A DNA stretch of 64,000 nucleotides, from contig JBKPNZ010000024.1 of assembly GCA_046732895.1 (NCBI GenBank), positions 2,943 to 66,942 on the forward strand. Direction: 5' to 3'. The position numbers and the translations under genes are program-made. A model generated the notes under the pieces. The model made no database searches. It was given only the letters and a program-made list of their open reading frames with translations, and had not been told where the DNA came from. Origin of the DNA: Actinomycetota bacterium. Lineage in GTDB: Bacteria; Actinomycetota; Thermoleophilia; Solirubrobacterales; 70-9. Positions 1-64,000 of this stretch are shown here, piece after piece. Position 1 is the stretch's first letter; each line of letters starts with the position of its first letter.

Positions 1-1
1 G

Positions 2-598
2 ATGAACGTGAACCGCAAGGCGGGGCTCACCTTTGCCTCGGGTCTGCGCTCCATGCTGCGCGCGGACCCCGATGTGATCATGGTCGGTGAGATCCGCGAC
101 GCGGAGACCGCACGGATCGCGATCGAGTCGGCGCTCACGGGCCACCTGGTGCTTTCAACGCTGCACACGAACGACGCCCCGGGCACGATCATCCGCCTGT
201 CAAAGATGGGCATCGAGAGCTTCCTCACTGCATCCGCGGTTGACTGCGTGATCGCTCAGCGCCTGGCGCGCAAGCTCTGCGCCCACTGCAAGCGCCGCAC
301 CGCGGTGCCGGCGAGCGCGATGGTCGAGGCCGGGTTCCGCGTGGGCGCGGATCTCGAGTGCTGGGAGCCCGTCGGCTGCGCGCGGTGCAATGGGTCCGGC
401 TACAAGGGCCGGATCGGCCTTTTCTCGGTGATGGTGATGAGCGAGGAGATCAAGGACCTCACCGTGCAGAGCGCCCCTGATGCCGAGATCACGCGTGTTG
501 CGCGCGAGCAGGGAATGTCCACGCTCCGTGAGGACGGCCTGCGCAAGGTTCGCGACGGCGTCACGTCTATTGCCGAGGTGGCGCGCGTCGCCAGCTGA
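2..598 (+). CDS. pilB: Type IV pilus assembly ATPase PilB/GspE, C-terminal part (5' end lies outside window)
   Basis: Translation shows the Asp box MVGEIRD and His box [12 protein letters not shown]. It also has the tetracysteine motif CAHC...[12 protein letters not shown] typical of GspE/PilB C-termini. pilT and pilC follow. Confidence 0.9.
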
Positions 599-680
599 CT
601 CGGATCTCTCTGCCGCCTGCGTCCGGGCACGGGGACCGCGGTTAAAGCAAGTGGCCCAAGCCGACGATTAGGAACATGCG

Positions 681-1793
681 ATGAGCCTCGATTTCGCCGC
701 CGTGCTTACGAAGATGGTCGATGTCCGGGCATCGGACGTCCATCTGACGCCTGGCTACCCGCCGGCGATGCGTGTCCGCGGGCGCATTGCCGCCGTCGAG
801 GGCTGCTCGCCGCTGACATCGCAGGAGACCCGCGACATCGTCTACTCGCTGCTCAATGATTCGCAGCGCAAGCGCTTCGAGAACGAACTACAACTGGATT
901 TCGCCTACGCGATCCCGAACGTAGCTCGCTTCCGCGTCAACTGCTTCTTTCAGCGTGGCGCGATCTCGGCCGCCTTTCGGCTGATCCCGGCAGAGATTGC
1001 GAGCCTAGAGTCGCTCGGCCTGCCCCTGGTCATGTCAGAGTTCACGCGCAAGCCGCGGGGGTTCGTACTCATCACCGGGCCCACGGGCTCCGGAAAGTCG
1101 ACCAGCCTGGCGGCGCTCATCGACATGATCAACGAGGATCGCGAGGAGCACATCCTCACGATCGAGGACCCGATCGAGTTCCTGCACGCCCACAAGAAGT
1201 GCATCGTGAACCAGAGGGAGATCGGCAGCGACGCCAAGGACTTCGCGTTCGCGCTCAAGTCCGCCCTTCGCGAAGACCCGGACGTGATCCTGGTGGGCGA
1301 GATGCGCGACCTGGAGACGATCTCGACAGCGCTGACGGCTGCGGAGACAGGCCACCTCGTCTTCGCCACCCTCCACACGCAATCGACGGCACAGACGATC
1401 GACCGCATCATCGACGTCTTCCCGCCACATCAGCAGCAGCAGGTGCGCATGCAGCTATCGATCGCCCTCCAGGGGATCGTTACGCAGCAGCTCCTGCCGA
1501 CGGCCGATGGCTCCAGCCGGATTGCTGCATGTGAGGTCTTGATCCCGACTCCGGCCGTCCGCAATTTGATCCGGGAGGGAAAGACACATCAGATCTATTC
1601 GGCGATCCAGACCTCTGGCTCCATCGGGATGCAGACCATGGACGCCCACCTGGCCCAGCTCGTGCGCATGGGCAAGATCACTCGGGCGCTCGCCGAGCAG
1701 CGCGCGTCCGTGCCCGAGGAGCTGAAGCGTCTTCTGGGCGGCGCCACAAATGGGATGCCGGCACAGACGCCCGCGCCGATGAGCACCGGCTGA
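681..1793 (+). CDS. pilT: Twitching-motility (retraction) ATPase PilT
   Basis: 370 aa. Walker A GPTGSGKST, Asp box ILVGEMRD, His box TGHLVFATLHT, and the PilT-type AVRNLIREGK segment. Confidence 0.92.
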   Translation: MSLDFAAVLTKMVDVRASDVHLTPGYPPAMRVRGRIAAVEGCSPLTSQETRDIVYSLLNDSQRKRFENELQLDFAYAIPNVARFRVNCFFQRGAISAAFRLIPAEIASLESLGLPLVMSEFTRKPRGFVLITGPTGSGKSTSLAALIDMINEDREEHILTIEDPIEFLHAHKKCIVNQREIGSDAKDFAFALKSALREDPDVILVGEMRDLETISTALTAAETGHLVFATLHTQSTAQTIDRIIDVFPPHQQQQVRMQLSIALQGIVTQQLLPTADGSSRIAACEVLIPTPAVRNLIREGKTHQIYSAIQTSGSIGMQTMDAHLAQLVRMGKITRALAEQRASVPEELKRLLGGATNGMPAQTPAPMSTG

Positions 1794-1800
1794 GGAAGCC

Positions 1801-3033
1801 GTGGGAACGTTCGCATTCAGGGCAGTCGATCTTGCGGGAGTCCCCGCCCGAGGCGAGCTGGAGGCGTCCTCCAAGGCTCAGGTGACCGAGCAGCTGCGCC
1901 AGCGCGGGCTGATCGTCTTGGACGTCACCGAGAACAGGGAGGCGTTCAAGCTCGAAAGCGTCTTCCAGCGCTTCAAGAGCGTCAACCTGCGCAACCTCTC
2001 CATCTTCTCGCGGCAGTTCGCCACGCTGGTCGCCTCCGGCATGCCGATGCTGCGCTCGCTCTATACGCTGGAGGACCAGACCGAAGACGAGATGCTGAAG
2101 CCGGTCATCGGCGCTGTGCGCGCCGACGTCGAGGCAGGTAGCTCGCTCCACCAGGCTATGGAAAACCAGCCCGGCGTATTCGACCCTCTCTATCGCTCCA
2201 TGGTTCGCGCCGGCGAGGGCTCCGGCCGCCTCGAGGAAATCTTGGAGCGGGTGGCACATCAGCTCGAGAAAATGGATGCGCTGCGGCGCCAGGTGAAGTC
2301 GGCGATGTGGTACCCCGCAGTGGTCTTCAGCCTGGCCCTCGTCGTGATGATCGTGGTGGTCACGTTCATCGTCCCGGTGTTCGTGGGCATCTTCAACGAG
2401 ATCGCCGCCGATTACCCCGAAGAGGACACGGCGCTGCCACTGCCTACGCAGATCACGGTGGCGGTCTCGGACTTCATCACCGGCAAGTGGTTCGTACTGA
2501 TCCCTTGCATCGCCCTGTCCGTGTACGGGTTTCTTCGTTGGAAGAAGACCGAGCGCGGGCAGGCCCAGTGGGATCAGTTCAAACTACGAATCCCGCGCAT
2601 CGGGGACGTCGTACAGAAGGTGGCCCTCGCCCGCTGGTCCCGCACGTTCGCGGGCGCCATTTCGGCAGGCGTTCCGATGCTGCAGGCGATTCAGATCGCC
2701 GGTGAGACTGCCGGCAACGCAGTCATCCACGAGGCGATGGACGACGTCTATGACTCGGTCAAGCGCGGCGGCTCGATCTCGAAGCCGCTTGCTGATCACG
2801 AAGTCTTCCCGCCGATGGTCTCGCACATGGTTTCCGTGGGCGAGGAGTCGGGTCAGCTCGAAACGATGCTCGAGAAGGTCGCCGACTTCTATGAAGCTGA
2901 GGTGGATGCGAAGATCAAGGCTCTCACCTCGCTGATCGAGCCCCTCATGATCATGATCGTGGGAGGCGTCGTCGGCTTCATCGTGATCTCGATGTATCTG
3001 CCGATCTTCAGCCTCTACGACAAGATCCGCTGA
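1801..3033 (+). CDS. pilC: Type IV pilus inner-membrane platform protein PilC (GspF family)
   Basis: 410 aa with a GTG start. Duplicated GspF-type domain (FSRQFATLVASGMPMLRSL ... VSVGEESGQLETMLEKVADFYE) with hydrophobic TM segments. Sits in pilB-pilT-pilC order. Confidence 0.9.
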   Translation: MGTFAFRAVDLAGVPARGELEASSKAQVTEQLRQRGLIVLDVTENREAFKLESVFQRFKSVNLRNLSIFSRQFATLVASGMPMLRSLYTLEDQTEDEMLKPVIGAVRADVEAGSSLHQAMENQPGVFDPLYRSMVRAGEGSGRLEEILERVAHQLEKMDALRRQVKSAMWYPAVVFSLALVVMIVVVTFIVPVFVGIFNEIAADYPEEDTALPLPTQITVAVSDFITGKWFVLIPCIALSVYGFLRWKKTERGQAQWDQFKLRIPRIGDVVQKVALARWSRTFAGAISAGVPMLQAIQIAGETAGNAVIHEAMDDVYDSVKRGGSISKPLADHEVFPPMVSHMVSVGEESGQLETMLEKVADFYEAEVDAKIKALTSLIEPLMIMIVGGVVGFIVISMYLPIFSLYDKIR

Positions 3034-3035
3034 GC

Positions 3036-3059
3036 ACCGCCCGCCTAAGCGGGTGGGTC
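3036..3059. terminator. GC-rich hairpin between convergent pilC and 3085..3501
   Basis: CACCGCCCGC-CTAA-GCGGGTGGGTG imperfect stem-loop immediately after the pilC stop. It lies between two convergent genes. Confidence 0.35.
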
Positions 3060-3084
3060 ACGTGATGAGCGCGCTCCTCCGACC

Positions 3085-3501
3085 CTAGGCGCGACGGCTG
3101 ATCACGATCCGCCCGACGACCCGTCCGGAGCTCAGCAGGCGGACCCCGAAGCGTCCGCGGCGGTCGGCGAAGATGTCGAACAGGGCTGGGGCGCTGCGGT
3201 CGACTGCCTCGACGAGGCCGAAGCCGTCGAGCTTTACCTGGTCGGAGCGACTGGAGACCACCCTAAGGCGGAGCTGATCGCCCACGTGGAGCTTGACTGG
3301 TGGCCGCGAACGCTCCGCGCTCATCGTCGCCGTAACCAGCCTGCCTCGGGTGCGATCAGGCTCGGCCGAGCGCGTCGTAGTGCTCGACGTGGTCGTGCTG
3401 TCTGTGCCGATCGGTCGCCGGGGAGCCGGCACGAGCACGGCGGCGACCGTGGAGAGCACGAGCATGACCACGAGGACGGCGACAAGGCGGCGGGCAGCCA
3501 T
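3085..3501 (-). CDS. Hypothetical membrane-anchored protein
   Basis: 138 aa. N-terminal TM helix (LVAVLVVMLVLSTVAAVLV), a Ser/Thr-rich linker, and a beta-rich C-domain (VKLHVGDQLRLRVVS...GRFGVRLLSSGRVVGRIVI) reminiscent of small cupredoxin-like folds. No family recognised with certainty. Confidence 0.5.
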   Translation of the reverse strand: MAARRLVAVLVVMLVLSTVAAVLVPAPRRPIGTDSTTTSSTTTRSAEPDRTRGRLVTATMSAERSRPPVKLHVGDQLRLRVVSSRSDQVKLDGFGLVEAVDRSAPALFDIFADRRGRFGVRLLSSGRVVGRIVISRRA

Positions 3502-3657
3502 GCCGCGGGTTAGGTGCCCGCCATCGGACGTGCGTCCAGTAGGGGCCAGCCCCTAGGCGTGCATGAGCCGCGCCACTCACTCATGCGTCCAGAAATGTCC
3601 CAATCCGCTCTAAAGGCGCGCCTGTCCGGGACCGATAGAGGGTCCCGTAAGGGCCAG

Positions 3658-3750
3658 TGTCCCGGTGATAAAAGGCAAACTCGGTGCAAGCCGGGGGCGC
3701 AAAGCCACAGGACTCTCGCAAGGGAGTTGGCTGGGTTACCGCCGGGGTCA
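3658..3750 (+). promoter_or_regulatory. c-di-GMP-I (GEMM-I) riboswitch aptamer in the pilA leader
   Basis: The sequence is CCCGGUGAUAAAAGGCAAACUCGGUGCAAGCCGGGGGCGCAAAGCCACAGGACUCUCGCAAGGGAGUUGGCUGGGUUACCGCCGGGG. It has the GGCAAAC element, a P2 hairpin CUCGGU/GCCGGG capped by the GNRA loop GCAA, and GCGCAAAGCC. It also has a P3 hairpin capped by GCAA, GGGUUACCG, and a closing P1 stem CCCGG/CCGGG. This is the same element order as the V. cholerae Vc2 aptamer. It ends about 70 nt upstream of the pilA ATG. Confidence 0.75.
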
Positions 3751-3820
3751 CAAAAAGACTTCCGATGGCTGATGGTCACGGGGCTCTGGCAAGGAAAAGG
3801 AACCCAAGGAGGGTACCCCC

Positions 3821-4270
3821 ATGATCCAGAAGCTCCGCGAACGGAGTTCAAGCGAAGGCGGTTTCACCCTGGTGGAGCTGCTGGTCGTCATGCTGATCCT
3901 CGGACTGCTGGCGGCAATCGCGATCCCGTCGTTCTTCAACCAGCGCGATAAGGCCAAGGACTCCAGCGCAAAGGAAGCCGTCCGTACCGCGCAGACGGCG
4001 ATGGAGACGTACTCCACCGACCACAACGGCAGCTACTCACTGGCTGACGAGGCTGCGTTGGTGAATATCGAGCCAACGCTGAACGACGTCAACTCAGACG
4101 GTCGCTTGCATGTTGACGAGGCTACCGACACTGCCTACACGATCACGGTCGACTCGACCAACACGCCGAACACGTTCAGCATCGCGCGTGACGCTGACGG
4201 CAACCTGACGTACGACTGCGAGGAGCCCGATAACGACGGCTGCCCGTCGGGTGGCTGGGGCGGCGAGTAA
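3821..4270 (+). CDS. pilA: Major type IV pilin
   Basis: 149 aa. Class III signal peptide MIQKLRERSSSEG|FTLVELLVVMLILGLLAAIAIP with Gly-1, Phe+1 and Glu+5. C-terminal Cys pair (DCEEPDNDGC). AAGGAGGG Shine-Dalgarno upstream and its own hairpin terminator downstream. Confidence 0.9.
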   Translation: MIQKLRERSSSEGGFTLVELLVVMLILGLLAAIAIPSFFNQRDKAKDSSAKEAVRTAQTAMETYSTDHNGSYSLADEAALVNIEPTLNDVNSDGRLHVDEATDTAYTITVDSTNTPNTFSIARDADGNLTYDCEEPDNDGCPSGGWGGE

Positions 4271-4324
4271 GCGCCAATCCGAAACAACGGACCTCCCAGT
4301 CTGAATCCAGACCGGGACGAAGCG

Positions 4325-4352
4325 AAGGGCGGGCCGCTAAGGCCCGCCCTTC
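4325..4352 (+). terminator. Hairpin terminator after pilA
   Basis: Perfect 12-bp stem GAAGGGCGGGCC-GCTA-GGCCCGCCCTTC, followed by GTCGTTCC. Located 55 nt after the pilA stop. Confidence 0.6.
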
Positions 4353-4449
4353 GTCGTTCCGTGGCTGCGCGGCACGCCTGCACGAACCTATGAATCCGCG
4401 GTCATCCCACTCAAGGCTTGACGCCATCCGCCGATGTAACGGCAGACGC

Positions 4450-5925
4450 ATGCGCGCTCCAGCCCACAATCCGCCCCGACCGCGCCGCCGCCGCGTGAGC
4501 GACGAGCACGGCTTCGCTACCGCGACTGTGCTGCTCATGATGCTGGCGGCCTTCGCGGTCGTGACGGTCAGCGTCACCGCTTCGATTGACGCCCAACACG
4601 GCACGATCCGAGACCAGCGCACTAAGTCGGCTTTTGGCGTGGCCGAGGCCGGTGTTGCGCAGGCTCTCCTGAACTACAACGGCGGCTTCTCCCCTGCCGA
4701 CACGAGTCCCTGTCTGACGCCGGTCGGCAACCCGGCAAACACCGTCCAGCCGCGCGTGACGCAGAATGACGGGTGGTGCGCAGCCGTCACCGGCACCAGC
4801 GAATCCGGCACCTTCAGCTACCAGGTCTGCCCCCGGTGGTCCGAATCAACACAGACGTGTCTGACGAGCGGCGCGGCCACCGGCGCTCTGAACATCGTCT
4901 CCAGCGGGGCCGCGAACGGGGTGGGCCGGCGTATCGACGTCATCGCGAAATCGGCCGGCGGCTCGCAGATCTTCCTCGACGCCGGGGTGAAGTCCCAGAC
5001 CAACATCACCCTCGACTCGAACGCCGAGATTCACTCGCCATCGTCGGCCGGCGGCAACATTGCGCTCGCTTCGACGAGCACTAGGCTGTGCGGAACATCG
5101 ACCGTGGGACCCAGCGGAACGGCCACGGGCACCGGCCTCTACACCAGCGATGTGGATTGCCTCCCTCCGGCCCTGAGCCTTTCGAGTGTCGGCCATCAGA
5201 CCGTGAGCCTGCCCCCGGTCAACCAGGGCGATGCGGGTACCGTCAACGACAACTGCCGGATTCGGGCCGCTGTCACCGGAACCGCCTCCTGCACAGGGGG
5301 GGATTTCAGGGATCTGATCAGCGGCAGCACCAACAACGTCTCCTGGAATCCGGCCACGCGCGTCCTCGATCTCTCGGGTCAGAAGACATCGCTGACACTC
5401 ACCGGGAAGACCTACAGCTTCTGCCGGCTCACGATGTCGCAGAACTCATCGCTTTACGTCGCTGCCACGAACCCCAAGGTCAGCATTTTCTTCGACTCGC
5501 CGGAGGCCTGCGGCCTGCCGCCCTACAACACCACGACCGGCACCCTCCAGAAGGCGACTGCTCAGATGTACTTGGAGAGCAATACGCGCATCACTGCGGC
5601 CAACGGCCAGGCGCTCGGGCTCTACTTCGTCGGCTCGCCAACGATCCGGACCGGCGTGCTGATGAGCAGCAATAGCGACGGCAACGCAAGCTGCGTGCAG
5701 AACTTCGTCATCTACGCGCCCCTGACCGACATCGAACTGAACTCGAACTCGACGTACTGCGGCGCGATCGCAGGCAAGTCCATCCGCATGGACTCAAACG
5801 CGAGGTTCCTCACCAACGACAACGCGCGCTCAGTCATCCTCCCTGGTGGTTCGCCTCATTATGTGAAGAGCAAGTTCGTCGATTGCGCTGCGGCGTCGTC
5901 ATCGCCTCCGAACGCCGGGTGTTGA
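4450..5925 (+). CDS. Large PilX/GspK-like minor pseudopilin lacking Glu+5
   Basis: From ORF 4390..5925. The N-terminal hydrophobic segment EHG|FATATVLLMMLAAFAVVTV looks like a prepilin site but has Thr at +5. The ~440-aa C-terminal region is rich in Ser/Thr/Gly/Asn. The start is uncertain (ATG 4390, ATG 4450 or GTG 4495). Confidence 0.6.
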   Translation: MRAPAHNPPRPRRRRVSDEHGFATATVLLMMLAAFAVVTVSVTASIDAQHGTIRDQRTKSAFGVAEAGVAQALLNYNGGFSPADTSPCLTPVGNPANTVQPRVTQNDGWCAAVTGTSESGTFSYQVCPRWSESTQTCLTSGAATGALNIVSSGAANGVGRRIDVIAKSAGGSQIFLDAGVKSQTNITLDSNAEIHSPSSAGGNIALASTSTRLCGTSTVGPSGTATGTGLYTSDVDCLPPALSLSSVGHQTVSLPPVNQGDAGTVNDNCRIRAAVTGTASCTGGDFRDLISGSTNNVSWNPATRVLDLSGQKTSLTLTGKTYSFCRLTMSQNSSLYVAATNPKVSIFFDSPEACGLPPYNTTTGTLQKATAQMYLESNTRITAANGQALGLYFVGSPTIRTGVLMSSNSDGNASCVQNFVIYAPLTDIELNSNSTYCGAIAGKSIRMDSNARFLTNDNARSVILPGGSPHYVKSKFVDCAAASSSPPNAGC

Positions 5926-5932
5926 GCGCACC

Positions 5933-6499
5933 ATGGGTTTGCCGACATCCCTCACCGGCGTTAGGCGGGACGAGGACGGCTTCACGCTCGTCGAGCTCCT
6001 GGTCGCCATCTCGATCGGACTGATTGTTCTCGGCGCGGCGGTGATGGTCTTCACCGCGGGCGTACGCAGTCAGCTACGGGCCGACTCTCAGAGCGCCGCC
6101 GTGCAGCAGGCGCGCACCACGATGGAGCGCCTCGTCCGAGAGCTGCGCCAGGGCTCCGGACTGGCGCCTGGGACCACGCCCACTTCGACACAACTCTCCT
6201 TCATCACCTACGTCCACAGCACCTGCACCGGTGTCCCGTCGAGCACCGCGACGCTGTGCGGCGTCACATACGCGTGCAGCGCCAGCACGTGCACCCGTCG
6301 CGTCTCGAGACCGGACGGTTCCTCGCCGGGCGCGGCCGTGAAGGTTGTTACGGGCCTGTCCAGCGCCAACGTCTTCGCCTACTCACCCAGCGCCGCGGCC
6401 CCGACCTATGTCACCGCCACAGTGCGCCTGCCGTCGTTCGGCGGCGGCAACGCGATCACCCTCAGCGACGGTGCTGCCCTGCGGAACGTGAGCGGTTGA
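5933..6499 (+). CDS. Minor pilin (PilW-like), prepilin-type N-terminal methylation motif
   Basis: 188 aa. RRDEDG|FTLVELLVAISIGLIVLGAAV with Glu+5. Confidence 0.8.
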   Translation: MGLPTSLTGVRRDEDGFTLVELLVAISIGLIVLGAAVMVFTAGVRSQLRADSQSAAVQQARTTMERLVRELRQGSGLAPGTTPTSTQLSFITYVHSTCTGVPSSTATLCGVTYACSASTCTRRVSRPDGSSPGAAVKVVTGLSSANVFAYSPSAAAPTYVTATVRLPSFGGGNAITLSDGAALRNVSG

Positions 6500-6501
6500 C
6501 C

Positions 6502-8031
6502 ATGCGCCCGATTCGAACCATAGGACGAAGCGACGGCTTCACCGTTGTCGAGGTGATGGTCGCTGCGATGGTGCTCGCGCTAAGTGCCCTGGCAGTGATG
6601 GGGCTCGTCGATGCCACCTCGCGCAACAATCTCCGCGCACAACAGAGCCAGGTCGTCAACAACCGCCTCCAGCAGGAGATGGAGGCGATCAAGCAGCTGC
6701 CGTACTCAAAGGTTGGGCTCACATCGCTTCCGGCTCACTCCACCGACATCGCCGATCCGGACTATCGCGTGTCCGGGGCACAGTTCAATGTCAATGGAGG
6801 TGGCGCCCCGGCCAACTGGAACCTCGTCTACAACGGCGGACATTCCAACGAGACCGGTGCCGAGGTCTCAGGCGGGACCATCGATCCTGGGCCAACGACC
6901 TTTCACAACGGCAACGTTAAGGGCAAGATCTACCGCTATGTCGTGTGGAAGCCGGAATCGAACTGCACGAACTGCGCGCATCAGCCAAACAGCGACAGCT
7001 ATCTCGGCAGTCAGGTCAACTGGTTCAAGCACGTCACCGTCGCGGTCACCGTCGACCAGACCGCATCGGGCGGAACGCGGACGTACCAGGAGCTGCAAAG
7101 CGACATCGGCAATCCCGATGCGGGCCAGGGAAGCGGCTCGGGCGGCGGGACATCCAACAACAACAAGACACCATGGACCTTCTGGTTGACCGATACGCCG
7201 TGCAACAACGACACGCGACAGTCGATCGACTCCGACCACCTCACCCACGACACGTTCGGGGCGTGCTCGAAGGGCCTGACGACGGGCCCCCCTGGCTCGC
7301 TGGGCGCGAACGCCGGCGCTCCCGATCTGATGTTCACCGCGCCCGCACCCTGCCTCAACAACGATTGCACGACCCCGCAGCCGCTCCACGACTACGCCAC
7401 CGATGTCGAGCCCGGGTGTGGCAGCGTCGACTGCACGAGCGACGACAAGGGACTGCAGGAGTTGCTGCCGACTAACGCGCTGAACGGCGGCAGTTGCGCA
7501 ACGGACCTGAATGCCCTCACTCCGGCGGGGCTGACGAGCCTGCTGAGCCTTGGATCGGACCCCGAGTGGTACGTCCACAAGTGGGTGTCGCCCCAGACCC
7601 CCTCCAACTGGAACAGCATCCTCTTGAATGGAACGGGAACGTTGAGCCTCTGGACGCAGACGGTGGGCGGCGCGAGCTATGCGGGGCGGATCTGCGTGTG
7701 GCTCTTCACGAGGCACCTGAACGCTGCCGTCCCCGTCGACACGATCGCGGTGAACACGAGCACGATCGACGCCTGCAATCCCAGCCGCCAGATCAGCGCC
7801 AATCTCACCTACTTCCCCTGCACCTACGCGTCGTGGCCGAGCGGTCAATGGACCGAGATCCATGTCCCGCTGAGCTTCAGCGCGCTGAGCTTGCCCGCGG
7901 GTGATCGCCTCGGCCTCGCGGTCGGAGTCGAACGCCAGGGCACCAATGGCAGCGGCCTCCAGTTCATGTACGACGCGCCCACCTACGACAGCAGGCTGGA
8001 AGTGAACACGACGTCCGCGCTGCCGTTCTAG
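6502..8031 (+). CDS. Large minor pilin (PilV-like N-terminus plus ~470-aa C-terminal domain)
   Basis: The in-frame ATG at 6502 gives MRPIRTIGRSDG|FTVVEVMVAAMVLAL with Glu+5. The upstream part of ORF 6256..8031 overlaps the previous gene and was discarded. Confidence 0.75.
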   Translation: MRPIRTIGRSDGFTVVEVMVAAMVLALSALAVMGLVDATSRNNLRAQQSQVVNNRLQQEMEAIKQLPYSKVGLTSLPAHSTDIADPDYRVSGAQFNVNGGGAPANWNLVYNGGHSNETGAEVSGGTIDPGPTTFHNGNVKGKIYRYVVWKPESNCTNCAHQPNSDSYLGSQVNWFKHVTVAVTVDQTASGGTRTYQELQSDIGNPDAGQGSGSGGGTSNNNKTPWTFWLTDTPCNNDTRQSIDSDHLTHDTFGACSKGLTTGPPGSLGANAGAPDLMFTAPAPCLNNDCTTPQPLHDYATDVEPGCGSVDCTSDDKGLQELLPTNALNGGSCATDLNALTPAGLTSLLSLGSDPEWYVHKWVSPQTPSNWNSILLNGTGTLSLWTQTVGGASYAGRICVWLFTRHLNAAVPVDTIAVNTSTIDACNPSRQISANLTYFPCTYASWPSGQWTEIHVPLSFSALSLPAGDRLGLAVGVERQGTNGSGLQFMYDAPTYDSRLEVNTTSALPF

Positions 8032-8095
8032 GGATCGGGGCGCTCAACCTCCAAGCGGGTTTGACCGATTAAAGGGTGGACCCGTCCACCCACCC

Positions 8096-8875
8096 GTGAG
8101 AGCGATCAACGAGACCGTGCCAGCCATCATCGCCTTTCCCATCGGACTCCTCCTCGGTAGCTTCGTGACCGTCCTCGCCCACCGAGTCCCTCGGCACGAA
8201 TCGTTCGTTGCCGGCCGGTCGCGCTGCCCGGACTGCGGCGCTCAGATCGCTGCATATGACAACATTCCGGTGCTGTCGTGGCTGTGGCTCCGAGGACGCT
8301 GTCGCTCCTGTGGAGAGCGCATCTCGGCCCGCTATCCGCTCGCGGAGCTTGGCTTGGGTCTCCTTTACCTCGGGACGCTCCTTGCCCTCGGGACCGACGA
8401 CGCGGGGCAGCTCGTCATGGGGCTGGTCCTGTGCACGGTGCTTGTCGCGGTCACTCTTACCGACCTGGAGTTGCGGATCATCCCGAACGCACTAGTTCTC
8501 GGGGGCAGCGTCGCTGGGCTGATCCTCCTTGCCGTCGCGGGTCCCGCTGCGCTGCCTGCGCACCTGATCGCAGCCGGCCTCGCCGGTGGCGTGCTCTTCG
8601 TGATCGCGCTCGCGTATCCGCGCGGGATGGGAATGGGAGACGTGAAGCTGGTCGCGATGATGGGCCTTTATCTCGGGCGCGCTGTGGCGCCCGCCCTGCT
8701 CGTCGCATTCGCTGCGGGAGCCATCGTCGGTCTGGCCATGATCGCCCGGATGGGCGCCGACGCGCGCAAACGCGCCATCCCGTTTGGGCCATTCCTTGCC
8801 TTCGGAGGCGTTGTCGCCCTTTGGTTCGGCGACGCCATGGTCGACTGGTACCTCGACACCTTCAGCGGGGGCTGA
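8096..8875 (+). CDS. pilD: Prepilin peptidase / N-methyltransferase (A24 family)
   Basis: 259 aa with a GTG start. CPDCG...CRSCG zinc motif, multiple TM helices, and Asp-containing A24 motifs (LTDLELRIIP, GMGMGDVKL). Confidence 0.9.
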   Translation: MRAINETVPAIIAFPIGLLLGSFVTVLAHRVPRHESFVAGRSRCPDCGAQIAAYDNIPVLSWLWLRGRCRSCGERISARYPLAELGLGLLYLGTLLALGTDDAGQLVMGLVLCTVLVAVTLTDLELRIIPNALVLGGSVAGLILLAVAGPAALPAHLIAAGLAGGVLFVIALAYPRGMGMGDVKLVAMMGLYLGRAVAPALLVAFAAGAIVGLAMIARMGADARKRAIPFGPFLAFGGVVALWFGDAMVDWYLDTFSGG

Positions 8876-8946
8876 CGGCCGCCACACCGCCGGGCTCAAG
8901 GAACAGCCGCGGGGAGCCGATTCAAGGGGAGAGTCAGAAGCGGATC

Positions 8947-10041
8947 ATGCAATTCCTTTCCAACTCAAAGACGAACACAATCGTGGGCCTCGACATCGAG
9001 GCCGGCAGCATTGCCGCCACCGAGGTCAGCCTGAACGGTGCCGCACGAGTGACCGGCTTTGGGGTTGCGCCACTTGGGCCGGGGATCTGCCGGGATGGTG
9101 AGATCACGGCTCCTGAAGAGCTGGGTGATGCGCTCAAGGAACTCTTCGCACAGCACAAGCTTTCGCGGTCAGTCCGGGTGGGCGTGGCAAACCAGCGCGT
9201 CGCGGTGCGCTCGCTTCGCCTCCCGCTGATCGATAACGAGGACGAGCTCGAGACCGCGATCCGCTTTCAAGCGCAGGATCACATTCCGATGCCGCTCGAG
9301 CAGGCCGTGCTCGACTGGCAGCTCGTGGACCGAGTTCGCGACGCGGAGGGCGGGGGAGGTCATGTGGACGTGGTCGTCGTCGCCGGGCGCCGCGACATGC
9401 TCACAGGCGTCATGGGCGGGATTCGGGCGGCCGGCTTGCGGCCAGTTGGAATTGACCTGTCGGCCTTCGGAATGCTCCGCGCCTTGGCCGACAGCCCGCA
9501 GGGTGCCGCATATCCCGACATCGCCGGAAACCCGGCCGCGGCGGTCGCTCAGGCCACGCTCTTCTGCAACATCGGCGATGTCATCAACCTTGCTGTGGCG
9601 CGCGGTTCGACCTGCCTGTTCACTCGGATCGCCTCGTTCGGGATCGAGGGGATGGCCCAGCGGCTTGCCGAGACGAAGCAGCTCAAGCTCGAGCATGCAC
9701 GCCAATGGCTTCTTCACGTTGGCCTCGACGTCGATCCGCAGACTGTCGAAGGCGATCCGGAGATGGTCGCGGCGACCCGCGAGGTGCTGGCCGAGGGTGC
9801 GTCCAGGGTCGCTGACGAGCTTCGGCTGTCGCTCGAGTTCTACGGCGCGCAGGAGGGAGCCGTCCCGATCGAAGAGGTCGTCGCTGCCGGCACAGGAGCC
9901 ACCATCCCCGGTCTCGTCGAGACGCTTCAAAGCAAGCTCGGGTTGCCCTTCCGCGTCGGCCGACCCGTGTCGCTTGGGCATTTGGACGAGCAGACCGCCG
10001 CCCGCCTCACCCTGTCATACGGTCTGGCGCTCGAGGAGTAG
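8947..10041 (+). CDS. pilM: Type IV pilus assembly protein PilM (actin-like ATPase fold)
   Basis: The in-frame ATG at 8947 (MQFLSNSKTNTIVGLDIEAGSIAATEV...) gives 364 aa typical of PilM. The upstream part of ORF 8278..10041 lies inside pilD in another frame. Confidence 0.88.
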   Translation: MQFLSNSKTNTIVGLDIEAGSIAATEVSLNGAARVTGFGVAPLGPGICRDGEITAPEELGDALKELFAQHKLSRSVRVGVANQRVAVRSLRLPLIDNEDELETAIRFQAQDHIPMPLEQAVLDWQLVDRVRDAEGGGGHVDVVVVAGRRDMLTGVMGGIRAAGLRPVGIDLSAFGMLRALADSPQGAAYPDIAGNPAAAVAQATLFCNIGDVINLAVARGSTCLFTRIASFGIEGMAQRLAETKQLKLEHARQWLLHVGLDVDPQTVEGDPEMVAATREVLAEGASRVADELRLSLEFYGAQEGAVPIEEVVAAGTGATIPGLVETLQSKLGLPFRVGRPVSLGHLDEQTAARLTLSYGLALEE

Positions 10042-10044
10042 GCG

Positions 10045-10887
10045 ATGCGCGCGGTCAACCTGATCCCTCCTGACCAGCAACAGGGCGCACGGACACCCCT
10101 GCGCACAGGTGGCGCTGCATACATTGTCGTCGCGGCGCTCGCGGTCATGCTCGCCGCCACCGCCGCAATCGTCCTCACCAGCAACCAGGTCGCCGATCGG
10201 AAGTCCGAAAAGGCGACCCTCGAGGCCGAGGAGCAACAGGCCCAGGACCGAGCGAGCCAGTTGGCTCCATATGCGCAGTTCGCCGATCTCTCGGCGGCGC
10301 GGTGGCAGACCGTGGCGAGCCTTGCGCAGAGCCGGTTCAACTGGCAGCGTGTGCTTCACGAGCTCGCGCTCGTGTTGCCGGATGATGTCTGGCTCGTCGA
10401 CGTGACGGGCACGGTGTCTCCGGGCGTGACGGTGGACGGCGCCGCCGATGTCTCGGGTCGCGACGATGTGGCTGGGCCGGCGCTCGCGATGGTCGGCTGC
10501 GGCGCCAGCCAGGACGCGGTTGCACGCTTCGCCGCCGACCTTAAGGACATCGACGGGGTCACCCGCGTCGGCGTGGAGGAATCGAAGCTCCCTGACGCCG
10601 ATTCAGCCACAGGATCATCGGCCACCTCCTCGGACACGACCAACTGCCAGACGCGCGATTTCATCGCCCAGTTCAAGATCCTCGCGGCCTTCGATGCCGT
10701 CCCGACTCCGGCATCTGCCGCTCCTGACTCTTCGACATCGGCAACCGGCGCGTCCTCGTCCTCGACGGGCAGCGACGGCGGCGTCGCGGGCGCCCGGGGA
10801 CAAGAGCAGGCCGCGCGCGACTCCGCAGCTCAGCAGACCGACAAGGCGCGCGACGCCGTCGGCTACATCTCGGAAGGCAACGGATGA
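10045..10887 (+). CDS. pilN: Type IV pilus assembly protein PilN
   Basis: 280 aa. N-terminal VNLIPPD motif, a single TM (AAYIVVAALAVMLAATAAIVL), a coiled coil, and a Ser/Thr/Ala-rich tail. Starts 4 nt after the pilM stop. Confidence 0.75.
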   Translation: MRAVNLIPPDQQQGARTPLRTGGAAYIVVAALAVMLAATAAIVLTSNQVADRKSEKATLEAEEQQAQDRASQLAPYAQFADLSAARWQTVASLAQSRFNWQRVLHELALVLPDDVWLVDVTGTVSPGVTVDGAADVSGRDDVAGPALAMVGCGASQDAVARFAADLKDIDGVTRVGVEESKLPDADSATGSSATSSDTTNCQTRDFIAQFKILAAFDAVPTPASAAPDSSTSATGASSSSTGSDGGVAGARGQEQAARDSAAQQTDKARDAVGYISEGNG

Positions 10888-11807
10888 AGTCCTCGGATCG
10901 GGCCATTCTCCTGGGCCTCGCGATCGTCGGTGCGCTCGCCGCGTTCTGGTTCCTGGCGCTCGCGCCGAAGCGTGAGGAAAGCGCAAAGCTCGGCGACCAG
11001 ATCACCGAGCTACGCGGTTCGGTGGATGCGGCGAACCAAGCGGCGGCTGCCGCCGAGCAGGCTCGCAGGGACTTCGACGCCAATTACCGTCACCTCGTCG
11101 TCCTTGGCAAGGCGGTCCCGAGCGACTCCGACACGCCGAGCCTGATGACCCAGATTCAGCGACTGTCGGTTCGCTCGAAGGTCGACTTCCGAAGCATCGT
11201 TCTGGGCGACGCGTCGGGCGTTGTTCCGGCAGCGCCGGCGCCAACCACGAGCTCGACCGATAGCACGTCGACGGACTCGACGTCGACGACAGCCACCGAT
11301 TCGACATCGACCGACTCGACGTCGACCGACTCGACGTCGACCGACTCGACGTCCACGGATTCGACATCGACCGACTCGACCGCGTCTACCACGACGGCGG
11401 GCGCGCCCCCGACGGAGGCCGGCGCCGCGACCCTTCCGATCGGGGCCACGGTCGGCCCTGCCGGACTTCCGGTCATGCCATATAACCTCGACTTCACGGG
11501 CGGGTTCTTCCAGGTCGCCGACTTCTTCGGCCGCGTCGACGGCATGGTCCATTCAAAGGGCAAGGCTCTCGGGGTGGGGGGTCGGCTGCTGACGATCGAC
11601 GGCTTCAACCTGGCCGCGGATGAGAACAAGGGCTTTCCGCTCTTGACGGCGTCCGTCTCAGCCACGTCCTATGTCACGCCGGCCACCGAGGGCATCCTGG
11701 CTGGAGCGGATTCGGCCGGGCCCGGCTCCACCACGACGTCCGCCACGCCCACGACGCCTACGGACTCCACGTCCACGAGCGTCCCGAGCGCCACGGCGAC
11801 ACCATGA
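10884..11807 (+). CDS. pilO: PilO-like pilus assembly protein with (DSTST)n linker
   Basis: 307 aa. N-terminal TM (AILLGLAIVGALAAFWFLAL), a coiled coil and a C-terminal globular part. ATGA start/stop overlap with pilN. Position and topology fit PilO. Confidence 0.65.
   Translation: MKSSDRAILLGLAIVGALAAFWFLALAPKREESAKLGDQITELRGSVDAANQAAAAAEQARRDFDANYRHLVVLGKAVPSDSDTPSLMTQIQRLSVRSKVDFRSIVLGDASGVVPAAPAPTTSSTDSTSTDSTSTTATDSTSTDSTSTDSTSTDSTSTDSTSTDSTASTTTAGAPPTEAGAATLPIGATVGPAGLPVMPYNLDFTGGFFQVADFFGRVDGMVHSKGKALGVGGRLLTIDGFNLAADENKGFPLLTASVSATSYVTPATEGILAGADSAGPGSTTTSATPTTPTDSTSTSVPSATATP
11254..11383 (+). repeat. In-frame tandem 15-bp repeats (GACTCGACGTCGACC-like) encoding (DSTST)n
   Basis: Protein segment STDSTSTDSTSTTATDSTSTDSTSTDSTSTDSTSTDSTSTDST. 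Two perfect adjacent 15-mers at 11313-11342 are flanked by degenerate copies. Confidence 0.85.
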
Positions 11808-12685
11808 GCAAACCCAAGCCTCCCCAGTTCCTCTCCGATCTCTACGCCGATCTGCGCGATCGCCACCTGCTGCTGCCCGCCCTTGTCCTCCTCGTCGCGG
11901 TGGTCGTCGTCCCGGTCGCGCTCTCCCAGCCGGCCGAGACGACGACGCCTCCGGCTCCGGCGGGCGGGGATGAGTCGTCGGCAATCGTTCCCGCCGTTCT
12001 CGCCGACCAGCCCGCGGGTGTTCGTGCCTACGCGAAGCGGCTCGCCGACCGAAAGAGCACGAATCCCTTCAAGCAGCACTTCACGTCCGTGCCGAAGGGC
12101 GATCAACTCCAGGGCGCGTCCGTGCCGAAGGGCGATCAACTCCAGGGTGCCTCAGCCGTCGGGACGCCCGCGGCTTCGGATACGAGCGGTGCAGCGACCG
12201 GAACGGTTGCCACGAGTGAGCCAACTTCCACCACGTCGCAACCCTCGACCCGCGCCCCGGTCGATCAGCCCAGCACTACCCCAGGCGGGCACCGTGACGG
12301 GCGACACCATGTCGAGACCCACCTCTTCGTCCACCGCGTCGACGTGGCGTTCGGCACCGGAGGTGACATGAAGCGGTTCAACGGAGTGAAGATCCTCACC
12401 GGCCTCCCGTCCGGTGAGCCGATCGTGACATTCCTCGGCACCAATGACCAGGGCAAGAAGGCGCTCTTCGCGGTCTCGCCGGACGTCGACTCGGTCGATA
12501 CCGAGGGACGGTGTACACCCAGTCCGACGACTTGCACTTATCTCGTCATGGCGGCGGGTGAGACTACGAAGCTTCATTACGTCCCCGACGACACGACGTA
12601 TCGCCTGCGCCTGTTGCACGTTCGCACGGTGGAGCTCAACGGCCATCATCACGACTTCCAGCTGAAGCAGCAGGAGACCGGCTGA
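11804..12685 (+). CDS. Membrane-anchored pilus-cluster protein of unknown family (fourth gene after pilMNO)
   Basis: 293 aa. ATGA overlap with the pilO stop. Short cytoplasmic N-terminus, a TM (LLLPALVLLVAVVVVPVAL), a Pro/Thr-rich linker, a KSTNPFKQ segment, and a beta-rich C-domain. Confidence 0.6.
   Translation: MSKPKPPQFLSDLYADLRDRHLLLPALVLLVAVVVVPVALSQPAETTTPPAPAGGDESSAIVPAVLADQPAGVRAYAKRLADRKSTNPFKQHFTSVPKGDQLQGASVPKGDQLQGASAVGTPAASDTSGAATGTVATSEPTSTTSQPSTRAPVDQPSTTPGGHRDGRHHVETHLFVHRVDVAFGTGGDMKRFNGVKILTGLPSGEPIVTFLGTNDQGKKALFAVSPDVDSVDTEGRCTPSPTTCTYLVMAAGETTKLHYVPDDTTYRLRLLHVRTVELNGHHHDFQLKQQETG
12086..12151 (+). repeat. Near-perfect 33-bp in-frame tandem duplication (SVPKGDQLQGA x2)
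   Basis: TCCGTGCCGAAGGGCGATCAACTCCAGGGCGCG is followed directly by TCCGTGCCGAAGGGCGATCAACTCCAGGGTGCC. Confidence 0.9.
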
Positions 12686-12772
12686 AGCCAACGCGCTTGA
12701 GCGCGAGCCGGGCGTTGCGTTCATAGTCCGCAGCAGGCGCATCGGCAGAGGCGCCCTTTAGCCTAGGCACGC

Positions 12773-13936
12773 ATGGAGCTTCGCTTCACCACCGCGGGCG
12801 AATCGCACGGCCCTGGGCTCGTTGCGATCGTCGAAGGCCTGCCTGCAGGCCTCGAACTGGACCGCGCGCGCCTGGATCGCGAGATGGCACGGCGGCAGCT
12901 CGGACACGGCCGAGGCGGTCGCATGAAGATCGAATCGGACTCGGTCGAGATCCGCTCGGGAGTGCGCCATGGGCACACGCTGGGCAGCCCGGTCGCGGTG
13001 CTCGTCGCCAACCGCGACTACGCGAATTGGGAAGAGAGGATGAACCCATGGCCGGTGGACGCCGAGCTCGAGGAGGTCCACACACCTCGTCCCGGACACG
13101 CCGATCTCGCCGGACTTCTCAAGTACGGCCACCACGACGTCCGCAACGTGCTCGAGCGCGCGAGCGCGCGGGAGACCGCGGCCCGGGTGGCTGCGGGCGC
13201 GCTCGCCAAGGAGTTCCTGCGGGCGCTCGGCGTTGGCATCCACAGCCACGTGATCCGGCTCGGGTCCGTCGCCGCTCCCGAGCCCGGCGTGCTGACGCCC
13301 GAGGATTTCGACGACGTCGACGCCTCGCCTGTGCGCTGCCTCGACGCCGCCGCGAGCGACGAGATGGTCGCCGAGATCGACCGCCTGCGAAAGCAGAACG
13401 AAAGCCTCGGCGGGATCTTCGAGGTGCGCGCGTTCGGCCTGATCCCCGGGCTGGGAGCCCACGTCTCCTGGGAGGAGCGCCTCGATTCGCGCCTGGCGCA
13501 GGCGGTCGTCTCGATTCAGGCCGTCAAGGGCGTCTCGGTCGGAGAGGCATGGGAGGTCGCCGCCCTGCCCGGCTCTGAGTCACACGATGAGATCTTCTGG
13601 TCGGACGAGCTCGGTTGGCATCGCCAGACCAACCGCGCCGGCGGGGTCGAGGGCGGCATGTCCAACGGCGAGCCGCTCGTCGTGCGCGGGGCGCTGAAGC
13701 CGATCTCCACCCTCACTAAGCCACTGCGCAGCGTCGACACCGAGACCAAGGAGCCGACTCAGGCCCTGCGCGAGCGCACGGACTCGACGGTCGTTCCGGC
13801 CGCCGGCGTCGTCGGCGAGGCGATGGTCGCGCTGGTCCTCGCCCGCTGCTATCGCGAGAAGCTGGGCGGCGATCACATCGACGACGTCCTCGGTGCGCTC
13901 GCCGCCTACCGGGAGCGCATCGGGTGGCGGCGTTAG
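12773..13936 (+). CDS. aroC: Chorismate synthase
   Basis: 387 aa. The N-terminus MELRFTTAGESHGPGLVAIVEGLPAG and overall sequence are typical of AroC. It is followed by aroK/aroB/aroQ. Confidence 0.93.
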   Translation: MELRFTTAGESHGPGLVAIVEGLPAGLELDRARLDREMARRQLGHGRGGRMKIESDSVEIRSGVRHGHTLGSPVAVLVANRDYANWEERMNPWPVDAELEEVHTPRPGHADLAGLLKYGHHDVRNVLERASARETAARVAAGALAKEFLRALGVGIHSHVIRLGSVAAPEPGVLTPEDFDDVDASPVRCLDAAASDEMVAEIDRLRKQNESLGGIFEVRAFGLIPGLGAHVSWEERLDSRLAQAVVSIQAVKGVSVGEAWEVAALPGSESHDEIFWSDELGWHRQTNRAGGVEGGMSNGEPLVVRGALKPISTLTKPLRSVDTETKEPTQALRERTDSTVVPAAGVVGEAMVALVLARCYREKLGGDHIDDVLGALAAYRERIGWRR

Positions 13937-15465
13937 CTGCGGACACCGGCGCGCTCGTCTTCATCGGATTCATGGGGGCGGGCAAGAGCTCGGCGGCGCG
14001 CATCGCCGGCGAGTCGGGCCTTGAGGCGGTCGACACGGATCTGCTCCTGGCCGACGAGCTCGGCATGCCGATTCCTGAGTTCTTCGCCCGCGAGGGCGAG
14101 GAGGAATTCCGCCGGCGCGAGGACGAGATCACGGTCGCAGCGCTCGAGCGGGGCGATCGCGCGATCGCCCTCGGCGGTGGCGCCGTGCTCTCCGAACGGG
14201 TGAGGGCCGCGCTCGGCCGTCACCTGGTGGTCTGGCTCGACATCTCCGCCGCCGATGCCTGGGATCGGGTAGGGGGCTCCGAGAAACGCCCGCTCGCCGC
14301 GGACCGCGACGAGTTCGAGCGCCTGTACGCGGAGCGCCGCCCGCTCTACTCCGAGCTCGCCGACGCCGTCGTGGTCTCGCCCAGTCGGGAGGTGCTGGCG
14401 CGGGCCATGCCCGCGCTGGTCGCAGCGCGCGAGGTTCGCGTTGCGCGACTTCTGTGGGCGGCGAGCGCCTCGGGCGACTACCCGGTGTGGGTGGGGCCCG
14501 GGATTCTCGGCGAGGCGCCCTGGCCGGTATCCGGCCGGCGCTTCTGCGTCACCGACACCACGGTCGCCCGCCTTCACCGTGACCGAGTGGCTCCGGTCGA
14601 GCACGTGATCGAGCTCGAGCCGGGCGAGAAGGCGAAGACGATGGCCGAGGCCGAGCGCGTCCTGCGCGCGCTCGCCGAAGCGGGCATGACGCGTTCGGAC
14701 CACCTCGTGGCGCTCGGGGGCGGCGTTGTGGGCGATCTGACCGGCTTCTGCGCCGCCACCTATCAACGGGGTGTCCCAGTGGTGCAGGTACCGACCACGC
14801 TCCTGGCGCAGGTGGATTCCGCCTACGGCGGCAAGACCGGGGTGGACCTGCCCGAGGCGAAGAACTACGTCGGCGCCTACCACCTGCCGGCAGGGGTTCT
14901 CGCGGACACCGCGATGCTCGCAACCCTGCCCGCGGAAGAGATGGCCGCCGGTTACGTCGAGGTGCTGAAGACCGGCCTCCTTGCAGGGGGCTCGGCTTGG
15001 GAGAGGGTTCAGGGACTCGGGCGCCTCGATGCGGGGCGTCTGGCCGGTGTCGTCTTCGACTGCGCGCTGACGAAGTCAGAGGTCGTCGCCGCGGACGAGC
15101 GCGACGCCGGCCGCCGCCAGATCCTCAACCTGGGTCACACGGTGGGCCACGCGATCGAGGCCGCCACCTCGTACCGGCGCTACCGTCACGGCGAGGCCGT
15201 CGGCCTCGGCCTCCTGGCGGCGCTCCGCCTCTCCGGAGCCGACGATCTGCGCGGCACGGTGCGCGACCTGCTCGCCCAGCGGGCCCTGCCGGTTCGCCTC
15301 GACCAGGAGGTCGGCATCGACTCGGTGCTCGAATCCGTCGAGCGCGACAAGAAGCGGACCTCGGAGGGCGTGGAGTTCGTCCTGCTCGCGCGTCCCGGAG
15401 AGCCCCTCACGGGCCAGCGCGTGGATCCGGGTAGCCTCCGGGCGGCGGTGGAGGAGCTGCAATGA
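13924..15465 (+). CDS. aroKB: Bifunctional shikimate kinase / 3-dehydroquinate synthase (fused AroK-AroB)
   Basis: Single 513-aa ORF with a GTG start overlapping the aroC end. Residues ~1-170 carry Walker A GFMGAGKSS and DTD (AroK). Residues ~175-513 carry GGGVVGDLTGFCAATYQRGVPVVQVPTTLLAQVDSAYGGKTGV and LGHTVGHAIE (AroB). Confidence 0.88.
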   Translation: MAALAADTGALVFIGFMGAGKSSAARIAGESGLEAVDTDLLLADELGMPIPEFFAREGEEEFRRREDEITVAALERGDRAIALGGGAVLSERVRAALGRHLVVWLDISAADAWDRVGGSEKRPLAADRDEFERLYAERRPLYSELADAVVVSPSREVLARAMPALVAAREVRVARLLWAASASGDYPVWVGPGILGEAPWPVSGRRFCVTDTTVARLHRDRVAPVEHVIELEPGEKAKTMAEAERVLRALAEAGMTRSDHLVALGGGVVGDLTGFCAATYQRGVPVVQVPTTLLAQVDSAYGGKTGVDLPEAKNYVGAYHLPAGVLADTAMLATLPAEEMAAGYVEVLKTGLLAGGSAWERVQGLGRLDAGRLAGVVFDCALTKSEVVAADERDAGRRQILNLGHTVGHAIEAATSYRRYRHGEAVGLGLLAALRLSGADDLRGTVRDLLAQRALPVRLDQEVGIDSVLESVERDKKRTSEGVEFVLLARPGEPLTGQRVDPGSLRAAVEELQ

Positions 15466-15481
15466 GGCGATCGGGCGCGCG

Positions 15482-15922
15482 ATGAAGAACCGGGTCGAGG
15501 TCATGCACGGGGTCAACCTCGACATGCTCGGCCGCCGGCCCAGCGAGCACTACGGCACGTTCACGATGGCCGAGCTGGAGATGCGGGTCAAGCGCTTTGC
15601 ACACGAGCGCGGGCTCGAGGCCGCCTTCTTCCACACGAACCACGAGGGCGAGTTCGTTGAGCATCTTCACCGCCTGCCCGAGCTCGCCGACGGCGCGGTG
15701 CTGAATCCCGGCTCGTGGACCCACTACAGCTATGCCATTCGCGACGCGCTCGAACTGACGAGCCTGCCGGCGGTCGAGGTCCACATCTCCGACGTCGACT
15801 CCCGGGAGGAGTGGCGCCGGCACTCGGTGTTCGAAGGCCTCGTCGTGGGTAGGGTCGCGGGGAAGGGAATCGATGGCTATCGCGAGGCGCTTGACCTCCT
15901 GAAGACGGAGTTGGAGAAATGA
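15482..15922 (+). CDS. aroQ: 3-dehydroquinate dehydratase, type II
   Basis: 146 aa with the motifs VMHGVNLDMLGRR, HTNHEGE and NPGSWTHYS. Confidence 0.92.
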   Translation: MKNRVEVMHGVNLDMLGRRPSEHYGTFTMAELEMRVKRFAHERGLEAAFFHTNHEGEFVEHLHRLPELADGAVLNPGSWTHYSYAIRDALELTSLPAVEVHISDVDSREEWRRHSVFEGLVVGRVAGKGIDGYREALDLLKTELEK

Positions 15923-17043
15923 GCACGACCACGATCACGACCACCGCCACCTCACACGTCGAGCGCCTTCGCGAGGCGGTAGCGACCGAGGGACTCGACC
16001 AGATTCTCGTCGGCGATCTCGTCACCCCCAGCGAGACGACCCGCGAGGCGAACGCCGACCTCTTCTGGCTCTGTGGCTTCAGCGGGACCAGCGGCCTGGC
16101 GATCCTGGGGGCCGATGATGCCCTCTTCCTCACCGACTTCCGCTACGTCGAGCGGGCCGAACGCGAGGTCACCGGTGGGCTCGAGCGGCGGCAGGTCGAG
16201 CGCGGCCTGCTGCAGGAGGCGGCGAAGCTCCTGCACGGACGGGTCGGCTATGACGACGCCCGCACGAGCGTCCGCATCCTGCACAAGCTCGAGGAGGAAG
16301 TGGGGGCGGGGGTCGAGCTCGTTCCCATCGAGGACTTGATCGCCGGCCTGCGCCGCACCAAGGACGACGAGGAGCTGCGGCGCATCGCGGAGGCGGCGCG
16401 CCTGACGGACGAGGTCTACGCGTGGATCATCGACCGCGGGCTGGTCGGCCGCACCGAGCGCGAGGTGCAGCTCGGGGCCGAGCAGCGCATGCGTGAGCTC
16501 GGGGCCGACGATCCGGCCTTCCCGGCGATCGTGGCCGCTGGGGTGAACGGCGCCCTGCCGCATCACGAATCCTCAGACCACGAGATCGCGACGGGCGAGC
16601 TGGTGATCATCGACATGGGAGCGATCGTCGACGGCTACTGCTCGGACTGCACACGCACGCTCGCCGCGGGGGAGCCCGGTGGCGAGGCGAAGACGATCTA
16701 CGAGCTCGTTCAGGGCGCCCAGGCCGCGGGACTCGACGCCGTCGGGTCGGGCGTCGGCGGTCGCGACGCCGACTCCGCTGCGCGGGAGCCGATCGCCGCC
16801 TCCGGCCATGGCGAGCACTTCGGGCACGGCCTCGGCCACGGGGTGGGGATCGAGATCCACGAGGCGCCGCGGCTCTCGCAGCGCTCAGAGGACACCCTCG
16901 CCGCAGGCGACGTCGTCTCCGTCGAGCCGGGCGTCTACGTCCCGGGGCAGCTGGGCGTGCGGATCGAGGACCTCGTGACCATCACGGACGACGGCGTCCG
17001 CAACCTGAGCTCGGTCTCGAAGGACCTCATCGTCACCGAGTAG
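15919..17043 (+). CDS. pepQ: Xaa-Pro aminopeptidase/dipeptidase (M24B)
   Basis: 374 aa. Metal-ligand motifs DMGAIVDGYCSDCTRT, HGLGHGVGIEIHEAP and EPGVYVPG..GVRIED. Same position as pepQ in the mycobacterial aro-pepQ-efp-nusB block. Confidence 0.88.
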   Translation: MSTTTITTTATSHVERLREAVATEGLDQILVGDLVTPSETTREANADLFWLCGFSGTSGLAILGADDALFLTDFRYVERAEREVTGGLERRQVERGLLQEAAKLLHGRVGYDDARTSVRILHKLEEEVGAGVELVPIEDLIAGLRRTKDDEELRRIAEAARLTDEVYAWIIDRGLVGRTEREVQLGAEQRMRELGADDPAFPAIVAAGVNGALPHHESSDHEIATGELVIIDMGAIVDGYCSDCTRTLAAGEPGGEAKTIYELVQGAQAAGLDAVGSGVGGRDADSAAREPIAASGHGEHFGHGLGHGVGIEIHEAPRLSQRSEDTLAAGDVVSVEPGVYVPGQLGVRIEDLVTITDDGVRNLSSVSKDLIVTE

Positions 17044-17183
17044 GCGAGCGCCCGCGGCGAGGGCGGGGGAGGGGTGAGGTAGTCGAGCGCCCCTGCCCGG
17101 CTTTGGGCGCCCGCGACGCATGCACGGTCCCGCCCTGGGTAGGCGCCGGGGTGATGAGAGAGAGCGGAACGGAAGGAGGACAC

Positions 17184-17768
<585 letters not shown>

Positions 17769-17780
17769 CCCCACGCCTTA

Positions 17781-17804
17781 CACGCCGCCCAGCAGGGCGG
17801 TGTG
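17781..17804 (+). terminator. Hairpin after the DJ-1/PfpI gene
   Basis: CACGCCGCCC-AGCA-GGGCGGTGTG, a 10-bp stem with one G-U pair, 13 nt after the stop codon. Confidence 0.45.
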
Positions 17805-17895
17805 TGGTCTCGCACGAGGGGGCGGGGAGTTTCCCCGCCCCCGTCGCGGGAAGCCGCGACGCACGGGAGAAATGCAATCCGGAAGGAGGGCAAGC

Positions 17896-18573
17896 ATGCC
17901 CTGGGATGAGTTGAAGCCACGGCAGTTCCCGGCGTTCGAGAAGGATCTCGACGGGATCTCCAAGCAGACGATGGAGGACCACTACAAGCTCTATGAGGGC
18001 TACGCCAAAAAGGCGAACGAGTGCCGCAAGATCCTCAACGAGTTCGACTACTCGAAGATCGAGGGGAATCAGGTCTACTCCGAGCTGAGGGCAGTGTCGG
18101 TCGACTACACGTTCGCGCTGCTCGGCTACAAGAACCACGACCTGTATTTCGGCCACCTGGGTGGGGACGGTGGCGATCCTGACGGCCGCTTCGCCGAGCT
18201 AGCCGAGGAGGAGTTCAACGGCCTCGGCAAGTGGTTCGACTCCGTCAAGAAGGCGGCAAGCGCTGCACGCGGATGGGTGATGGTCGGCTACGACCTGAAC
18301 GACGGCTCGCTGTTCAACTACATCATGGACAGCCAGAACCTTTGGGCCGTCTACAACATGGTCCCCGTGCTGGCGCTGGATGTTTATGAGCACGCGTACG
18401 TGCGCGACTTCGGCGCAACGCCCGACGGCCGCAAGGAGTACGTCGAGGCGTTCTTCCGAAACGTCGACTGGGACCACGTGAATCGCCAGCTGGTCCAGGC
18501 GGAAGCAGCCAAGGAGGGCGCAGACCGAAGCGGAGCGCGCGAAGCCGCCGAGTTCGCGCCGGCGCAGGGCTGA
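17896..18573 (+). CDS. Fe/Mn superoxide dismutase family protein (divergent N-terminal domain)
   Basis: ATG 17896 is preceded by GGAAGGAGGG. 225 aa. C-terminal metal motif LDVYEHAY, plus NHDLYF and the N-terminal His in EDHYKLY. The canonical HHxKHH is reduced. Confidence 0.75.
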   Translation: MPWDELKPRQFPAFEKDLDGISKQTMEDHYKLYEGYAKKANECRKILNEFDYSKIEGNQVYSELRAVSVDYTFALLGYKNHDLYFGHLGGDGGDPDGRFAELAEEEFNGLGKWFDSVKKAASAARGWVMVGYDLNDGSLFNYIMDSQNLWAVYNMVPVLALDVYEHAYVRDFGATPDGRKEYVEAFFRNVDWDHVNRQLVQAEAAKEGADRSGAREAAEFAPAQG

Positions 18574-18645
18574 GCTCGCGTCCGACCCGGGCTTCGGCCC
18601 AGTCTGATTCGACTCCGCTTAGCGCCGAGCGGCGACTCAGCGGAC

Positions 18646-18676
18646 GGGAGGACGGCTCTTCAGGGGCCGTCCTCTC
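18646..18676 (+). terminator. Hairpin after the SOD-like gene
   Basis: GGGAGGACGGC-loop-GCCGTCCTCTCC followed by ACTTCTT. Confidence 0.45.
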
Positions 18677-18689
18677 CACTTCTTGGGCC

Positions 18690-18718
18690 TTGACTGCGGG
18701 GCGTTTTCGGGTTTACTT
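18690..18718 (+). promoter_or_regulatory. Candidate promoter giving a (near-)leaderless transcript of the DUF2294 gene
   Basis: TTGACT (18690-18695), a 17-nt spacer, then TTACTT (18713-18718). The ATG at 18727 lies only 8 nt after the -10-like hexamer and has no Shine-Dalgarno. The -10 match is weak. Confidence 0.3.
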
Positions 18719-18726
18719 CCGTGTGA

Positions 18727-19101
18727 ATGGCGATCGTCGAGGAGAAGCCGAGCGCAGGGAATCTCAACCGCGAGATTTCGCGGGCGATGGTCGCCCTCTT
18801 CAAGGAGTACGTCGGCCGCGGCCCGACGCACGCTCGCAGTTACGTCCACGACGACCTCGTGGTCGTCGTCCTCCAGGACACGATGATCAAAGCCGAGAAG
18901 ACGCTCGCCGACGAGGGCGAGGAAGACCTCGTCCGCGGCGTCCGGCGAGTCTTCCAGGGGAAGTTCCGCGAGGACGCGAACTCGATCATCGAGCGGCTCA
19001 CGGGCAGGAAGGTCGTGTGCTTCCTCTCCGACCACGCGATCGACGAGGACGTGGCCATCGAGGCCTTCGTGCTCACGCCTGAGCCGCAAACAGACGTTTA
19101 G
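18727..19101 (+). CDS. DUF2294 domain protein
   Basis: 124 aa. EISRAMVALFKEYVGRGPTHARSYVHDDLVVVVLQD... matches my recollection of the DUF2294 family pattern. Confidence 0.7.
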   Translation: MAIVEEKPSAGNLNREISRAMVALFKEYVGRGPTHARSYVHDDLVVVVLQDTMIKAEKTLADEGEEDLVRGVRRVFQGKFREDANSIIERLTGRKVVCFLSDHAIDEDVAIEAFVLTPEPQTDV

Positions 19102-19302
19102 CGCCCCTCGGCGCGCGGGTACCTTGCGTTCAGGCCTGGCGACCGTCAGCGTCGCCCGCTTCCGCTAAAAGCGATCAAGCCAGTCCACGGACCCCTGGGG
19201 GGCCTCCGTTCGGGCGGTTCCATCGCAGGCACAACCGCAACCTCCGGAAAGGGATGTGAATGACGCAGCCTGCACCCATTGATCAGCTCTGGCGGTGCCC
19301 TC

Positions 19303-20181
19303 ATGCCTACTGAGGCACCGGAAAGGCAAATCTCGACACCGACCCGTCGGGCGCCGATGGAGGCGCGCCGGAACGGCCACGCGAGCCCGAGCAATCGCGC
19401 TCACGAGGAACTGCTCCTACGCCGCTACGCGAAGACGCACGAGCCTCACCTGAAGGAGGAGCTCGCCGAGCGGTTCATGCCGCTGGCGCGCTCGCTGGCG
19501 ATGCGATACCGAGGTGGCTCGGAGCCGCTCGAGGATCTGATCCAGGTGGCAAGCCTGGGATTGGTGAAGGCGCTCGACGGCTATGACCCGGCGCTGGGTC
19601 GCTCCTTCACCGCGTATGCGGTGCCCACGATGCTGGGCGAGCTGCGCCGCCACTTCCGCGATCGTGTGTGGAACGTTCACCTCCCGCGCGGTCTGCAGGA
19701 GCGGGCGATGGACGTGAGCGATGCGATCCAGAAGCTGAGCGACGAGCACGGCGCCTCACCGACGGTCGGGCAGATCGCCGAGAAGCTCGAAGCCTCCGAG
19801 GAGGAGGTTCTGGAGGCGCTGCAGGCCGATGCCGCGCGGCGCACGCTCTCGCTCGACGTGCCGCAGGGCCGGGACGACGCCGAATCCGCCCCGATGATGG
19901 AGGCGATCGGCGGCAGCGAGCTCGGCTATGAGGCCGTGGAGTCGCAGCTGGCCGCGACCCAGGCGGATCTCGACGAGCGCGAGCTGCTCGTGCTGCGCCT
20001 GCGCTTCGGCCGTGATCTCAACCAGTACGAGATCGGCCGCCGCCTGGGCGTCTCGCAGATGCAGATCTCACGAATCATGCGGCGTGCACTGCGCAAGCTG
20101 CTGGACGCGGTTCAGGACGACGAGCTGCCTGAGTCGATGCGGCAGGCCGTCTCTGAGAACGGCGTCCCCGCCGCCGTTTGA
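19303..20181 (+). CDS. RNA polymerase sigma factor, SigB/SigF-like (group 3 sigma-70)
   Basis: Region 2 (DLIQVASLGLVKALDGYDP, TAYAVPTMLGELRRHFRD), region 3, and the region 4 HTH (QYEIGRRLGVSQMQISRIMRRAL). The start is uncertain (TTG 19279, ATG 19303 or a later ATG). Confidence 0.85.
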   Translation: MPTEAPERQISTPTRRAPMEARRNGHASPSNRAHEELLLRRYAKTHEPHLKEELAERFMPLARSLAMRYRGGSEPLEDLIQVASLGLVKALDGYDPALGRSFTAYAVPTMLGELRRHFRDRVWNVHLPRGLQERAMDVSDAIQKLSDEHGASPTVGQIAEKLEASEEEVLEALQADAARRTLSLDVPQGRDDAESAPMMEAIGGSELGYEAVESQLAATQADLDERELLVLRLRFGRDLNQYEIGRRLGVSQMQISRIMRRALRKLLDAVQDDELPESMRQAVSENGVPAAV

Positions 20182-20241
20182 GGGTGTTCCGGCAGGTAAT
20201 CGCGGGCGCAAACCGAGGACGCCTTCGGGCGTCAAGCGCCC

Positions 20242-21435
20242 TCAGCGCGCCGGCGGACCCCGCACATCGCCGTGCCGGACCTGACCGCGGTTCTCGCCGT
20301 ACATGCGGGTCTCGGATGCGATCGTCACGGCGAGGGCGGTGCTGACCGCGGCCAGCACGACAAGCGGTGGCAGCACCGTCGCGATCGGCACGCAGGCGAG
20401 GAGCCCGAGCGCGAGGCCGAACCGCCGCCGGCTGATCGTGTGCACGTGCCGGTAGCGGAACCCGACCAGGCCGAGTAGATAGACCGCGACCCCTCCAAGC
20501 AGGGCGAAGGCCACGACGGCGTCGAGCTCCGCGTCCACGTCGGCGAGGATCAGCTTCATCCCCAGCGCCAGCAGGATGATCCCGGCCACCATCGGGAAGT
20601 GCATGTAGGAGTAGGAGTCGCGGGCGAGCTCGTTGCGGACGCGGCCCTCCGGCGCGTCGGCCAGCCGCCGGGCGGACACGATCGCGACGATGTCGAAATA
20701 CATCCACCACAAGGCCGCCGCGACCGCGATGCCGAGCACGGCGGCCGTGGTGATCCCCGCCGTCAAATGACCGGAGGCACCCGCCCCGATCGCGACGATC
20801 GACTCTCCCAGGGCGATGATGATGATGAGGCCATGCCGCTCGGCGAAGTGCCCCGGCACGAGCTTCCAGCCCTCGGAGCCGAAGAAATACGGCCCGGCCA
20901 TGTCGAGTCCGACCGCCACGATCCACACGGCGGCCTGTGCCGCGCCGTCAAACGCGGACGCGGTCGCCAGGAGCCCAACCCCGATCGCCGTCCCGACGGC
21001 AAGCGAGATCACCGACCGGCGCAGGTTCGGATCGTCGCGGCTGGCCAGCATGAACAGGCCGATGTGGGCGATGCGGACGAACCCGTAGGCGAGTGCAAAC
21101 TCGAGGGCGAGGGCCCCGAAGGCCTCCGGCACACAGAGCGCCGCGATCAGGAACGACGCCATGGCTCCGAACATCACGAGACGCACGGCGCCCTCCTCGG
21201 GGTCGACGACGCTCGTCAGCCACGCATAGCCGACCCACGACCACCACAGCACGGCCAGCACTAAAAGCCCCTGCTCGAGCCCCTCCCAGGTCGGGTGGTG
21301 GGCCATCAGCGTCGTGCACTGAGTGATCGCGAGCACGAACACCAGGTCGAAGAAGAGCTCGAGCGGCGTTACGCGCTCGTCTCCTCGCAGGACCGCGCTC
21401 AGTCGACGACGCTGCTCCGCCTCTGCAATGGCCAT
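20242..21435 (-). CDS. Low-temperature-requirement A (LtrA) family membrane protein
   Basis: 397 aa and polytopic. N-terminal TPLELFFDLVFVLAITQ motif typical of LtrA. Confidence 0.75.
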   Translation of the reverse strand: MAIAEAEQRRRLSAVLRGDERVTPLELFFDLVFVLAITQCTTLMAHHPTWEGLEQGLLVLAVLWWSWVGYAWLTSVVDPEEGAVRLVMFGAMASFLIAALCVPEAFGALALEFALAYGFVRIAHIGLFMLASRDDPNLRRSVISLAVGTAIGVGLLATASAFDGAAQAAVWIVAVGLDMAGPYFFGSEGWKLVPGHFAERHGLIIIIALGESIVAIGAGASGHLTAGITTAAVLGIAVAAALWWMYFDIVAIVSARRLADAPEGRVRNELARDSYSYMHFPMVAGIILLALGMKLILADVDAELDAVVAFALLGGVAVYLLGLVGFRYRHVHTISRRRFGLALGLLACVPIATVLPPLVVLAAVSTALAVTIASETRMYGENRGQVRHGDVRGPPAR

Positions 21436-21510
21436 CGCACCATCCTCGCAAACGGCTTGCTCCCGTCGCCGCCGTCCCGGCCCATCTGCCGCCCGCTACC
21501 CTGAGCGGCC

Positions 21511-22071
21511 GTGATTTCGACCAACCAATTCAAGAACGGCACCCACATCGAGGTGGATGGGTCGATCTACCGGATCGTCGAGTTTCAGCACGTGAAGCCG
21601 GGCAAGGGGGGCGCCTTCGTGCGCACGAAGCTCCGCAGGTTCGACGACGGCTCGGTCCAGGACAAGACCTTCCGCGCGGGTGAGAAGTTCCGGCCCGTGC
21701 GCACCGAGACTCGGCGGATGCAGTACCTCTACGACTCCGGCGACACGGCCGTCTTCATGGACAGCGACACCTACGACCAGCTCGAGATCCCGCGCGATTC
21801 GGCCGGCGATGAGATGCAGTGGGTGCTCCCGAACGACACTGTCGACATCCTCTTCGTGGACGACCGTCCTGCCGGCGTGCAGGTTCCCAGCGCCGTCGAG
21901 CTCAAGGTCGTCACCACCGATCCCGGCGTGCGGGGCGACACGGTCTCCGGCGGCGGCACGAAGCCCGCGACCCTGGAGACCGGCGTCCAGGTGCAGGTGC
22001 CGCTCTTCATCGACGAGGGCGAGAAGGTGCGCGTCGACACCCGCAGCGGCGAGTACGTCTCGCGCGCCTGA
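21511..22071 (+). CDS. efp: Elongation factor P
   Basis: 186 aa with a GTG start. MISTNQFKNGTHIEVDG...HVKPGKGGAFVRTKLR is typical of EF-P. Confidence 0.93.
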   Translation: MISTNQFKNGTHIEVDGSIYRIVEFQHVKPGKGGAFVRTKLRRFDDGSVQDKTFRAGEKFRPVRTETRRMQYLYDSGDTAVFMDSDTYDQLEIPRDSAGDEMQWVLPNDTVDILFVDDRPAGVQVPSAVELKVVTTDPGVRGDTVSGGGTKPATLETGVQVQVPLFIDEGEKVRVDTRSGEYVSRA

Positions 22072-22075
22072 GTCA

Positions 22076-22456
22076 ATGTCGCGCCGCTCAGACCAGCGCC
22101 GCGACGCCGTCTTCGCGCTCTACCAGGGCGACGTCACGGGACGGCCTCCAGCCGAGCTCCTGACCGACGCGAAGCCGTTCACGCGCGAGCTCGCCGATGG
22201 CGTGGCCGAACGCCGTGAGGAGCTCGACGCCGAGATCTCAACGCGCTCGCAGGGCTGGGGGCTTGATCGGATCGCTCCGCTGGAGCGCAATGTCCTGCGG
22301 GTGGCCCTTTATGAGATGCACTTCCGCGACGACGTGCCGGTCGAGGTCGCCATCGACGAGGCCGTCACGATCGCCCGCGAGTACTGCGGGGCCGACGCGC
22401 CGGGATTCGTGAACGGGATCCTTGGGGCGGCCGCGAAGGAGCAGAGTCTGTCGTGA
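22076..22456 (+). CDS. nusB: Transcription antitermination factor NusB
   Basis: The in-frame ATG at 22076 gives 126 aa (RRDAVFALYQ...LERNVLRVALYEM...EAVTIAREY). efp-nusB adjacency is conserved. Confidence 0.88.
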   Translation: MSRRSDQRRDAVFALYQGDVTGRPPAELLTDAKPFTRELADGVAERREELDAEISTRSQGWGLDRIAPLERNVLRVALYEMHFRDDVPVEVAIDEAVTIAREYCGADAPGFVNGILGAAAKEQSLS

Positions 22457-22514
22457 GGTGCTTCAGCACCGAAACTCGCGTGTCAGGCGGCGAAGCCGCC
22501 GCCGGTGATTCGTG
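22457..22514 (+). promoter_or_regulatory. Structured intercistronic leader, copy A (two hairpins + SD + start codon)
   Basis: GGTGCTTCAGCACC (5-bp stem, UUCA loop) - GAAA - 12 nt - GGCGGCGAAGCCGCC hairpin - GCCGGTGATTC - GTG. It begins right after the nusB stop. 48/58 nt are identical and gap-free with copy B. Confidence 0.6.
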
Positions 22515-22694
22515 AACGACCCCACGAGCGAGATCCAGGGAATCACCGCCCAGCTGCGGTCCATCGCCGAGCAGCTGCGCGCGCCGGAGCTGGGCGACGA
22601 AGACGCCGAGCGCCTCGCCCGCGAAGCGGCCGACCTGGTGGCGAAGGCCGGCAACGAGCTCGAGCGCGCTCAGAGCGAAGCGCGTGACGAGTGA
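22512..22694 (+). CDS. xseB: Small helical protein, exodeoxyribonuclease VII small subunit (XseB)-like
   Basis: 60 aa with a GTG start in the same register as the dxs ATG in the duplicated leader. The pattern ITAQLRSIAEQLRAPELGDEDAERLAREAADLVAKAGNELERA resembles the XseB helical hairpin. The order xseB-ispA-dxs matches the E. coli operon. Confidence 0.5.
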   Translation: MNDPTSEIQGITAQLRSIAEQLRAPELGDEDAERLAREAADLVAKAGNELERAQSEARDE

Positions 22695-23563
22695 GCGCGT
22701 ACCCCGACGATCTCCAGGAGCTCGTCGAGCGCTACCTGGACGCCCTCCGCTTCTCGTCGCTGGTGGCGACCACTGGCCTGGATGAGGCGATGCGCTACTC
22801 GCTCCTGGCGGGTGGCAAGCGCATCCGCCCGGTCCTGACCCTTGCCACCGCCAGGGCGATCGGCACGGAGCCGCAGGATGTGCTGCCGGCGGCGGCGGCG
22901 ATCGAGCTCATCCATACCTACTCACTCATCCACGACGACCTGCCGGCGATGGATGACGACGCCCTGCGGCGCGGGCGCCCGACCTCACACGTGAAGTACG
23001 GCGAGGACGTGGCGATCCTGGCCGGCGACGGGCTCTTCGCAGAGGCGATTCACGTCTTCAGCGAGCGCCAGAGCGGTGACCCGGCGCGCGTTCTGGCAGC
23101 TCTCGGCGAGCTCGTGCAGGCGACCGGCGTGGGGGGGATGGTCGGCGGCCAGTATGTGGACGTTGCGGGCGGCCAAGACCTCGATGCCGAGCGACTGCGG
23201 GAGCTCCATTCGCTGAAGACGGGCCGACTCATCGCCGCGAGCGTTGGGGTCCCCCTGATCCTCGGCGGCCTCGCTGAAGCTGCCACAATTCCGTACCGGC
23301 GCTTTGCGGACGAGCTGGGCGTCCTCTTCCAGATCGTCGACGACATCCTCGACGTGACCGGATCGGACGAGGAGCTCGGCAAGCCGCGGGGCTCCGACGA
23401 GCGTCATGGCAAGCTCACCTACGTCAGCCTGTTCGGCCTGGAGCGCGCCAGAGAGCTGGCGGCCGAATCTCACGCGAAGGCACGCGAGGCGCTTGCCGAG
23501 GCCGACGGCCAGACCCGCGACCTCGAGCTGATCACCGACTTCATCCACACCCGGCGGACATGA
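22691..23563 (+). CDS. ispA: Polyprenyl (farnesyl/geranylgeranyl) diphosphate synthase
   Basis: 290 aa. First Asp-rich motif LIHDDLPAMDDD and second Asp-rich motif FQIVDDILD. GTGA overlap with the preceding ORF. Confidence 0.9.
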   Translation: MSAYPDDLQELVERYLDALRFSSLVATTGLDEAMRYSLLAGGKRIRPVLTLATARAIGTEPQDVLPAAAAIELIHTYSLIHDDLPAMDDDALRRGRPTSHVKYGEDVAILAGDGLFAEAIHVFSERQSGDPARVLAALGELVQATGVGGMVGGQYVDVAGGQDLDAERLRELHSLKTGRLIAASVGVPLILGGLAEAATIPYRRFADELGVLFQIVDDILDVTGSDEELGKPRGSDERHGKLTYVSLFGLERARELAAESHAKAREALAEADGQTRDLELITDFIHTRRT

Positions 23564-23569
23564 AAATGA

Positions 23570-23627
23570 GGTGCTTTAGCACCGAAAGCAGCATGTGGGG
23601 CGGCGAAGCCGCCGCAGGAGATTCATG
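23570..23627 (+). promoter_or_regulatory. Structured intercistronic leader, copy B
   Basis: GGTGCTTTAGCACC - GAAA - 12 nt - GGCGGCGAAGCCGCC - GCAGGAGATTC - ATG. It starts 6 nt after the ispA stop and ends at the dxs start codon. Confidence 0.6.
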
Positions 23628-25634
23628 AGCGAAGAGACGCGGCAGGACGAGCGAAACGAGGAGCCGCTCCTCCCGGACATCGATGGCCCGGACGACTTGA
23701 AGGGCCTCGACGATGACGAGCTCCAGGCAGTCGCCCAGGAGGTCCGCGAGCTCATCATCGACGTGATCGGCGAGATCGGCGGGCACTTCGGCGCCAACCT
23801 CGGCACCTGCGAGCTCGCCGTCGTCCTGCACAGCCTGCTCGACTCGCCCCGCGACAAGATCCTCTGGGACGTCGGCCACCAGGCCTACCCGCACAAGGTC
23901 CTCACCGGCCGCCGCGACCAGCTGGACACGATCCGCAAGTACGGCGGGCTGGCTCCCTTCTGCTCGGTGTTCGAGTCCGAGCACGACATCATGGGCGCCG
24001 GCCACGCCTCCACCTCGATCGGCTACGCCGTCGGCCTGAAGGAGGCGATGCGCAAGGGCATCGGCGAGGACGGCAAGGTCGTCGCGGTCATCGGCGACGG
24101 CGCGCTCACCGGCGGCGTCGCCTTCGAGGCCCTTCACAACGCGGGCGGGTTGCAGACGCCGATCGTGATCGTGCTGAACGACAATGGGATGTCGATCTCG
24201 CCGAACGTCGGTGCGCTCTCGAGCTACTTCCAGCGGATGCGCCTGAACCCGCGCCTCTTCCACGCGCGCGAGGACGTCGAGGAGCGCCTGACCAAGCTGC
24301 CGCTCGGCCTCGGCCGGCGGATCGAGAAGCTCGGCCCCGAGCTGAAGGCCGCGATCAAGGCCTACGCCGCTCCCGGGCTGATCTTCGAGGAGCTCGACCT
24401 CGTCTACACAGGGCCGATCGACGGTCACGACGTTCCCGCTCTGCGCCGCGCGATGGCCGACGCGCTGCGCGCGGACCGGCCGGTTGTCGTCCACATCCAG
24501 ACGGTCAAGGGGAAGGGATTCGCTCCCGCCGAGGAGGGCGGCCTGGAGGGGATGGAGAAGTGGCACGCGGCGAAGCCCGGATCGATCAAGGACCGACGCC
24601 CGGCTCCGAAAAAGGAAACCGATTCCCCCGAGCCGATCGAGAAGCTCGAGCCGCCGCCTCCGAAGGACCCGCCCCAGTACACACAGGTCTTCGCGGACGC
24701 CCTGGTCAAGGAGGCCGGCCGCGACCGTCGCGTCATCGGCATCACCGCGGCGATGGCGGGGGGCACGGGTCTCAACAAGCTGTGCAAGGAGCTGCCCGAG
24801 CAGTACTACGACGTCGGCATCGCCGAGCAGGACGCCGTGCTGTTCGCCGCCGGCCTTGCGCTCCAGGGAGCGAAGCCGGTGTGCGCCATCTACTCGACCT
24901 TCCTGCAGAGAGCGTTCGATCAGATCGTCCACGACGTCTGCCTGCAGAAACTGAACGTCGTCTTCGCGATGGACCGCGCCGGCCTGGTCGGCGACGACGG
25001 CCCCACGCATCACGGCGCCTTCGACATCTCCTACTTCCGGCCGCTTCCCAATGTGGTGCTCATGGCTCCGCGAAACGAGGCGATGCTCGCTCACATGCTG
25101 CGGACGGCCCTCGCCTATGACGATGGGCCGATCGCGCTGCGCTACCCGCGCGGCGCGGCCGAGGGAGCGCCGATGCCCGACCGCCCCGAGGTCATCCCGA
25201 TCGGCACCGGCGAGGTCCTGCGCGAGGGATCGCGCGTCGCGCTGGTCGGCTACGGCTACGGGGTCAGCGTCTGCCTCGACGCGGCCGAGCGCCTGCGCGA
25301 GCACGATCTGGCGCCAACGGTCGCCGACGCGCGGTTCGCGAAGCCGCTCGACACGGAGCTCATGACCCGGCTGGCTGCCGACCACGAGCTGGTGGTCACG
25401 GTGGAGGAGAACGTCCTGCCCGGCGGGTTCGGCGCCGCCGTCCTCGAGCACGTGGAGGACACGTTCACGGGGCCCGAGTCACGCCGCGCGCGCGTGGTCC
25501 GCATCGGCCTCCCGGACCGCTACGTCACGCATGGAAAGCCGGCGCTGCTCCGCGAGGAGGTCGGCCTCACGGGCGAGGCCGTCGCCGAGCGCATCCTGTC
25601 CGCGGTCGGCTCGCGCGATCGGGCCGTCCGCTAG
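23625..25634 (+). CDS. dxs: 1-deoxy-D-xylulose-5-phosphate synthase
   Basis: The in-frame ATG at 23625 is preceded by GGAG. GGHFGANLG and the TPP motif IGDGALTGGVAFEALHNAG are present, with transketolase-like central and C-terminal domains. Confidence 0.93.
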   Translation: MSEETRQDERNEEPLLPDIDGPDDLKGLDDDELQAVAQEVRELIIDVIGEIGGHFGANLGTCELAVVLHSLLDSPRDKILWDVGHQAYPHKVLTGRRDQLDTIRKYGGLAPFCSVFESEHDIMGAGHASTSIGYAVGLKEAMRKGIGEDGKVVAVIGDGALTGGVAFEALHNAGGLQTPIVIVLNDNGMSISPNVGALSSYFQRMRLNPRLFHAREDVEERLTKLPLGLGRRIEKLGPELKAAIKAYAAPGLIFEELDLVYTGPIDGHDVPALRRAMADALRADRPVVVHIQTVKGKGFAPAEEGGLEGMEKWHAAKPGSIKDRRPAPKKETDSPEPIEKLEPPPPKDPPQYTQVFADALVKEAGRDRRVIGITAAMAGGTGLNKLCKELPEQYYDVGIAEQDAVLFAAGLALQGAKPVCAIYSTFLQRAFDQIVHDVCLQKLNVVFAMDRAGLVGDDGPTHHGAFDISYFRPLPNVVLMAPRNEAMLAHMLRTALAYDDGPIALRYPRGAAEGAPMPDRPEVIPIGTGEVLREGSRVALVGYGYGVSVCLDAAERLREHDLAPTVADARFAKPLDTELMTRLAADHELVVTVEENVLPGGFGAAVLEHVEDTFTGPESRRARVVRIGLPDRYVTHGKPALLREEVGLTGEAVAERILSAVGSRDRAVR

Positions 25635-25921
25635 AAGCGGATCACGTCCTTCGGGACCCACCAGCTTTCGACCGTGCGGTCGAGATGGCGCCCGCGCTGC
25701 AGGCCGCCGCGCTCGACGCTGGTTTCGACGCCGCCGCCCACCTCTTCCAGCGCCTTGAGTGCGAGCTCCCGCGCCTCCGCCTTGCCGGCGCCGCCGTTGC
25801 GCAGGGCGCGCAGCACCCGGTTCTGCTTGACGGAGCACTGTTCCTGCGGCCCGGTGACGCCCATGCGCTGGACGTTTGCTGGATCGGTGATCGCCGCGAC
25901 GGCGTCCTTCAACTCAGGCAC
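25631..25921 (-). CDS. Hypothetical protein
   Basis: 96 aa. Third codon positions are almost all G/C on reading the codons. No family recognised. The stop overlaps the dxs stop within CTAG. Confidence 0.5.
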   Translation of the reverse strand: MPELKDAVAAITDPANVQRMGVTGPQEQCSVKQNRVLRALRNGGAGKAEARELALKALEEVGGGVETSVERGGLQRGRHLDRTVESWWVPKDVIRF

Positions 25922-26044
25922 GCCGGACAGCGTATAGGCGCTGCCAATCGCGGCGGCCGCGGCCAGGCCATCGGGGTTTCAGCCTCGTCCCGGCCGGGGT
26001 AGTGCTGAGCAGGGTCGGTATTGGGGCACGCGACATGGAGGTGG

Positions 26045-26263
26045 ATGCGGATGCCGATGGCAGGTTGCGAGGGTTGTGGCCGGGTCGAGACCATTCCGGG
26101 ACATCCGGAGGCGCGAATCGGGACGATGTACACGGAATGCCCTGAATGCGGCACGCCCCTCCACTGGGTGGGGATACTGGAAGCCGTCTCGCTCGTGCGC
26201 GAGCACCACAAGGCTGACCTGCGTGCGTTGAACGCAACGGACGCCGTCGAAGAGCGCGTGTAG
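26045..26263 (+). CDS. Small zinc-ribbon protein
   Basis: CEGCG...(21 aa)...CPECG motif. GGAGG at ~26037 precedes three closely spaced ATGs (26045/26051/26057). Moderately high GC3. Lies upstream of the STAS gene. Confidence 0.45.
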   Translation: MRMPMAGCEGCGRVETIPGHPEARIGTMYTECPECGTPLHWVGILEAVSLVREHHKADLRALNATDAVEERV

Positions 26264-26361
26264 CTGCCGCCCACGCGAGCGGCGACGCCTGTCTACGGGC
26301 TTGGGTGCGTTCGTGCAGCGGTTGCTTCCAGGTCTCGCGGTCGGATACGTTGGGCTGAGCG

Positions 26362-26727
26362 ATGACTGACACGGACGTCGACGGAGCCGCCCCAGGCCTG
26401 TCTGAGGAGGTCGTGGTCGAGGTCGCGACGGAGCTCGACGTCCGCGGCGCCGAGGCGCTGTGGGAGGAGCTTCACGAGGCCATCGTGCTGGACCAACCCG
26501 TCACCCTCGACATGAGCGACTGCCAGTTCATGGACTCGACCGGACTGACCGTCGTGATCCGCGCGGCACGCGAGCTTCGCAAGCGCAACCGGGCGCTTGT
26601 CGTCTTCGGTGCCAGCGGTCAGCCGGACCGGATCTTCCACCTGACGAGGGTCGGCGAGAACGCCGGCATCGACTTCCATCCGAAGCGGCGGACGGGCGCG
26701 GCGCCGGGCGACGTCTCGCCGCACTGA
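26362..26727 (+). CDS. STAS-domain anti-sigma-factor antagonist (SpoIIAA/RsbV-like)
   Basis: 121 aa. LDMSDCQFMDSTGLTVVIRAARELRKRNRALVVFGA with the conserved Ser/Thr in DSTGL. Confidence 0.8.
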   Translation: MTDTDVDGAAPGLSEEVVVEVATELDVRGAEALWEELHEAIVLDQPVTLDMSDCQFMDSTGLTVVIRAARELRKRNRALVVFGASGQPDRIFHLTRVGENAGIDFHPKRRTGAAPGDVSPH

Positions 26728-26739
26728 CCGGCCTGCGCG

Positions 26740-27609
26740 TCAGCGCTTGCAGATCGCGTACGCCGTCAGATCACGCGAGCCGGTGTCGACGTGGGCCTTG
26801 GTGGCCCAGGCGTCCTCGGGGGTTGTGTTATCCGCGTCCCCAAAGTCAGCAGGCTCGGAATTCACGAGGTGTGCCCCGGCGTCACCGCTCAGGTCTGCGC
26901 CGCCGCCCGTCACCACCGCCTTCCCCGGGCAGACCGCGGTGACCGCGGGACTCCCGCTCGAGCTCACAGAAGCGTGCCGGTAGGCGAGGCGCATGTCCTT
27001 GCTGCAGATGGCGGTCACATGGACCGTCTGGAACAGGTCGGTCGCGATGACTCGCATGCTCCAGCCGTCGTCGGGATCGTCGTCGGGGTCCGATCCATCG
27101 AAGGGGGCTGAGATCAGGGCACCGTCGTCGTTCGCGTGGCTGTCGAAGCCGCCGCCGACGACCGAGGCCCCACGCGGGCATCTGACCTTCGTCACCAGCG
27201 GCCCGGTGGCGCTCACAACCGGCTTCTTCAGCCTGTAGATGAGGTCGGGCGACTTGCTGCAGATCGCGTAGCTCTTGAGCGTCTGGCCGAGGCCACTGAC
27301 GTACCCGCGCGCCGCGTAAGCCTCCCGTGAGGAGACGCCGGGACCCTCGTGATCAGGCCCGGCATAGGCGAGCTCACCGAATTCAGGGTCGCCGTCCAGG
27401 GTCGCGCCTCCGCCTGTGATGTGCCTGCCCTTCGGGCACGACGCAACTACCGCACCCGAGCCCGCGAAGTACTGGCTCCCAGAGCGATAGACGAGACCCC
27501 CGGCCTTGCCCTCGGGGTCGCTGTGCACTGGCGTTCCGGCCCAGGCCAGGGCGGCGCCGAAGCAGAGTGCGGCGAAGGCAGCGAGGGGCGCGAGCTTCCG
27601 TGCCCACAT
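26740..27609 (-). CDS. Secreted protein built of three tandem ~85-aa Cys-pair repeats (unknown family)
   Basis: The in-frame ATG at 27609 gives the signal peptide MWARKLAPLAAFAALCFGAALAWA. There are three repeats of [LI]xYR...CPxGxxxxGGG...~45 aa...AIC[SK][KR]. The upstream part of ORF ..27816 overlaps crp and was discarded. Confidence 0.7.
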   Translation of the reverse strand: MWARKLAPLAAFAALCFGAALAWAGTPVHSDPEGKAGGLVYRSGSQYFAGSGAVVASCPKGRHITGGGATLDGDPEFGELAYAGPDHEGPGVSSREAYAARGYVSGLGQTLKSYAICSKSPDLIYRLKKPVVSATGPLVTKVRCPRGASVVGGGFDSHANDDGALISAPFDGSDPDDDPDDGWSMRVIATDLFQTVHVTAICSKDMRLAYRHASVSSSGSPAVTAVCPGKAVVTGGGADLSGDAGAHLVNSEPADFGDADNTTPEDAWATKAHVDTGSRDLTAYAICKR

Positions 27610-27683
27610 GGCGCGCGAGTATATGGGGCGCCCCAGCAGGAGACAGGGCCACCTTGGAGGGCAGCCCTGCCAAGCCGGCGGGG

Positions 27684-28358
27684 CTAGCGGATCGCGTAGC
27701 GCGCGAGCGTTTCGGGCTCGACGACCTTGATCCGGCGGCGGTCGGTCTCGATGGCGCCCAGCTTGCGCAGTGTCTGAAGAGCACGGGCCACCGCCTCTCG
27801 CGATGAGCTGCTCCATGCCGCGAGCTCCTCCTGCGAGAGCGGTAGGCCGATGACCACTACGCCGCCGTCGACCTCACCGAAGCGCGCGCACAGCTCGACC
27901 AGCCGCGAGGCGATCCGCCCGAGCGTGTCCTGAGCGGCGAACTCGAGCTGGCGGCGATTCTCCTCCTGAAGGCGCTCGAGGGCAGTCGTCAGCATCAGTC
28001 GCATGACGCGGGGATGCTGATCGAGGAAGGCAAGGAATGCGGCACGTGGGGTTGCCATCACCTCGGCCGGCTCAAGCGTTGTCACGGTGGCCGTCCGCGG
28101 TCGGTCCGCGAGGACCGACAGCTCGCCGAGCAGATCGCCGGGTCCGGCGAATCCGAGGATGACCTCGCGGCCGGTTGTCGACAGCAGGGTGACCTTGGCC
28201 CTCCCGTCCTTGAGGACGAGCGTCTGACCGGGGTCGTCGCCCTCGTGGAAGATCGGCGTTCCCTGCGGATAGCTGCGCGCGATCGAGAGTTCCTCGAGCG
28301 TCGCGGCCTCCGGCCCGGTGAGCCCCTCCGCGAATGGGACGTGGGTTGCGCCGTCCAT
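27684..28358 (-). CDS. Crp/Fnr family transcriptional regulator
   Basis: 224 aa. cNMP-binding barrel (IFHEGDDPGQTLVLKDGRAKV...GELSVL) and a C-terminal HTH (SREAVARALQTLRKLGAI). Confidence 0.88.
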   Translation of the reverse strand: MDGATHVPFAEGLTGPEAATLEELSIARSYPQGTPIFHEGDDPGQTLVLKDGRAKVTLLSTTGREVILGFAGPGDLLGELSVLADRPRTATVTTLEPAEVMATPRAAFLAFLDQHPRVMRLMLTTALERLQEENRRQLEFAAQDTLGRIASRLVELCARFGEVDGGVVVIGLPLSQEELAAWSSSSREAVARALQTLRKLGAIETDRRRIKVVEPETLARYAIR

Positions 28359-28413
28359 GGGCTTCCTCTTGGCCGAGTCTAGACCGCATGCTCTGAGGAA
28401 GAGGGCCGCAAAC

Positions 28414-28445
28414 GGAAGCGAGACCGCGTGGGCGGTCTCGCTTCC
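28414..28445 (-). terminator. Strong hairpin terminator downstream of 28475..28852
   Basis: Perfect 14-bp stem GGAAGCGAGACCGC-GTGG-GCGGTCTCGCTTCC, followed by GTTTGCGG on the minus strand. Confidence 0.65.
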
Positions 28446-28474
28446 AAGCGCTCGCGTGGGCGTGAGGCTTGCGT

Positions 28475-28852
28475 CTACGCGTGCGCGGGCCTGTGCGTCT
28501 TCCGGACGCGGGTCGCGCCGAGCCCGACAGCGGCGATGCCGAGGGCGGCGATCCCGGCCGCGGCGATGGCTGCGGCCGTCCAGTCGAAGCCGTTGCCCGT
28601 GGTGTCGCCGGCGCTGGGTAGCTCGAAGGGCTGGGCCCTGGAGCCGTCACGGCGGAGCTGCACGCCGTTCGGCGCGCTCGCCGACGCTGTGGGCGCCGCG
28701 TCGGTGAGAACAGGCGCTGCGAGCTGCGCGGCCTGCGGCTGCCCGGTGACGCTCGTACCTGCGTCCTGCCGCGGCGCGGCCGAAGCAGATGAACCGAAGG
28801 CGGCAAGGGCCAGCAGTGCGAATGCGGTGATGATGGTGAGCCTGGTCTTCAT
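28475..28852 (-). CDS. Small secreted protein with tripartite C-terminal sorting-signal-like tail
   Basis: 125 aa. Signal peptide MKTRLTIITAFALLALAAFGSSASA and a low-complexity Ala/Pro/Gln region. This is followed by ELPSAGDTTGNGFDW, a hydrophobic helix AAAIAAAGIAALGIAAVGLGA, and the basic tail RVRKTHR. A GGGGAAAGAG Shine-Dalgarno lies upstream. Confidence 0.65.
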   Translation of the reverse strand: MKTRLTIITAFALLALAAFGSSASAAPRQDAGTSVTGQPQAAQLAAPVLTDAAPTASASAPNGVQLRRDGSRAQPFELPSAGDTTGNGFDWTAAAIAAAGIAALGIAAVGLGATRVRKTHRPAHA

Positions 28853-28967
28853 CTCTTTCCCCTTTCCGGGAACCGGTGAAATGGACAGTGCCCACGCTAG
28901 GTCCGGGTGGCCGCCGCTACCACGGCGCGCGCCACACCGCGACTATGTAATTCGACACACGATCGAA

Positions 28968-28988
28968 GCGCCCCGCACTTTGCGGCGC
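28968..28988 (-). terminator. Hairpin downstream of 29076..29285
   Basis: GCGCCCCGCA-CTT-TGCGGCGC, an imperfect stem with one bulge. It shares the CCCCGCA..TGCGG core with the hairpin at 35372. Confidence 0.35.
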
Positions 28989-29075
28989 ACAAGGCCCGCC
29001 AGCCTCAGGGCATCTGAATGACACCCGCTTCGCATCCGAGGGCGGGGTGCGACCAGGGTCTGGCTTCGAGGGCCG

Positions 29076-29285
29076 CTACTGGCGACGGTGCAGCAGCTCG
29101 CGCAACCACGCTTCCGTGGATCGATGGGTCGAATCTGGCGCGTCCCGCGATTCCCCCGGTTCGCGTGCGAGGTCGAGCTTGTGCCGCAAAACGTTTATCG
29201 CGGCGATCAGATCCCTGCGCGCCTGCCGCTCTTCGCGCAGCTGCGCCTCCAAGCTGTGGATGCGGCTTGCCTTGCTACCGAACAT
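29076..29285 (-). CDS. Small coiled-coil hypothetical protein
   Basis: The in-frame ATG at 29285 is preceded by GGGAAGG. 69 aa (MFGSKASRIHSLEAQLREERQARRDLIAAINVLRHKL...). GC3 is reasonably high and a hairpin follows. No family recognised. Confidence 0.4.
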   Translation of the reverse strand: MFGSKASRIHSLEAQLREERQARRDLIAAINVLRHKLDLAREPGESRDAPDSTHRSTEAWLRELLHRRQ

Positions 29286-29408
29286 CAGCCTTCCCGCTCT
29301 TCGTTTGTGGCCGATCCCTCGCGGAACCCAAACCTCACCACCCAAGGCCGGGCGAGTCAAGGGAGGGGGAGGGTTGGGATACCCGAAAGCAGGTAGCGGC
29401 TGGGCGTA

Positions 29409-31499
29409 CTAGGTCGCGGGCACGTGAACAGCCACGTGCCGGTCGTCGAGGACGCCGCGGATCCGTAGCACGGTGTTGCGGAAGCCGAAGGCGAACCACG
29501 CGCCCCTGACGTTCAGGTGGCCATCCTCTGACCCGGGGCCGTCCACGGTGACTGTGGCGTCGATTGCCTGCGTGTCGAAGCGATAATCGGCGGTGCCGGT
29601 GACCCCAACATCTTCGGCGAAGCGCGCGCCGGCGAGATCCACCGAGAAGACGTTGTCGCCGAAGCTCGGCGTGACCGTCCCGCCGCGAAGGCCGCGGGCC
29701 GTGGTTGGCTGGGGCTGTAGGAAGGCGTGGCGGAGGGCGTCGGTGATCGCGGAAGTGGCGACGTTCGCGACCCTGCGGTCAGCGGGAGTGGACTGATCGC
29801 CCGCGCCGTGATCAACATCGGCCTGGCGGGCGCCGGCGGCCGTCTGCGCGAAGCGCCCGACTGCGGGGAATGAGATCAGCCGGATGTCCTTGGCGCAGCC
29901 GCTGTCGCCCGGTAGGAGGTGGACGATGAAATGAAGGAGAATCGCGTCCGAACAGTCGAAACGCGCATTCAGCGCGGTGTGGTGGCCAGAGTCCGCGAGC
30001 TCGATGAAGTGGCTGCCGGGCCAGGCGTCGGCCAGACGCCGCGAGTCGACGGTCGGCGTCGAGAAGTCGAGGTCGCCGTTCAGGATCAGCGCGGGCACCT
30101 GAGGCGGGAACGTCGCGCCCGGCGGCATCGGCGGCGGGATGTGATGCTGGGGCGCCGGCCACTCGATGCAGGGGTCGGGGCCGATCACTCCCGCAGGCGG
30201 CTGCGCGAGAATCGCGTTCACGGAGTATGGCGCGAACTGGTCGGCCGGCAGGGCCGCCTTCGCCTCCTCGAACTGCTGGAAGCGCTCCGGAACGGCTGCG
30301 CCCTTGTCCCACGGCATTGGGTTGTCGGTGCAGAAGCGGGCGAAGTTCAGACCGACTGAGTAATGGCGCGGACCGCCCTCGTCGCCGAAGATCGGGTTGT
30401 CGCCCTCGGCCGCCAGGCGCAGGAGTGGAACGTCATCGCCAGCGGCGAGTGCGTCGGCGGCGGCGCCGATCTCGCTGTCGGCGACGAAGCCTCCATCCTC
30501 GGTCTGGATCATGTGCCAGAAGACGTAGGCCTCGGTCACGTGCACGTCGTGCGGTTCGCCCGAGGCGTCGAAACCCGTCCCCTCGAGCGGGTGGCTGCGC
30601 AGATGACGGAGGAGCCATGCGAGGCTCCTGACGGCGTTGTCACGCTCGCGCGAGCAGCTTTGCGAGCGCTCGCAGAGAAGGCGGACCGCGCGGTCGACGG
30701 CATCGCTCGTCGTCGGCGAGAACTCGTCGAAGCCGAGGTTCGTGAAGGGCGAGTCGAGGATGGCGGCGCGGACGTGCTCGGGGAAGCGCAAGGCGTAGGA
30801 CTGGATGTCCTGCGCGGCGTAAGAGCCGCCGTACATGTCGAGCTTCCGGATGCCGAGCGCCCGGCGTACGGCGTTGATGTCGAGGGCGACGTTCCCGCTG
30901 CCGTACAGCGTTGCGGCCGATCCGAGCTGGTCGGCGCAGGCGGCGGTGTCCGCGTAGATGTCGTCAGAGCCGTGCTGGACCTGTCGGCAGTTGACGACCT
31001 GGGAGCGCCCCACTCCGCGCTGGTCGAGCAGGATCAGGTCGCGCTTTCGCATGAGCGGGTCGAAGAGGTCGCGGTAGAACGGACCGACGAACTGATCCTG
31101 GGTGATCGAGAAGCCCGGGCCCCCCTCGGTCGCGAGGATCGCCTCGTGCGACGGCCCCCTGGCCCGGTGGCGGAAGTACTCGAAGAAGAGGGACACGGTC
31201 GGACCGGATGGATCAGTGCGGTCCAGCGGCACGCGGACCCTCCCGCACCGCCCGTCTGGAGCCTCGTTGCACTTGAACATGCGGAGGTGGCCGTGCGCGG
31301 CCGCCCGCGAGGCCTTCTCGCTGCCGGCCCGGGAGTGAGTTGGAACAGGCGGTGGCCCGAGGTGGGGCGGGACGAGTGTGTTCGGAGAGTCCGTGACCGT
31401 GTGAGCCTGCGAGAGCGCCGCCGCCGGCGCCAGGGCGGTGATGCCACACGCGGCGGCGGCGACGAGCGTCCGGGCCCCGATTGGCGAGATCCCTCTCAT
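29409..31499 (-). CDS. Secreted alpha/beta hydrolase, tripeptidyl-aminopeptidase-like (S33) with C-terminal extension
   Basis: The in-frame ATG at 31499 gives the signal peptide MRGISPIGARTLVAAAACGITALAPAAA. ATEGGPGFS and the nucleophile elbow MYGGSYAA are present. A ~200-aa extra C-terminal domain follows. Confidence 0.72.
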   Translation of the reverse strand: MRGISPIGARTLVAAAACGITALAPAAALSQAHTVTDSPNTLVPPHLGPPPVPTHSRAGSEKASRAAAHGHLRMFKCNEAPDGRCGRVRVPLDRTDPSGPTVSLFFEYFRHRARGPSHEAILATEGGPGFSITQDQFVGPFYRDLFDPLMRKRDLILLDQRGVGRSQVVNCRQVQHGSDDIYADTAACADQLGSAATLYGSGNVALDINAVRRALGIRKLDMYGGSYAAQDIQSYALRFPEHVRAAILDSPFTNLGFDEFSPTTSDAVDRAVRLLCERSQSCSRERDNAVRSLAWLLRHLRSHPLEGTGFDASGEPHDVHVTEAYVFWHMIQTEDGGFVADSEIGAAADALAAGDDVPLLRLAAEGDNPIFGDEGGPRHYSVGLNFARFCTDNPMPWDKGAAVPERFQQFEEAKAALPADQFAPYSVNAILAQPPAGVIGPDPCIEWPAPQHHIPPPMPPGATFPPQVPALILNGDLDFSTPTVDSRRLADAWPGSHFIELADSGHHTALNARFDCSDAILLHFIVHLLPGDSGCAKDIRLISFPAVGRFAQTAAGARQADVDHGAGDQSTPADRRVANVATSAITDALRHAFLQPQPTTARGLRGGTVTPSFGDNVFSVDLAGARFAEDVGVTGTADYRFDTQAIDATVTVDGPGSEDGHLNVRGAWFAFGFRNTVLRIRGVLDDRHVAVHVPAT

Positions 31500-31668
31500 T
31501 TCTCGTCCCTTGCAAGCCGGGATAGCTTCCGGGGCACACCGTCTCACCGCGCGATCCGGCTGTCAATACCTGGAATTCGCGGGGCTACCGCTAGACGGCT
31601 TCAAGGACTTCCCCGCCGAAACGTCTGCGTAGGACGAGACGCGGCCCGGTTGACATGGTCCTCCTCAG

Positions 31669-31742
31669 GGGGCCGGGGAGGATTCGAACCTCCGTCCTCG
31701 GGATTAAGTGTCCCGCGCTCTGCCTGCCTGAGCTACCGACCC
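31669..31742 (-). tRNA. tRNA-Lys(CUU)-like gene with A at position 33 and C73 discriminator, no encoded CCA
   Basis: The hand-folded cloverleaf is GGGUCGG UA GCUC AGGCAGGCA GAGC G CGGGA CACUUAA UCCCG AGGAC GGAGG UUCGAAU CCUCC CCGGCCC C. All four stems pair, with one U4-G69 wobble. Confidence 0.75.
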
Positions 31743-31942
31743 ATCCATAGTCCGGCCCCCCAAATCCGGCCCCCCACAGTCCTTGTACTTCAATCGGCAG
31801 CTTCATGCGCCGGTTCAAGCGCACGGCCGCCCCGGCAGACGATCAGCCACGAGCGGCCGCCCCGGACCGGCGACCGGAGCGCGAGGTCGTCGACGAGGGG
31901 CGCGGCGACCGATCCGGCCAAACCGAGACGGCCGCACCAGGT

Positions 31943-33217
31943 CTATGCCGGCTGGGCGAGTCGGGTCAGCAGCGCCGCAACCGGTCCCCGGCGGAGCGTC
32001 CGCGGCAGGGGCAGCCGATGTAGTCGCGGCTCGAAGTCTGGATCACGGAGGAAGCCCTGTTCCCGGGTGACGACCTTCCCAGCGGCCTCGACCAGCGCAG
32101 GATCGAACTCAGAGCCCGCGCGCAGGCTGAGTTCGAGCATGGCCTCCGTTTGGCTCAAGCCGGGCGTTCCGCCTGCGGTGAGTGCGCTCCAGGTGCGCGC
32201 CACCGCGATAACCCGGCTCGCGAGCAGGGTTTCGCATGCGGGGACGCCGAACGGACCGCCACTGCCGTCCCAATGCTCATCGACGCCAACGGCGACGACG
32301 CCGGCCAGCGGATGAAGCCGGGGGGCGAGAATACGCGGCGGGCAGGATTCCCAGCTCTCGAGCAGCCTCTCCGCGTCCGCGACCAGGCGCCTCTCGGTCC
32401 TTGAGAGTGAGAGCTGATCGGCGATCGCCGCCGCGTAGACGGCCGTCGCCTGATCTGGAGTGAGGCGCCGGACAGAGCGACGGCGAGCCACGAACGAGAG
32501 GCCGACCTGCGGCAGCAGGATCACGCCCGCAAGCACGAGCAGCGCGAATACCCCTAGCGGACCGAGCAATAGCCACACCGCGACCGCAAGCGCGACCATC
32601 CCCATCACCGCCGGGGCGAGATCCATGAATTCCGAGCGGATCAGCTCGCGAATGCGGTAGCCCTGGTAGAGCGGTGGCACGATCAGCCGAGCGACCGCGA
32701 AGTTGATCGCCCACATCGCGAGCCCGGCGGTGTAGAGGGCGGGGGCCGTGGCGGCCGCGGAGGGCGGGGTCGCCAGGAGGAGCACGCCCTCGCCGGCAAG
32801 TAGTGCCAGGGCAAAGCTGGTCACAGTGACCACGTGGCCGGGCGAGGCAATCGGATCGCTGCGGATCACGAAGCGAGCGATCAGATCCGGGATCAACCAG
32901 ATCAGCAGAGCCGGTAGCGGGCCGCCGATCGCCAGTGCCAACAGAGCGAGCACGATGCTCGCATCGAAGTAGGCGGCCGTGGCAAGTTTTAGTCGAGCTT
33001 CTGCGAAGAAGGCCACGGCAGCTATGGCCGCCAGCGCCGCAAGCATCTGAGGCTGATCCCAGCGCGCCGGTGGCGCCACGATCGCAAACGCCGCACAGGT
33101 CACCGCCGCCGGGCCAAGAACCGCGGCGCAAGCGACCACTACGCGGGTCGGTCCCGCCCCTGCAATACGCCATAGCTGGAGTACTTTGTGCAGCGTTTGA
33201 CGCTCCGTTCTGTACAC
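31943..33217 (-). CDS. Polytopic membrane protein with C-terminal degenerate HD-GYP-like domain
   Basis: 424 aa with a GTG start and ~8 hydrophobic helices. The C-terminal VGVDEHWDGSGGPFGV...SRVIAVARTWSALTAGG...EFDPALVEA aligns by eye to the HHExxDGSGYP...ARIxAVADxFDALTS...FDPxLV part of HD-GYP domains. The HD dyad region is not recognisable. Confidence 0.55.
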   Translation of the reverse strand: MYRTERQTLHKVLQLWRIAGAGPTRVVVACAAVLGPAAVTCAAFAIVAPPARWDQPQMLAALAAIAAVAFFAEARLKLATAAYFDASIVLALLALAIGGPLPALLIWLIPDLIARFVIRSDPIASPGHVVTVTSFALALLAGEGVLLLATPPSAAATAPALYTAGLAMWAINFAVARLIVPPLYQGYRIRELIRSEFMDLAPAVMGMVALAVAVWLLLGPLGVFALLVLAGVILLPQVGLSFVARRRSVRRLTPDQATAVYAAAIADQLSLSRTERRLVADAERLLESWESCPPRILAPRLHPLAGVVAVGVDEHWDGSGGPFGVPACETLLASRVIAVARTWSALTAGGTPGLSQTEAMLELSLRAGSEFDPALVEAAGKVVTREQGFLRDPDFEPRLHRLPLPRTLRRGPVAALLTRLAQPA

Positions 33218-33587
33218 AACCTCGCGGCCCGCCGGCGAGTAGGCCCCAGCATAGTTGACGAACGAGAGGAGCGGGTTCTGTTTGGGAGCTGATCAGCCGG
33301 TCCGGTAACCCACAGGCTCTCCTTTCAGGCGAAAGTCCCAGCAAAGCCTACTGATCGGCGTATCCCACAGCTGTGTCTTGGAGGATTTGTCAAGCAAGGT
33401 GGTCGCTAACTCCGGCGTTTCTCTTCGATCCCGGAGCGGTGCGCAGTCACCGCGCCGACTCGCTGTCTTCCGTCGGCCGTCACTGCGTCGCGGTCGCTCA
33501 GACCCCAGCGATCAGGTTCGCGCTCCGGGATCATCCCGATCAGCTCGGCGATTGTGACGTCGACCTCATGGCCGAGCTCATCAACGA

Positions 33588-35240
33588 TTAGGTAACCGCG
33601 ATCATCCGGCCCACCGAGGGGACGAGGATGCCGCGACGCCCGACCTGGACCCGCCTCAGGACAAAGAGCAGGTAGGGCCCGGGAGGGGCAGCACACCGGT
33701 CGCTCGGCCCGCCGATCGTGAGCTCGCCGCCGCTCGCCTCGCCGTCGAAGAGGACGACGCACCGCTGGTTCTGGTCGAAGGAGTGGGTCATCGAGCCGAG
33801 TCCCATCAGCGTCACGCCGTGGATGGGACCGTGCTCGAAGCCGATCTCGTAGGGCGTGGAATAGGTCATTTGCGATGAGGCAGAGGCGATCGCCGGGCGA
33901 TCCCTGTCGGCAAGGATCGACAGGTAGGGCGGCGAGTAGAAGCGCACGTCGGGGCGCTCGCGAGGGCCGCGACGGTGGCGGCGCAGCTCGGACTCCCCGC
34001 TGCCGGTTATGACCCGCCCGTCGGGCACCAGGAGCGCAGTGTTGTGGTAGCCGCGCTGGCCCCCATCCGGCCAGGGGGCGTCGGTAATGATCGCCTCGGT
34101 GACCGGGTCGATGATCTGCGCTCGGCGCGGATCTCCCGGGTTGCCGCCGTCCCCGTTGACCACGAGCACCCGGGCATCCGGCAACAGCACCGCCGCGGGA
34201 TGTGCACGGGCGATTCCGGTGTCGATCGTGCGCCAGCGATCCCGCTGGGGGTCGTAGATGTGGGCTCGCGACGCCAGCTCGACGTTGCCGGTGCCATCCT
34301 CGGTGCCGGCACCGATGACGAGAATGCGGCCGTCCGCGAGCAGCGCACTCGATGCCCCGGCAGCCGGTCTGCGGCCGCCGGCCGTCGGGCGGCGGCCGTT
34401 GGGGCGCGAAACGAAGCGGTCGCCGTCGGGACGGCCGGTGTAGCTGAGGAGGTAGACCCGCCCGCTCTGGCCGAGCATCGCCACCTGGTGCGCCCGGCCG
34501 GCGACGAGGACCGGGCGCGGGAGCAGGAAGCTGTGCGTGTAGTCGGCGCCGGTGGGAGAGACGTCGGGAACATCGCGATGGGGGACGAGGAGGCTCCACG
34601 GCTCCGCGTCGCTTTGTGGGTCGTAGACCTGAATCGTTCGATTCTCGGTCTCGCCCCAGTCGCTAAAGCCGGAGATGACGAGCATCCTCGCGTCGGAGAG
34701 CCGGGTCGCGGTCGGATACCAGGCGGGGCCCCCGATTATTCGCTGATCGACCGGCGACCACACACCACCCTCGCCGCTACGCGAGTCGAAGAGCAGCGCG
34801 TACTCGAGCCCCGACTCGGGAGGCTTGCGCTGTCCGCCGACGTAGAGGGAGCGTCCATCGGCGAGCAGGGAGTGCCCGGCGCAGAACAGGCTGTCGCCGT
34901 CGCCGCGCATCGGGAGATCCATCCTGTCGACCGGCCCGATCGAGCCCGGCGCAGCCGGGTCAAAGGCGAAGTTGACGACGCCGCCGGCCGTATAAGCGCG
35001 ATCGGTCGCGCCGGTGATCAGGACGCGACCGGAGGGCAGCAGCGAGGCGTGGACGGGGGCGATGCCGTCCATGCTCAAAAGCTCACCCCAGGACCCGGCG
35101 GTGGGATCGGCATCCCGTAGCGGAGCCGGGGGCGTGGTGTCCCCCGGCGCCAGGTAGCGCCACCCGAGCACGACCCCGCCGACCGCCGCGCCGCCGCCGA
35201 TCAGGAGACTGCGGCGACTGACGCGTCCCGAGAGCGGCAT
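33588..35240 (-). CDS. Tat-exported galactose-oxidase/glyoxal-oxidase-like protein (kelch-type propeller + DUF1929-like C-domain)
   Basis: 550 aa. Twin-arginine motif VSRRSLLIGGGAAVGG and repeated propeller-like segments. The C-terminal IHGVTLMGLGSMTHSFDQNQRCVVL...PPGPYLLFVL is typical of the GlxA/glyoxal oxidase C-domain. Confidence 0.7.
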   Translation of the reverse strand: MPLSGRVSRRSLLIGGGAAVGGVVLGWRYLAPGDTTPPAPLRDADPTAGSWGELLSMDGIAPVHASLLPSGRVLITGATDRAYTAGGVVNFAFDPAAPGSIGPVDRMDLPMRGDGDSLFCAGHSLLADGRSLYVGGQRKPPESGLEYALLFDSRSGEGGVWSPVDQRIIGGPAWYPTATRLSDARMLVISGFSDWGETENRTIQVYDPQSDAEPWSLLVPHRDVPDVSPTGADYTHSFLLPRPVLVAGRAHQVAMLGQSGRVYLLSYTGRPDGDRFVSRPNGRRPTAGGRRPAAGASSALLADGRILVIGAGTEDGTGNVELASRAHIYDPQRDRWRTIDTGIARAHPAAVLLPDARVLVVNGDGGNPGDPRRAQIIDPVTEAIITDAPWPDGGQRGYHNTALLVPDGRVITGSGESELRRHRRGPRERPDVRFYSPPYLSILADRDRPAIASASSQMTYSTPYEIGFEHGPIHGVTLMGLGSMTHSFDQNQRCVVLFDGEASGGELTIGGPSDRCAAPPGPYLLFVLRRVQVGRRGILVPSVGRMIAVT

Positions 35241-35371
35241 TCAGGTCGAGTCTAGGGGCACGTAGATGGCCGAAACCAGCGTGACGGCCCGAACGCTCCC
35301 GGCCGGTGGGGCCAGAGGATTCTGCCGAGGAGCTCCTCCATGAGAAATGGCTCTGTCAAGCCCAAGTCGAA

Positions 35372-35394
35372 ACGCCCCGCACGTTGCGGGGCGT
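35372..35394 (-). terminator. Hairpin terminator downstream of 35454..35813
   Basis: ACGCCCCGCA-CGT-TGCGGGGCGT perfect stem, followed by TTTCGACTT on the minus strand. Confidence 0.6.
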
Positions 35395-35453
35395 CTCGGG
35401 GTACAGGGAGGAGAGATATGTGTTTTTTGTCTGTGTGAGGTAGGTCGGTTCTG

Positions 35454-35813
35454 TTAGGCGCTGCGGGCGGCGCTGAATCGCGTCATTGCGGTCAGCGTCA
35501 CCTGGGCGGCGCCGATCCCGACCAAAAAGATCGCTTCGCTCACTGCGTCCGTGGCAATTCCGAGCCCGATTCCGGTTCCGATCGCGAGCACCGACAGCAT
35601 GTAGTCGAAGCCGGCGTGCGCGGAGAGGGGCATCGTCCGGAGCGGGCTCTCGACCTGGAGCGCGAGGGTGAGGAGCAGGGCTCCGAAGGCGACCGCGACG
35701 ACCGTCGCGAGCGCGCCGAAGCCGAGCAGGAAGGGCACGGCCATGATCGCCGGCGCGGCGAAGACCTCGATTGCGCCATGCACGGAGACCGGGATGCCAC
35801 GGGTGAGCGTCAT
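35454..35813 (-). CDS. Small integral membrane protein (about 4 TM), unknown family
   Basis: The in-frame ATG at 35813 (MTLTRGIPVSVHGAIEVFAAPAIMAVPFLLGF...) gives 119 aa. The protein is hydrophobic throughout. Confidence 0.6.
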   Translation of the reverse strand: MTLTRGIPVSVHGAIEVFAAPAIMAVPFLLGFGALATVVAVAFGALLLTLALQVESPLRTMPLSAHAGFDYMLSVLAIGTGIGLGIATDAVSEAIFLVGIGAAQVTLTAMTRFSAARSA

Positions 35814-35923
35814 TACGACATCAGAATACGAACGTATGTGCGCTTTGTGTGTGACTGGGATCACAGAGGAAGCCCGGGAAGATCGCTGCGAGCGGGAATC
35901 CGGTCGCGCTGTACCTTTGCCGC

Positions 35924-36712
35924 ATGCCGCAGCGCCGCATCGACACGCTTTTGGCCGAGCGCGGGCTTGCCGGATCGCGCACTAGTGCCGCGCAGTCGGT
36001 GCGAGCCGGGCAGGTGCGCATCGGCCGCGACGGGCCGGTGGCGCAGAAGCCGAGTCAGCTCGTCGCCGAGGACGCCGATCTGATCCTCGCCGGGGAGCGT
36101 CCCTACGTCTCGCGCGGAGGAGTGAAGCTGGCGAACGCACTCGATGCGCTTGACATCGACGTCGCCGGGCGCGACTGCCTGGATGTGGGCGCCTCGACCG
36201 GTGGCTTCACCGACTGCCTGCTTCAGCGCGGCGCAACGCGCGTGATCGCCCTTGACGTCGCCTACGGCCAGCTGGACTGGCGCCTGCGAAGCGACGACCG
36301 CGTGACGGTCGTCGAGCGCACCAACGCGCGGGCGCTCCGCTCAGAGGATCTCCCGTTCGAGCCGCAGCTCGCGACAATCGACGTGTCGTTCATCTCGCTC
36401 GCCAAGGTCCTGCCGGCGGTCACCGCCACGCTGCGAGCAGACGGCCAGGTGCTCGCGCTCGTCAAGCCCCAGTTCGAGCTTGCGCCGGAGCGGGTCGGCA
36501 AGGGCGGGGTCGTGCGCTCGTCCGATGCCCGCCGCGAGGCGCTGCTGGGGTCAGCGGCCGCCGCCGAGGCGTCTGGCCTCGCGGTCAAGGGCTTCGCCTC
36601 GTCGGGCCTACCGGGGCCGAAGGGCAACCGCGAGACGTTCCTGTGGGCGGCGCGAGGTGGGGAACCGCTGGCGGACCTCGAGGCGGCCGCACGAGAGGTG
36701 GAGCCGGGATGA
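35924..36712 (+). CDS. tlyA: TlyA family rRNA (cytidine-2'-O)-methyltransferase
   Basis: 262 aa. S4-like N-terminus (RIDTLLAERGLAGSRTSAAQSVRAGQVRI) and an FtsJ-type SAM motif (DVGASTGGFTDCLL). tlyA-nadK-recN order as in mycobacteria. Confidence 0.88.
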   Translation: MPQRRIDTLLAERGLAGSRTSAAQSVRAGQVRIGRDGPVAQKPSQLVAEDADLILAGERPYVSRGGVKLANALDALDIDVAGRDCLDVGASTGGFTDCLLQRGATRVIALDVAYGQLDWRLRSDDRVTVVERTNARALRSEDLPFEPQLATIDVSFISLAKVLPAVTATLRADGQVLALVKPQFELAPERVGKGGVVRSSDARREALLGSAAAAEASGLAVKGFASSGLPGPKGNRETFLWAARGGEPLADLEAAAREVEPG

Positions 36713-37587
36713 GCCTCCGCACCGTTGCCGCCCCAACGGCCATTCAGACGGTGGTCCTGATGACGCACTCCGACGCGCAGGACACGGCGGATGCCGTTGC
36801 CGCGGCGGCAGCGGCAGCCGAGCGCAGCGGCTGCAGGCTGCTCGGGGACCCGGAAGAGCTCACCAAGCACGCCGACGTGGCGCGGGGGATCGAGCCGCTC
36901 GACGGCCTTCCGACGGCACCGGATCTATGCCTCGTCCTGGGTGGAGACGGGACGCTGCTCCGGGCCCTGGGCCGCTTCGCCGATGCCGAGGTCCCCGTCT
37001 TCGGCATCAACTACGGCACGATCGGCTTCCTTGCAGCCGCCGAGCGCGACGCCCTGGATCAGGGTTTGGAGCTCGCCCTCTCCGGCAGCTTCGAGGTCGT
37101 GCAACTACCCGGCCTGGATGCCACCGTCCACGGCACAACCAAGCTCGCCCTCAACGACGTCTCGTTCACGCGGCAGCCGCACGGGCGGGTCGCGGAGCTC
37201 TCCTACGCTCTCGGCGGGCAGGAGGTCGGGCATGTCCGCTGCGACGGGCTCGTCGCCGCCACGCCGACCGGATCCACCGGGTACAACCTCGCGAACAGCG
37301 GGCCGATCCTGGCTTGGGGGGTGGAGGGGTACGTCGTAAGCTTCGTTGCTCCGCACACGCTTACGGCTAGAGCCCTGGTGGTCGCACCGGACGACGTCCT
37401 GCACGTCCGCAACGAGGGCCGCCGCGACGCGGTCGACATCGCGCTCGATGGCGAGCGCGAGGGTGAGCTCCAGCCCGGGGAGGAGATGGAGGTGCGCTTC
37501 CGCGACATCGCCGGTCGGCTTGCTCAGCTCCCGGGCTCGAACTTCTACCGGCGCATGCGCGACAAGTTCGGCCGCCTCGCGTACTGA
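36709..37587 (+). CDS. nadK: NAD kinase
   Basis: The in-frame ATG at 36709 forms an ATGA overlap with the tlyA stop. GGDGTLLRA and NYGTIGFL motifs are present. Confidence 0.9.
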   Translation: MSLRTVAAPTAIQTVVLMTHSDAQDTADAVAAAAAAAERSGCRLLGDPEELTKHADVARGIEPLDGLPTAPDLCLVLGGDGTLLRALGRFADAEVPVFGINYGTIGFLAAAERDALDQGLELALSGSFEVVQLPGLDATVHGTTKLALNDVSFTRQPHGRVAELSYALGGQEVGHVRCDGLVAATPTGSTGYNLANSGPILAWGVEGYVVSFVAPHTLTARALVVAPDDVLHVRNEGRRDAVDIALDGEREGELQPGEEMEVRFRDIAGRLAQLPGSNFYRRMRDKFGRLAY

Positions 37588-37592
37588 GCCGG

Positions 37593-38051
37593 CTAGCCCG
37601 TCAGGAGCTTTCGCAAGAGACCGGCAAGCTGCTCCCGCTCGTCGCCCTCGAGGGGGGCGAGAAGGCGGCGCTCGGCGCCGGAGAGGGCCCGCTTCGCATC
37701 GGCCAGCCACGCCCGCCCGGCGTCGGTTGCCTCGAGCGCATAGGCGCGACGGTCGGCGGGGTTGCGCCGGCGCACGACGTAGCCGCTCGACTCGAGCTCA
37801 TCAACGATCGCGACCATCGTGGTGCGGTCGACTCGCATCGATTCGCCGAGCGCCTGCTGCGAGATCGGCCCCTCCGCGGCGATCACGGTGAGGCAACCGA
37901 AGTGCTTGACCGTCAGCCCGATGGGCGCGAGGACCTCAGTGGCCAGCTCGTGCGCGCGGTTGTGCGCCTTGGCGAGCAGAAATCCCGGATGGGACGAGAG
38001 GCTCTCGGGTAGCGGGGGGGGCGACGAGGTCGACGAGGCGGGGGCCGGCAT
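37593..38051 (-). CDS. MarR family transcriptional regulator
   Basis: 152 aa. Winged-helix core (LTVKHFGCLTVIAAEGPISQQALGESMRVDRTTMVAIVDELESSGYVVRRRNPADRR). Divergent from an MFS pump gene. Confidence 0.88.
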   Translation of the reverse strand: MPAPASSTSSPPPLPESLSSHPGFLLAKAHNRAHELATEVLAPIGLTVKHFGCLTVIAAEGPISQQALGESMRVDRTTMVAIVDELESSGYVVRRRNPADRRAYALEATDAGRAWLADAKRALSGAERRLLAPLEGDEREQLAGLLRKLLTG

Positions 38052-38071
38052 GCTCGGTATGTTATAAGGCT

Positions 38072-38094
38072 GATCGTCAGCGGTGCTGACGATC
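38072..38094. promoter_or_regulatory. Perfect 10-bp inverted repeat, candidate MarR operator
   Basis: GATCGTCAGC-GGT-GCTGACGATC in the 78-nt marR/MFS divergent intergenic region, next to TATGTTATAAGG (-10-like). Confidence 0.5.
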
Positions 38095-38129
38095 CCATTT
38101 CAGTCATCCACAGGAAGACGGAGGTTCGT

Positions 38130-39668
38130 ATGGCGCGCAAGTGGTGGACGTTGATCGCGGTCTGTGTGGCGACCTTCATGTTGCTGCTCGACATCACGAT
38201 CGTCAACGTTGCCCTGCCGTCGATCCAGTCGGACCTCGACGCGAGCCTGTCGAGCCTGCAGTGGGTCGTGGATGCATACGCGCTCACGCTCGCTTCGTTC
38301 CTGCTCGTCTTCGGCTCGCTCGGTGATCGCCTCGGACGCCGGCGCATCTTCGCCATCGGCTTCGGAGTCTTCACGCTCGCCTCGCTCCTCTGCGGCCTCG
38401 CGAGCGACCCGACTGTCCTCAACCTCTTCCGCGGTCTGCAGGGCGTTGGCGGTGCGGCGATGTTCGCCACCTCGCTCGCCCTCATCGCGCAGGAGTTCGA
38501 GGGTCGTGAGCGTGCGAAGGCGATCGGCATCTGGGGCGCGACGGTCGGTGGCGCCGTGGCGGTCGGGCCGCTCGTCGGCGGCCTGATCACCGACGGCCTG
38601 GGCTGGGAATGGATCTTCTTCGTGAACGTCCCGATCGGGATCGCGGCGATCTTCCTCACGGAGACCCAGCTCGCCAATGTGGCGGCGACCGACCCGCAGC
38701 CGATCGACTGGGCGGGCGTCGTCACCTTCTCCCTCGCCCTCTTCGGCCTGATCTTCGGCCTGATCCGAGGAAATGCTGAGGGATGGGGGAGCGCCCAGAT
38801 CTTGATTTCTCTGATCGGCGCCGCCGTGTTCATGGCGGCCTTCGTCGCGATCGAGGCGCGACGCGAGAACGCGATGCTCGACCTGTCCCTCTTCCGGGTG
38901 TCGTCGTTCGGAGGAGTATCGATCGTGGCGTGGGCGCTCTCGGCGTCGATGTTCGCGCTCTTCCTCTACATCACGCTCTACATCCAGGACGTGCTCAACT
39001 ACTCACCGCTCGAGGCCGGGGTGCGATTCCTGCCCGTCACCGTCGTCTCCTTCGTCGTCGCGCCTGCCGCGGCGAATCTCTCCGGCCGCATTCCGGTGCG
39101 AGTGCTCATGGGCGTCGGGCTGATCCTCGTCGGCGTCGGTCTGCTCCTGATGCACGGAATCGAGCTGGGCGACAGCTGGACCGGCCTGCTCCCTGGGTTC
39201 CTCGTGGCCGGAGTCGGGATCGGGATGACAAACCCGATGATCGCCGAGACCGCACTCGGCGTCGTGCCGCCGGCGCGGGCCGGGATGGCGTCGGGGATCA
39301 ACTCGACGTTCCGCCAGGTCGGGATCGCGACCGGTGTGGCGGCCCTTGGCGCCATCTTCCAGTCGCAGATCGCCTCGAAGCTCGCGGAGCTTGCTCCCCA
39401 GGCGCCCCCGCAGGCCGCGGATGCGATCTCGTCGGGAGCCATCGAGCAGGCTGTTCAGAGCGCGCCGCCCCAGGCCCAGGACCAGGCCATTGACGCCGCG
39501 AACAGCGCCTTCCTCAGCGGTTTCAACGAGATCATCCTGATCGGCGCGCTGGTTGCCATCGCCGGCGGGATCCTTGGGCTCGTGCTGGTTCGTCAGCGCG
39601 ACTTCGTCGGCGCTCCGCAGCCGCAGGCCGAGGAGGCGCGCGCGCCCGAGGGCGTACCGGCCAGCTGA
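38130..39668 (+). CDS. MFS transporter, DHA2 (EmrB/QacA, 14-TM) family
   Basis: 512 aa. MARKWWTLIAVCVATFMLLLDITIVNVALPSI N-terminus and motif A GSLGDRLGRRRIF. Confidence 0.88.
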   Translation: MARKWWTLIAVCVATFMLLLDITIVNVALPSIQSDLDASLSSLQWVVDAYALTLASFLLVFGSLGDRLGRRRIFAIGFGVFTLASLLCGLASDPTVLNLFRGLQGVGGAAMFATSLALIAQEFEGRERAKAIGIWGATVGGAVAVGPLVGGLITDGLGWEWIFFVNVPIGIAAIFLTETQLANVAATDPQPIDWAGVVTFSLALFGLIFGLIRGNAEGWGSAQILISLIGAAVFMAAFVAIEARRENAMLDLSLFRVSSFGGVSIVAWALSASMFALFLYITLYIQDVLNYSPLEAGVRFLPVTVVSFVVAPAAANLSGRIPVRVLMGVGLILVGVGLLLMHGIELGDSWTGLLPGFLVAGVGIGMTNPMIAETALGVVPPARAGMASGINSTFRQVGIATGVAALGAIFQSQIASKLAELAPQAPPQAADAISSGAIEQAVQSAPPQAQDQAIDAANSAFLSGFNEIILIGALVAIAGGILGLVLVRQRDFVGAPQPQAEEARAPEGVPAS

Positions 39669-39714
39669 GCTCCTGTCGCGGGGGTGAATCCGTCCACGCC
39701 CGTCGCTAGAACGG

Positions 39715-41403
39715 GTGCGGATGCTGCTGGAGCTGCGGATCGAGAACCTGCTCGTGATCGAGCGGGCGGAGCTTCGCTTCGGCGAGGGGCTGAACGCGAT
39801 CACCGGCGAGACGGGGGCGGGCAAGACCGTGCTCGCACACTCGCTGGACCTGCTGATGGGCGGGCGCGCGCGTCCCCAGATCGTGCGCCCGGACGCCTCG
39901 GAGGCATACGTCGAAGGCGTCTTCGCGGTGCCGGAGGGCCTGCTGGAGGACCCCGAGCTGTCCGAGATCGCCGCTCGCCTGCCTGAGGAGGCGACGGAGC
40001 TCGTGCTCGGCCGGCGAGTCGGGCGGTCCGGGCGCACCAGCGCCTTCGTCCAGGGCCGCTCAGCCTCAGCGGCCGACCTGCAGGCGCTGGGGGCGCGGCT
40101 GCTCTCGTTCTACGGCCAGCACGAGCACCGCAAGCTCACGCTTGCCTCGGCCCAGCTCGAGGTACTCGACGGGTTCGTCGGCGCCGAGCAGCTGGAGCGG
40201 CGGCGGGCGTATCGCGAGCAGCACGCCATCGTCAACGCGCTCGAACGCGAGCTCAGCGATCTGCGCGAGCGGGAGGGCGCACGCGAGCGAGACCTCGACC
40301 TCCTTCGCTTCGAGCTCGCAGAGATCGAGGCGGCGGCGCCAGACCCGGCGGAGGCCCAGGAACTTGCCGGGGAGCGCGAGCGGCTCCGTCATGCCGAGGC
40401 ATTGCGCCAGGCCGCCGGCGGGGTACTGGAGGCGATCTCGGGCGGAGATGACGATGCGGCAGCCGTCGGCTCCCTGCTCGCGGCGGCAGATGGGGGACTT
40501 GCCGCCGTTGCCGGGGTCGACGCTGCTCTCGATGAGCTTGCCGAGCGGCTGCGGGCCGTAGCGGTCGAGCTCGATGACCTCGCCAGGGGCACACGCTCCT
40601 ACCTCGATGGGATCGACGCTGATCCGGAGCGCCTGCAGGCCGTCGAGGAGCGACTTGCGGCGCTCGACCGCCTCGAGCGCAAGCACGGGGGAACGATCGA
40701 TGCGGTGCTTGCCCATGCGGAGCGCTGCCGCGAGGAGATCGAGCGGCTCGAGAACGCGACCGAGCTGGCGGTGGAGATCGAGGCGCGTCTCGCAGCCGCG
40801 GCCGATACCAGAGCGGCCTTGGCGGCGTGCCTCGGCAGCGCACGACGCAAGGCGGGGAAGGGCCTCGCGAAGAAGGTGGAGTCGGAACTCGAGCAGCTCG
40901 CGATGGATGGCGCGACCCTCCAGGTGGAGCTGGAGCCGCACCCGGACGGCTTCGGAGCCGCCGGCTCCGAGCGGGTCGAGCTCCTCGTGACCACCAATCC
41001 GGGGATGCCACCCTCGCCGCTGCGCGATGCGGCTTCGGGCGGCGAGCTCTCGCGCGTGATGCTCGCGCTCACAGGGCTCGCCTCCGGCGGCGGCTCCCCG
41101 ACGCTCGTCTTCGACGAGATCGATGCCGGCGTCGGGGGTAAGACCGCGCGTGCCGTCGGTGAGCGCCTTCGGGGCCTGAGCGAGGCCGGCCAGGTGATCT
41201 GCATCACGCACCTTCCGCAGGTCGCCTCGCAGGCCGCAGCGCACTTCAGGATCACGAAGTCGGTCGTGGCGGGAGCGACTCGCGCCGACGTCGAGCGGGT
41301 GGACGGCGAGGACCTCGTTGCGGAGATCGTGCGCATGCTTGGCGGCGAGCGCGGCGATGAGGCCGCGGACCGCCACGCTCGCGAACTGCTCGCAGCCGCC
41401 TGA
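39715..41403 (+). CDS. recN: DNA repair protein RecN
   Basis: 562 aa. Walker A GETGAGKT, a long coiled-coil middle, and a C-terminal SGGELSRVMLAL signature with LVFDEIDAG. The start could be GTG 39715 or ATG 39721. Confidence 0.92.
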   Translation: MRMLLELRIENLLVIERAELRFGEGLNAITGETGAGKTVLAHSLDLLMGGRARPQIVRPDASEAYVEGVFAVPEGLLEDPELSEIAARLPEEATELVLGRRVGRSGRTSAFVQGRSASAADLQALGARLLSFYGQHEHRKLTLASAQLEVLDGFVGAEQLERRRAYREQHAIVNALERELSDLREREGARERDLDLLRFELAEIEAAAPDPAEAQELAGERERLRHAEALRQAAGGVLEAISGGDDDAAAVGSLLAAADGGLAAVAGVDAALDELAERLRAVAVELDDLARGTRSYLDGIDADPERLQAVEERLAALDRLERKHGGTIDAVLAHAERCREEIERLENATELAVEIEARLAAAADTRAALAACLGSARRKAGKGLAKKVESELEQLAMDGATLQVELEPHPDGFGAAGSERVELLVTTNPGMPPSPLRDAASGGELSRVMLALTGLASGGGSPTLVFDEIDAGVGGKTARAVGERLRGLSEAGQVICITHLPQVASQAAAHFRITKSVVAGATRADVERVDGEDLVAEIVRMLGGERGDEAADRHARELLAAA

Positions 41404-41432
41404 ACCGCCGGATTTCCGCATAATCGCCGGGG

Positions 41433-42623
41433 ATGGCCCCGGTTCGCACCCGAAGCCGCTTCCTGCTGCGCAGGCGTGCGGCGAGCCCGCCGCAGCCGAC
41501 CGCGCCGATCCAAGGCAACGCTCGCCTGGGCCGGAGGACAAAGGATCTCGTCAAGCGGCTCGGACCCGGCGACATCGCGATCATCGATCACGCGGATCTC
41601 GACCGCATCGCGGCCGAGGACCTCGTGGCATGCGGCGTGCGGGCGGTCGTCAACTGCTCGGCCTCGTCGACCGGCCGATATCCGAACGCGGGACCGCTCA
41701 TCCTCGCCCGGTCGGGTGCACGCCTGGTCGATGCGCCGGATGCGCCGCTCTTCGACGCGCTGCGCGACGGCGATGCGATCGTCGTCGATGGTGGCGTCGT
41801 GCGTCGGGGGGGCGAGGTCGTGGCCGAGGGCAGGATCCTCGGCGCGGATGAGCTGCGGCGACAGCTCGACGAGCAGACGAGGCGCATCGACGCTGCGCTT
41901 GCCGCCTTCGCCGAGAACACGATGACTCACGTTCGCGAGGAGGGTGCGCTCCTCGCCGGGCAGCTGGAGCTTCCCCGGACGCGCACGAGCTTCCGCGATC
42001 GCCACGTGCTGATCGTCGTTCGCGGGCGCACCTACCGCCAGGACCTGCGCGCGCTGCGTGCGTACATTCGCGACGTGCGGCCGATCTTGATCGGTGTCGA
42101 CGGCGGGGCGGACGCGATCATCGAGGAGGGCCTCGAGCCTGACGTCCTCCTGGGCGACATGGACTCGGCGACCGACGCCGCGCTTCGCTCGGGAGCCGAG
42201 CTGATCGTTCACGCGTACCCGGATGGGCGGGCGCCCGGGCGCGAGCGCCTGCAGGAAATGGGCGTGCCACACCTCGTCGTGCCCGCACCGGGCACGAGCC
42301 AGGACCTCGCGATGCTCCTCGCGTACGAGAAGGGCGCGTCGCTGCTCGTCAGCGTGGGGGCGCACTTCAACCTCGTCGAGTTCCTCGACAAGAACCGCGC
42401 GGGCATGTCGTCGACGTTCTTGACGCGCCTGCGGGTGGGCGAGACCCTCGTTGATGCGAAGGGGGTGAGCCGCCTCTACAACCCTGGCCCGAGCGGTCGG
42501 CAGCTGGGACTCTTCCTACTTGCCGCGCTCGTCGCGATGGTGATCGTGGTGCTCACCTCGCAGCCTTTGGCGGACCTGTTCGACCTCCTCTGGCTGAAGA
42601 TCAAGCTTCTTTTGGGCCTCTAG
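41433..42623 (+). CDS. steA: SteA-like protein (actinobacterial Rv1697 family)
   Basis: 396 aa. KRLGPGDIAIIDHADLDRIAAEDLVACGVRAVVNCSASSTGRYPNAGP resembles the Rv1697/SteA N-terminus. It has a C-terminal TM and the conserved position after recN. Confidence 0.75.
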   Translation: MAPVRTRSRFLLRRRAASPPQPTAPIQGNARLGRRTKDLVKRLGPGDIAIIDHADLDRIAAEDLVACGVRAVVNCSASSTGRYPNAGPLILARSGARLVDAPDAPLFDALRDGDAIVVDGGVVRRGGEVVAEGRILGADELRRQLDEQTRRIDAALAAFAENTMTHVREEGALLAGQLELPRTRTSFRDRHVLIVVRGRTYRQDLRALRAYIRDVRPILIGVDGGADAIIEEGLEPDVLLGDMDSATDAALRSGAELIVHAYPDGRAPGRERLQEMGVPHLVVPAPGTSQDLAMLLAYEKGASLLVSVGAHFNLVEFLDKNRAGMSSTFLTRLRVGETLVDAKGVSRLYNPGPSGRQLGLFLLAALVAMVIVVLTSQPLADLFDLLWLKIKLLLGL

Positions 42624-42629
42624 CCACCG

Positions 42630-43507
42630 ATGGGGTACTCCGCCCGCTACCACGTGGCCTCGCTTGCCGCCGTCTTCCTGGCGCTGGCAGTCGGCATCCT
42701 GATCGGCGCCGGGCTCGGGGACGACCTCGTCCGCACGAGCACTGAGAACCTGGAGGCGAGCCTGAAGGGAGACCTTTCCGACGCCCGAGACCAGATCGCT
42801 GACCTAGAGCACGAGCTCGGGCAGGAGCGCGAGTTCTCCCAGGCCGCCTATCCGGCCCTGGTCGGCCACCAGCTCGAGGGCGAGCGGATCGCTGTGGTTG
42901 CGTTCGGCGGGCTCGACGACAACCTTGGCGAGAACCTCCGTGACGCCCTCGCGCCCGCCGGCGCCAGGATCGCCCAGGTGGCGGTGATAAGCGAGCCGCC
43001 CGATTCCCACGCGATCCTGGATGCGGCGGGGAAGCGGTTCACTCGCGGCAAGGAGGGCGCGGGCGAGCAGCTCTCGGTCGTGGCGAAGCGGGCCGGACGC
43101 GACCTGGTGAGCGCCGCTCCGCTTTATTCGCGTGTGCGGGAGTCCCTTCTGTCGGGATTCAGCGGCGACGTCAAGCCGGTCAACGGTGTGATCGTGGTGC
43201 GCTCGCGGCCGTCAGGGCTCGACGGGCACGATGAGACGGCAAGCGGCCGGATCGAGGACGGGATCATCGATGGGCTCGCCGCGAGCGGGGTTCCCGTGGT
43301 CGGGGTCCAGCGCACCGACACCGACCCGTCGTCGGTGGGCTATTTCGAGTCCCGCGACATCTCGACGGTGGATGACGTCGACCTGGTCGCCGGGCAGGTC
43401 GCCTCGGTTTATGCGCTCGCAGGGGCCGAGGGCAACTTCGGCGTGAGCGGGAACGCCGATTCGCTGCTGCCGGAGCCGCTGGGCGCCGAGTCCGGAACGA
43501 GCGGTCG

Positions 43508-43511
<4 letters not shown>
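42630..43511 (+). CDS. MctB-like copper transporter family protein
   Basis: 293 aa. N-terminal MGYSARYHVASLAAVFLALAVGILIGAG TM and a coiled coil. It occupies the same position as mctB between the recN-adjacent gene and pyrG in mycobacteria. Confidence 0.65.
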
Positions 43512-46044
<2,533 letters not shown>

Positions 46045-46120
46045 GGCCCGGGCCGGCAAGTCACCCACTCGACGATTTCCGTCCACGGTCTGGACGCGCC
46101 GACGATGGCGGACGTTCGCG

Positions 46121-46546
46121 TCAGTCCGAGCCGAGGCGCGTCTCGCCGCTCTCCGTGATCGTCCAATGCGGGTTGTGGCAGACCTCCCACGGGTGGCCGT
46201 CGGGGTCGATGAAGATGCCCGAATAGCCGCCCCAGAAGGTCTCGGCGCCCGGGCGGCCGATGGTCGCGCCCGCCTTCTCCGCCTGCGCGATCACGGCGTC
46301 AACCTCCTCGGGTGACGAGACGTTGTAGGCAAGCGTGATGCCACCCCAGCCCGGCGCGTTCTCGACGACCGAGTCCTCGGCGAGCTTCGCCCGGTCCCAC
46401 AGCGCAACGATCATCCCGCCCGCCTGGAAGAAGACGACGTCGTCGTCCGGCTCGGCGTTCGAGTGCCAGCCCATGCCCTCGTAGAACGCGCGGGCACGAG
46501 CGAGATCCGTCACGCCGAGGGTGATGAGGCTGACTCGCTGGTCCAT
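46121..46546 (-). CDS. VOC (glyoxalase/bleomycin resistance/dioxygenase) family protein
   Basis: The in-frame ATG at 46546 gives a 141-aa protein (MDQRVSLITLGVTDLARARAFYEGMGW...IFIDPDGHPWEV). The rest of ORF ..47200 is antisense to the M20 gene. Confidence 0.8.
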   Translation of the reverse strand: MDQRVSLITLGVTDLARARAFYEGMGWHSNAEPDDDVVFFQAGGMIVALWDRAKLAEDSVVENAPGWGGITLAYNVSSPEEVDAVIAQAEKAGATIGRPGAETFWGGYSGIFIDPDGHPWEVCHNPHWTITESGETRLGSD

Positions 46547-46594
46547 CGGGGCGATCCTGCCATATCCGATCCCGGGGCGCGCTAGCGCATAGCC

Positions 46595-47710
46595 TTGGCG
46601 CCTATGAGCGACGGGCTCCTGTTCAACCGGTTCACCCGGCTCTGCGAGATCCCGAGCCCGACGGGCGACGAGCGGGCGATGGCGGACGCGGTTGCCGCCG
46701 AGCTCGAAGGCCTGGGGCTGGAGGTCCACGAGGACGGAGCGGCGGGACCGGCGCGAGCCGGAGCGGGGAACGTGATCGCGCGCATTCCGGGAGCAGGCGA
46801 CGAGTGGGTCATGTTCTGCGCTCACCTGGACACCGTGCCCGAGGGGGGACCGATCGAAGTGGTCCTCGAGGACGGCGTCTTTCGCAGCAAGGGCGAGACG
46901 ATCCTGGGCGCTGACAACAAGGCCGCGGTGGCCGTGCTGATCGAGCTGGCCGCGCGTCACGCCACGGCGGCCGCCCCACCTCCGTACGGGATCGAGCTCG
47001 TGTTCACGGTCGCGGAGGAGGACGGGCTGCGCGGTGCGAAGGAGCTCGACACCGACGCGCTCAGGGCACGGTGCGGATTCGTGCTCGACCACGCCTCGCC
47101 GATCGGCGAGATCATCACGGCCGCCCCCACCTATAAGAAGCTGCTCGCCGACTTCGAGGGAACCGAGGCGCACTCGGGCATCCGCCCCGAGGACGGTCAC
47201 AACGCGATCCTGGCCGCAGCGACCGCGGTCTCCGCAATGGCGCTTGGCCGGCTCGACCCGGAGACCACGGCCAACATCGGGGTGATCAATGGCGGTACGG
47301 CGTCAAACGTGGTCGCCGGGCACTGCCACGTGGACGGCGAAGCCCGCAGCCTCGACGATGCCAGGGTCAGCGAGGTGATCGGCTCGATGGTTGACGCGTG
47401 CACATGGGCGGCGTCCGAGCATGGCTGCGATGTGGACGTTGACGTCGTCGAGATGTTCCGCGGGTACCGGCTGGCCTCCAGCTCCACGGCGCTCGCCTTC
47501 GGGCGCCAGGCGCTGGAGCGGTGCGGGCACGAGGTCAAGGAAGTCACCACGGGCGGTGGGAGCGATGCGAACGCGCTTGCGGTGAAGGGCTACGACTGCG
47601 TGCTGCTTGCCAACGGCACCGAGGCGAATCACACGCCGGCCGAGAGCGTCGCCGCGGTTCGGCTGGTCCAGATGCTCGCGGTCTGCGACGCGATCGTCGC
47701 CGGCGGGTGA
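46595..47710 (+). CDS. M20 family metallopeptidase (tripeptidase T-like)
   Basis: 371 aa. FTRLCEIPSPTGDERAMADAV, HLDTVP, GADNKAAVAV and FTVAEEDGLRGA motifs. The start is ATG 46595 or 46604. Confidence 0.82.
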   Translation: MAPMSDGLLFNRFTRLCEIPSPTGDERAMADAVAAELEGLGLEVHEDGAAGPARAGAGNVIARIPGAGDEWVMFCAHLDTVPEGGPIEVVLEDGVFRSKGETILGADNKAAVAVLIELAARHATAAAPPPYGIELVFTVAEEDGLRGAKELDTDALRARCGFVLDHASPIGEIITAAPTYKKLLADFEGTEAHSGIRPEDGHNAILAAATAVSAMALGRLDPETTANIGVINGGTASNVVAGHCHVDGEARSLDDARVSEVIGSMVDACTWAASEHGCDVDVDVVEMFRGYRLASSSTALAFGRQALERCGHEVKEVTTGGGSDANALAVKGYDCVLLANGTEANHTPAESVAAVRLVQMLAVCDAIVAGG

Positions 47711-47717
47711 GTTGCCA

Positions 47718-48776
47718 GTGCTGAAGTTGCGGCGCGGCATGGTCGTCGAGCTCGAGCCGCTGACCGTCGAGGTGGACGGCGAGCGGCGGCGGGCGTGGGC
47801 GGACGAGAGCCTGGTCGGCGAGATGGCGGCGGGCGACGAGGTGATCGTCAACACGGAGGCGCTGGACCTCGACCTTGGATCGGGTGGGTTCGACGTCGTG
47901 CACGTGAATCTGACCCGCGGGCTAGACGGCGAGGGGGCGAGCGGAGCGCACGTGATGAAGCTGAACTACACGTCCCTCCAGCACCCCGTCGAGCCGGTCG
48001 AGGTGCCGAACGACGCCAACGCGCGCACGCCGCCCGTGCTCGTCATTCCCCTCCACGGCCACCTGGCGCCGGCGGCGTGGGCGGCCGCCCAGGCGCGCCC
48101 TGGGCTCGAGGTTGGATACGTACAAACGCCGGGCGGCGCCCTGCCGGGATCCCTGTCTCGGGACGTCCGGGTGCTGCGCGAGCGCGGTCTGCTCGCCGGG
48201 CACATCACGGCCGGCCCGGCCTACGGCGGACAGCACGAGGCGATCAGCGTCGTCGGCGCGCTCGATGCCGCCGCGCGTAGGCTGGAATGGGGCGCGGTGA
48301 TCGCCGGGCCCGGTCCCGGCATCCTGGGCTCGTCGAGGCGCTACGGGCACGGAGGGATGGCGGCCCTCGAGACGGCTCACTCGGCCCTCGCACTCGGCTT
48401 GCCGACCCTTGCCTCACCACGCCTTTCGAGCTCTGACCCGCGCCCGCGGCATCGCGGCCTGAGCCACCACACCCGGGCGCTGCTCGAGCTCGTGCTCGGG
48501 ACCCTTCGCGTCCCGGTCCCCGAGGCGGAGCTGGAGGGGTGGCCGATGCTCGACGCCGATGCCCCGGAGGGCGGCTCGGCCCAGGCCGCGCTCGACTCGC
48601 TGATCGAGCTGTGCGCCGACGATCACGACATCGCCGTGATGAGAGTCAACCTCGACGGGTATGCGCAGAGCGGCCTGCCGGCCACGACCATGGGACGTCC
48701 GATCGCCGAAGATCCCCTCTTCTTCGCCGCGCCGCTCGCGGCGGGCCGCGCTCTGGCGGAGGCGGCCGGCCGATGA
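47718..48776 (+). CDS. DUF3866 family protein
   Basis: A GTG at 47718 gives VLKLRRGMVVELEPLTVEVDGERRRAWADESLVGEMAAGDEVIVNT, matching my recollection of DUF3866 N-termini. It precedes and overlaps the Nudix gene. Confidence 0.6.
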   Translation: MLKLRRGMVVELEPLTVEVDGERRRAWADESLVGEMAAGDEVIVNTEALDLDLGSGGFDVVHVNLTRGLDGEGASGAHVMKLNYTSLQHPVEPVEVPNDANARTPPVLVIPLHGHLAPAAWAAAQARPGLEVGYVQTPGGALPGSLSRDVRVLRERGLLAGHITAGPAYGGQHEAISVVGALDAAARRLEWGAVIAGPGPGILGSSRRYGHGGMAALETAHSALALGLPTLASPRLSSSDPRPRHRGLSHHTRALLELVLGTLRVPVPEAELEGWPMLDADAPEGGSAQAALDSLIELCADDHDIAVMRVNLDGYAQSGLPATTMGRPIAEDPLFFAAPLAAGRALAEAAGR

Positions 48777-49303
48777 CGGCGATGGAACGCATCGGCTCGA
48801 AGCAGGTGTATGACGGTGCGATCGCGAGCGTTCGTATCGACGAGTACCGCTACGACGACGGCTCCACGGCCGAACGCGAGGTCGTCGAGCACCCCGGTGC
48901 AGTCGCGATCGTGGCCCATGACTCCGAGTTCGTCTATCTGGTGCGCCAGCCCCGTGAGGCCGTGGATGAGGGGGCGCTGCTGGAGCTTCCTGCCGGCAAG
49001 CTCGACGTCGAGGGCGAGAGTCGCCTGGACTGCGCGAAACGCGAGCTCGATGAGGAGATCGCCAAACGAGCCGAGGAGTGGAGCGAGCTGAAGCGCTTCT
49101 ACACGAGCCCCGGGTTCGCCCAGGAGGAGGTCACCCTGTTTCTGGCGACCGGCCTCTCGGATACCGACACCGAGTCCGATCCGCAGGAGCGGCTCGAGAT
49201 CGTGCCGTGGCGCCTCGACGCCCTCGACGGCGCCATCGCGGCGTGTCACGACTCCAAGTCGCTGATCGGCCTGCTGATCCTGCGCGACGCCCTGCGCTCC
49301 TGA
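48773..49303 (+). CDS. NUDIX hydrolase (ADP-ribose pyrophosphatase-like)
   Basis: The in-frame ATG at 48773 forms an ATGA overlap. Nudix box GKLDVEGESRLDCAKRELDEEIA. Position is equivalent to the mycobacterial Nudix gene between pyrG and xerD. Confidence 0.85.
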   Translation: MTAMERIGSKQVYDGAIASVRIDEYRYDDGSTAEREVVEHPGAVAIVAHDSEFVYLVRQPREAVDEGALLELPAGKLDVEGESRLDCAKRELDEEIAKRAEEWSELKRFYTSPGFAQEEVTLFLATGLSDTDTESDPQERLEIVPWRLDALDGAIAACHDSKSLIGLLILRDALRS

Positions 49304-49367
49304 TCGGCCGAACGCACGGCCGTTTGCACCGGCAGGGCTGGCACGTCCCCGCCCGAACAACTCCGGC

Positions 49368-50339
49368 ATGGCCGTTGCCGTCCGATCCGATACCGATGGC
49401 GGAGTCGAGCCGCGCTTCGAGGCGCTCGTGCTCGACTTCCTGGCGCATCTGGAGTTCGAGCGTGGGCTCGCACGGAACACGCTCGACGCCTATCGAACGG
49501 ATCTTCTCCAGTACGGAACGTTCCTGAGCGCCCGCGGGCGCGGGGCCACTGAGGCGGATCGCGGCGACGTCGCCGACTTCCTCGCCGACCTGGCGACGGG
49601 CCATCCCGGGGAGAACGGGGACGCGCGCCCGCCGTGCTCGCCGGCGACGATCAGCCGCAAGACGGCGGCGCTGCGGAGCTTCTATCGCCACCTGCGCCGC
49701 GAGGAGCTGGTGTCCGAGGACCCGACCGCGAGCGTCAGCCCTCCGGCGAAGAGCCGCAAGCTGCCACAGGTCCTGAGCTACGCGGAGGTCAAGCTCCTCC
49801 TTGACAGCGCGAACGGCGCTGATCCGATCGCTCTGCGCGACCGCGCGCTGCTCGAGGTGATGTACGGATGCGGCCTGCGGGCGTCGGAGGCGGTCGGCCT
49901 CGAGGTGACCGAGATCGATCTGCGCCGCGGGTTCGTCCGGCCGCACGGGAAGGGGTCCAAGGAGCGGATCGTGCCGATCGGGCGCGAGGCGTCCGCGGCC
50001 GTCACGCGTTACCTGCGGGCCGGTCGTCCCGAGCTCGTGGGGTCGCGGCCCGAGGGCAAGCTCTTCGTCAACTTCCGCGGCGGCTCACTGACCCGCCAGG
50101 GCCTCTACAAGATCATTCAGCGCCACGCGGCCGAGGTCGGTCTTGCCGGCCGGATGAGCCCACACACCCTGCGCCACAGCTTCGCGACGCACCTGCTCTC
50201 GGGCGGATGCGACCTGCGCTCGGTCCAGGAGATGCTCGGCCACGCCGACGTCGCGACGACGCAGCTCTACACGCATCTGTCCGGAGAGCGCATCAAGGAG
50301 GTCTACTTCAAGGCCCACCCGCGAGCCGTCGCGGACTAG
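49368..50339 (+). CDS. xerD: Site-specific tyrosine recombinase XerD
   Basis: 323 aa. ARNTLDAYRTDL N-terminal SAM-like domain and the catalytic region RASE...HTLRHSFATHLL...LGHADVATTQLYTHL. Conserved pyrG-nudix-xerD context. Confidence 0.9.
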   Translation: MAVAVRSDTDGGVEPRFEALVLDFLAHLEFERGLARNTLDAYRTDLLQYGTFLSARGRGATEADRGDVADFLADLATGHPGENGDARPPCSPATISRKTAALRSFYRHLRREELVSEDPTASVSPPAKSRKLPQVLSYAEVKLLLDSANGADPIALRDRALLEVMYGCGLRASEAVGLEVTEIDLRRGFVRPHGKGSKERIVPIGREASAAVTRYLRAGRPELVGSRPEGKLFVNFRGGSLTRQGLYKIIQRHAAEVGLAGRMSPHTLRHSFATHLLSGGCDLRSVQEMLGHADVATTQLYTHLSGERIKEVYFKAHPRAVAD

Positions 50340-50365
50340 GCGCTCAGTCCGGCTAACGTCCTTAC

Positions 50366-51307
50366 ATGCCTGAATTGCCGGAGGTCGAGACCGTCCGGCG
50401 GCAGTTGGAGCCGAAGGTCGTCGGCCGCCGGGTCGAGTCGGCCGAAGTGCTCGATGAGCGGTGGACGCGGCCGCGCTCGCCGCGTGAGCTCGAGCGGGCG
50501 GTGGCCGGCCGGCGGATCGAGGCGGTTGACCGGCGCGGGAAGTATCTGCTCGTGCGGCTGGAAGGGGATCACACCCTTGTCATGCATCTGCGGATGACGG
50601 GGAATCTGCTCCTTCGCCCAGCGGATGCGAGCGGCGAGTCCACCGTCGATCTGATGGAGGCACGGCTCGGCGGCCCCAGGTTGTATGAGTCGCATCCCGA
50701 CGCACGTTTCCTGCGAGCGGTGATTCGGCTCGATGACGGCTCCGAGGTGTGGTTCACGGATGCGCGCCGCTTCGGGCACGCCGAAGTGCTGACGGGGGAT
50801 GAGTTGGAGCCGTATTTTGCGGCGCGCCTTGGGCTCGAGCCGCTCTCCGACGAGCTCACGCCGCAGGCGCTGTGCCGGGTTGCGGCGCGCCGGACCGCAC
50901 CCCTCAAGTCGTTCCTGCTCAATCAGGCGGGAATCGCCGGGATCGGGAACATCTACGCCGACGAGGCGTTGTGGCGAGCCCGGCTGCATCCGCTCTCGCC
51001 CGCTGGGTCGATGCGACCAGAGCACTGCGAGGACCTGTGCGAGGGAATCGTGGAGGCGCTCGAAGCGGGCCTTGCGCACGGAGGCTCCTCGATCGACGAC
51101 TACCGCGATGCCCGTGGCGCGCGCGGGTCCATGCAGGATGAGTTCCTGGTGCACACGCGAGAGGGCGAGCCGTGCGTGCGTTGTGGCGAGACGATCCGGC
51201 GGATCGTCGTGGGCGGGCGCTCGACCTATTTCTGCCCGGGCTGCCAGAAGCGCCTGCGCCGCCGCCGCAGGCGCACTCAGCGGCGCAGGGCCGCGAGCTC
51301 GGCGTGA
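50366..51307 (+). CDS. mutM: Formamidopyrimidine-DNA glycosylase
   Basis: MPELPEVETVRR N-terminus, H2TH region, and C-terminal zinc finger CVRCGETIRRIVVGGRSTYFCPGCQ. Confidence 0.92.
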   Translation: MPELPEVETVRRQLEPKVVGRRVESAEVLDERWTRPRSPRELERAVAGRRIEAVDRRGKYLLVRLEGDHTLVMHLRMTGNLLLRPADASGESTVDLMEARLGGPRLYESHPDARFLRAVIRLDDGSEVWFTDARRFGHAEVLTGDELEPYFAARLGLEPLSDELTPQALCRVAARRTAPLKSFLLNQAGIAGIGNIYADEALWRARLHPLSPAGSMRPEHCEDLCEGIVEALEAGLAHGGSSIDDYRDARGARGSMQDEFLVHTREGEPCVRCGETIRRIVVGGRSTYFCPGCQKRLRRRRRRTQRRRAASSA

Positions 51308-52233
51308 GCGAGGCGCTCGCCCCACCGGAGGGGTTCGGCATCGGTCACTGGACCGAGGCCGAGGGCGCGACCGGGTGCACCGTGGTGATCGCGCCTCCGG
51401 GCACGCAAGCGGGTGTGGACGTTCGCGGCGGTGGGCCGGGCACCCGCGAGACCGACGTGATCGGGCCGCTGGCGGGGACGGCGGAGGTGACGGCGGTGAT
51501 GCTCGCCGGCGGGAGCGCGTACGGCCTGGCCGCCGCGGACGGTGCGATGCGCTGGCTGGAGGAGCATGGGCGCGGCTACCAGACGCCCGGTGGGCTGGTG
51601 CCGATCGTGCCCGCGGCGGTCATCTACGACCTGGTTGAGGGAGATCCGTCCTCGCGCCCCGATCATGAGTCGGGGAGAGCCGCCTGTGAAGCGGCGGCGC
51701 CTGCGGTACCCGAGCGGGGAAGGATCGGTGCCGGATCCGGTGCCGCGGTCGGGAAGATCCTGGGGCGCGCGCGTGCGACGCCTGCGGGCGTCGGCTACGC
51801 GGCGGCGCGTGCGGGCCGGGGAGAGCTCGTCGCCGCGGTCGCGGTGGTGAATGCCTTTGGGGACGTGATCGGCGCGGATGGTGAGGTGCTCGCTGGGCCG
51901 CGCGGTGATGACGGCAGCCTCGCGCGCACCGCGGAGCTGATCGCCGACATGAAGGCGCCGCCCGAATGGGCGGCGCTGGAGGAGCGCAACACGACCCTCG
52001 TCTGCCTGATGACCGATGCCGCCCTCGACAAGCCGTCGTGCACCCGGGTCGCGCGCATGGCCAGCGGCGGAGTGGCGCGGGCGGTCGACCCCGTGTTCTC
52101 GGACGTCGACGGCGATGTCGTCTTCTGCCTTGCCTCCGGCGGGCCTGCGCGCGATCGCTTCGCGACGACGGCGGTGGGGGCGCTCGCGGCGACCGTGACG
52201 GCCGCCGCGATCCGCGATGCCGTCAGCCGATAG
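51304..52233 (+). CDS. P1/DmpA family aminopeptidase (peptidase S58)
   Basis: A GTG at 51304 forms a GTGA overlap with the mutM stop. GHWTEAEGATGCTVVI...GVDVRGGGPGTRETD...AVMLAGGSAYGLAAADG is typical of the DmpA/L-aminopeptidase family. Confidence 0.8.
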   Translation: MSEALAPPEGFGIGHWTEAEGATGCTVVIAPPGTQAGVDVRGGGPGTRETDVIGPLAGTAEVTAVMLAGGSAYGLAAADGAMRWLEEHGRGYQTPGGLVPIVPAAVIYDLVEGDPSSRPDHESGRAACEAAAPAVPERGRIGAGSGAAVGKILGRARATPAGVGYAAARAGRGELVAAVAVVNAFGDVIGADGEVLAGPRGDDGSLARTAELIADMKAPPEWAALEERNTTLVCLMTDAALDKPSCTRVARMASGGVARAVDPVFSDVDGDVVFCLASGGPARDRFATTAVGALAATVTAAAIRDAVSR

Positions 52234-52289
52234 CCGGCCGTTCGTCCACATGGGAGCCGTCCGGTTCCGAGTTCATCCTCTCGGTCCCC

Positions 52290-53045
52290 ATGCCCGGCGC
52301 TTATAAGACAGAGGCGGTGGTCCTGCGGTCCATCCGCTACGGCGAGGCCGATCGCGTGCTGCACCTCTACAGCGCCCATCGCGGTCGCGTGAGCGCGATC
52401 GCGAAGGGCGCGCGGCGGCCGCGCTCGCGCTTCGGGGGAAGGCTGGAGCCGTTCTTCCGCCTGGATCTAGTGCTCTACGAGGGCAGGGGGGAGCTGGCGA
52501 CGGTGACCGCCGCCCACACCGTCGACGGACACGCGGCGCTGCGCGCGAGCGGTCCCGCGCTCGGGGCGGCGGCGCGTGCCTGCGACGCCGTGCTGCGCCT
52601 GCTCGACGAGGCACAGCCGAATCCCGCCGCCTACAACCTGCTGTGCCGCTATCTGGCGCTGCTGGACGAGGGTGAGCCAGGGAGTGGGCGCCATCCGGCC
52701 TCGCTCGAGGTCGATGGCGCCGCCGGAATGGCGACCGCGCTGGCGTTCCGGCTCAAACTGGCGCTGGCGGCGGGGTTCTCGCCGGAGCTCTCCTCATGCG
52801 CACGGTGCGGCGAGGTCGATGACCTCCGCGGGTTCTCGGGCGCTGCGGGTGGGGTCGTGTGCGGGGCGTGCGAGCGGGGAGGGTTCGAGCTCACACGCGA
52901 CGCCCACGCGTTCATGGTCGAGGCGCTGGGACGCCCCCTTGCGGATGCGCCCAGCGCGTCGCCGCGCGATCTGCGGCAGGTGGAGCGGGCGCTCGGCGAG
53001 ACGCTCGAGCACCATGCGCACGTGCAGCTGCGCGCAGCCGCCTGA
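52290..53045 (+). CDS. recO: DNA repair protein RecO
   Basis: The in-frame ATG at 52290 gives MPGAYKTEAVVLRSIRYGEADRVLHLYSAHRGRVSAIAKGARR. A C-terminal Cys cluster (CARCG...CGAC) is present. Confidence 0.88.
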   Translation: MPGAYKTEAVVLRSIRYGEADRVLHLYSAHRGRVSAIAKGARRPRSRFGGRLEPFFRLDLVLYEGRGELATVTAAHTVDGHAALRASGPALGAAARACDAVLRLLDEAQPNPAAYNLLCRYLALLDEGEPGSGRHPASLEVDGAAGMATALAFRLKLALAAGFSPELSSCARCGEVDDLRGFSGAAGGVVCGACERGGFELTRDAHAFMVEALGRPLADAPSASPRDLRQVERALGETLEHHAHVQLRAAA

Positions 53046-53076
53046 GAAGCTGCCCGTTCATCGCCACCGGGACGGT

Positions 53077-53855
53077 TCACTTGCCCGGCCGATAGAGGCG
53101 CTCGGTGATACGCAGTTGAACGGCGCGAGGCGAAGGGCGCGTGGCGCGGAGGAACCAGCGGATCGTGCGGCCGGGAACGATCGAGCGGCGGCCGCGATCG
53201 AAGGCGGCGAGGGACTCCGCCACGACCTGCGACGCGGGAATCTTACCGGGCACGAAGCCCGCCTCGTCGGGGTTCTCGTAGCCGGCGACGGCTTGCCACT
53301 CGGTCGGAACGGGACCGGGATTCACGGTTAGGACGCGCACGCCGCTGCCGCGCATCTCCTCCGAAAGGGCTTCGCCGAAGCTCAGGGCGAAGGCCTTGCC
53401 CGCCGCATAGACCGCCTGGTAGGGATGGGTTGCATGCCAGCGCTGGAGGCGACGATGATCACGCCGCCGCGGGCGCGCTCGACCATCTGGGGGAGGAAGG
53501 CGTGGGTGAGGGTGATGACCGCCTCGCAGTTCAGGCGGATCTCCTCCGCTTCGCGCGCAGGGTTCTGCTCGAGGAAGCGGCCGTAGGTGCCGAAGCCGGC
53601 GTTGTTCACGAGGAGCTCGACATCCAGGCCGAGCTCGGCGATGCGTTTCGGCAGGCTGGGGGCGTCGGTCGCGAGGTCGCAGGCGATGACGTGTGCGTCG
53701 GTTGGCAACTCATCGGCGAGTGCCTCGAGCCGGTCGGTGCGCCGGGCCACCAGGATGAGCTCGTGGCTGCGCGCCGAGAGCTGGCGGGCGAATTCCGCGC
53801 CGATGCCGGAGGATGCGCCTGTGACGAGTGCCGCCGGACGGGGAGATTCGGGCAT
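53077..53855 (-). pseudogene. Short-chain dehydrogenase/reductase interrupted by a 1-nt frameshift just before the YxxxK motif
   Basis: ORF 53382..53855 carries TGASSGIGAEFA...NNAG...VASSAGMQPIP and then goes out of frame. Reading one frame over from ~53422 gives YQAVYAAGKAFALSFGEALSEEMRGSGVRVLTVNPGPV, continuous with ORF 53077..53355. Confidence 0.75.
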
Positions 53856-53895
53856 GGGCTCAGCCTATGCTCTCTCGGAGGTGTCGAGGACCGAG

Positions 53896-54918
53896 ATGAA
53901 GCCGCCGAGTGCCGCCGCCAGGTCGCTGGAGGAGAGGGTGCGCGCATGGGAGGCGGAGTACCTGTGGGACCTCGCGACCCGCTCGTATCCGGCGGTGCGG
54001 CGTGAGCCCGAGGAGGACAGCCCGGTGCGCACGCCGTTCCAGCGCGATCGCGACCGGATCGTGCACTCGAAGGCGTTCCGGCGGCTGAAGCACAAGACGC
54101 AGGTGTTCATCGCGCCGGAGGGAGACCACTACCGCACCCGCCTCACCCACACGCTCGAGACGTGCGGGATCGCGCGTACGGTGGCGCGGGCGCTGGGACT
54201 GAACGAGGATTTGACCGAGGCGATCGGGTTGGGGCACGACCTGGGGCATCCGCCGTTTGGGCATATCGGCGAGGAGGCGCTTGACAAGGCGCTGCAGGAG
54301 CACGGCGCCCGGCGGTTCAAGCACAACGTGCACTCGCTGCGGGTGGTGGACGTGCTGGAGCGAGACGGCGTGGGATTGAACCTGACGGAGGTGGTTCGTG
54401 ACGGGATCCTGAATCACACCGGGCCGGAGAAGCCGGCGACGCTGGAGGGGCGCATCGTGAGGCTGGTGGATCGGGTGGCGTACATCAACCATGACCTCGA
54501 CGACGCGCTGCGGGCGGGGATCCTGACGGCCGATGATCTGCCCGCGGCGGAGATCGAGCTGCTCGGTGAGACGGGCTCGCGGAGGATCGACACGCTTGTG
54601 CGCGACATCGTCGAGCGCTCGGGCGATGCGCGCGATATCGCGCAGAGTGAGGAGGTCGGCGGCGCGATGCTGCGCCTGCGGAGGTTCATGTTCGAGCGGG
54701 TGTACCTGGCGCCCGAGGCGCGCTCGGAGCACGAGCGGGTGCAGAGGACGGTGCGCGGGCTCTTCGACCACTACATGGACGAGCCCGATGAGGTGCCGGG
54801 TGATGCGCCGGCGGCCGACGATCTGCAGCGGGTGACCGATTGGATTGCGGGGATGACGGATCGCTTCTGCATCGCGACGTTCAGGCGCCTGGCGCTCCCG
54901 GAGGAGTCGCGCCTGTGA
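53896..54918 (+). CDS. dgt: dGTP triphosphohydrolase-like HD-domain protein
   Basis: FQRDRDRIVHSKAFRRLKHKTQVF, RLTHTLE and GHDLGHPPFGH motifs, with dgt-dnaG adjacency. The start is uncertain (ATG 53854 or 53896). Confidence 0.88.
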   Translation: MKPPSAAARSLEERVRAWEAEYLWDLATRSYPAVRREPEEDSPVRTPFQRDRDRIVHSKAFRRLKHKTQVFIAPEGDHYRTRLTHTLETCGIARTVARALGLNEDLTEAIGLGHDLGHPPFGHIGEEALDKALQEHGARRFKHNVHSLRVVDVLERDGVGLNLTEVVRDGILNHTGPEKPATLEGRIVRLVDRVAYINHDLDDALRAGILTADDLPAAEIELLGETGSRRIDTLVRDIVERSGDARDIAQSEEVGGAMLRLRRFMFERVYLAPEARSEHERVQRTVRGLFDHYMDEPDEVPGDAPAADDLQRVTDWIAGMTDRFCIATFRRLALPEESRL

Positions 54919-56714
54919 GCCGGTTCACGAATGCATCGATCGAGCGGGTGCGTGACTCGGTGGACTTCGTGGAGGTGGTCTCCGCCTACACGGATCTGAA
55001 GCGGGCGGGGGAGAGGTACAGCGGCCTGTGCCCGTTCCACGAGGAGAGGACGCCGAGCTTCTCGCTCGACCCGCGGGACAAGCTCTACTACTGCTTCGGG
55101 TGCGAGGCGCATGGGGACGTCTTCACGTTCGTTCAGGAGAAGGAGGGGCTGGCGTTCGGCGACGCGGTGGAGGCGCTGGCGGAGCGATATGGGGTGGAGG
55201 TGGAGCGCGAGAGCGAGGACCCCAAGGCGGAGGAGGCGCGCCGGCGGCGGGCGCGCCTGGGGGAGGTGCTGGAGCGGACCGCGGGCTTCTACGCGAGCTT
55301 CCTGTGGGAGGCGGAGGAGGCGCGAAAGGCGCGTGCGTATCTCGCCGGGAGGGGGCTGAAGGAGGAGGTTCTGCGGGAGTTCGGTGTCGGATATGCGCCG
55401 AGCGCATGGGACACGGTCGTGAAGCGGGGGCAGTCGGCGGGGTACTCGCTGCAGGAGCTGGCGGCGGCGGGGTTGGTGCAGAAGGGGCAGAAGGGGCCGG
55501 GGTTCTATGACCGCTTTCGCGCGCGGATCACGTTTCCGGTGCGCGATGGAAGGGGGCGGGTGCAGGGGTTCGGTGCGCGCGCGTCGCGGGATGGGCAGAA
55601 GCCGAAGTATCTGAACTCGCCCGAGGGAGAGCTGTACCGGAAGAAGCGGACCCTCTACGGGATCGATGTGGCGCGCCCCGCGATCGCGAAGGCGGGAAGG
55701 GCTGTCGTCGTGGAGGGGTACACCGATGTGCTCGCCGCGCATCAGGCGGGGGTGCGGGAGGTGGTGGCGGTGATGGGAACGGCGATCACGCCCGAGCAGG
55801 TGCAGTTGCTGGCGGCGCACGCCGAGGAGGTGGTGTTGGCGCTTGATGCCGACCGTGCGGGGATGGAGGCGATGCTGCGGGCGCAGAGGGTTGCGAAGGG
55901 GAAGCGGGTGCGGTTGCGTGTGGCCGCAATGGAGGCGGGGAGGGATCCGGCGGATGTCCTTGCCGGTGAGGGGGCCAAGGCGGGTGCGGCGACCGCATTC
56001 CGGGAGGCGATCGACGCGGCGGACGACCTGCCCGTGTTCCACGTGCGGATGCTGCTCGACGATGCGGATTTGAGCTCGCCGCAGGGGAGGGATCGGGCGC
56101 TCGACGAGGTGGTGCCGGTGCTCGTGGAGATGCCGGACTCGATTACGCGGGAGGAGCTGGTGAGTGAGGTGGCGGACCGGCTCGACGCGGACCTCGAGCT
56201 CGTGGGGCGCCGGCTTGCGGCGGGAGGGAGGAGAGGTCGTGCCGCGCAGGTGCGGGCGGTGCCGCGGGATGCGGAGCCGGCGCAGAAGAGTGAGCCGGCG
56301 CCTCCGCGGGCGTTGAGTTCCAGGGAGAGGCGGGAGCGGGCGCTGCTGGCGATGTGCATCGCCTCGCCCACGGATGGGAGGGAGTTCCTGGAGAAGCTGA
56401 CGCCGGGGCATCTGTCCTCGCCGCTCATGGTGCGCACGCGCGACTGGCTGCGGGAGCACCTCGATGAGCCGACGCGCGGGCTGCCGCGCGACGATGAGGA
56501 GCTGGTCTCGGCGGTGACGTGGCTGGCGGCGCGCTCGGAGCGGGAGCCGGCGAGTCACGAGGCGATGGACATGAACTTCCAGCAGCTCGAGCTGGCGAAG
56601 CTGGAGCACGAGATCGAGTCGGCGTCGCGGGACGGGGGCACGGTGCTGGTGGATCTGCAGCGCCGCCGTGGCGAGCTGACGGAGCGGATCGCCCGCTGGG
56701 AACCGGTGGACTAA
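54915..56714 (+). CDS. dnaG: DNA primase
   Basis: A GTG at 54915 forms a GTGA overlap with the dgt stop. Zinc finger CPFHEERTPSFSLDPRDKLYYCFGC and TOPRIM EGYTDVLA. 599 aa. Confidence 0.93.
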   Translation: MSRFTNASIERVRDSVDFVEVVSAYTDLKRAGERYSGLCPFHEERTPSFSLDPRDKLYYCFGCEAHGDVFTFVQEKEGLAFGDAVEALAERYGVEVERESEDPKAEEARRRRARLGEVLERTAGFYASFLWEAEEARKARAYLAGRGLKEEVLREFGVGYAPSAWDTVVKRGQSAGYSLQELAAAGLVQKGQKGPGFYDRFRARITFPVRDGRGRVQGFGARASRDGQKPKYLNSPEGELYRKKRTLYGIDVARPAIAKAGRAVVVEGYTDVLAAHQAGVREVVAVMGTAITPEQVQLLAAHAEEVVLALDADRAGMEAMLRAQRVAKGKRVRLRVAAMEAGRDPADVLAGEGAKAGAATAFREAIDAADDLPVFHVRMLLDDADLSSPQGRDRALDEVVPVLVEMPDSITREELVSEVADRLDADLELVGRRLAAGGRRGRAAQVRAVPRDAEPAQKSEPAPPRALSSRERRERALLAMCIASPTDGREFLEKLTPGHLSSPLMVRTRDWLREHLDEPTRGLPRDDEELVSAVTWLAARSEREPASHEAMDMNFQQLELAKLEHEIESASRDGGTVLVDLQRRRGELTERIARWEPVD

Positions 56715-56768
56715 GGGCTTGGCGCACCGAGGCGGCGTCACCGGCCCGCGCCATCGCTTCGAATTCAG

Positions 56769-56839
56769 CTCCCCCGGGTGGATTCGAACCACCAAGACTT
56801 GATTAACAGTCAAGCATGTTGCCGTTACATCACGGGGGA
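56769..56839 (-). tRNA. tRNA-Asn(GUU), no encoded CCA
   Basis: The hand-folded cloverleaf is UCCCCCG UG AUGU AACGGCA ACAU G CUUGA CUGUUAA UCAAG UCUU GGUGG UUCGAAU CCACC CGGGGGA G. U33, anticodon GUU and the G73 discriminator are as expected for tRNA-Asn. Confidence 0.85.
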
Positions 56840-56872
56840 TCTTGCGGGCGCCTTCCGGCACACGCGGGGGCA

Positions 56873-56902
56873 ATTCTAGGACGGGCTCCCGGCCCCTGCT
56901 AA
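56873..56902 (-). promoter_or_regulatory. Candidate sigma-70-type promoter for tRNA-Asn
   Basis: The minus strand reads TTAGCA, an 18-nt spacer, then TAGAAT. The -10 ends 33 nt upstream of the mature tRNA 5' end. It overlaps the stop codon of the glycosyltransferase gene. Confidence 0.3.
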
Positions 56903-58119
56903 CGGGCCGCGAACGCCTCTACGAGCTCCGCTCCTGCCGCCGCTCCGTCCTGCGCCCGCGACCACGCCGCGATCTCGCCTGCCCGCCGCCTGAACCTTCC
57001 CTCCGCCAGCACCCGCCGCACCACCGCACGCACCGTCCGCGGCGTCGTCAACCGCCACGGCACCGTCAAGCCCGCACCCGCCCACGCCACCCGCGCGCCG
57101 TTCTCCGCCATGTCCCCAACCGCCGGGCAGCACACCACCGGCACCCCCTCACCCAGCGCCCGGCACACCGTCCCATGCCCGCCGTGGCACACCACCACGC
57201 CCGCCAGGGACATCACCTGCGAATACGAGAGCCACTCGACCACCACCGCATTCCCCGGCGCCTCCGGCAACGGCTCCCCGGGCCGATTCGTCGTCGCCAG
57301 CACCCTCACCGGCTCCTCCGCCAACCCCTCCAGCGCCGCCCTCACCAACCTCCCATCCGGGTCCTGTGCGGTGCTCGGCGCCACCACCACCAACGGCCCG
57401 TCACCCTCCGGCAGCTCCACCTCCTCATACGGCACCTCAAACGTCATCGGCCCCACCACCCGCACCCACTCCGGCCAGACTCGCGGGTACTCCAGCTGCG
57501 GAAACGTCCCGACAAGGCACAGCTTCCGGCTGATCCCGCCATGGAACTCCTCCACCGGCCCCAACCCCACCTGCGCCCGCGTCTGGTTCAACTCATCCCG
57601 CCCCCTCCGTAACCCCGCCGTCAGAACCGGCAGCGCACCTCTCCACAACGCGCGTCCCACCCCGGTCCGCGGCGGCTGCGCACCCACCGCGAAGAACGGC
57701 ATCCCCGCCTCATGCACCGGATACACATGCGGCACCAGCGTCACGCGCCTCACTCCGACCATCTCCGCCGCCAGTGCCGGCGCCAGCGTGAGGATGTCGC
57801 TCACCACCACGTCCGGCCTCCACTCCTCGAGCATCGGCACGAGCGCCCGCGCCGCATCCCCGGCGCTCGCCCCCTCACTCCCGGGCGGGGGAGGCGGAAA
57901 CGTCCTGTACTCCTCCGCGGCCGTGAACCCCAATCCCTCACCCTCAACGGCCTCCCGCCAGCGCTCCCACGTCTCCACCAGCACCTCATGCCGACGCGCC
58001 CTCAACGCGCGCGCGAGCGCGATCGCCGGGAACGCGTGCCCCGCATCCCCAAAGGCCGCCACCACTGCCCGCAGGCTCCTACTCACCCCGCGCTGCTGCA
58101 ACTTCCCGTTCCGCCACAT
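56899..58119 (-). CDS. Glycosyltransferase family 1, MGT/UDP-glycosyltransferase type
   Basis: LRAVVAAFGDAGHAFPAIALARAL N-terminus and the C-terminal donor-binding motif VVCHGGHGTVCRALGEGVPVVCCPAVGDMAENG. The start is uncertain (GTG 58125, ATG 58119 or GTG 58086). Confidence 0.8.
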   Translation of the reverse strand: MWRNGKLQQRGVSRSLRAVVAAFGDAGHAFPAIALARALRARRHEVLVETWERWREAVEGEGLGFTAAEEYRTFPPPPPGSEGASAGDAARALVPMLEEWRPDVVVSDILTLAPALAAEMVGVRRVTLVPHVYPVHEAGMPFFAVGAQPPRTGVGRALWRGALPVLTAGLRRGRDELNQTRAQVGLGPVEEFHGGISRKLCLVGTFPQLEYPRVWPEWVRVVGPMTFEVPYEEVELPEGDGPLVVVAPSTAQDPDGRLVRAALEGLAEEPVRVLATTNRPGEPLPEAPGNAVVVEWLSYSQVMSLAGVVVCHGGHGTVCRALGEGVPVVCCPAVGDMAENGARVAWAGAGLTVPWRLTTPRTVRAVVRRVLAEGRFRRRAGEIAAWSRAQDGAAAGAELVEAFAAR

Positions 58120-58165
58120 GCACACCTTGGCGCACCCAAACCCAAGGCGCTATCCCTTCGGGCCG

Positions 58166-58687
58166 ATGGCGTACCGCATCCGCAACCCCGCCGCCCGCCT
58201 GCGCTCCACCGTCGACGCACTCCCGCGCCGCACTCGCATCGCCATGCTTCGGGGCATCGAACAGAACCGCATCGTCGTCGGTGCCTACGCGGATCCTCGC
58301 AGCGGCGGCATCTGCCCAATGCTCGCCGCGCACCGCTCCGGCGGCCGCACAAGCGTCGCCTCCTTCGCCCGCGCCTGGGACGCCTTCACCGGCGCCAAGC
58401 GCCCGCGCCTCGCCACCCGCCGTGAGATCCGCGCCCTGCGCACGTACCTCGAGATGAGCCTGCTCCGGGAGGACGACGACGGCACCCCGATCACCGAGCT
58501 CGCCGCGGAGATCCGCGCCGAGCGCGCCTCCATGCCGCAGCCACCGGCCCTTCCCGAGCCGGAGGCGGGGAAGATCCGCATCCGCCGCCGCAAGAAGGGC
58601 ACCGATCTGTTCGCCGCCGCCGAGGCCGAGCTCTCCGCCGAGCGCGCCACAGAGCTCCTCGGGGCCCCTGCCGCGCACCGCGGCTAG
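58166..58687 (+). CDS. Hypothetical protein
   Basis: The in-frame ATG at 58166 gives 173 aa (MAYRIRNPAARLRSTVDALPRRTRIAMLRG...). GC3 is very high on reading the codons. It is divergent from the GT1 gene. No family recognised. Confidence 0.55.
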   Translation: MAYRIRNPAARLRSTVDALPRRTRIAMLRGIEQNRIVVGAYADPRSGGICPMLAAHRSGGRTSVASFARAWDAFTGAKRPRLATRREIRALRTYLEMSLLREDDDGTPITELAAEIRAERASMPQPPALPEPEAGKIRIRRRKKGTDLFAAAEAELSAERATELLGAPAAHRG

Positions 58688-58700
58688 CTGCCATCCGTCC

Positions 58701-59435
58701 CTAGGGCGCCCCCTCCAGCAACTCATCGGGGCGCGTGAACACCACCTCGGGAATCAAGCAATTCGGAGAGATCCGCAGCAGGAACCGCACGCTCTCCGCG
58801 ATGTCCTCCGGGCGAATCATCTCCTCAGGCTTCACCGTCTCCTTCACCCAATCCGTCATCGGCGTATCCACGAACCCGGGACACAGCGCCGTCACCTGAA
58901 TCCCGTCCTTCGCGAGCTCCTTCTGCATCGCCTGGCTGAACCCGACCACCGCGAACTTCGTAGCCGAGTACACCGAGATCCACGGCTGCCCCGACTTCCC
59001 CGCGATCGACGCCGTGTTCACGATCAGCGCCTTGCGATGCTCACCACCCGCCTCCTTCAACATCCCCACCGTCTCGCGCGTCGTCAGCACGTACGAGCGG
59101 ACGTTGATCGCGAGCTGCATGTCCAGCGCCTTCGTCTCGTAGTCGTCGATCGGTGAACCAACCCCCAACCCCGCGTTGTTCACCAACACGTCGAGTCGCC
59201 CGTAGCGCTCGTTGTGCGCGCCCACGAGCGCAACTATCTCCTCCTCATTCATGACGTTGGCGGGCACGGCCTGCACCTCGAGGCCATCCTCCTTGAGCCC
59301 CGCGGCAGCCGCCTCCAGCTTCTCGGGCCGCCGCGCGGACACGGTCACCCCGTATCCGTCCTCCGCAAGCGCCCGGGCGATGGCCAACCCGATCCCGCTC
59401 GACCCACCTGTCACCAACGCCGCCCGATCCGCCAC
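58701..59435 (-). CDS. SDR family oxidoreductase (FabG-like)
   Basis: 244 aa. TGGSSGIGLAIA, NNAG and YSATKFAV motifs. Confidence 0.88.
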   Translation of the reverse strand: MADRAALVTGGSSGIGLAIARALAEDGYGVTVSARRPEKLEAAAAGLKEDGLEVQAVPANVMNEEEIVALVGAHNERYGRLDVLVNNAGLGVGSPIDDYETKALDMQLAINVRSYVLTTRETVGMLKEAGGEHRKALIVNTASIAGKSGQPWISVYSATKFAVVGFSQAMQKELAKDGIQVTALCPGFVDTPMTDWVKETVKPEEMIRPEDIAESVRFLLRISPNCLIPEVVFTRPDELLEGAP

Positions 59436-59518
59436 TCCGTTCCTCCTTCGCTCGCTGGGCGGCGCACCCTATCGGCACGCTTACCGTGCGATTAGCTGGC
59501 CTCCCTAGGATTCCCCCG

Positions 59519-60508
59519 ATGCTGAGGCGGGCCACACCCATCCTCGTGATTGCATGCGCGTCAGTCGCCGTCGGTGTCGCCGGCTGCGGTGGCTCAAGCG
59601 ATTCGGCGAGCTCCGACACGGCGAGCCGTCCTGCGCCACCCTCCCGCGATTTCCCTGCGGTCAAGGGCCGCACGCTCGAGCAGGTCTATTCCGAGGAGGG
59701 CAAGCCCGATAACAACCTCGTCGCAGCACCGTCCGGCCAGGCCTTCGACGTCGGCAAGGACCGCTTCGGCTTCGGCCTCTTCACGGCCTCGGGCGACCAG
59801 ATCACGGACGGCGACGTCGCGATCTACGCCGCGCATGGCGCCGGCGCTCCCGCGCAGGGCCCCTACCCGGCGCGAGTCGAGACCCTCGAAACCCAACCCG
59901 CATTTGAGGCCAAGACAACCGCCGATGACCCTGACGCCGCCAAGGCCGTCTACGTCACGGACCTCGACCTGAATAAGCCCGGCGAGTGGCGAATGTTCGC
60001 CATGGTCAAGCAGGGCGACGGCTTTCACAACACGATCATCCCCAGCCTCATCGCTGGCGCCGCCTCCAACATCCCCGACGTCGGCGACAAGGCGCCGGTC
60101 GTGCACACCCCGACCACGGACGACGTCTCGGACATCGGCCAGATCGACACCCGCATCCCCCACGACACGATGCACGACACCGACCTCGCCGACGCCCTCG
60201 GGAAGGAGCCCGTCGTCCTCCTCTTCGCGACACCGGCGCTCTGCCAAAGCCGCGTCTGCGGCCCGGTCGTAGACGAGGCCGAGCAGGTGAAGTCGGAGTT
60301 CTCCGACTCGGACGTCGCCTTCATCCACATGGAGGTCTACAACGACAACGACCCAAACAAGGGCTACCGCCCCCAGCTGAAGGCGTACGGGCTGAAGACC
60401 GAGCCGTGGCTCTTCGTCATCGGCAAGGACGGCCGCATCTCCACCCGCATCGAGGGCGCCTTCGGCGTCTCGGAGTTGGAGGACGCCGTCAACAAGGTGG
60501 CGGGGTAG
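59519..60508 (+). CDS. Thioredoxin-fold lipoprotein
   Basis: Lipobox VGVAGC in MLRRATPILVIACASVAVGVAGCGG. The C-terminal thioredoxin-like region has LLFATPALCQSRVCGP. The start is ATG 59519, or further upstream in ORF 59486... Confidence 0.7.
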   Translation: MLRRATPILVIACASVAVGVAGCGGSSDSASSDTASRPAPPSRDFPAVKGRTLEQVYSEEGKPDNNLVAAPSGQAFDVGKDRFGFGLFTASGDQITDGDVAIYAAHGAGAPAQGPYPARVETLETQPAFEAKTTADDPDAAKAVYVTDLDLNKPGEWRMFAMVKQGDGFHNTIIPSLIAGAASNIPDVGDKAPVVHTPTTDDVSDIGQIDTRIPHDTMHDTDLADALGKEPVVLLFATPALCQSRVCGPVVDEAEQVKSEFSDSDVAFIHMEVYNDNDPNKGYRPQLKAYGLKTEPWLFVIGKDGRISTRIEGAFGVSELEDAVNKVAG

Positions 60509-60551
60509 CCTCGGCAGGACCACGTAAGGCGGCGTATCCGCCGCAGGAGAG

Positions 60552-61193
60552 ATGGCAACCGCCGCGCCCACACTGAACGCCGGCCAGACCGTTCGCAACC
60601 CCGTGAGCGGCGAGCGCACCACCTTCGTGCGCACCGCGGCCAACACCGACGGGCACGCCCTCGAGCTCCTCTGGCGCGTTCCGCCCGGCTCGCGGATGGT
60701 CGCGCTCCCCCATCTTCACCCCGATGACGCCGAGGAGTTCGCGCTCCTCGAGGGGAGCGCCCGGTACCGCGTGGGCCGCGAACGTCTCGAGAGCACTGCG
60801 CCACACCGCTTCACCGTCCCGCCCGGCACCGTCCACGTGCATCCTCAGAACGTGGGGGAGGGGGATCTCGTCGTGCGCCAGTGGGTCGAGAACGACGAGC
60901 CGCGGACGGCGATGCTCGCCGGCATCCAGGCGTACTTCGAGTCGGTCGCCGCCCTCGCACGGGCCGGCAGGGTCAACCGGATCGGACTCATCATCAACCC
61001 GCTCCAGTTCGCCCTCACGGTCCACGATTGCCTGATGCCCGACACGTTCCTCGGCTTCCCGCCCCGTCCGCTGCAGGTCCCCCCGGTGAAGGCGCTGGCG
61101 GCGCTCGCACGGCGCCTCGGCATGCAGGCCTACCACCGGCCACCGCCCGAGCTGGTCGAGGGCGCCCCACCCGCGGGCGACGGGCCTTCCTAG
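60552..61193 (+). CDS. Cupin domain protein
   Basis: 213 aa. Cupin motifs around PHLHPDDAEEFALLEG...FTVPPGTVHVHPQN. Confidence 0.7.
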   Translation: MATAAPTLNAGQTVRNPVSGERTTFVRTAANTDGHALELLWRVPPGSRMVALPHLHPDDAEEFALLEGSARYRVGRERLESTAPHRFTVPPGTVHVHPQNVGEGDLVVRQWVENDEPRTAMLAGIQAYFESVAALARAGRVNRIGLIINPLQFALTVHDCLMPDTFLGFPPRPLQVPPVKALAALARRLGMQAYHRPPPELVEGAPPAGDGPS

Positions 61194-62059
61194 TCCGCCG
61201 ACTGGGTCCCGTTCACGCGCGTCATGCTCACGCGCGTGGTCACGTCGGTCGCCGCCGGCCCCTTGTAGACACCGCGAATCGGCGGGACGTCCTGGTAGTT
61301 GCGCCCGTGGCCGATCTTGACGTGCGTCTCGAGGGCCCGCCCACGATTCGTCGGATCGAACCCCACCCAGCGCGGCTCCCTTCCCTTCTCCGGAATGAGG
61401 GCCTCGAGCCACGCATGGGTCTGCACCTCGACCGAATCCGGACCGCCCCCTTCAGACGCCGCAAACAGATACCCGGAGACGTAGCGCGCGCCGATCCCCA
61501 GGCGCCGGAGCAGGATCACCCCAAGGTGCACGAAGTCCTGACACACCCCCGCGCCGCCTGTCAGCAGGTCCGCGACGGTGGACCCAACGAACGTCGAGCC
61601 CTGCCGGTACTCGAACCGATCGGGGATCACCTCCGACACCGCCAGCGCCGTCGCCAGCGGGCTGGGACGCCTGACCGCGTCGAGCAACTCCACGATCGCG
61701 TCCTCGGGTGGCGGCGGATTCGTCTCGATCAACAGGAACTCACCGCCCGCGCGCCGGTACGCAGCGTCGTCGGGGTCGGGCCACGCGCCCTCCGCCGGCT
61801 GCGCCCCCTCCTCAGTGACGACGCTCGCGTGCGCGACCATCGCCATCCGTTCGTGGGGCTCGACGATCCCGAACTCCAGGACGTCGGTGCCGAAGTAGTC
61901 ACGCCGGTTCTGCACGCGCACCTCGGGGTCCACCCGCAGCTCCCACGTCTCGACGGTCTGCATGGAAGTCACCGCCGGCCGCACCCGCAGCGCGTTCAGG
62001 CTGTCGCTCACCGGCTCTGGATAGGTGTACTCCGCCTCGTAGCGGATGTCGAACCTCAC
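61190..62059 (-). CDS. Transglutaminase family protein (N-terminal Bact_transglu_N-like + TGase core)
   Basis: A GTG at 62059 forms a GTGA overlap with the upstream stop. VRFDIRYEAEYTYPEPVSDSLNALRVRP N-domain and a Cys-His-Asp core (GVCQDFVHL, THAWLEA, GFDPTN). The rest of ORF ..63010 is out of context. Confidence 0.85.
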   Translation of the reverse strand: MRFDIRYEAEYTYPEPVSDSLNALRVRPAVTSMQTVETWELRVDPEVRVQNRRDYFGTDVLEFGIVEPHERMAMVAHASVVTEEGAQPAEGAWPDPDDAAYRRAGGEFLLIETNPPPPEDAIVELLDAVRRPSPLATALAVSEVIPDRFEYRQGSTFVGSTVADLLTGGAGVCQDFVHLGVILLRRLGIGARYVSGYLFAASEGGGPDSVEVQTHAWLEALIPEKGREPRWVGFDPTNRGRALETHVKIGHGRNYQDVPPIRGVYKGPAATDVTTRVSMTRVNGTQSAD

Positions 62060-63039
62060 GACGTCACCACCTGGCGCTGCGGCGCCTCCCCCGTGAAGTA
62101 GCGCCGTTCCACCTCCGCATCGAGCACCGCGAGCTCCTGCTGGATGTGCTCGAGGAGCGCGGTGATGCCGGCCTCGGTCGCACCGGGCGTCGCCAGCGGC
62201 GAGGTCTCCGAGCCAAGCCCGCGGTGAAACTCCAGCTCGGCCCGCAAGCGCGCGAGGCGCAGCACTGGCGCCGTGTCGCGGCCGCTGCCGCCGACCTCGG
62301 CAAGGCATTCCTGAAGCGATTCCAGCGAGGCGGCGATCGAATGGGGGTACCCGGATTCGAACGTGAGGAACTCGGTGACAGGGGCGGGCGCGACGGGCGA
62401 CGCCACCGAGCGCCGGTAAGCCTCGAGCCCACCGACCGCCTGCAGCAGCGCGAGCGCGCGGTCGCTGCCCGCCGCATCGTCGGCCGATTCGGGCGTCCCC
62501 AGCGACACCCGCAGCATACGCAGGATCATCTCGGCCGCCTCGGAGTGTCTCCCGGCGCTGAGGAACGCATACCCGGGGTCGCGCAGCATCGTCTCGTCCG
62601 CAAGCCCCCACCACAACGCGCAGCGCTGCCGCACGAACGCGTACACGGAGTAGGGGCCGGTCCGCAGCGCCGCCCCCAGGTCGCTCGAATCCAGCTCGAG
62701 GTACAGCGTGTTGAGGGCCTCCCACATCTCGGCGGAGACGACGTCGCGCACCATGCGCGCGCCGTCGCGCGCCCGCTCGATGCATGCCGTGACCGAGGCC
62801 GGGCTCTCCGAGTCGAGCGTCAACGCCCGCACCGCCTCGCCCGCCGCGATCGGGCCGTCCTCGTGCGACTCGGCGCCCATCACGGCCATCACCGCCTCCC
62901 ACGAGAGCGGCTGGCGGCTCGGCGCGGCGCGCGCCTGCAGGTTCGCCTGGAAGACGCCGTCGAGCATGCGCGCCGTGTGCTCCGCGCGGGCGACGTGCCG
63001 GCCGATCCAATAGAGCTGGTATGCGATTCGCGCAAGCAT
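62056..63039 (-). CDS. Alpha-E domain protein (DUF403)
   Basis: The in-frame ATG at 63039 gives MLARIAYQLYWIGRHVARAEHTARMLDGVF, a typical alpha-E N-terminus. It sits between the ATP-grasp and transglutaminase genes. Confidence 0.82.
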   Translation of the reverse strand: MLARIAYQLYWIGRHVARAEHTARMLDGVFQANLQARAAPSRQPLSWEAVMAVMGAESHEDGPIAAGEAVRALTLDSESPASVTACIERARDGARMVRDVVSAEMWEALNTLYLELDSSDLGAALRTGPYSVYAFVRQRCALWWGLADETMLRDPGYAFLSAGRHSEAAEMILRMLRVSLGTPESADDAAGSDRALALLQAVGGLEAYRRSVASPVAPAPVTEFLTFESGYPHSIAASLESLQECLAEVGGSGRDTAPVLRLARLRAELEFHRGLGSETSPLATPGATEAGITALLEHIQQELAVLDAEVERRYFTGEAPQRQVVTS

Positions 63040-63043
63040 CCGT

Positions 63044-64000
63044 CTACTGCTGCTGTTGCTGTTGCTGGCCGGTCCAGGCACCGGTCCCGAGCGCCGGCAG
63101 GCGCGGCAGCTCGGAGGGCTGCTCGATCGGGTAGGTGCCGGTGGGCGGCTCGCTCGGCAGTTGCAGGATCCACGTGTCCTTCGAGCCGCCCCCGCGCGAG
63201 GAGTTGACGATCATCGAGCCCTCGCGAAGCGCCACGCGCGTGAGGCCGCCCGGCACGATGCGCACATCCGAGCCGTACACCGCAAACGGCCGGAAGTCGA
63301 CGTGGCGCGCGAGAAGCGAGCCATCGCCATCGAGGGTCGGAACGGTCGAGAGCTTCACGAGCTCCTGCGCGATCCAATCGCCGGGCTGACGAAGCGTGAG
63401 CTCCCGCTGGCGCGCGATCTCCTCGTCGCTCGCACCCGGCCCGATGAAGACGCCCTTCCCACCCGACTCGCGCGTCGGCTTGAACACGAGCGAGTCGATC
63501 CGCTCGATCGCGTGCTCGAGCTCGTCGGGATTGCGCAGGAGGTAGGTCCTGACGTTGCCGAGGACGGGCTCCTCGCCGAGGTAGTAGCGGATCATCTCCG
63601 GCACGTAGCGGTAGACGGCCTTGTCGTCGGCGACGCCCGTCCCGATGGCATTCGCCAGCGCGACGCTGCCGCTGCGGATCGCCCGCGTCAGCCCCGGCAC
63701 CCCGAGCAGCGAGTCCGGCCTGAACTCGAGCGGATCGATGAAGTCGTCATCGAGCCGGCGGTAGATGGCGTCGACCCTGGTGAGGCCGTCGGTCGTGCGC
63801 ATGTAACAGACCTCGTCGCGAACCACGAGGTCACCCGCCTCGACCAGCTCGACGCCCATCTGACGCGCGAGGAAGGCATGCTCGAAGTAAGCGCTGTTGG
63901 CGGGACCGGGGGTCCACACGACCACGACCGCCTCGTCACCGAGCGCCGGCGCCACGCTGTGCAGGGCATCGCGCAAGAGGGCCGGGTAGCCATCGACCGG
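63044..64000 (-). CDS. Circularly permuted ATP-grasp type 2 protein (DUF404/DUF407 region), N-terminus outside window
   Basis: The motifs [25 protein letters not shown]...[19 protein letters not shown]...[46 protein letters not shown] are typical of this family. The reading frame stays open to the window edge. Confidence 0.85.
63047..63067 (-). repeat. (CAG/CAA)7 trinucleotide run encoding a C-terminal poly-Gln tail
   Basis: The plus strand reads CTGCTGCTGTTGCTGTTGCTG immediately before the stop codon of the ATP-grasp gene (protein ends ...[10 protein letters not shown]). Confidence 0.9.

Follow-up and report, generated by a model that had tools for sequence, protein, structure and literature searches.

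The pilA leader of an uncultured soil actinobacterium of the order Solirubrobacterales is almost certainly a real c-di-GMP-I riboswitch. It was studied in a window of 64,000 nt, the whole stretch of DNA analysed here. The predicted expression platform consists of the 5′ strand of the closing helix P1, a conserved box further downstream and the initial codons of pilA, and uses neither a terminator nor a classical anti-Shine-Dalgarno helix. Our best explanation as a whole, in which this riboswitch works through a translational OFF output, has in our judgement an even chance of being correct.

The pilA locus and its class I aptamer

The following genes surround the leader.

2-598: 3′ part of pilB, upstream of the leader
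681-1793: pilT, upstream of the leader
1801-3033: pilC, upstream of the leader
3085-3501, minus strand: small divergent open reading frame without a family match
3821-4270, plus strand: pilA, a 149-aa type IV pilin with prepilin motif GFTLVE (Pfam N_methyl, NCBIfam)
4390-5925 and 6256-8031: two open reading frames without a significant family match, downstream of pilA
5933-6499: minor pilin, downstream of pilA

Residues 11-35 of the pilA product were matched by PF07963 and TIGR02532 (prepilin-type cleavage/methylation domain). The prepilin motif lies inside a type IVa pilus gene cluster, in which pilM, pilN and pilO come after the minor pilin, and on this criterion pilA is a type IV pilin gene. 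The closest relatives of PilC are encoded by Solirubrobacterales/Thermoleophilia metagenome-assembled genomes (65-84% identity), which places the locus in that group. JGI metagenome contigs carry the exact pilin protein with the same neighbours. A regular-expression search of the window for GGDEF/EAL proteins gave nothing convincing. The type IV pilin and the actinobacterial context proposed in an earlier sequence-only reading are thus borne out by the domain matches, the cluster and the PilC relatives. Its description of the leader as the lowest-GC stretch of the locus was wrong: GC amounts to 0.61 there (3601-3800), and both 2801-3000 (0.57) and 4001-4200 (0.59) are lower.

The Rfam model of the c-di-GMP-I family (RF01051) matched 3664-3743 on the plus strand with 63.2 bits against a gathering score of 35. 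The match spans model positions 1-87 of 87 and is therefore full length. Its E value, for the whole 64-kb window searched against 4227 families, was 5e-10, far better than chance would give. The class II model (RF01786) had no match at E ≤ 10 in 3450-3900 on both strands, and a permissive Rfam scan of the same interval, both strands, returned nothing noteworthy besides c-di-GMP-I. The parts of the aptamer are as follows.

3661-3746, plus strand: c-di-GMP-I (GEMM-I) aptamer including closing P1 (RF01051, covariation)
3661-3667 with 3740-3746, plus strand: P1, 7 bp, CCCGGUG with CGCCGGG
3674-3680, plus strand: GGCAAAC, read in the sequence
3680-3695, plus strand: P2, CUCGGU-GCAA-GCCGGG, with a GCAA loop
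3697-3706, plus strand: GCGCAAAGCC, read in the sequence
within 3703-3737, plus strand: P3 with a GCAA cap (UCUC-GCAA-GGGA)
3733-3741, plus strand: GGGUUACCG, read in the sequence
G3674 (G20), A3701 (A47) and C3739 (C92), plus strand: predicted ligand contacts, Vc2 numbering

The P2 stem comprises 6 bp (3680-3685 with 3690-3695). The pairs G3675-C3700 and C3676-G3699 are present, the internal-loop strand AAA is 3677-3679 and the linker is A3701-A3703. All 76 leaders of an alignment have a GNRA loop on P2, and their AAA linker does not vary. The end of the aptamer lies 74-77 nt from the pilA ATG (3821) on the same strand. Covariance model score, architecture, ligand-contact bases, compensatory helices and 5′ regulatory position before a gene of the environment/membrane/motility type are all those of a GEMM-I element. 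The aptamer itself is ordinary, a full RF01051 member, and Rfam-based annotation would flag such sites automatically.

The predictions of the sequence-only reading for this region held in most respects. Every element of its motif list was found, a plus-strand RF01051 match well over threshold lay where it had been predicted, class I was correctly preferred to class II, and the distance of about 70 nt that it gave from aptamer to ATG agrees with the measured one. P1, which it had given as CCCGG/CCGGG, is present but longer than proposed.

In 22/43 Thermoleophilia genome loci an aptamer of clan CL00126 was found downstream of pilC (Rfam). All 21 complete matches (the window and 20 related genomes) precede the orthologous pilin by 63-119 nt, the spacing of 119 nt belonging to one distant locus. 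The orthologous pilins share the N-terminus M[VIL]QKLRER..GFTLVELLVVML. A further 80 metagenome loci were picked with the pilin protein as the only query and were then searched with a covariance model made from the genome copies of the aptamer. This gave 70 matches, nearly all of them 52-88 nt before the pilin start; most loci that had none simply lacked upstream DNA. The aptamer-before-pilin arrangement was thus seen in about 90 related loci, and from the genome and metagenome matches together it follows that the pairing of aptamer and pilin is the rule across this Solirubrobacterales/Thermoleophilia clade.

The helices of the aptamer are supported by compensatory change, as the sequence-only reading had anticipated for P1, P2 and P3 of orthologous leaders. 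For 22 sequences, 96% of cells in the aptamer structure (P1, the G-C/C-G pairs, P2 and P3) were paired and 15/29 pairs were compensatory; 0/500 shuffles reached the observed values, and sliding the partner strands lowered pairing to 31-47%. The 62 distinct metagenomic sequences gave 95.8% paired cells and 17/29 compensatory pairs, in an alignment fitted to the model that somewhat favours the aptamer structure. Slid controls across both sets ranged from 29 to 49%. P1 was 98.1% paired in the 76-leader alignment, with 4/7 pairs compensatory.

These data also bear on the alternative that the match is a chance one or a decaying, non-functional relic, to which we give next to no weight. The aptamer has been lost from a few of the clade's leaders and is hence dispensable. 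Against this reading are the E value of 5e-10, the retention of the aptamer in about 90% of pilin leaders over many species, the compensatory changes seen in each helix and the invariance of the bases that contact the ligand. Conservation and covariation leave it effectively refuted.

For the riboswitch the predicted ligand is c-di-GMP, since the G20/A47/C92 triad is essentially invariant (G20 in 75/76 leaders, A47 in 76/76, C92 in 76/76) and the copy in the window is canonical. In crystal structures of Vc2, A47 and C92 are ligand contacts, roles that the name and consensus of the related family RF03167 (c-di-GMP-I-GGC) corroborate. Selectivity between cyclic dinucleotides is recognised to lie at G20 (PMC9262584). 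The sequence-only reading was right that this base is G in the window but had the register off: G20 is the first G of GGCAAAC (G3674), while the base immediately 5′ of GCAAAC, to which it had assigned the position, is also G.

That another ligand is sensed, for example 3'3'-cGAMP or another dinucleotide, we regard as very improbable. It could draw on the 14 related leaders that exceed the RF03167 gathering score, on position 91, which splits into A in 37 leaders and G in 38, and on position 20, which is A in a distant locus (L040) and C in another (L010). Position 20 is nevertheless G in all but one of the 76 leaders, and the window scores best on RF01051 and has G20, A47, A91 and C92 as in Vc2. 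The RF03167 consensus, from which that variant was characterised here, has G47 (GACGCGAAG), against A (GCAAAG) in every leader.

Two related classes were rejected by name. RF03167 membership was set aside on the A at position 47 in the window and in all 76 leaders; the 14 relatives score best on that model, and their matches reflect overall similarity, a classification spill-over, and not the defining change of the variant. The c-AMP-GMP riboswitch (GEMM-Ib) requires A20, a base that among the leaders only the distant L040 carries; in the window the position is G3674.

Probable strand exchange around P1

Two elements outside the aptamer proper, the a-box and the d-box, match the aptamer in conservation. 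The a-box (consensus GCCAGUGYCCYG) stands just 5′ of P1 and overlaps it, the P1 5′ strand beginning with the last 4 nt of the box. The d-box is the most conserved element of the platform.

3653-3664, plus strand: a-box GCCAGUGUCCCG, 5′ strand of the long-range a:d helix, conserved in all leaders
3743-3764, plus strand: b:c helix, P1 3′ strand CGGGG (3743-3747) with c-box UUCCG (3760-3764)
3779-3790, plus strand: d-box CGGGGCUCUGGC, some 30 nt ahead of the AUG, switching strand (conservation)
3802-3814, plus strand: hairpin ACCC-AAGGA-GGGU around the Shine-Dalgarno sequence AAGGAGG (3806-3812) (RNAalifold)
3826-3837, plus strand: e-box CCAGA-A-GCUCCG, pilA codons 2-6, with A3831 bulged (duplex, codon constraint)

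The a:d helix was predicted by RNAalifold on full leaders. Across the 76 leaders 90.3% of its cells were paired and 4/12 pairs were compensatory; G-C is replaced by A-U in L024, and the usual U.U mismatch by C-G in L090, L100 and L086. The b:c helix was predicted by RNAalifold from 21 leaders, in whose alignment CCGA is invariant, and over the 76 leaders it was 83.5% paired with 2/5 pairs compensatory. It would form once P1 is open. P1 and the a:d/b:c folds are mutually exclusive because four nucleotides of the a-strand and the b-strand are shared between them.

An exchange of strands between P1 and a:d is considered highly likely. The two states, when forced, are near isoenergetic (mean of 74 leaders, -106.5 versus -106.3 kcal/mol), and the helix sums of the two folds are -25.3 and -24.4 kcal/mol. 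With P1 forced, the pairing probability of d with a fell from 0.30 to 0.02. Unconstrained ensembles were ambiguous, giving 0.30 for d:a and 0.37 for pairing of the d-box with the e-box (d:e).

Four leaders without an aptamer (L083, L085, L108 and L120) keep both the a-box and the d-box, joined by a short loop. The minimum free energy fold of L083 is the a:d hairpin, and L120 keeps this hairpin with an altered sequence. In effect, a 5′ helix that already existed carries the aptamer in its loop.

A search of the plus strand over 3300-4500 found no intrinsic terminator. The sequence-only reading had identified neither a terminator nor an anti-Shine-Dalgarno helix in 3750-3820; it was right about the terminator, but a platform does exist, in the form of this long-range strand exchange.

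Three other pairings were tried and discarded. The c-box (CUUCC) was rejected as an anti-Shine-Dalgarno strand on the variability of its U/C positions, only CCGA being conserved. A c:d hairpin as the partner of the d-box in the ligand-bound state was 79.7% paired, was equalled by shuffles (246/500) and had an ensemble probability of 0.10. A 7-bp register of d:e was dropped as incomplete when duplex folding gave an 11-bp register with one bulge.

Candidate promoter and predicted output on pilA

One further element was found upstream of the a-box.

3611-3638, plus strand: candidate flagellar/WhiG-type promoter, -35 TAAA at 3611-3614 and -10 ACCGATAG at 3631-3638

Promoters were scored against TAAA and GCCGATAA separated by about 15-16 nt, two mismatches being the most allowed (PMC8325347). 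The candidate in the window, TAAA-N16-ACCGATAG, has 10/12 matches to TAAA-N15/16-GCCGATAA and lies within this limit. At least 9/12 positions matched in 70/73 leaders and at least 10/12 in 59/73, while shuffles mostly scored 6-7; the conserved form across leaders is CTAAAG-N15/16-nCCGATAG. A WhiG-type promoter before the leader is probable. From the position of the -10 element, transcription is predicted to start near 3645-3648. The end of the -10 element is 13-14 nt from the a-box, and the predicted mRNA would carry the a-box right at its 5′ end.

In Rubrobacter, of the sister class Rubrobacteria, such promoters serve type IV pilus genes that are controlled by the (RsiG)2-(c-di-GMP)2-sigma-WhiG switch, and RsiG and WhiG have been reported in three Thermoleophilia genera, in a paper that does not mention a riboswitch (PMC8325347). 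Neither whiG nor rsiG lies within the 64-kb window. A sigma factor encoded at 19279-20181 was rejected as WhiG: it scored 226 bits as SigB/F/G and 102 bits as FliA/WhiG, for which the cut-off is 190.

For the step from aptamer to pilA we propose a translational OFF output through d:e pairing, a proposal that may equally well prove right or wrong. Without ligand, a:d and b:c would form, the first pilA codons would be free and the pilin would be translated. With c-di-GMP bound, P1 would be stabilised and would capture the a-strand; the d-box thus set free would form 11 bp with codons 2-6 (CCAGAAGCUCCG), within the region where the ribosome lands, and initiation of pilA translation would drop at high c-di-GMP, giving an OFF switch.

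The e-box is a near-copy of the a-box. Its duplex with the d-box (CGGGGC.UCUGG with CCAGA-A-GCUCCG) has 11 bp with one bulged A and an energy in the window of -17.7 kcal/mol; the a:d duplex of the window has -19.9 kcal/mol. Across leaders 86.1% of d:e cells were paired, compared with 26-53% when slid. Three compensatory events were seen, among them d3 G to C with CUC to UUG (L034) and d6 C to U with AAG to AAA (L122). Synonymous codon use at the site is also constrained: Leu codon 5 is CUC in 61/63 against a background of 44% and is never CUG, which makes up 48% of Leu codons elsewhere in these pilin genes, and Arg codon 6 is CGU in 44/70 against 29%. A subgroup of pilins beginning MINKLRVRAQ has no CCAG codons, and there codons 6-9 (GCGUCAGGGCUC) face the d-box instead. 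The d-box binds the first 45 coding nucleotides with -15.0 kcal/mol and later segments with -12.1 kcal/mol. The output step rests mainly on the conserved complementarity of d-box and codons, the covariation of d:e being thin and its p-values inflated by the phylogenetic relatedness of the sequences.

Forcing P1 raised the probability of d:e from 0 to 0.52, in models extended to +75 after constructs ending at +18 had been found to exaggerate d:e. The predicted accessibility of +4..+18 fell from 0.47 to 0.27 and was lower in 63/74 leaders. No change in predicted accessibility of the Shine-Dalgarno sequence and the AUG was found between the modelled states of the 74 leaders. The hairpin around the Shine-Dalgarno sequence, which has many compensatory changes (GC/UA/AU at one pair, for example; RNAalifold) and 84% paired cells in 76 leaders, is likewise identical in both states. 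In the leader of the window itself, +4..+18 was of low accessibility in both states, at 0.15 and, with P1 forced, 0.29. The predicted drop is absent there because the e-box can also form a local hairpin, CUCCG-CGAA-CGGAG, with codons 7-9 as its partner.

The same riboswitch and strand exchange may have a different output, on mRNA stability or by premature termination, which we think rather unlikely. Here a:d would be a free-standing 5′-terminal hairpin, which might for instance stabilise the mRNA, bind a protein or govern the access of Rho, and c-di-GMP could remodel it with either an ON or an OFF sign. Several observations above fit such an output: the unchanged accessibility around the start codon, the absence of a predicted loss in the window's own leader, the predicted start that puts the a-box about 5-8 nt from the mRNA 5′ end, and the paired boxes kept by aptamer-less leaders, with the hairpin of L120 surviving a change of sequence. 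Class I riboswitches of either sign, working by several mechanisms, are also known (PMC6366702). On the other hand, the 5′ end would still be paired through P1 in the ligand-bound state, so that protection should differ little, and the interval from 3300 to 4500 on the plus strand holds no intrinsic terminator. An effect on stability or termination also leaves unexplained the complementarity of the d-box to codons 2-6 with its synonymous-site constraint, and the takeover by a second coding segment in one subgroup.

The aptamer-less leaders bear on translational control as well. They too conserve the e-box, and the constraint on the e-box is therefore not tied solely to the riboswitch. In L085 and L108 the minimum free energy fold pairs the d-box with coding sequence, which weakens the argument that leaders become constitutively ON after loss of the aptamer.

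By analogy with Rubrobacter, the conserved promoter suggests a two-tier control of pilA by c-di-GMP. Should the promoter be correctly assigned, high c-di-GMP would stop transcription through RsiG and translation through the riboswitch, both in the same direction, and this coherence is a weak argument for the OFF sign. The most complete form of the proposal is offered tentatively, as one that falls somewhat short of an even chance: two c-di-GMP tiers would act in the same direction on one pilin mRNA, an RsiG-sigma-WhiG promoter and a class I riboswitch of unusual layout with its aptamer in the loop of a 5′-terminal anti-sequestor helix, and the ligand would pass a 12-nt strand from the 5′ end to codons 2-6, blocking translation.

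Relation to known c-di-GMP switches

With Vc2 and other GEMM-I RNAs the element shares the G-C/C-G pair, the GNRA-capped hairpin, the AAA linker, the second hairpin and the closing P1, and its G20/A47/C92 triad is the same. It differs in its host, a deep-branching actinobacterial order, and in its target, the major type IV pilin. The 5′ strand of P1 switches here, not just the 3′ strand, and a 5′-terminal helix holds the entire aptamer in its loop. RF03167 is another member of the clan. Several of the leaders have CUGCC and a modelled outer helix in common with its consensus; the G47 that defines RF03167 is absent here, all leaders having A47.

The only riboswitch studied on a major pilin, Cdi-2-4 of Clostridioides difficile pilA1, is a class II ON switch that works by transcription antitermination (PMC6366702). 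It too is a c-di-GMP riboswitch placed directly on a major type IV pilin gene in a monoderm lineage. Its fold is unrelated. The element here is a class I RNA that lacks a terminator and probably switches translation OFF. The class II assignment of the C. difficile switch, as given by the sequence-only reading, was confirmed (PMC6366702), and a class I aptamer on a pilin gene is therefore a different solution. To call it convergent, as that reading did, is reasonable, but a link of GEMM-I to pilus genes has been known since 2007 (PMC1950547). GEMM RNAs were then linked to pilM, pilO, pilQ and pulF, mainly in Proteobacteria, Firmicutes and Planctomycetes (PMC1950547). Those class I aptamers at type IV pilus genes, in Geobacter and others, concern assembly genes of Proteobacteria, and the list contains neither a major pilin nor Actinobacteria (PMC1950547); part of the Geobacter set is cGAMP-sensing GEMM-Ib (PMC8835794). 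In the literature, which was incompletely covered, no report of a class I riboswitch on an actinobacterial pilin gene was found.

The RsiG-sigma-WhiG switch of Rubrobacter likewise puts type IV pilus genes under the control of c-di-GMP, in the basal classes of Actinobacteria, and its flagellar-type promoter consensus also precedes the pilA leader here. It is a protein-based anti-sigma mechanism acting on transcription, whereas here an RNA sensor sits on the transcript that would arise from such a promoter.

The element is a solid further example of a known RNA class and not a new type of element. Studied class I members mostly use terminators, and this leader offers a compact and comparatively well-defined predicted translational expression platform. 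The natural variants of the clade that have lost the aptamer provide built-in controls. If the promoter assignment is true, pilA would be read by two c-di-GMP sensors, a testable case of layered second-messenger control. Protein effectors (BldD, RsiG-WhiG) account for almost all that is known of c-di-GMP signalling in Actinobacteria. In the Solirubrobacterales/Thermoleophilia, which are frequent in soils and hardly cultured, an RNA effector is the rule before the major pilin gene.

Aptamer deviations and family assignment

Two of the pilin leaders carry a c-di-GMP-I (GEMM-I) aptamer that deviates from the canonical G at position 20 (Vc2 numbering). The first is a more distant leader from the MAG 'uncultured Actinomycetes bacterium MFD03323.bin.1.10' (L040:6190-6268; PilC identity 49%), in which the aptamer was matched by RF01051 at 57.8 bits. 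Position 20 is A, not G (GAGCAAAC), the signature linked with the cGAMP-selective GEMM-Ib. The platform of L040 measures 119 nt, differs from that of the other leaders and lacks the d-box (window 3779-3790). The second deviation, C at position 20, was found in only 1 of the 76 aligned leaders (L010:5803-5883; AACGCAAAG). The remaining aptamer and the platform of this leader are normal; C20 may alter ligand affinity or selectivity.

Orthologous pilin leaders L012, L013, L014, L018, L019, L021, L024, L026, L027, L028, L036 and L044 scored above the gathering score of RF03167 (c-di-GMP-I-GGC). Position 47, which defines the GGC variant, is A, not G, in these leaders, and position 91 is G in most of them. 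Mislabelling as the GGC variant is to be expected from their automated annotation.

Aptamer loss, tandem leaders and the early pilA codons

Aptamer-less leaders and a tandem arrangement were found among the related pilin loci, as follows.

L083:640-668, aptamer-less pilin leader
L085:503-531, aptamer-less pilin leader
L108:641-669, aptamer-less pilin leader
L120:422-446, aptamer-less pilin leader
L138:548-647 and L138:1361-1461, tandem riboswitch leaders on one metagenome contig

The four aptamer-less leaders have also lost the b and c boxes (the P1 3' strand and the c-box of the platform). The a-box and d-box are kept, with a loop of 3-7 nt between them. The hairpin is retained in L120 with a changed sequence. 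These losses are nested among aptamer-bearing relatives and appear to reflect a minimum of two or three independent events. The L138 contig has two tandem pilin genes, each with a complete riboswitch leader, and the d-boxes of the two leaders differ slightly (CGGGGCUCUGGC versus CGGAGCUCUGGC).

Within the window's pilA, codons 5-9 (L-R-E-R-S) can form a local hairpin, CUCCG-CGAA-CGGAG (3833-3846), an additional alternative partner for the e-box (codons 2-6). The 'RERS' pilin subgroup has this hairpin; the 'RQRMA' subgroup lacks it. For Arg codon 8, 32 of the 76 leaders use AGG, a triplet that accounts for only 4% of Arg codons across the other genes of the window.

Gene neighbourhood and promoter-like sites

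The PilM ORF (window 8278-10041) is 587 aa as listed, and its PilM domain is limited to residues 232-585. Either the protein carries an N-terminal extension of approximately 230 aa that matches no family, or translation actually begins further downstream. No significant family match was obtained for the pilus-cluster ORFs at 4390-5925 and 6256-8031. Other features of the window are listed below.

12773-15465, shikimate-pathway genes directly after the pilus cluster: chorismate synthase, then a fused shikimate kinase/3-dehydroquinate synthase
19279-20181, SigB/SigF/SigG-family sigma factor
31669-31742 and 56769-56839, minus strand, two tRNA genes

A perfect inverted repeat (TAGGGGCCAGCCCCTA; window 3539-3557) lies approximately 70 nt 5' of the -35 element of the candidate pilA promoter, and comparable palindromes (GGGG-N4-6-CCCC) are found at the corresponding position in L083, L085, L108 and L120. 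The repeat may be an operator within the divergent promoter region. Directly 5' of the -35 element, many relatives share a conserved box, GATGTACACCCC; the window has AAATGTCCCAAT at that spot. The flagellar/WhiG promoter consensus is matched at only one other site in the window, TAAA-N16-GACGATTA at 643-670 (10/12), which ends 10 nt 5' of the pilT start codon (681). If this site acts as a promoter, the pilT transcript would be nearly leaderless.
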